Shown here: piece after piece, positions 1 through 64,000 of the stretch
Layout: the number at the start of each line of letters is the position of its first letter
How positions within the stretch are numbered: the stretch's first letter is position 1
From: Octopus bimaculoides
Taxonomy: Eukaryota
Direction: 5' to 3'
Assembly (NCBI RefSeq): GCF_001194135.2
Contig: NC_068994.1
Location: 55,061,724-55,125,723 of the forward strand
Length of the DNA stretch: 64,000 nt
Made by a program: the position numbers and the translations under genes
Notes under the pieces: generated by a model
Seen by the model: the letters and a program-made list of their open reading frames with translations, nothing else
Database searches by the model: none
Told to the model about the DNA's origin: nothing

Positions 1-2949
1 CCTATATAATTTATTTTACTCAACATAAGCTTATCTGAGACTACATTATCAAATGTATCCTCTCCTTTTATTAACCTGGATCAAATATATCTTCCCCCCT
101 ATGTTAACATGGTAAATGCGTCCAAGATATGAGGGACGTTTGGCTACTATTTCTACCAGGATATTTGACACTGTTTATTATAATATTATAATTTTTCTTT
201 GTGATTTTCTGAGTTTAAAATCTGTCGAGATTATTTTTGCTTCTCAAACCTTCCCTGATCAATATAAGGTATAATAAGTGCCAGTCAAGTGCGATAAAAT
301 ATATGGTCTTGTCTCTGCCTGTGTTTTTATAAGCAATTATTTTTTTGCTACTGTAGTAAAAGGTCAGTGACATGTTGGGGGGTGATTAAGTTTATTTGTT
401 AATTAACTTGATTAGCAAACAGTTACAAATGTCATCGCATACTTATTTTATCTTTGTTTTCTTACAGCAAAGAAATATATCATTTTCCATTTTATTAATA
501 ATAAAATCGGCGTAGATAAACAAACAAAAAACAAAGAAGGGGTTAATTAAAAACAATTTTTTTTTTCGTTACTATATATGGGCTTAACTACTAATTGGTT
601 CCTCGTCCCCAGCATTTCTTTCCTAAATTCTGTATATACATAATTGTAACCTACATTCTCAGAAACGTATCTGCAAAATTTCATTTAAAAATATGCTTAT
701 TTCAAAAAAGTTACGAGTTAATAACGACAGTGGGTCACTTAATAATTTGCATCTGTGTATATATATATTTCTTCAACTGTCTGATCTTTTATTTCTTGAT
801 TAAGTTAGTGTCTGAAGTTTAGATCTTTGTTATTATTATTATTATTATTATTGTTATGTACTACTGAAACGTTTTGAAACCTGTAGATGTGTTCAAGTGT
901 TTGTATTTGTCAATACGTTTCTTCTGCTGTTTCTCTGTGGTTGGTTCTTTGTCAGAATGTGAAATCTTTATTTATGGCTGACGACATCATTGTGCCAAAT
1001 AACAAGAACGTTGTATAATGTTGTTTTAGCATTACTGCTAGAGATAAATTTATGTAAATACGAATTAAACATTTACTGCTTTCTTTTTTCCCCCATTTGT
1101 TTCTTATTCCTTATCTTGGGCCGTGATCTTGGTTTATGTATTTATATTTTATCGTTCCTTCTATGATATATATACCTAATTATAATGGAATTCTCGATAA
1201 GAGTGGTAGGAACTATCTTTGTTTTATTAAGGATTTTTTCTTTCTATTAAATAATAATTTTGCCAATAATATGCACAAAGTAATATATTTAAGGGGTAGG
1301 GGTCAGTCGATTAAATCGGTTCCAGTACTTGACCGATGGGGAAAGAAATTCCCATTGTTTGAAACACAGTAATACCCCATAAGGTAGTGATGGCCCCCGG
1401 GAGAAGAAAAACTGATGTCAATTGTTACGAGGTTCGACCTCAAAATGTAATGAGATGCAACTAAATAAATATAGCAGGGCCTTTTATACCGACTAATTAA
1501 ACGCTGGACTAAAATTACTTCAGCTTTTTTTCACCCAGTCCGGGATCGATTAAAATATATACTTCAGCGAAATTATATATCTTTTATATCCTTCCGTGCA
1601 AATCTTTGGCCTTTATCAACATTAAAAGAATTATTATTGCTTCACCTAAGTTTATTGGTTTATAATTATATGTCACAAATGTTCACCATAAACCCGAGTA
1701 ACAAGTTAATTACGTCATTGAGATGTCATAACTATTTAAAATCCACAAACAGTTTCATTTTGTAGTTAGCATAATAGCACCAGTAAAAATATCAGTCTGT
1801 CTTAATTGAATAAGTGTTGGTGTCTGTGACCTTATCCTACCGTACTTCAGTGTCTGATGTGAAAAAAAAATAGTGGCATGTGATATGGATAGTATTATAT
1901 AAGTTTCTAATTTAGGCATAAGGCCAGCAATTTTGAGGACGAGTGGCTAGTTGATACTATCAATTTCATTACTTGACTGATATTTTGATATATCGACTCT
2001 CAGAAGGATGAATGGCAAAGTTGAACTCGGAACGTTAATAGACAGGAACAAATACCGTAAGGCATTTGTTTCCGACGATGTATTTCTGCCAACTCATCGC
2101 TATATGATATTACTTCATAATAAAACAAACGTGAATGTAATAAACCTTTTAAAAGGCTGAGGTTGTAAGAAAAAGCAAATGTTTTTCGCTGGTAAAAGGT
2201 CTGTCTCAAAGCGCCAGACTGGAACTTCTCTGACAACGAGGGCGACCGATTGACAGTCATTCGACCGTAGGATAGATTGCTTTGCGGCAATCGTGTCAAC
2301 TCTACGCTCCGAGTTCAAATCCCGCCGAGGTCAACTTTGTCGTTCATCCTTTCGAGGTAAATAAATAGGGTGCCAGTCCTGTACTGAGATCCAGCTTTCT
2401 CTTTCTCTCCCTTTTTGTTTCCGTCTGGCTGCGGTCGAACCAGGAAATGGATGGGCTCTGCCGGGTGTCAAAAGGCCTCAAGGCATGCTGTGTTTCAGCT
2501 CGGTGCCCCTACAACTCTACTAACGAGTTGAGATCCTATCGTAAGGCATTACCATACCTGATGGCTCCACCTTGCCAACGTTCCCTTAATCGCACCTGGG
2601 ATTTTGGCACATTATTGTAATCTTCGATACTTTCCAAAGACCAGAGGGTCATTGTTGGGATGTCTTTGATCATGAGCGTGCTGGTCTAACTTTGGTCTAG
2701 GATCAAATCACTATGTATTATAGAGTAGTGGTTGATCACAGTTGACCCCTTAACCATCACCACCCCCACCTTGGAATCTTTATCTTTTGAAGACGAGAAG
2801 GTGTATTCGAGGGAGTTTGGGTCTGGTATTTTTAGCGGGTTGATCTGCGGAGTGTGTTTAAGTGAAGAATGTTTTTTATCACCACCAGAGTACGGGCTGG
2901 TGTCTTTTTATTTATTTAAAATATTTCTCTCTTTTTCTTATCAAGTATG

Positions 2950-3350
2950 ATTTTTTATTTAACGTGTCTGAGACTTGTATGGACGGTCACCCAGCAAGTA
3001 GGCAAGCAGGCAATCTGTCCGAGATCTTGAACTGATGTTAAAAATAACAACAAAAAAAAAAGACTCATTATACACGAAGGGTTTCCGATAATAATAGCCG
3101 GTTGATGACATTAAGCAGAAGACTTGACATTGTCTTGGACGTATTCGGGAGCGTCAGATTTTGATAATGGCCATTTGGTAACATTATCTGTGGTTATGTG
3201 ACTTCCAGTATGTATAATTGTATTGCTAGTCTCTAATTTTCTGTAGTCTAGGTATGATGGCATAACTATACTTTGGTTTCTTCATGTCTCTCTGGAAATC
3301 GAAATAGCTGGTAATAGGAAGGGCCTTAGAAAACCTACCTCTACAAATTC
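2950..3350 (-). mobile_element. Possible highly decayed Penelope-like (GIY-YIG) remnant
   Basis: Mixed-frame translation gives fragments such as IGICRGRF, FRFPERHEETK and KIRD*QYNYTYWK, loosely resembling Penelope endonuclease ends. Many stops and frameshifts. Confidence 0.3.
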
Positions 3351-3354
3351 CGAT

Positions 3355-3628
3355 AATCAATCGTTTTTGGTCTTGGAGAATTAAAAGTATTTGCTCAGCA
3401 AGTTCCTTATAAATTTTTTATTTCTTTAATGTTTATTTATTTGCAACTGAACAGTGAAAAATACTGTCGCACACTCAGTAACTTATATATACATTCATAA
3501 ATTATGTGTGTGGGTTGGTGTGTGTGTCACTGTTCAACTGCAAAAAATACACATCAAAGAAATAAAAAAATTATACGGAACTTGCCGAACAAATAATTTT
3601 AGTTCTCCGAGACCAAAAACGATTGATT
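3355..3628. repeat. Foldback/MITE-like element with about 100-bp inverted arms
   Basis: aatcaatcgtttttggtcttggagaattaaaagtatttgctcagcaagttcc... at 3355 pairs with the reverse complement of about 3525-3628. An inner pair is ttgcaactgaacagtga / tcactgttcaactgcaa. Confidence 0.8.
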
Positions 3629-5116
3629 GCCTAGATTCCGTCTAACCCATGCAAGCATGGGAAAGCGGACGTTAACACAATGATGGCTCACTTTTTAATT
3701 ACTGTAAATTATCTTAATTCATAATCACCTACATTGTTGTTAGAAATTTGGCTTATATGTTATAATCTCTACTTAGAAAAAGAATTTCTTTTTTTCAATT
3801 TGGCGATAAGCATCTTCAGTTAATACTTATTTTAAATATAAACATATGTGCTGATGTGTCAGTTGTTTTGTGTGGCTTGTAGCTTTAATTATATAGGAAA
3901 TTAAATTTTAAAAATGCGATCAATACAGACTGTAAAATACACTATATTTAATTCACCATATATAAAGGTGAGGTGATCAAAACCGCTGCTAACATATGTT
4001 AATATCATTAGCACGGCATTTCGTTCGTCTTGATGTCCTGAGTTCAAATTCCGCCGAAGACGACTTTGCCATTCATCCTTTCGAGATCGATGAAATAAAT
4101 ATCAGTTGAGGACTGTGGTCGATGTGAACAACTTATCCCCATCACACGAAATTGCTGGCCTTGTGCCAAAATTTGAAATCAATATTTAAAACGGTATTTG
4201 TTAATTTGATATGCTAATCTCCGATATTGCCATAAAATTATTTTTTCATTCTGAATGCTATAAAATTAAAGTATGATGTATGTTTATAGATATATAGTTT
4301 TAGTTTGTTTTAACCTAGACACTTAAGGGAATACAGCCTTTTATTCAGGCATACTTATGAACATTTGTTAAGGGCATAACTACAGATATTCCTTAAGTAG
4401 TGTCTGCTTTCTAACCTCTCCACTTCAGTGTTAATAATAATAATAAAGAAAAAAATTTTAAAACCGGACTTGTTAATTCTTAAGTACATTTTTCCGGCAG
4501 CATATCAAGTTTCTTCCCTTCATACTACAATTCCAGCACATTTCCCACTTTCAAGTCTGAAGTATTTTCCTGTTCATTCAAGAAGCTTTATTTTATTTTG
4601 CTGTGATTTTGGCTCCGCATTGTGAACCAATAATACAGTTAACCTCATTCTACACTCTATGGTATGTGTGGGTTTGCAAGGTTTATTAATATTTAGGTGT
4701 TATACATTTAAAAAAAAATTTCTGTGCTATACTGCTTGTATTTCAAAGCATAAAATTTTCGGGGTTGTGTTGACGTGGTGGATGATGATGATGTTTATAT
4801 AATTTAAAAAATGACTAACTTGCAGGTGGAAGCTCTTCGATTCAAACTGTATAGAATCAGTTCACTGTTGCTGGGCAACCATTTCCTGCTACTTAGACTT
4901 GTCTGTTTGTTAATACTATGTCTACAACAGATGTTGCACACACACTTACGGTCGTTGTCGTTTAAGGTCCACATTCCATGCTGGCATGTGTTGGACTGTT
5001 TGACTGGGATGCCCTTCCTAACGCTAACCACTCTGAGAGTGTAGTGGGTGTTTTTACGTGCCGCCGGCACGGGAGCCAGTCAAGCGGCACTGGCATCGGC
5101 CACGCTCGAATGGTGC

Positions 5117-5118
<2 letters not shown>

Positions 5119-5181
<63 letters not shown>
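5119..5181. repeat. (TA)n microsatellite
   Basis: Direct reading. Confidence 0.95.
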
Positions 5182-5182
<1 letters not shown>

Positions 5183-7493
5183 GTCCCCAGGTTGATCAAA
5201 ACCTTGTGAATGGATTTGATTGACAGGAACTAAACGAAACCTGCCATATATGTGTACGTTTGTTTCTTTGTCTCGGCGTCACATGATAGTTGGAAGTGAG
5301 TGTCACTATCGTACGAATGGTGCTGCTCGTTTACAGTTTTAGACGATGTGCTCTTTCAGTTTCCGTTTACCAAACCCACTCACAAGTCTTAGTCAGCCTG
5401 GTACTGTAGTAGAACACTTGGCAAAAGTACCAAGTAGTGGGACTGAACTGGAAACCTTGTGGATAGGAAGCAACCTCCTCAATCTCACAGCTGCATCTGT
5501 ACACATTTATTTATCCTCCAAATCCGTTTTCCATGCTAGCATGGATTGGACAGTTTGACTGAGGTCTGGAAAGCCAGCAGCTGCACCAGGCTCCAATCTG
5601 ATTTGGCAAGGTTTCTACAGCTGGATGCCCATCCTAATGCCAACCACTCCGAGAGTGGAGTGGGTGCTTTTTATGAGCCACCAGCATGGGAGCCAGTCAG
5701 GCGGCACTGGTGTCGGCTTTTTAAGTACCACCAGCATGGGTACCAGTGAGGTGGCACTGGCATCGGCCACGCTTGAATGGTGCTGTTTACGTGCCACCGG
5801 CTCGGATGCTAATCAGGCAGCACTGGCATTGGCCACAACTATGATTTCACTTGGTTTAGCAGGTCTTCACAAGCATGGCATATTGCCCAATGTTTAAAGG
5901 GTGCTTTTAAATGGGCCATTTATGCGACACTGGCATCAGCCATGGCCACAATCTTACTTGGCTTGCCGGGTCTTCTCAAGCACAGCATATCTCCAAAGAT
6001 CTCTGTCTCTTTGTCATTGCCTCTATGAGGCCCTACGTTCAAAGGTCGTGCTTCACTACCTCGTCCCATGTCTTCCTGGGTTTACCTCTTCTACAGGTTC
6101 CCCCCACTGTTTGGGTGTGACACTTCTTCACACAGCTGTCCTCATCCATATGCAACACATGACCATACCAGTGCAACCATCTCTCTTGCACACCACGTCT
6201 ATTGTTGTTTCCATACACTTATTAGTCAGTATCGAATCTGAACAGGCACATACAATTAGGGCTCAAGGTTGACTAGAAGCCTACAACCAACAAAAAGCAA
6301 CAACCTCATAGCTGTATAATTATGATTGACTACTACAGGCTGTTTATCAATTGAGCATGTACAAACTTAAAAGGATAACACAATTGACCTGCAAAACAAC
6401 TGTTATCAGTTTAAATCCTGACATTTATGTCTTTAAACATGATGTTACATAAGTATTTATTTCCATCCTCCTTCTGATCTGTACTTTTATTGTAACATCG
6501 TGTTTAACTCTTTAACATTTAAACCGGTCACATCCAGCCCAGATATTCTACCAGTTTTATATTCAAACTGATCAGATTCAGATCCAGCTTCTCACACTTA
6601 TCCTACAATGCCATTTAGAAATAAACAATCACATCATAAAAATCTCGCAGCTGTGAGATATCTTTTATCTTCTGTTACTTGCCCCAGCCAAATGACTGGG
6701 ACCATGCTGGGGCACTGTCCTGAAGGGTTTTTAGTTGAACAAATCAACTCCAGGACTCAATTTCTTTAAGCCTATTACTTATTCTCTCGGACTCTTTTGC
6801 TGAACTGCTAAGTTATGGGGGACTTAATTGCTTTGCTTTAATGGTTAATCCTTGTTGTCGTTTTAATCTACATTGTTAATCCATTAGAAATTATCCCTGT
6901 CTATTTAAACGCTCTATCTTCTCTCACTACTCCTCACTTATATCAGATTTTATACAAAATAAACACTTTACCCAATCCTTCCTAATTACAACTTTTTGGG
7001 GCTTCTTTGGTTCCCATCAACCTTCCATGTTCTAGCAAAGCATCGGTCTCTTTCTGTTTGTGTGGAATTGTAAGTAGATAAAACGGGCTCCTTTTATAAA
7101 CCTGATAATTCTTTTTATTAACCCGATTTACATCAAGAAATGAAATTCCCTCTTCATTGATCACACACTCTTAATCCACTGCAGGTGTTTTAATGTTGAA
7201 CCTATTCCTTTAGTGGTATGACTGAGGAGTGGTGGCAGTGATGTCACTGCTGGTAGTCAGAAATTTTATCTTTTGTTAGCATATTTCTGTTGACAAACAC
7301 TGCCTTCAATTCTTAAAATAATGATGAATTTAATGTCTTTATCAAACTGGTGTTTGAGACATAAATGAAAATGAAATTTTGATAGGAAGTTCTAATTTAG
7401 ATCATTTAAAACCGCAAGTTTAGATCACAGATCCAGGGCCATCTCAGGTAGGATGGTATCAAGAGTTTATACCTTGAATGTTGTTTTTTCTTT

Positions 7494-7527
<34 letters not shown>

Positions 7528-8525
7528 NNNNNNNNNNNNNNNNNNNNNNNNNNNNNNNNNNNNNNNNNNNNNNNNNNNNNNNNNNNNNNNNNNNNNNNNN
7601 NNNNNNNNNNNNNNNNNNNNNNNNNNNNNNNNNNNNNNNNNNNNNNNNNNNNNNNNNNNNNNNNNNNNNNNNNNNNNNNNNNNNNNNNNNNNNNNNNNNN
7701 NNNNNNNNNNNNNNNNNNNNNNNNNNNNNNNNNNNNNNNNNNNNTTTTTTTTTTTTTTTTTTTTTTACCTTTTCCAATGTGCCAGGGACTGGTAATATTT
7801 CTTAGTAATATTAATTTATTCCGGAAACAATATATATAATGAATATAATGAAAGTTGTCAATTTTTTTTGTCTTCTATTTATTTTGTAAACAAATGATAC
7901 AGTATTACATAAGCTGATAAGTTGTTTACTGCAGTGCATAAGGCAAAATTACTGAAATTCTGCTACCGTTTTTCTTTCTTTTCTGGATATTTGCCACGTA
8001 CTGGCAGCTGATGGGTCACAGACCACCACTCTGAGTAGCACTGCTCTACATGTCTTTTAATCTTTATAAAAAATTTTCATTCAGAATTAAAGTATTATGA
8101 AAGTCACTCAGCAACAAAAAAGCCAATGTGTCATTCCATTCATCATAGTCACATGATCAGATAAGCAATTGTAAAAAAAGAAAAAGTTTTAGAAGGCAAT
8201 GTTTGAACAAATGTATAAAGACTGTTGTCCTTCAACAATATTTGCTTGTGTGCTGTTGAGTAAATATATTCTATATTTTTTACTAGTATTCTATTATGTT
8301 AGAATAACATTCTATTATTATTTCAGTCATGAGACTAATGCTATGTTGGGATACGACTCTCAAAGGTTTTTTTAAGGTCAATTATATTGTTTCCAGAAAT
8401 AATTTCAATCCGTTTATCTTATCAATTGCCTACAAGCTGAGTTTTTGTTTTGTTTGTTTGTTTAATTGCCACGGTGATATATTTGCTGTATTTTTAAAAT
8501 ATTTTTTGAATTTCTTTCTTTCAGA

Positions 8526-15469
<6,944 letters not shown>

Positions 15470-15515
15470 AAGAGACGACTGTTTTTAAGTACACACTCAC
15501 ATTCACACATGCATG

Positions 15516-15628
<113 letters not shown>

Positions 15629-17642
15629 CAGGATTGGTAGAGTATCAGAAAAAAATACCTTGTGGTACTTCTGGTTATCACTCTTTTACACCTGAGTTTT
15701 CACACACACATACAGAGTAAAGCATTGGACAAAATGATGCCCTTGCATTTCGTCATCATTCTTTTACCATTCTGGGTTCCTAACTTGTGTAGAAAAGAAA
15801 TGGATTTGTAGATATGCACCTATACAAACACACTATTGGTGGAATATCAGAAAAAACCCCTATTTTGGTTTTTTTATTGTGACCTTGTTATAGCGTGTGT
15901 GTGCGTATATGGGTGCCTATATTCAAATCCTTTCTCGGATCAACTTTTCCTTTCTTTCATCGTTCCTTCCATGGGACCAGTATCATTTGTACCTGTATAC
16001 AATTTGCACCTGCGTGAAAATACTGGAGTTGATGTAATCGACTGCACTTTGTTAAGATGTCACCCCCCCAGCATGGCTACAAGACCATCGAGTGAAACCA
16101 GGAAAATAACTTAGGAAATCACATAAGTATACAGAATACCCTCATCACAGAATCAGATAGTAGGGATGTAAAAAAAAACAACAAAAAACAAACAAGTAAA
16201 CAATAGTGCAACAACAATAAAAACCAAGCACAAACACTCACTACTTAAAAGCCATGATTTTTTTTTGTAGTTTTTGCATTTGAAACTGAGCTGTGTGAGA
16301 TTTAGATAATGACAAAACATTTTCTTTTTAAACCCAAACAATTATTCCAGTGTATAGAATTTCCTGATAAATATGAATCTTATAGTTTGTTGGAATGTGA
16401 TTTCTATTTTTATATTTAACTTTCGTTCTTTTTGAACTTGTCCATTTTACTTTTTTTAATAAAAATAAAACTTAAAAAGATATTCAAGATGTTTTCTTTT
16501 TTCTTTTTCTCAATTTCTTTTTCCATTCTCACCCTCACTATCTTCTGTGAGTCTCTTGTACAACAATCAGGTGTCACTAACTGTGGCACATGACATACGC
16601 AGTCTCTCTCCTGTACATGCTTACATCTTCTGTCCACCCGCACTCCCATTTCTTCTTCCCCCATTCACTTCTCACCCAGATGTAACATCACTATTTTTAT
16701 TCCTTCCCAACTCTACCCTGATCACATGCCCCCCACACACACACTCTTCTAAAGTGTAAATTGCCATGTGACCCCTTTATAGCAGGAAGCCTATTCTGAT
16801 CCGGCCCCTTTTCTCTTTCTTTAATCCCTCATCTCCTGTCTCTCTCAAGCCTTGTAAGTGATATGGCAACCCCACTAGTGTTGGTGGCATGCAGAAAGCA
16901 CCTAGTAGACGCTGTAAAGTGTAAAATGGTTAGCATTAGGAAGGGCATTCAGCTGTAGAAACCATGTTGTAGTAGACAGTGGAGCACAATGCAGTCTTTT
17001 GGGTCATTGTGCCGATGCCAGCAGGAAACAAGACTTTTAACCATATGGTTAGAAAGCTAACCTTTAGTCCATACAGTTATGCCTACATCTATCAAATCCA
17101 TACTTTTACTAAGACTGAAGAAGTTTTGAGATTATTTCTAACAGTTCCAGTGTCATTTATTATAAATATATACTTTACCCGATCGTGACAAAAGTAATTT
17201 GAAGGTCAACATTTTCCCGTAGTTAAGCTTAGTCAAGACAATTCAGTCGGCACACATTCTGTATCCTTGTTGATTGCTACAATCTCAGATAACTTCTGCA
17301 CAGTAATTACCACAAAACATTTTTTCAGCTCAATTTACTTTATTGGCTGTATGACAAAGTTTCCAGAGTAAAGAGCCAGCTTCCATAGTAAGGTTCTCAC
17401 AAGCCAATCAAATATCTCCAACAAAATATCTGTTCTTGTATCTTAACATCAACCATTTCACACAGAACCTTCACAACATTCATCCTGCTAGTCTGTTGAT
17501 TCCTAGCATTTTCCCCACAAGAATCTCACCTGCTTTCGAAAACACCAACTCTGATTTATGTTCTACTAGAAATGCAAAGTTAATACAAAACCAATCGGTT
17601 CATTTACTTTATTGATATCTCACTTGAAACAAGTCTCCACAA

Positions 17643-18369
17643 TTAAAGTGTTGCAATTTTGGGGGTTATGATAAGATTTTTACGGGAAGCTGAACCAGCA
17701 TAGCTGGGCAATCCCATTTTTTTCAGTTCTTCAGTTGCCAAAAAGCAAGGCTGCAAAATAAGCTCATTTTTGGAATTAGCTTCATCTAAAGTATAAGCAT
17801 ATTCATGTCCCTTAGGAATTCTACCAGGGGCTGGTATCTTGGGGATATGACAGGCTCTAGTCTCTATGATTTCTACTAACTCATCATGTTTCAATACTTT
17901 GGATGGTTTTTCAGTAGTCTTCTTGGGGCTAGATTTCGCTTCGAATTTTGAAGCAAGTCTTTTCTTTTGTGCCTCATCTTGTTCTTCAAAGCGTATAAAT
18001 TTTTTTGGCGGAATCACTTCTTTTTCAAATTCTTCTGGGAAATTTCTGCTTTTTACCTTTTCTGTACTTACTATTACTGCATCAGGCGCATAATTGAAGA
18101 GGTTGTTTGCACACTCTGCAGCTTTGCTGTTGTAGCTAAATATGTTGTTGTCCGTTGCACTAAAAGGATCAGGGTAATTATCTGGTTGGATAGGGGCGTA
18201 ATCTTCGTTACCAGGATGCTCCTTCAACCAGTCTCTTAGACAGGCTGCTTCATGTCCACGTGAACCAATGAGAGAGCAGTTACAGCCACAGATATAACAT
18301 ATTATATTGTTTCTTTTGTATTCCTCACTGAACTCCGTAGAAGTTCTTTCATCTCCATTTGAATTATCC
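17643..18369 (-). CDS. ZNF474-like single C2HC zinc-finger protein, paralog A (coding exon; start not identified)
   Basis: Acceptor tttctttgtag at 18370-18371. The frame is open for 241 aa from DNSNGD to TAA. It contains CYICGCNCSLIGSRGHEAACLRDW (C-x2-C-x11-H-x3-C-x3-W) followed by PDPF..YN..AA. AATAAA lies at 17608-17613 on the minus strand. Clear similarity to the exon at 24668-25383. The ORF track starts it too late, at 18227. Confidence 0.8.
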
Positions 18370-19047
18370 CTACAAAGAAACAGAAATTAACACACATTAA
18401 ACAAAAAAAAAAAAAAAAAGAAAGAATTCATCTTTACCAATAAAGCAAACATTGGTGTTTGATGCAGTCCTTGGAATTATCAGATCCTGTCAAACTGTCT
18501 AACCGATGCCAGCAGGGAACAAAGACAGTAAATGACGATGACCAGTGCTAGGTTATGTTATCAATAAACTGACAGTATGATGAATCAACAAGGAATCTAT
18601 GTGGTCAGTTAACTTGCTAGAAAGAACAGCTAAATCTCCTTCATACCAACATTATTGCAATGCTTCTCAAAATTTTTTGGGGCTATTGTGACCCCCACTT
18701 CCTTTCTCTTAAGAACACTTTTTTGATACTTTCTTGCTTTGACCCAGCAAAATTCAAAACCTATGTACATATCTATATAGAAGCTCGCATAAGTGAGGAC
18801 CTTGCCTAATGCTACAGGTGAAGTGGCTGCCTTTATTACATATATGGATATACCATAAATTTTGACAATGTCGTTTAAATTCTACTTTTGTCTCCAGTAC
18901 CCTTATAAAGTTGTCCTCTTTGTAACTAGTATCCAAAAATTTCAGTCCCTCAGGAGGTGGTGGGAGACAGTACCACTCAATTTGAGATGCACTGCTCTAC
19001 TGACTTAAGAAATAAGACATGGATACTACTGTCATATATACACTGTT

Positions 19048-19090
<43 letters not shown>

Positions 19091-22000
19091 AAAGATAGTT
19101 ACATGAGGAACATTTGTAATCTTGGGCTTTACTGGATTTGAACTAAAGAAAAGCAACCAACAGGTATCATCTTCATAGGTTCACCCTAACAAATCCACTC
19201 ACAAGACTTTAGACTTTGTGAGAGGATTAGTTAGACAGAAACTGAGAGAATCCTCTTTGTGTGTGTGTGTGTGTGTGGCCTTGTCCTGATATTATGTGAT
19301 GATTGCAAATGAGCATCACTGTTGTACAAATGGTGTTGATTTCCAGTCCTCTGTGGAAATATCACACAGGTGAGGGTTGGCAACAGAAAGAGTATCCAGC
19401 CATAGAGAAGCTAGCTCAAAAAATTCTGTCTAACCCATGCAAGCATGGAAAAGTGGATGTTAATACAATGATGATGATGAGGTTGAAAGCTGAGATAATG
19501 ATGATTATATTCAACAAAATGTTGATGTAATATTTAAAAGAAACCTCAATCTTTGAGGATAACTCTAAAATATAATTGTTGGTGAAGGCAGCAGGCTGGC
19601 AGAATTGTTAGCATGCCAGGCGAAATGCTTAGTGGTATTTTGTCTGCCATTACGTTCTGAGTTCAACATTCTGCCGAGGTCGACTTTGCCTTTCATCCTT
19701 TCAGGGTTGATTAAATAAGTATCAGTTATGCACTGGGTCGATGTAATTGACTTAATCCCTTTGTCTGTCCTTGTTTGTCCCCTCTATGTTTAGCCCCCTG
19801 TGGGCAATAAAGAAATAAATAGAATTATTGGTGAAGACCAAAAAAATCGAAATTCATGATTAGCCTACAGAAATACAAACTGAAAATATTCTTTTCTACT
19901 CTAGGCACAAGGCCTGAAATTTTTTTTTTTGGGGGGGGGNNNNNNNNNNNNNNNNNNNNNNNNNNNNNNNNNNNNNNNNNNNNNNNNNNNNNNNNNNNNN
20001 NNNNNNNNNNNNNNNNNNNNNNNNNNNNNNNNNNNNNNNNNNNNNNNNNNNNNNNNNNNNNNNNNNNNNNNNNNNNNNNNNNNNNNNNNNNNNNNNNNNN
20101 NNNNNNNNNNNNNNNNNNNNNNNNNNNNNNNNNNNNNNNNNNNNNNNNNNNNNNNNNNNNNNNNNNNNNNNNNNNNNNNNNNNNNNNNNNNNNNNNNNNN
20201 NNNNNNNNNNNNNNNNNNNNNNNNNNNNNNNNNNNNNNNNNNNNNNNNNNNNNNNNNNNNNNNNNNNNNNNNNNNNNNTTTTTTTTTTTTTTTTTTTTTT
20301 TTGTCGTTGTGTGCTTGTGAGTAAATTAAATTGACGAAAGTATAAATTTATACTCGAAAATAAGGACTGTTAAAATGGCCTTGCAAAGGCAACCATTGGG
20401 GGAATTTCCCCACTTATACTTTCGTCCTAACTTTGAAAAGAATGAGTTGAGCGTTAACGACTCACATCGCACGTGAGATAGGTAAACGGAAGAAAGAACA
20501 GAGATATCATCAAACGATGTTTTTTGATTTGCGAACGGCAATCTTGGATAATAACGTATAAGCATACTTGAAGCTTCGGAAATCAGTTCTGTGACATGCG
20601 ACGACTTAACTCGAGAAACACGTAGCACCAAAACACAAATCAGCAACAACAATAATTAGCTCACTGCTCACATCTGTTTTGATAAAGGGATTGTACATAT
20701 TTTCACAAGTATTTTATTTGATTTTAGGTGGGTTTTTAAACAAAGATATTTATGTTTTTTTAGGCATAACTACAAAGTTTTACCCTCCAGACTTTGGGAG
20801 GTCATAACTTTCAGAAAAATGAATATTTTTAAATGAAATTTTCTATGCATATAGTATTTACTATGTAGAATCTGAATATACAAAAATTTCCGAACCCTGT
20901 AGTTATGCCTGTTTTTAAATATATTCGTGGAGACAGACGTAAAAAAAACAGAGTTTATCGACGGAAGTCGAGGTATATTTTCTTACGTTTTAATCGCTTT
21001 AAAAAAAAAAATACGTGAAGTCGAAAAAAGACGTAACTCAAAATGACGTAGGTTCAAGTATGCCTGTCCCACTTTCTTTTTTCTTCACTCCAAGACTTTC
21101 TAGAGGGTTCCCATCTGTAATTTATTAGCTTTCACTTAACACTGACCTTTAGCTTGCACCCCCCCACCGCCAGTATTAAGGCTCTTCATCCAGCTCCCCT
21201 CTCTCCCTCCATCGCTAACCTTCCCCCACCACTCCCGTTACGGCTAGCCTGCTTGCATCGCATCCTGCACCCCACCCGAATCCCACCACCAGAGTTAATG
21301 TTGTTCACTCAGACCCCCTCACCTTTACTTCCAGCACTATTCTTCCCCTCCCTCCCCATCTGAATTCGAATTCTAATGCTGACCCCACTGATACTGCCAG
21401 TTCACCTCCAAGATCTGTTCTCTGCACCCGTACAAGTCGCTATCTGAAGACCATCAAATGCCACATGTGTAAGTCTAAGTTACCACAGGATCTGCGTCGG
21501 CATTACTGAAGTTCAAGCCGAAAGTTTTTTTTTAACTGGACATGCGACCGATGTCACTTCATCTCTGACACCCTTAGTAGAACAAAACTTTGCTTGATAT
21601 CCAGATCCTTGCTGAAGATTTTTCTGCCGCCCTCCAAGGTTTGTTCAAGCTGAAGCTTGCCAATCGGATCCCTAAGAGCCGGTGGCGGCTCGTATATAGG
21701 CACTGCAGAACTGCAGCACCCCCTATTTCCACTTGATATTATCGATAACATTCCATATAATGAGTCCTTTTTTTCTTTAATTCTTTCTTTATACTTGTAC
21801 ATTATATAATCCTTAAGCTTAATACCAGTAACCATTGTCTAGTTTATGAAAAGAATTTTAAAATCCTTGTATAGAACTGTGCGCTTCACAGTTCCAGCAT
21901 CGTGGTGTTTGGCAGTTGTGCGCATGCTCACATGTCCGAGATAGGAAGCTTCACTTGAAGTAAAGGAGTTTTAATAATAATTTTCTTCATTTTNNNNNNN

Positions 22001-23465
22001 NNNNNNNNNNNNNNNNNNNNNNNNNNNNNNNNNNNNNNNNNNNNNNNNNNNNNNNNNNNNNNNNNNNNNNNNNNNNNNNNNNNNNNNNNNNNNNNNNNNN
22101 NNNNNNNNNNNNNNNNNNNNNNNNNNNNNNNNNNNNNNNNNNNNNNNNNNNNNNNNNNNNNNNNNNNNNNNNNNNNNNNNNNNNNNNNNNNNNNNNNNNN
22201 NNNNNNNNNNNNNNNNNNNNNNNNNNNNNNNNNNNNNNNNNNNNNNNNNNNNNNNNNNNNNNNNNNNNNNNNNNNNNNNNNNNNNNNNNNNNNNNNNNNN
22301 NNNNNNNNNNNNNNNNNNNNNNNNNNNNNNNNNNNNNNNNNNNNNNNNNNNNNNNNNNNNNNNNNNNNNNNNNNNNNNNNNNNNNNNNNNNNNNNNNNNN
22401 NNNNNNNNNNNNNNNNNNNNNNNNNNNNNNNNNNNNNNTTTTAAATCATTGAAATACATGGAGGAAATTTTCCCTTTATTTTCATTTCTCAACTTTGTAT
22501 TTTTTTTTATTTATTTATTTATTTATTATTTTTTTTTGGGGGGGGGGGTTCCAATTACAAAGGTACATAGTTATCAGAACCAAAGAGCCGGATGATGCCA
22601 GCAGAAAATAAAGTCAAAAAGTCAAGAATTATGATATACATATCTTTTACTTGTTTCAGTCACCAGTCTGTGGCCATGCTGGGGCACCACCTTGAAGAAT
22701 TTTAGTCAAATAAATTGACCCCAGTACTGCTTTTTTTTTTTTTTTTCTCTTAAGCCTGATGCTTCTTATTCTATGGGTTCTTTTGCTGAACTGCTAAGTT
22801 ACAGGGACATCAATAAACCAACACCCATTGCCAAGCAGTGGGGGTGGCAAACACAAAAACACATGCACACACACCCACACGCATATGATGGGCTTCTTTC
22901 AGTTTCTATCTACCAAATCCTCTCATAAGGCTTTAGTTGGCCCAAGACTGTTGTTTGGTTGGCCCAAAGTGCCACATAGTGGAACTGAACTTGGAACCGC
23001 CATGTGGTTGGGAAGCAAGCTTCTTACCACACAGTCATGACTGTGCTTGGTTACAAATGTATGCGAACACTAAGGGGGGGGGGGAATTATATTCATAGCC
23101 GCATGCACACAGATTGCAGATGTACATGATACCAAACTGGATTCAAACTAGCAATTTAGTTAAACCCTTTAGCATTTAAACTGGCCATATCTGGCTTCAG
23201 TATTTTCCATTTTATGTTCATACCTGCCAGATCTGGCTTCTCACACCGACTCTACAATGTCATTCAAAAAAATAAACAGGCACAGGTGAGGCTGTGTGGT
23301 AAGAAGCTTCTTTTCCAACCACATGGTTCCGGGTTCAGTCCTACTGCATGGCACCTTGGGCAAATGTCTTCTACTATAGCCTTGGGCCAACCAAAGCCAT
23401 GTGAGTGGATCTGGTAAACAAAAACTGAAAGAAGCCTGTTGTATGTATGTGTGTGTGTGTATATG

Positions 23466-23515
<50 letters not shown>

Positions 23516-24505
23516 GCTTTATTAATAAAACATATTACTCTACCTCTGGTATTCGAGTACTATTTTTTCCACTTTGTTTCACATGTATGTGCTTACTCTG
23601 ATGTGTGTGTGTGTGTGTGTGTGTGTGTTTGTCTCCCAATTATTGCTTAACCCATTAGATATATATTGGGACAATGTACAAATTCAGGGCTTAGAAATCA
23701 AATGACAATCGGAGAGCCAACCAATTGAAACGATGTGTAAAACATAAATATTTACGAGCAGGAAATTTCAGCTTTGACAAAAATGGAAATAATCCTGGAG
23801 TATAGAATCTTAACACCAACACACTTGAGAAATTAAAAACAGCCATTTTGTTTATTCCTGAAAAATATTTTGTTAATTTTATATGGAGTGGATTAAAATA
23901 TACAGCAGCATTTTTTTTATTTTATATGTTTTTTTGAAGTGAAAGCTAGTTTAGAAGTGCAGTTGACAGTTTCACAGTTTCAAGTTACATGTAGCCATTT
24001 ATGCAGAATTGGTTTTACCTACAGAGCCATCATTCATTACAGAATGATAGTTTCACAGCAATCTAATGCATTGTGGGATATGCTGTTAGCTGAATTAAAA
24101 CTACACAGGCTGACGAGTAAATTATTTGTCTTTAATTGCAATGTTTTGTTCTTATGTGCATATCTGTGTGTAGTTCCAATAAGATCACAGCTAATGGAAT
24201 TGGAAATCAAATAAAAGATTACAAAAATATGAGAAAATATGGATACAGTTGTGTATATATGTATACATACATAAACACACACATAAGTGTGTGTATATGT
24301 ATGTATATGAATGTTTGTATGTCTCTATGCATAAATGTAAATGTATATCACACACACATATATGTATGCATGTATATATGTGTGTGCATGTATATATATA
24401 GAGACGGAGAGAGAAACTAACAGATAAATAAATATATATACATGCAAAAACATACATATGCATATATATATTTAAACATACATACATATATATATCTATA
24501 AGTAC

Positions 24506-24556
<51 letters not shown>

Positions 24557-24667
24557 TATATATGTACTATATGGGCTATCATGTGCATGTATTTTTCTTT
24601 CTTCATGCATATTTTATTCTATGCATTTCCAGGTTTGGGGCAGAAATGGCTAAGAATGTTATCCTGA

Positions 24668-25383
24668 TTAAATTGTAGTTATTTTGGATGATATTTGAAC
24701 TGGTCGTCTCGATGCCAGTCCCACATGACTTGGCAATCCACTTTTTATCAACTGTTCAGTTGCAATATAGCATGGCTTTAGAATAAGCTTGTTGGTTGAA
24801 TTCAGCTCATCAACATTGTAACCGTACAGGTGTTCTCTAGGGATTCTGTTTGGAGCACTAGGTTCAGGTAAGAGTGGTGCATATTTCTGCATGGTTTTGA
24901 CTAGCACACTGTGTAGAATAGTCTTTGGGAGCTTTTCATCTGCATTCTTTAAAAAACCAACTTTATCCTGAATTTTTTTTCTTACAACATAGTCCTGTTC
25001 GTCCTGGCGTACAAATCTCTGTGGTTGAATCAGAGTGTTCGGTTGTTTCAAACCTAAAGCTGGAATTTTCTTTAGATCGTGTTTTTTGTTTGCTTTGGGT
25101 GTGATATCAAGGCAATGTACTGCAGTGTCTGCTGCATTTTGATTGTATCTATGTATTTGCTTTGCACTTGAAAGGAAAGGATCTGGGTATGGTTTGGGCT
25201 GTTGGGGTGCAAAATAGTCAAATGTGTGGTTTTCCTTGAGCCAGTCCTTTAGACAAAGTGTTTCATGCTGGCATGAATGTTTTGGAGTACAGTCAATACC
25301 ACAAATATAACAAATAACTCTAGTTGTGTTGTAATCATTACTGAACTTCGTAGATTCATACTTGGAATCTTCTGAAAGCATTC
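24668..25383 (-). CDS. ZNF474-like single C2HC zinc-finger protein, paralog B (237 aa if ATG at 25381 is the start)
   Basis: Acceptor ttgtttatag at 25384-25385, then ATG at 25381. Translates MLSEDSK...CYICGIDCTPKHSCQHETLCLKDW...PDPF...YNQNAA. TAA at 24668 and AATAAA at 24613-24618 (minus). The C-terminal 63 aa are 35/63 identical to paralog A without gaps. Confidence 0.83.
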
Positions 25384-25650
25384 CTATAAACAATAAGAAA
25401 GAGATATTAAGATACAGGCAATTCATATATCTATAAAATTTAGATTCAAGGTGAATATGGTACTTAAGTTTAGGCACCAGAATTATCCAAACAATCCCAA
25501 AATAAGGTGATTAAAATCAAAATAAGCAACAAGGATATCCAAAGTTAATGCAGTACAATCGTTTCATGCGACTCCATTTATTTAAGCAATGTGAACATTA
25601 CATCAAATGTAAAATGCAGAGCAATCTTCAGCTGCACAAAGATATAGAAC

Positions 25651-25860
25651 TTTAATGAAATTACATTTCAACAGAAGGACATGTTTTTATAACTGCATTT
25701 AAATTCTCCAAGTAGAAAGGAAGAATACAAAAAAACATTTTGACTTAGCCAATATGGTCTGGCTAAGTCAAAATGTATTTTTGTATTCTTCCTTTCTACT
25801 TGGAGAGTTTAAATGTAGTTACAGCAATATGTCCTTCTGTTGAAATGAAATTTCAGTAAA
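25651..25860. repeat. Near-perfect 210-bp palindrome (101-bp arms, 8-nt loop)
   Basis: 25651-25751 versus the reverse complement of 25760-25860 gives 92/101 identity with no indels. The loop is atatggtc. Confidence 0.92.
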
Positions 25861-28800
25861 TTTCTATATCTGCGTTTTGAGTTCAAATTCTGCTGAGGTT
25901 GACTTTGCCATTCATCCTTTTGGGGTCAATAAAATAGGTATCATTTGAGCACCGGGGCAGGTGGGGGGTGTAATCGACTTAGCACCCCTCCTCCGCACCC
26001 GAAATTGCTAGCCTCGTGTCAAAATTTGAAACCGTTGTTAGAATCAATGTGAAATGACAAACTGGCAGAATGGTTAAGCAAAGCTGGACATTTTGTCCGT
26101 TTTTATGATCAGAGTCCAAATTTCCCCATGGTCGACTTTGTCTTTCATCCTTTTGAGATCGATGAAATAAGTACCAGTCGATCACTGGGAATCGATATAT
26201 CGACCGACCTGTGCTTATAATAGAAAGGATTATTAGAGTTAATGTGGCAAAAAGAAAATAAAACAAAAACTATAAAATCATGTGGAACTCACCGTACAAT
26301 GCTTCATGGCTGCATAGAATCTCCACATGTGGAGAAAACAACACAGAAAAGAAGACATGTTTTTCTCATATTTTTAGAAGATAATTACTTGATTAGATAA
26401 ATTAAATGAAAGAATATTGTTCTAATGATTGAGACCATATAAAACGGCACGAAGCCCGACTCACAGTTGTCCCCCTTTATATCATTTATTTAATCACCTT
26501 GATAGTGATGTCCCATTAGAGTCATTGCTGACCCCTTCTCTTGAAATCAGAGAGGGGGTTAATGTGAATAGCGCAAGGGTAATTTGGAACCAGGAGATAA
26601 GTAGAAATGTGGTGGTGGTGGAGAGTAACTCGAAGTCCTTACGTTGGACAAATGTAAACAAATCAGAAAACGAACCATTACAAGAAGAATTTGTCGATTC
26701 CAGAGCCAAACTAAAGTTTTTTTGGGGTTCCCCCCACAAAACCCAACTGTATCATCCAGCCCAATGTTTCTCAACCATCTTTTTTTTTTTTTACTTATGG
26801 ACCCCTTTGATCCCTATTTTACGTGGACGGATCCCCATAGTCATTCGATGTTTTAAAAAAATCCCATTATATTTTATAATTAAATATAATTCGGAATTGT
26901 ATAAAAATGGTTATTAAATGTTTTGTGTATTGCAAAAGTATAACCAATTTATTGCAGATAAATTTCAGCAACAAAATCTTATATGGGACCCCAAGAGCCA
27001 TATGGACCCTGGACGAAAGCCACTAATCCAACCTTACAGATGCATGCTGAGGATTAAGTCTGTTTATTCTGGAGGCGAGAGTCACACTTGAACGATTTCC
27101 AGCATAGAAAGTTTAGTTGCAAGAATAAGAAGTGGATGGAGAAAGTTCGGAGAACTTTTATCTTTGTTGGTAACAAAAGACCCTTTTATCAGATTGAAAA
27201 GCAGATTGTACAACAGTAATGCTACATGGTTGAGTAACTTTGAATGTGAATACAGAAGATATGCGAAGACTAGAAAGAAATGAAAGTAGCATGCTCCGAT
27301 AGATGTACAATGTCAGTGTGCATGTACAACACAATACAAATGTGCTGAGATAAAAATTGGGCATAAAAAAGCATTAGATGTGGTGTGCAGGAGAGAAGAT
27401 TGTAGATGGATTCGGACAGCTGTATAAAGAAGTTTCTTACTCACACAGTCACGTTTCCGCTTATATATATATATTTTTTTTTTTTCAGAAAGTCATGAGG
27501 AAACAAAGACGGGGTTGGGGGTACTCTTGTGTAAGTATGCTGATCATTTAAAAACGTGGGGTGTAGTTGATTTAATTGATTGCACCTTACTAATACCTAT
27601 TCGTTTTACCTCGCAGGTCGGGACATAAGACAAACTTAGCTCCAGTGGAACTCCGGGAATAAAGGGACATAACTAAATACTGCCTGGCGTTTTTTCCGGC
27701 GTCGATTGGCAATCGGTCATTTTAGATTCTGATTTATCGAAAAATAATCAATATATTTGTTGGACGGAACAAAAAAAAAAAAAAGCAAAAAAACCCCCAA
27801 ATAACTAGATATTAAAAACGATATTTACCAAAGCGATCGAAATCCTCGATGGAGTTCATTTTCTAAAACGTGACTTAAAATTTAAAAGAAAATAAAAATA
27901 GAAAACAGGAAAAACGGCCGAAATCGCCGTCTTTAGGTCGTTTGTTGCAACTGATCTGTGGAACGCAAGAGTGATATATATTGATTCGTACGTACGTACC
28001 TATGTATGTATGTATGTATGTATGTATGTATGTATGTATGTATGTATATATGTATGTATGCATGTATGCATGTATGTATGTATGCATGCATGCACACACA
28101 CACATATACATATACCTAAAAGGAGAGAAATGAGAGATGAAATAAAGTTATAGCCACACACACACACAGAGAAAAAACTTAAGATAAGACTTAACTGCAT
28201 TATTTGTCGATTCTAGGAACTATCATTTGCGCTACAGTTTCAAATGCAGCTGAAGTTGACTATCTTCCATCCTTCTAGAGTGAATAAAATAAAATATCTT
28301 TCAAATACTCAGTTCGCTATCATTGATTCTTACATCACATCCACCAAACTGCCTCCGTTACAAAATAGGTGGATTCGAAAACAGGAAACTGTACTCAATG
28401 ACTTTGAATCTGTCTGTTTGTCTGCCTGTCTTACCTTTATTGCGGAAGCAGTAATCACAGACGCTCTGTAATATAAACGGTAATGCTTTTTAGGCACTTC
28501 TACACAGTATCGTCCTGCACGGGCCTCGATCCCTTTTTGCCAATCCATATAGTTAATAAAGAAATCATTATCATTATTGTTAGACAGGCTTTAGTGTCCG
28601 GTGAAAGATGTTCTGTGATGGACAAGACAGAAAGAACTGAAGACAGACACCTTTCCTCTTTGGTCAAGCCCTCATCAACTTTTTCAAGTTTTTATTTGAA
28701 AAGAAAAGTGAGACTGGAGAAGGATGTGCTGTTACATTCCGTGTCACGCTGAATAGGCGTGTCTGTGGTGTACTCAGCCACTCGCACGTTAATTTCACGA

Positions 28801-29230
28801 GCAAGCTGTTCCGCTGATCGGATCATCTGTGACACTCGCTGTCGTAACCGACGGAGTGCCAGTATACACACTGATATTTTAAATCTAAGACTGCTTATCT
28901 GTGTTCCGTCTTTCATGCACGCAAATATTACACATCCAGCGAAACATACTCGGATTTAGTTTCTTTTCAGCTTTCATACACCGTCTGCTTTCGACGTCCT
29001 TGTTTCGTTACCTCATAGAATCGACTTTTTATACAATCATCATACAATCTTCTCTTCACTCAAAGATAGAACCCTTTTATTGTCAACAGAAGTAACATTA
29101 TTTTTTACAAACGCTTTTTTTTTTCACCTCGTTGTTCTGTGGCCACCGTATTTTTACAACGATCTCCTCTGTTACTGATTATGTCTCTTAGATGACAGAA
29201 GCTATCAACTACTTTTTAGGAGTCTTTTGA

Positions 29231-29830
29231 GTGAATCCAAACGGAATAGTGGAGCGCTTCCATCGACAGTTTAAAGCCGCGTTTCACGCTTATCCTGATA
29301 ATCAATGCTGGATCGAGTACCTCCCAATAGTACTCCTTGGCATTCGAACTTCGTTCAAGGAAGACCTCGGTTTCTCTCCAGCTGAGCTGCTGTATGGTGT
29401 TCCATTGTCTTTACCGGAGCAGATGCTTGTCCCAGTAGATCTGTCGACTCAAGATCCTACTCTTTATGTGAACCACCTTCGTACATACCTTCAAGACCTT
29501 CGGCCGATGAACACTCGGCACCAAACCGTGAAACCTGCAGTCCCGAGGGACATAGCTTCGTGGATCCACGTTTTCGCCAGAGAAGTCCTTTCACTAAACT
29601 TTACTTAGGACCTTATCGTGCTAACAAACATTTCACTATTGACTTGAATGGTTCCAGAGACACTGACTCTGTTGATAGACTTAAAGGGGCCTATACAGAT
29701 GCACATACCTCGGTGTCTCATACACCCCTACACACACGTCTCACCCACCTCCACCAACACACGAAACGACAACCCGTAGTAGTCATCGCGTCCATTGGCC
29801 CAAGAGACTTTACAAGACTATATATATGAA
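29231..29830 (+). mobile_element. Degraded Ty3/Gypsy LTR retrotransposon, integrase C-terminal remnant
   Basis: NGIVERFHRQFKAAF...LPIVLLGIRTSFKEDLGFSPAELLYG is integrase-core-like. After a frameshift comes LYLGPYR..KHFTIDLNG..SVDRLK (GPY/F module), then TTRSSHRVHWPKRL, typical of a Gypsy pol end. A PPT-like gagcggcggg followed by tac-TG at about 29980 may mark the 3' LTR start. Confidence 0.85.
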
Positions 29831-31461
29831 CTTGCTCTAAGTGCCTGTTATTTTCGCATACTTGCATTTGTAATATTGCTTTCCTTGATGTATTCATGTT
29901 TTTCCCTTGTTCGAACATTTCACTCTGCATTTTCTTTTCTTGCTGCATTATTGTTGCTTGTAGTCTGAGCGGCGGGTACTGTAACATGTCAAGAAATCTA
30001 TTTTAGTTGTCGCGTCATAGCACAGTTGTGCTATGGCATACTCCAGCCAATCAGGGTTGTGCGCGTATTAATACCAAAGCAGTTCTCTGCCCAAGAAGAG
30101 AAGCGCGTGTTTTAACTTGTTAGCGGAAAGACTGATTCAGCTTCGAGAAGTTGGTCGTTGGAATTCCCACAGTTGATAGACGATTTTGGATTATCGTATT
30201 TTCCAGTTTATAAAACGCATCGGCATTTAAGCCGCAGAGCCGAATATGGGGGAAAATTTTGGTTTTATCCACACATAGAGCGCACCGGTGTTTAAAAGAC
30301 CTATAGAGCCACGGGTCCGCTGCTAGCATTTTTGTTGTTGACGTGTATGTGATTGCAAAAGGCTTTATTTTACAACTATGAGATGTATTGTTATTGCTAT
30401 GATTTAATCTTACTGTAATCAGCAACAAACGTATCATTTATCTGAATATACGGGTGATTTCCGCATGTCCTACTTTGCTGGCATTTACCACGTTCAGATG
30501 GTGCTGTTTACGTACCACAACTACAATTTCTATTTGATTTCATTTTGATGTTGATATACTTGACTCAATATGTCTCCTCAAGCACGGCATGTCGCCCTAC
30601 GATCCAAGGGTATTTTTTGAGTTGGGTTATACTTTTACAATTCTTTTATTCTTGTACTTGTTTGTCATTTGACTGTGGCCATGCTGGAGCACCACTTTTA
30701 GTTAAATAAATCGACCCCAGGACTTATTCTATCGGCATCTTTTGCCGAACTACTAAGTTACAAAGGACGTAAACACACCAACATCAGTTATCAAGCGATT
30801 GGGGGTGGGGACAAACACACATATATCTATCCACCCTGCACCTAAAATCTCTCAACTGACACAAAGCCACACAACCCAATACTACTCCACCATTTGAAAG
30901 GTTTTTATCTTGCAAGGTGCTTGGTGACCCCGTTGGTGTTGCTGCCACATAAAACGCACCCTATACACTGTGTAGAATGGTTGGTGTTAGGAAGCTGTAG
31001 GCAACCATGCCACAACAGACAACAGGATGTGGTGCATCATCATCATTTAACGTCTTGTTCATGCTGGAAGGCTGCGCCAGACGCCAGTCTGATTTACCAT
31101 GGTTTTCTACGGCTGGATGCCCTTCCTAATGCCAACCACTCCAAGCATGTAATGGATATTCTTATGTGCCACAGGCACGGGTGCCATTTGCGTGAGACTG
31201 GTATCTGCCACAACTGTAATTTTTCTCAGCTTGATGGGTTTTCTTCTCAAACATGACACAATGCCAAAGGTCTTGGTCATTGCCTCTATGAGGCCAAACA
31301 CTCGAAAGGCAAATCACCCAACCCATGCCAGCATGGAAAAGCAGATGTTAAACAATGATGAGGATGATGATGTAATGGTAGGAACAATAAAATGAAGAAG
31401 CCATTGCTGAAAGAAAAATACTGACGAACAACAAAACGGTTGGTATGGTTTTTTTTTCCAG

Positions 31462-32708
31462 ATTTTATTGTATAATTTTGTCTCTAGCAACCAAACCAGT
31501 AAATAGTTTTTTGAGGGTTTTTTTTTTCTTTTTTTGGCAAACCAGTTAAAATTTGTATTTTATTATTATTTTTTTTTTAACCTATGCTTCACCTGAACCA
31601 CAGAGAGAGAGATAGAAAGATAGAGAGAAAGATGGCTAGAATTATTATTTCAATTTTTTTTTGTCTTTAATATTTACAAGAAACTGCTAAGCTGGCTGGT
31701 TCCTGTAAGCTCCCAGAGTACAAGATTTATTTCAGCATAGACGAAATATGCTTAAGTGAGACAGTATTAAAAGCGGAAGGTAATAATACTGTTAGTGATA
31801 AAAGTAGTAGCAGTAGCAGCAGCAGCAGCAGAGGTAGGAATTCAAAGAATTGAAAGATAAGAGAAAGAACCATAGAAAATTAAAAACAAAAAGGTGAGTA
31901 ATAGTAGTAGTAGTAGTAGTAGTAGTAGTAGCAGTAGTAATATTAATAATGGCTTTAAATTTTGGCACAAGGCCGGCAATTTTAGGAGGTGGAGGTGGGG
32001 AGGGGATTAGTTGATGGCAACAACCGCAGCACTTGACTAGACTGGTGCTTTGATTTTATCAACCCTGATGAAAGGCAACGTTGGCCATTGCTGTATTTGT
32101 ACTCGAGTAATATTTTAATAATGATTAGAATAATTAGTTGTGATAACAATTAGAAAAATGTAGAAACAACAGTATTCATTATGTGTCTTGAAAAGGTTAT
32201 ACTGATTAAACAATTATTATTATTATTATTATTATTAGAGTGAGAGAACAGCGCATACCATCTAAGTGACACTGGGATATCACACATGAAGTTTAACATA
32301 TCCATCATAACTACCTGTCTGTTAAGAGTACACCAGGCACATGCATCACAACCATATGTGCACAACATAGCGATCTCATATCAAGATAAACAGTGCCTGA
32401 CCTTGTAGGTGGGGCCCAGTTGCAATTTTCTCCAGGTCAAGTAGCCCATCCTGTTCGAGAGATGTTTAAGGATGATGTACGAAACACCCATGTTTCCAGA
32501 GGTAAATTATTATTATTATTAACGACACTGTTACACCCCGAAAGGACTTGGTTGTCGGGTTTATTTTCGTGCAATATTCCTTGGTAAAGAATTGGATTTT
32601 AATTTGTCTCCAGGTCTTTCTGGGTACTAAAAACCATTTATTTCCCTTCTTATTTGTTTGACAGAATACGGAGAAAAACGAAAATTTACAGATATTACTG
32701 AAAAATGA
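31462..32708 (+). CDS. Candidate small spliced gene of unknown function (3 putative exons; start not found)
   Basis: Putative exons 31462-31498, 31681-31779 and 32665-32708 have compatible phases (1,1) and give ILLYNFVSSNQTKTAKLAGSCKLPEYKIYFSIDEICLSETVLKAEEYGEKRKFTDITEK followed by a stop. One acceptor is a weaker AAG, and no homology was recognised. Confidence 0.33.
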
Positions 32709-33424
32709 GAGGTAACAATACCAGTAGCAATGTTTACCGGTGTTCTTTGAACTTCTAAAACTTAAAACCGATCGGATAAGCAGTAAATAATAATAATAAT
32801 AAAGTGGAGTGATAGTAGTAGTGGTGGTGGAAGAGGGTCAGCAAATTTGGATTCCCTGCCTAACCCTGACTGTGCGGTCAGCACAAATTGAAGAGGACAA
32901 ATTATGACACATCATCGCATTGTACAGTGTGTTTGTGTGTGTGTGTGTGGGGGGGGGTGACAGAGTTCTTAGGNNNNNNNNNNNNNNNNNNNNNNNNNNN
33001 NNNNNNNNNNNNNNNNNNNNNNNNNNNNNNNNNNNNNNNNNNNNNNNNNNNNNNNNNNNNNNNNNNNNNNNNNNNNNNNNNNNNNNNNNNNNNNNNNNNN
33101 NNNNNNNNNNNNNNNNNNNNNNNNNNNNNNNNNNNNNNNNNNNNNNNNNNNNNNNNNNNNNNNNNNNNNNNNNNNNNNNNNNNNNNNNNNNNNNNNNNNN
33201 NNNNNNNNNNNNNNNNNNNNNNNNNNNNNNNNNNNNNNNNNNNNNNNNNNNNNNNNNNNNNNNNNNNNNNNNNNNNNNNATATATATACATATGTACATA
33301 TATATGTGCATATATATATACGTGTATATATATATATATGTGCATATATATACGTGTATATATATATATATGTGCATATATATACGTGTATATATACATA
33401 TGCATATATATACGTGTGTATATA

Positions 33425-33457
<33 letters not shown>

Positions 33458-35893
33458 ATACTTTTATTTGTTTCAGTCGTTTGACTGTGGCAATTGCCAC
33501 CTGACTGGTTCCCATGCTAGTGGCATCCAGCTGTAGAAACACTGTCGGATCAGATTGGAGCCTGGTGCAGCCTCCTGGCTTGCCCGTCTCCAGTCAAACC
33601 GTCCAACCCATGCCAGCATGGAAAATGGATGTTAAACAATGATGACACAAATATGTATATACATACACATATACAAATATATATATATAGACACGCACAC
33701 ATGTATATACCTTTACAAATACATACCCAAGATGCACGTTTAGCTGAATAGTTAAGTTTACAATCAAGAAGTCCTCAGGGGTCAATCACACATGATAAAT
33801 TTTATCATGGCTTCGGGTCCAAATCTTTTGAGAGAAATTTTTCCAATTCAAAGGGTCAACCATGTTACACACAGTGTCAATGACTTGGCTCGAGAATGCC
33901 TGTGGAGTACTCAGCCACTTACATGGCTACTCTATGGATCAAATAATTAGAGCACTCATTGTTAAAGCTGACAGATCCAATTTTTTTTATACACACACAT
34001 GCACAGTGAGGGTGCATGGCTCAGTGATTAGAGTGTCGGGCTCACAATCATGAGGTAGTGAGTTCAATTCCCAGACCAGGCTGTGTTCTTGAGCAAGACA
34101 CTTTATTTGACGTTGCTCCAGTTCATTCAGCTGAAGAAACGAGTTGCAACATCACTGGTACCAAGCTGCATTGGCCCCTTTGCCTTTCCCTTGAGATAAC
34201 ACTGGAGGTGGGAGGCCGGTACGCAAAGGTGACTGCTGGTCTTCCATAAACAACCTTGCCCGGACTTGTGCCTCGGAAGGTAACTTTCTAGGTGCAATCC
34301 CAGGGTCATTCATGACCGAAGGGGATCTCTAACCCTTTTATATATCTACACCTTTTCAACTTATACAACAAGCACTCTTTTTTAAAATGAACTTTATACT
34401 TACTGAAATTACTTTCTGAAAAATTAATACAAAGTGCGGCAATGATGTCTTCATACAGCAAATGTTTTACCGTTTATTGTTTTAGCTACCATCATGGTTG
34501 GGACTGGTGTACACTGTGTGTTTGTTGTGGAAACGTTCTATGAAGAATAGTGAATCTGGGAGGATTTTTTTATTTTTTTGCCACACCCTGAACTATCCAC
34601 AGAGAAAAGAAATAAACGACCCCCCACCTCCCCTTTAATCACACACCCAGCAGAAAGACACAGTTAACAGAACTGTTCCATGGTGATGTGATTAAGCAGG
34701 GGCTCTTCTAATAACAGAACGGTTAGAATTAAGTACAAGACGGCATAGTAAGCCTAGTTAACTTGACTGAAGATGCTAATCAGACATTCAACATTAGCTG
34801 AGAAAAGAAAGGAGAAAGACAGATTTGAACTGAGAATCTATGAGGTAGTGGACTGGAAGAGACTGAAAATTCAGTCCTGGTTGCTAATCTTTGTCTTCAT
34901 CTGAGTTGCCTCCAAATCTTGAGTGAACCGTTTAAAATCATTTGGGACAGTTTACATAGGTTGGAACTAATGGATTAACAGAATTTTCTTTAACCCTATT
35001 ATTACCATATTTCTCTTGCAATTCACTATCATTGTCGCAGTTGGTTTTGAAAATGATGAAGAATTTATTGAAATAACTTAGTTATTATTAAGCTGGTGTT
35101 TGAAACCTGAATTAACATGAAATTTTGACGGAAGGTTTTAATTTAGATCACTAGAAAACGAGTTTGGTTTTTAGAACCTAGAGCTGCCTTAGTCAGGTGA
35201 GTATGAAAGGATTAATTTTCTATTACCTCGATAACAGCTCCAGAATAATTCTGCTATCAAACATAGCAGGAGACATGTTCCTATGTCAGTCGGTCTCCTT
35301 TCAGACAGTATCATATGAGCTGCTATGACTAATCTATCAAATATCTTGCATCATGCATGGCAATTTCTCCTCACCTTGCCCACCACTCCAAAATATGCAA
35401 ACTAAGGCAACATAGTGAAAAGCATGTGGCTTGGAGGTTCGGGCATTTCCCTCATGACTGTAAGGTCATGAGTTCGATATCCAGCAGCAACATTGTGTCC
35501 TTGAGCAAGACACTTCATTTCACGTTGTTCCAGTCCACTCAGCTGGCAAAAATTAGTAGTACTTGTATTTCAAAGGGGCCAACCAGGTCACATTCTGTGT
35601 CATGTTGAATCTTGTTGAGAACTATGTTAAAGGTACACATTTCTATAGAATGCTCACCTGCTTGCACATTAATTTCAAGAGCAGGCTGTTCTGGTGACCA
35701 GAACAACTGGAATCCTCATTGTTGTAATCGATGGAATGCCAATAACATAGAAATAAAGTATTTTGTCCAAAGGCACCAAAAAAACTACCAGCAGATATAT
35801 GAACCTACAAACACTGAACGGAACAGCACAGTACTTACCCAATCAGCCTAATTGCATCAATTATTAAAATTTATAACACACACACAGAGTTCA

Positions 35894-35899
35894 TTTATT
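35894..35899 (-). terminator. Candidate polyadenylation signal for Arkadia (about 2.8-kb 3'UTR)
   Basis: AATAAA on the minus strand at the end of a largely repeat-poor, AT-rich stretch downstream of the stop at 38713. Other AATAAA sites exist, so this is not unique. Confidence 0.3.
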
Positions 35900-37803
35900 C
35901 AATGCTGAACTTTCACAGTCACAATCCATTTTTTGTATGGCACAACAAACTTCAGGTAGAAGCCAATGTTTGAATAAACTCTACATGTATTAAACATTTG
36001 TTTTCACACACACGTCTTACATATGAATAAACATAAGACAACACACTTAACGTAAGTCCATACTGAGCATTTTTATGTTTTTGTGTCACAAAATAAACAA
36101 AAACCATTCGCAGTAAATTGATGTCAAGGAATTGTTTTCACATAATTAGAGAAAAAAAAAAAAAAATTAAAATCTTACCCTGAAGCAATTATGGAATAAA
36201 TATATTGAGTAAATACTGAAGGAAGGAAGGAAGGAATATGGAGATAAAAAGATAAGAAAATATATGCTTAAAGCTACTGAAAAGACAGTGTAGGAGAATG
36301 GTGGTGGTGGTGGTGGTAATTTGAGGTTGAGATGTGGTTCATGAGAGGGAGGAGGTGGAGAGTACCTGAAACCAAAGTTGTTTGAATGAAGGTGGTGGTG
36401 ATAGCAAGAGTATTACTCAAAGTAGAGTGTTGGATAGAAGATCCACAAGAGACAGCATGAAGCCAGAACAGGAACAAATGGACATACAGGTCAAGAAGAA
36501 TAAGGGGAAAGGCAAGACAAAACAAAGAGAGAGAGAGACAATCAACAAAAGGGAAAAATAGGACAAAATAGAGGAGGGAGAGAAAGAGAGATGCAGCAAC
36601 AGACATGATGTAATGAACAAAAGCCAAGTAAATGGTGATGATGATGGTATAACTAGGAAAAATGAATGATGTTTATAGTCTCAAGCCAAGGCTGACTGAG
36701 TAGGCCTCAAATGGAGCAAAAGACAATCAAGCCATGACCATCCTCTCCTTTTCTTGGGCATTACATATTCCAGATGATCCTACCCAGTGCTTTCCTCCAT
36801 TTCCAAGATGGTAAAGTGTGATTTGAGAGAGAGATTTTGCTGCTACTTTGAGCAGGCATGGCCAAGCTGTTTTGATTTACTGTCCACACGAGACCAAGCC
36901 CATCACCAGGCTGGCCACACTGCTAAAAGCAGACCCAAGCTACTTTTTCATTAGGCAAGTCATTCAGAAAGTCCCACAGGTTTATACTGACTAGTATAAG
37001 GGTTCCCTCGACACATAGGGGGACGTACACACATTATTCTGTGTGGTTCAGAGACTGACATAGCTGGAAGAGAGAAAGAGGCAGAGAGAGAGATATTGTA
37101 GTCATTAGTTGTGGAGTGGAGCATATATTAAGACGGTAATAAGTGGGTAGATGGGTGGAAGGCAGATGTGTGGGACTGGAGTAAAGGAAGATTAGAGGAT
37201 GTGGAATATCTGTCACAGAAAAGAAAAGAAACGAGAGAGAGAGAGGAATCAGCACTGAGGAAGGATTAGGAGAAGAAAATGGCAACACTGAAAACTGAAA
37301 GGAAAAAAATAAATAACAAAAACAGAGATGATAGAGGGGAAATGATTATANNNNNNNNNNNNNNNNNNNNNNNNNNNNNNNNNNNNNNNNNNNNNNNNNN
37401 NNNNNNNNNNNNNNNNNNNNNNNNNNNNNNNNNNNNNNNNNNNNNNNNNNNNNNNNNNNNNNNNNNNNNNNNNNNNNNNNNNNNNNNNNNNNNNNNNNNN
37501 NNNNNNNNNNNNNNNNNNNNNNNNNNNNNNNNNNNNNNNNNNNNNNNNNNNNNNNNNNNNATTATATATAATATAATGTAACATATATATTGGTTTCAAA
37601 TTTTGACACAATGCCAGCAATTTCAGAGGAGTGGTACATATCTTATCGACCCCAAAACGATGAAAGGTAAAGCTGACCTAAGTGGAATTTGAACTCAGAA
37701 CATAAAGACTGACCAAATGCCGTGAATCATTTTGCCCAGCATACTAAAGGTTCTGCCAACTTAGAATACATATACATATATATATATATATATTACATAT
37801 GTA

Positions 37804-37836
<33 letters not shown>

Positions 37837-38712
37837 CTATATATTACATATGTATATATGTGTGTATATATATATATATACATATTACATATAATATGTA
37901 ATATATTCATTAATATGTAATGTATATATATAGATATATATAACATAAATATGAGAATATAATAAATAGATTAAGAAGAGACCAATCAATCAAAAATCAA
38001 TCAAAAGAGAATGGGAAATGTTAATACAGGAAACAAAAAAAAAAAATGCAAAATACAGATAATGTAACAGTAGTAGTAGTAGTACAACAGTGGGTGTAGC
38101 AAGCTTTTAATTTGATAATTTGTTTCTTTTTCTTTTTTTTTTTTTTTCCGGTTTTGTTTTGTAAACATTCGCTAATTAATAAATCTGTAACTTGTATTAA
38201 TTAATTCTACAGGATGCGGCAAAGCAACCCCCTAGATTCACCGTTCTTGACAAACGATTTGAACCAGAGGAGGTCTGTCTGCCGCATCCCGTAATGGGGT
38301 GTTGTTGGAGCCATAACAGCAGAAGCAAGATTAAAGTGTAACATTTTACTGATCTGTCTCTGTGTCCAGCCATTTTTTTTTTGTCTTTTTGGTTATCCTT
38401 GCAAGGCACCATCCTATACTGTTGTTACTGCCATCATCATCATCATCATAAACTGCTGTAGCATGGAAGAGACTGGGGCAAAGGGGGGAGGGTAAAAACT
38501 AAAGTACAGGTGCAATCAAAACCTCCAAGGGGCAGGGGGAGGTTAAATAGTTTGTTTTTTTACCTTTTGTTTTCTTTTTCCAGTTTTTATTTCAACTAAA
38601 TTTGTATTTTTTATTCTTTTTATTATATTGCCTGTGGTTATTATTATTATTGTCATTGTTATTATTATTATTATTATTATTAAAACAGATCAGAGAAATT
38701 TGAAAGCACAAC

Positions 38713-62020
<23,308 letters not shown>

Positions 62021-62464
62021 TTGTAATCTGAAGAAACAGAATAAAATAAAGATTCAGTTAAATTAATTTAAAAAATGATCAACATTAATTAGTGGCAAAC
62101 AGGAAAAGAAAGAAGAGAGAAAGAGACTAACTTTATAATCTTTGTACTTTAACTTAGTGTTGTTGTTTAACCCTGAGTCAGCCTTGACTGAGCACACTGA
62201 TCAAAGTGTTCCTGTCACCTGATCTTGTTTAATCCTTTAGCATTCAGATTACTCTCTCAAATAAGGCTGATTCATTCACATCGTTTTGAATTAATCATGC
62301 ATTATGTCACAGCTACAAGATTTCGATGATGCAATTGTTTATTTTTAGAATGACATTGTAGGGTAGGTGTAAGAGGTCAGATCTGGCCTGTTTTAAAGTG
62401 GTCTAAATCAAAACCTTCCATCAAAATCTCAACATCATTTTAATAACGACAAACTTACGAAGGG

Positions 62465-63070
62465 GTTTGTGTTTTGTCGACCTACCTACTTATTAGGGCT
62501 TTGGTTTTAGCTAGGTTGACTCTAAGGCCCTTCGATTCTAGTCCTTGCTTCCACACCTAAAACTCCTCTACTTCTGATAGTGACTCAGCAATTAGGGCAA
62601 GGTCATCAGCATAGAGGAGCTCCCAGGGGCATCCCGTCTTGAAATCCTGTGTTATTGCCTGGAGGACTACGATAGATAGGAGGGGGCTGAGGACAGAACC
62701 TTGGTGGACCCTTACCTCTACCCGGAATTCTTCACTGTACTCGTTGCTAACCCTCACCTTACTGACAGAGTCCCTGTACATAGCTTCCACAGCTCTCACT
62801 AACCATTCATCTATCCCTAGTTTCCTCATTGACCACCAGATAAGGGAGCGGGGGACCCTGTCAAAGGCTTTCTCCATGTCAACAAAAGCCAGGTACAGAG
62901 GTTTATCTTTGGCTAGGTATTTCTCCTGAAGCTGTCTTACCAGAAATATAGCATCAGTGGTGTTTTTCCCTGGAACGAACCCAAACTGCATCTCATCTAA
63001 GTTGACTCTCTCCCTAATTAGTTGGGCTATGACCCTCTCAGTGACCTTCATTACCTGGTCCAACAACTTA
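62465..63070 (-). mobile_element. RTE-clade LINE reverse transcriptase fragment
   Basis: ORF 62557-63066 contains QFGFVPGKNTTDAIF, FVDMEKAFDRV, HQGSVLSPLL and LLYADD. After the break it continues WKQGLESKGLRVNLAKTK. Truncated at both ends. Confidence 0.92.
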
Positions 63071-63271
63071 TTTGGTATCCGCTGAGAACTTCGCCTTGCA
63101 AATTATTTTATTTGCTAATTAAAGGTCAAAACCTGAGATCTGGTTGTAAAACATGGTAAATGCTTTTATTTTTCATTCCCTTCGAAATTGCTCTTAACTG
63201 TGGTTTGGACTTTTTGACTGTTCTTTCTAATATGTTAGGCAACCTGTTATGGCTCACCTCTTTGTATTTAA

Positions 63272-63318
<47 letters not shown>

Positions 63319-64000
63319 CACACATACATTAGTTTCCGGCTATCAAATCCACTTGTAAGGCTTTGACCAGCCCAGGGCTATAGTAGAAGATACTTACCTA
63401 AGGCGTCATGCAATGGAACTGAACCCAGAACAATGAGGTTGGAAAACAAATTTCTTACCACGCAGCCATACCTACGCCTGCCCAACTTTTTTTAAAATAC
63501 AAATAAGTCACAAAAGAACCAAAAAAATAAAAGATGTTTTAAGGGATTGGAAATAGGAAGTTGTGACGTTTTTGCTTTTCCACGAAAAATCTTCAACATG
63601 AGTAAATGGAAACCAAGTCTTAGACAGACCCAGATCATCAGAACAGCTAATTGAATAGAACTGGTGAAGGACTGATGTTTTCAAAGATTAAAAACAGTAG
63701 TTATGGAATAAGTAATTGTAGCAGCAGCGACAGCAGTTCTGCTACACTCTTCATTCCTAACATATTTCGTATAGGGGGTTCCTATAAGGTTGTTATCCAC
63801 CCCTGATTGGAACTCTCTCGTATGACATGTACGCATGCTCAGTGACTTGCTTTAACTTCCGCAGACTAACGACTCACATACTGTACTGACCGGTTAATAT
63901 GTCTCCAAAGAAATCACGCAAATACTGCTTTATATGCAGGCACTATAGAAGGAAGAATGTAGACGGCAAAGTTATTTCACTACATATATATCCTGCAAAC

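What the first reader, a model, noticed from the sequence alone, without database searches (positions are those of the whole stretch)
17643..25383. Tandem pair of diverged ZNF474-type zinc-finger genes sharing an unrecognised C-terminal domain
Seen in sequence: two same-strand exons about 6.3 kb apart each encode about 240 aa. Each has an N-terminal C-x2-C-x11-H-x3-C-x3-W finger followed by PDPF..YN..AA, then a poorly conserved middle. A gap-free 63-aa C-terminal block is 35/63 identical (AP.RIP..H.Y.Y..DE.NS.N.LIL.PC..ATE.L.K.GLPS..G.ASR). Both have AATAAA within about 30-50 nt of the stop. Established knowledge: the finger spacing and following YN-AA helix match the C2HC/C3H repeats of ZNF474, which normally occur in multiple copies with a second finger type. 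Here there is one finger, and the usual GREF Phe is replaced by an extra Cys in both paralogs. Inference: an old duplication kept under purifying selection, possibly a lineage-specific (cephalopod) family with a new domain. A testis or cilia role is only a guess from ZNF474.
Basis: partly seen in the sequence, partly recalled or inferred. Interest (0 to 1): 0.72.

Follow-up and report, generated by a model that had tools for sequence, protein, structure and literature searches.

The report
Octopus tandem one-finger zinc-knuckle gene pair
Two neighbouring octopus genes encode small proteins that join one zinc finger of the cilia-linked ZNF474 type to a conserved tail domain with no match in any protein or structure library searched; the genes are real, old and under selection, but what they do is unknown.

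Summary
The window is Octopus bimaculoides. On the minus strand, 17646-18369 (gene A, last exon) and 24671-25381 (gene B, whole 237-aa CDS, LOC106872306) encode paralogs that are 40% identical (E 5e-58). Their gap-free C-terminal block is 35/63 identical.

Neither assembly gap touches a reading frame. Gap 19940-20278 lies in gene A's intron, where O. sinensis has a small coding exon, so A's start codon cannot be read here. Gap 21994-22438 is intergenic.

The N-terminal ~70 aa are homologous to half of the ZNF474-type repeat unit (hhalign 97.6%; HMMER hits to over 50 PF13913 proteins). They fall below Pfam's own threshold, and the unit's second finger is gone. The GREF aromatic residue is Cys in all 10 family members.

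The C-terminal ~85 aa fold confidently (pLDDT 81). They match no Pfam family, PDB sequence or fold, and nothing outside the family among 1.84 billion representative proteins.

Argonauta hians carries both paralogs in the same B-A-cathepsin L order, so the duplication predates the Octopus/Argonauta split. dN/dS is 0.1-0.5 overall and lowest in the C-terminal domain. No expression data could be obtained, so function stays an inference. This is a lineage-restricted variant of a known finger family, of moderate interest.

The parts
17646..18369 (-). Gene A, terminal exon coding part (241 codons plus 1 nt of a split codon). It has no ATG before the finger, so the start codon must be in an upstream exon. 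Stop TAA at 17645-17643.
   Evidence: 85% identical to O. sinensis LOC118766048. The acceptor ttgtag|G is conserved in another octopod contig.
18102..18341 (-). Gene A N-terminal module: STxFSxxY, the C2HC finger (18240-18299), Trp, the PDPF linker and the YN..A helix.
   Evidence: hhalign 97.6% against ZNF474-type repeat units. Coordinates.
17646..17900 (-). Gene A C-terminal domain (85 aa), family-specific.
   Evidence: dN/dS 0.11-0.29.
17608..17613 (-). Gene A poly(A) signal AATAAA, 30 nt after the stop.
   Evidence: Conserved in contig L001.
20466..20565 (-). Candidate first coding exon of gene A: ATG at 20565, donor GTGAGT at 20465-20460. The donor is conserved with O. sinensis, but a 1-bp indel shifts the frame, so its coding status is uncertain.
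19940..20278 (.). Assembly gap inside gene A's intron. It covers the place where the O. sinensis model has its 66-nt second exon.
21994..22438 (.). Assembly gap in the spacer between gene B's 3' end and gene A's 5' exon. It affects no reading frame.
24671..25381 (-). Gene B main CDS (237 aa, P0001 = LOC106872306). The exon starts at 25383 after acceptor AG 25385-25384. Stop at 24670-24668.
25115..25354 (-). Gene B N-terminal module, with the C2HC finger at 25253-25312.
24671..24925 (-). Gene B C-terminal domain (85 aa).
   Evidence: AF2 domain model with pLDDT 81, pTM 0.67. Coordinates.
24613..24618 (-). Gene B poly(A) signal AATAAA, 50 nt after the stop.
27829..27859 (-). Gene B first coding exon of the annotated isoform X1 model (MNSIEDFDRF plus 1 nt), followed by donor GTAAAT. 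It lies outside the finding's coordinates.
   Evidence: P0060.

Best explanation
SHOWN. These are two intact tandem paralogous genes of a small family found so far only in Octopus, Argonauta and a few unnamed contigs with the same synteny. Each protein of about 240 aa has three parts.

(i) An N-terminal module of about 70-80 aa descends from the first half of the ZNF474/ZC2HC1-type repeat unit: a C-x2-C-x11-H-x3-C zinc knuckle, a Trp, a Pro-rich linker and a short helix. The unit's second finger has been lost. The core aromatic residue is replaced by an invariant Cys.

(ii) A basic, fast-evolving middle of about 60 aa is predicted to be disordered.

(iii) A C-terminal domain of about 85 aa is the most constrained part. 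It is predicted as beta-alpha, a long Pro-rich loop, a beta-hairpin, a short alpha and a beta strand. It has no detectable relative outside the family.

The A/B duplication predates the Octopus/Argonauta split. The order B, then A, then cathepsin L is conserved.

INFERRED. The protein most likely works as a zinc-dependent two-headed adaptor. The knuckle module would contact the same kind of partner as the ZNF474/ZC2HC1A fingers, proteins that localise to cilia. The family-specific C-terminal domain would bring in a second, lineage-specific partner, with the flexible linker between them. A and B would have split this role: they differ in charge (pI 6.1 against 9.2) and in their 5' exon structure. 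The partners and the tissue are not known.
For: Paralogy and intact frames:
-.

Finger homology:
- HMMER profile hits to over 50 proteins at positions 22-93.
- All 8 hits checked carry PF13913.
- hhalign 97.6%, E 4e-12.

Domain layout:
- AF2 full-length model of B: residues 11-93 have pLDDT 66-81, residues 95-151 are below 50, and the C-terminal part is 62-82.
- The domain-only model has pLDDT 81 and pTM 0.67.

No relatives of the C-terminal domain:
- No Pfam hit for any of 9 members.
- Nothing significant in PDB sequence searches.
- Nothing in Foldseek against PDB or BFVD.
- Only family members cover the C-terminal part of the profile among 1.84e9 representatives.

Selection:
- Nei-Gojobori dN/dS is 0.32-0.54 for A, 0.39 for B and 0.10-0.14 for group C.
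- It is 0.05-0.29 in the C-terminal block and 0.23-0.64 in the middle.
- The excess of synonymous changes is significant (P 0.03 to 2e-17).
- The O. bimaculoides A lineage shows 9 synonymous against 5 nonsynonymous polarised changes.

Age and synteny:
-.

Cilia link of the parent finger family:
- ZNF474 and ZC2HC1A localise to cilia in C. elegans neurons (PMC11317154).

Charge difference between A and B:
-.
Against: - No transcript, tissue or interaction data could be obtained. All Logan and ENA contigs carrying family members are genomic.
- Neither paralog reaches Pfam's PF13913 threshold, or even E<=10. The finger may have changed what it binds.
- What the ZNF474-type finger binds is itself unknown, so 'same kind of partner' carries little information.
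- Gene A's start codon and first exons cannot be established from this window. The gap hides them, and a 1-bp indel breaks frame conservation in the candidate exon 1.
- The structure models rest on only 9 sequences.
Confidence: 0.55

Rival explanations
1. The C-terminal domain is a very diverged single RyR repeat (Pfam PF02026, the repeat of ryanodine receptors that also occurs alone in bacteria, where it pairs up). It would make the proteins dimerise, perhaps A with B.
For: - The C-domain profile hits bacterial and chimeric RyR-repeat chains in PDB: 6uhi E 0.0023 (two copies summed), 6ug5 E 0.4, 6uag E 1.1. The aligned positions include R, G, Y, D, P-C and EL.
- hhalign against 5 RyR repeats gives 59-61% probability and P 9e-5.
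- The score of 26 compares with a maximum of 18 in 400 column-shuffled controls.
Against: - The target was picked from a database search. At database level the single-copy E-values are 0.4-1.1, which is not significant.
- No member hits Pfam RyR even at E<=10.
- Foldseek of a confident domain model (pLDDT 81) finds none of the many RyR structures in PDB; the best hit has E 0.49.
- The RyR signature Trp residues (HExW, GW) are absent.
- Five prolines, two of them invariant, sit where the RyR helix alpha-1 would run.
- The model has a long beta-hairpin there. From memory of published RyR-repeat structures, not checked here, that region is a loop in RyR.
Confidence: 0.08
2. The proteins bind nucleic acid. 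A single zinc knuckle, a basic disordered linker and a basic beta-sheet domain of PUR/PC4-like shape would together grip single-stranded RNA or DNA.
For: - The top Foldseek hits of both models are PUR-alpha repeats, and a PC4 homolog also appears.
- The linker and the C-terminal domain are basic: pI 9.3 and 8.6 in A, 9.9 and 9.8 in B.
Against: - The Foldseek scores are at noise level: E 0.5-10, probability at most 0.13, TM 0.2-0.3, rmsd 8-10 A.
- The N-module is acidic in A (pI 4.5).
- No nucleic-acid-binding family is hit by sequence.
- ZNF474-type fingers are not known to bind nucleic acid.
Confidence: 0.12
3. One or both reading frames are non-functional: decaying duplicates, or chance ORFs turned into gene models by annotation pipelines.
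For: - Gene A has no start codon in its main exon.
- No O. bimaculoides protein model for gene A is in the collection; the best hit is the O. sinensis ortholog at 85%.
- Its candidate exon 1 is not frame-conserved.
- dN/dS between O. bimaculoides and O. sinensis A is fairly high, 0.54.
Against: - Ten intact ORFs of about 240 codons come from at least six genomes, with no stop or frameshift.
- The excess of synonymous change is significant in every comparison.
- The O. bimaculoides A branch shows 9 synonymous against 5 nonsynonymous changes.
- The splice acceptor and the poly(A) signal are conserved.
- The missing model for A is explained by the assembly gap over its upstream exon.
Confidence: 0.04

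Closest known systems
ZNF474 and ZC2HC1A/B/C proteins (C2HC/C3H-type fingers, Pfam PF13913 zf-C2HC_2)
   Same: - The Cys/His spacing is the same: C-x2-C-x11-H-x3-C.
- The motif ICYICG...HE..CL..W, the following Pro-rich linker and the N-E-A-A helix are shared.
- Profile-profile probability is 97.6% over 70 columns.
   Different: - There is one finger instead of 3-8.
- The second finger of each unit (LVPC..CGRTF...H...C) is lost.
- The aromatic residue of GREF/Y is an invariant Cys.
- The score is below Pfam's threshold.
- A conserved C-terminal domain of about 85 aa is added, and none of the over 50 finger proteins found has it.
- So far the family is restricted to Octopus, Argonauta and syntenic unnamed contigs.
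RyR repeat (Pfam PF02026)
   Same: A weak motif-level resemblance, R..G..Y...D....PC....EL, in the first half of the C-terminal domain.
   Different: - The signature Trp residues are absent.
- The segment is Pro-rich where RyR has a helix.
- The predicted fold differs.
- There is no Pfam or Foldseek support.
PUR-alpha repeats and PC4-like (Whirly-type) beta-sheet domains
   Same: They are the best, though non-significant, Foldseek matches. Both are small beta-rich domains with a short helix.
   Different: TM 0.2-0.3, rmsd 8-10 A, probability at most 0.13, and no sequence similarity.

Membership tests
Pfam PF13913 zf-C2HC_2 (ZNF474/ZC2HC1-type finger) | C-x2-C-x(11-12)-H-x3-C ligand spacing with the flanking I/V-C-Y-I-C-G and H-E-x-x-C-L-x-x-W residues | tested here: met
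   Read directly in A, B and 8 relatives. One relative, the Argonauta B-type copy, has x10.
Pfam PF13913 zf-C2HC_2 (ZNF474/ZC2HC1-type finger) | Score at or above Pfam's gathering cut-off (27 bits) | tested here: not met
   PF13913 is not listed for any of 9 members even at E<=10. The multi-finger hits score 106-229 bits.
Pfam PF13913 zf-C2HC_2 (ZNF474/ZC2HC1-type finger) | Detectable homology to bona fide members by profile methods | tested here: met
   HMMER family profile: over 50 proteins with E 1e-13 to 1e-4 in 1.84e9. All 8 hits checked carry PF13913. hhalign 97.6%, E 4e-12.
ZNF474 orthologs (multi-finger ciliary or testis protein) | Several tandem units, each with a type-1 and a type-2 finger | tested here: not met
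   There is one finger only. The alignment to the unit ends before the second finger, and no Cys pair remains there.
ZNF474 orthologs (multi-finger ciliary or testis protein) | Ciliary or testis expression and localisation | not testable with these tools
   No expression data are reachable. The cilia localisation of ZNF474 and ZC2HC1A comes from PMC11317154.
RyR repeat (PF02026) | Significant sequence match to the family model or its members | tested here: inconclusive
   PDB single-copy hits have E 0.4-1.1. hhalign gives 59-61%. There is no Pfam hit.
RyR repeat (PF02026) | Two-helix repeat fold | tested here: not met
   The domain model (pLDDT 81) has one 11-residue helix, a Pro-rich loop and a long hairpin. 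There is no RyR structure among the Foldseek hits.
Any Pfam-A family, for the C-terminal domain | hmmscan hit shared by several members | tested here: not met
   Only scattered single hits with E at or above 0.11.

The most novel reading that the evidence does not exclude
The C-terminal 85-aa domain is a fold with no counterpart in solved structures. It would have arisen, or diverged beyond recognition, in the cephalopod lineage. It was fused to a single knuckle cut out of an ancient cilia-associated multi-finger protein, then duplicated and kept as a pair at one locus since before the incirrate octopods radiated. That would make it a lineage-specific two-gene module acting in a cephalopod-specific aspect of ciliated or sperm cells.
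Probability: 0.3. Interest if true: 0.55.

Novelty: new variant of a known kind. Interest (0 to 1): 0.35.

Why it matters
This is a well-defined case of how a lineage-restricted gene family can form. One repeat half of an ancient finger protein with a cilia-linked phylogenetic profile is kept, its second finger decays, and a domain with no detectable ancestry is attached. The result then stays as a syntenic tandem pair under selection.

It gives a testable handle on what the poorly understood C2HC/C3H (ZNF474/ZC2HC1) finger binds, because here the finger occurs singly in a small protein. It also adds a candidate new domain for Pfam.

It fixes two annotation points. Gene A is missing from the O. 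bimaculoides protein set, probably because of an assembly gap. An intact A-type gene is unannotated in Argonauta hians.

It does not bear on any long-standing open question.

Tried and rejected
Function and fold leads:
1. Pfam at E<=10 on both proteins and on all 9 members gave nothing recurrent.
2. PDB sequence search with the whole-protein profile gave only noise: an RXLR effector helix at E 0.026 in the disordered middle, and RNF38 RING at E 1.3.
3. Foldseek of the full-length model (pLDDT 63) and the domain model (pLDDT 81) against PDB, and of the domain model against BFVD, gave no hit below E 0.49.
4. The RyR-repeat lead was followed with hhalign and 400 shuffles. It was left as unproven, for the reasons given under rival explanations.

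Naming the species behind group C (P0006, P0061, P0062):
5. A search with the neighbouring retrotransposon Pol returned only unnamed ENA entries.
6. The run and analysis accessions are in no paper of the library.
7. BLASTN showed that contig L005 shares only coding matches with the window, including cathepsin L exons in the same arrangement, and none of its repeats. Argonauta does share repeats. The group C species are therefore more distant than Argonauta but remain unnamed.

Expression evidence:
8. The Logan contigs run through the splice acceptor into intron sequence and end in repeats, so they are genomic.
9. The spliced isoform X1 is on record only from the genome annotation.
10. The LOC identifiers are in no paper.

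Gene A's start codon:
11. O. sinensis exon 1 aligns, and its donor is conserved, but a 1-bp indel shifts the frame. Exon 2 falls in the gap.

Literature:
12. Papers on ZC2HC1A/B/C gave no mechanism for the finger.


Full report
**What is there.**
- The window is Octopus bimaculoides. The 237-aa product of 24671-25381 (minus strand) is the collection's P0001. Its cluster holds XP_014774730.1, 'uncharacterized protein LOC106872306 isoform X1', on a 60.6-Mb chromosome record.
- Both reading frames of the finding are on the minus strand.
- Gene A's frame is open from a splice acceptor (T-rich tract, ttgtag|G; exon start 18369) to TAA at 17645-17643. AATAAA follows 30 nt later.
- Gene B's frame starts two bases after its acceptor (tatag|GA ATG; ATG 25381-25379) and ends at 24670-24668. 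AATAAA follows 50 nt later.
- The two products are 40% identical over 235 residues (E 5e-58).
- No further copy is in the window.

**The gaps.**
- There are 12 runs of N in the window. The two inside the finding do not touch either reading frame.
- Gap 19940-20278 lies in gene A's intron. Aligned to O. sinensis (locus L004), window 20759-20295 matches L004 9828-10259, and window 19811 onward matches L004 13794 onward.
- About 3.5 kb of O. sinensis sequence therefore corresponds to 484 bp of window that is mostly N. That stretch holds the 66-nt second coding exon of the O. sinensis model (L004 10438-10503).
- Gap 21994-22438 lies in the spacer between B's 3' end and A's 5' exon.
- The stated 6.3-kb spacing is therefore only an estimate. 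The same interval is about 14 kb in O. sinensis.

**Gene models.**
- Gene B's whole main CDS lies in its last exon.
- The annotated isoform X1 model (P0060) adds MNSIEDFDRFG from an exon at 27829-27859 that ends in a GTAAAT donor. The phases fit. Gene B thus extends 2.5 kb beyond the finding. No transcript was seen for this exon.
- Gene A has no ATG between its acceptor and the finger, so it needs an upstream coding exon.
- The O. sinensis model (P0002, LOC118766048) starts in an exon whose counterpart is window 20466-20565. The ATG and the GTGAGT donor are conserved, but a 1-bp indel shifts the frame between the species. The next exon is under the gap.
- A's N-terminus therefore cannot be read from this window.
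- No O. bimaculoides protein for gene A came up in the collection. The best match is the 85%-identical O. sinensis protein. Gene A seems unannotated, most simply because of the gap.

**The N-terminal module.**
- Pfam finds nothing in either protein, even at E<=10, nor in any of 9 family members.
- A family profile searched against 1.84 billion representative proteins found, besides the family itself, over 50 proteins with 2-6 matching stretches each. The best stretch always lay in profile positions about 6-136, mostly 22-93, with E down to 1e-13.
- All eight of those hits that were scanned carry 4-8 copies of PF13913 zf-C2HC_2.
- Their repeat unit reads ICYICGREFG.KSI.IHEPQCLKKW, then a Pro-rich linker, then NEAA, then LVPC.NCGRTF...H...C.
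- hhalign of the family's N-terminus against ten such units gives 97.6% probability, E 4e-12, over 70 columns. The alignment runs from the finger through the Trp and linker to the NEAA helix, and stops where the second finger should begin.
- At that place A has no Cys, while B and group C keep one. This looks like a decayed second finger.
The position is Phe/Tyr in 10/10 units and Cys in 10/10 family members.
- The module is a true derivative of the ZNF474/ZC2HC1 finger, but the proteins are not members by Pfam's own cut-off and are not ZNF474 orthologs.

**The C-terminal domain.**
- In the 1.84-billion-protein search, only family members match the C-terminal part of the profile.
- AlphaFold2 on the full B protein gives a moderately confident N-module (pLDDT 66-81), a disordered stretch at residues 95-151 and a C-terminal unit.
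- The last 89 residues alone, with 9 aligned sequences, give pLDDT 81 and pTM 0.67. The order of elements is beta, alpha (11 residues), a long loop, a 7+10-residue hairpin, a short helix and a beta strand.
- Foldseek finds nothing in PDB (best E 0.49, PUR-alpha, TM 0.28) or in BFVD.
- A PDB sequence search with the domain profile gave one lead, the RyR repeat: E 0.0023 for a two-copy chimera and 0.4-1.1 for single copies.
- hhalign gives 59-61%, with a score above all 400 column-shuffled controls.
- Several points count against the RyR lead. The target was chosen by the search itself, so the database-level E-values apply. Pfam's RyR model is not hit. The RyR signature tryptophans are missing. 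Five prolines, two of them invariant, lie where the RyR helix would run. The predicted fold does not retrieve any of the many RyR structures. I leave this lead at under 10%.

**Family, age and selection.**
- Members found: O. sinensis A and B (P0002, P0003); an A-type gene in another octopod's genomic contigs (P0004); and Argonauta hians P0005.
- There is also a third group, 'C' (P0006, P0061, P0062), from one ENA assembly and two sequencing runs of unnamed organisms.
- The Argonauta locus holds both types. The annotated P0005 is B-type (L006 10372-11073). An unannotated, intact 238-aa A-type ORF with its own ATG lies at L006 14385-15101. A cathepsin L gene follows on the opposite strand.
- The same order, B then A then cathepsin L, is seen in O. 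sinensis and in the window.
- A neighbour-joining tree gives clades A (97%), B (98%) and C (100%). The duplication is therefore older than the Octopus/Argonauta split.
- The group C contig has one copy, also followed by cathepsin L exons in the same tail-to-tail arrangement. It shares no octopus repeats with the window. It is the same locus in a more distant, unnamed species.
- All ten ORFs are intact.
- Nei-Gojobori dN/dS is 0.54, 0.32 and 0.41 within A, 0.39 within B and 0.10-0.14 within C. By region it is 0.05-0.29 in the C-terminal block, 0.04-0.39 in the finger module and 0.23-0.64 in the middle.
- The synonymous excess is significant in every pair tested (P 0.03 to 2e-17). On the O. bimaculoides A branch, polarised changes are 9 synonymous against 5 nonsynonymous.

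**How it probably works.**
- Shown: two folded modules joined by a basic disordered linker. One is a zinc knuckle of a family whose characterised members, ZNF474 and ZC2HC1A, localise to cilia and have a cilia-specific phylogenetic profile (PMC11317154). The other is a family-specific domain under the strongest constraint.
- Inferred: a zinc-dependent adaptor. The knuckle module would bind the ZNF474-type partner, and the C-terminal domain would bind a lineage-specific one. A (pI 6.1) and B (pI 9.2) would have diverged in role.
- The ligand of this finger type is not known in any organism, and no expression data could be reached. The functional half of this statement is therefore weak; I put it at roughly 25%.
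- Nucleic-acid binding (basic linker and domain, noise-level PUR/PC4 fold hits) and RyR-like dimerisation are the alternatives. Non-functionality is very unlikely.

**Novelty and verdict.**
- The genes are known only as 'uncharacterized protein LOC...' models. Gene A in O. bimaculoides and the A-type gene in Argonauta are not annotated at all.
- The architecture, one ZNF474-type half-unit plus an unmatched conserved domain, is a new variant of a known finger family. As far as these databases show, it is restricted to Octopus, Argonauta and the unnamed group C species.
- This is a solid but modest finding. Lineage-restricted families with orphan domains are common in cephalopod genomes, and nothing here points to an unusual mechanism.

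Noticed in passing
L006:14385-15101 (+), Argonauta hians BAAFZT010000032.1: An intact 238-aa A-type family gene with its own ATG (MADDDFELESTPTKF...) and an AATAAA about 25 nt after the stop. It lies between the annotated B-type gene and cathepsin L and is not present in the protein collection.
   Followed up: yes
window about 10416-15534 (+): A multi-exon cathepsin-L-like gene (Peptidase_C1; Inhibitor_I29 in the orthologs) lies tail-to-tail with gene A. This neighbourhood is conserved in O. sinensis, Argonauta hians and the unnamed group C contig L005.
   Followed up: partly
window 17646-17900 and 24671-24925 (-); alignment A9: Weak, unproven resemblance of the first half of the C-terminal domain to the RyR repeat: PDB E 0.4-1.1, hhalign about 60%, above 400 shuffles. 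Pfam and fold search do not support it.
   Followed up: yes
window 52078-54672 (-): A long Ser- and His-rich open frame (864 codons as listed) is interrupted by the 890-N gap at 52163-53052. It has no Pfam hit and is probably a large exon of another gene.
   Followed up: partly
window 62557-63066 (-) and 29231-29608 (+): The ORF at 62557-63066 is a reverse transcriptase fragment (RVT_1, E 1e-21). The ORF at 29231-29608 gave no Pfam hit, but BLASTN matches it (70% over 160 nt) to the retrotransposon pol ORF of contig L005.
   Followed up: partly
window 24191-24610: A dense TA/CA-type microsatellite block lies directly downstream of gene B's poly(A) signal. It produces spurious ORFs on both strands.
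   Followed up: no
L007:385-1110 (P0061) and L001:126-899 (P0004): The N-termini of these database proteins are artefacts of bacterial-code ORF calling on genomic contigs. P0061 starts at a TTG just after the splice acceptor. P0004 reads through the intron's pyrimidine tract.
   Followed up: yes
window 20595-20597 (-): A short upstream ORF (ATG TCA CAG AAC TGA) lies 30 nt before the candidate start codon of gene A's first exon.
   Followed up: no
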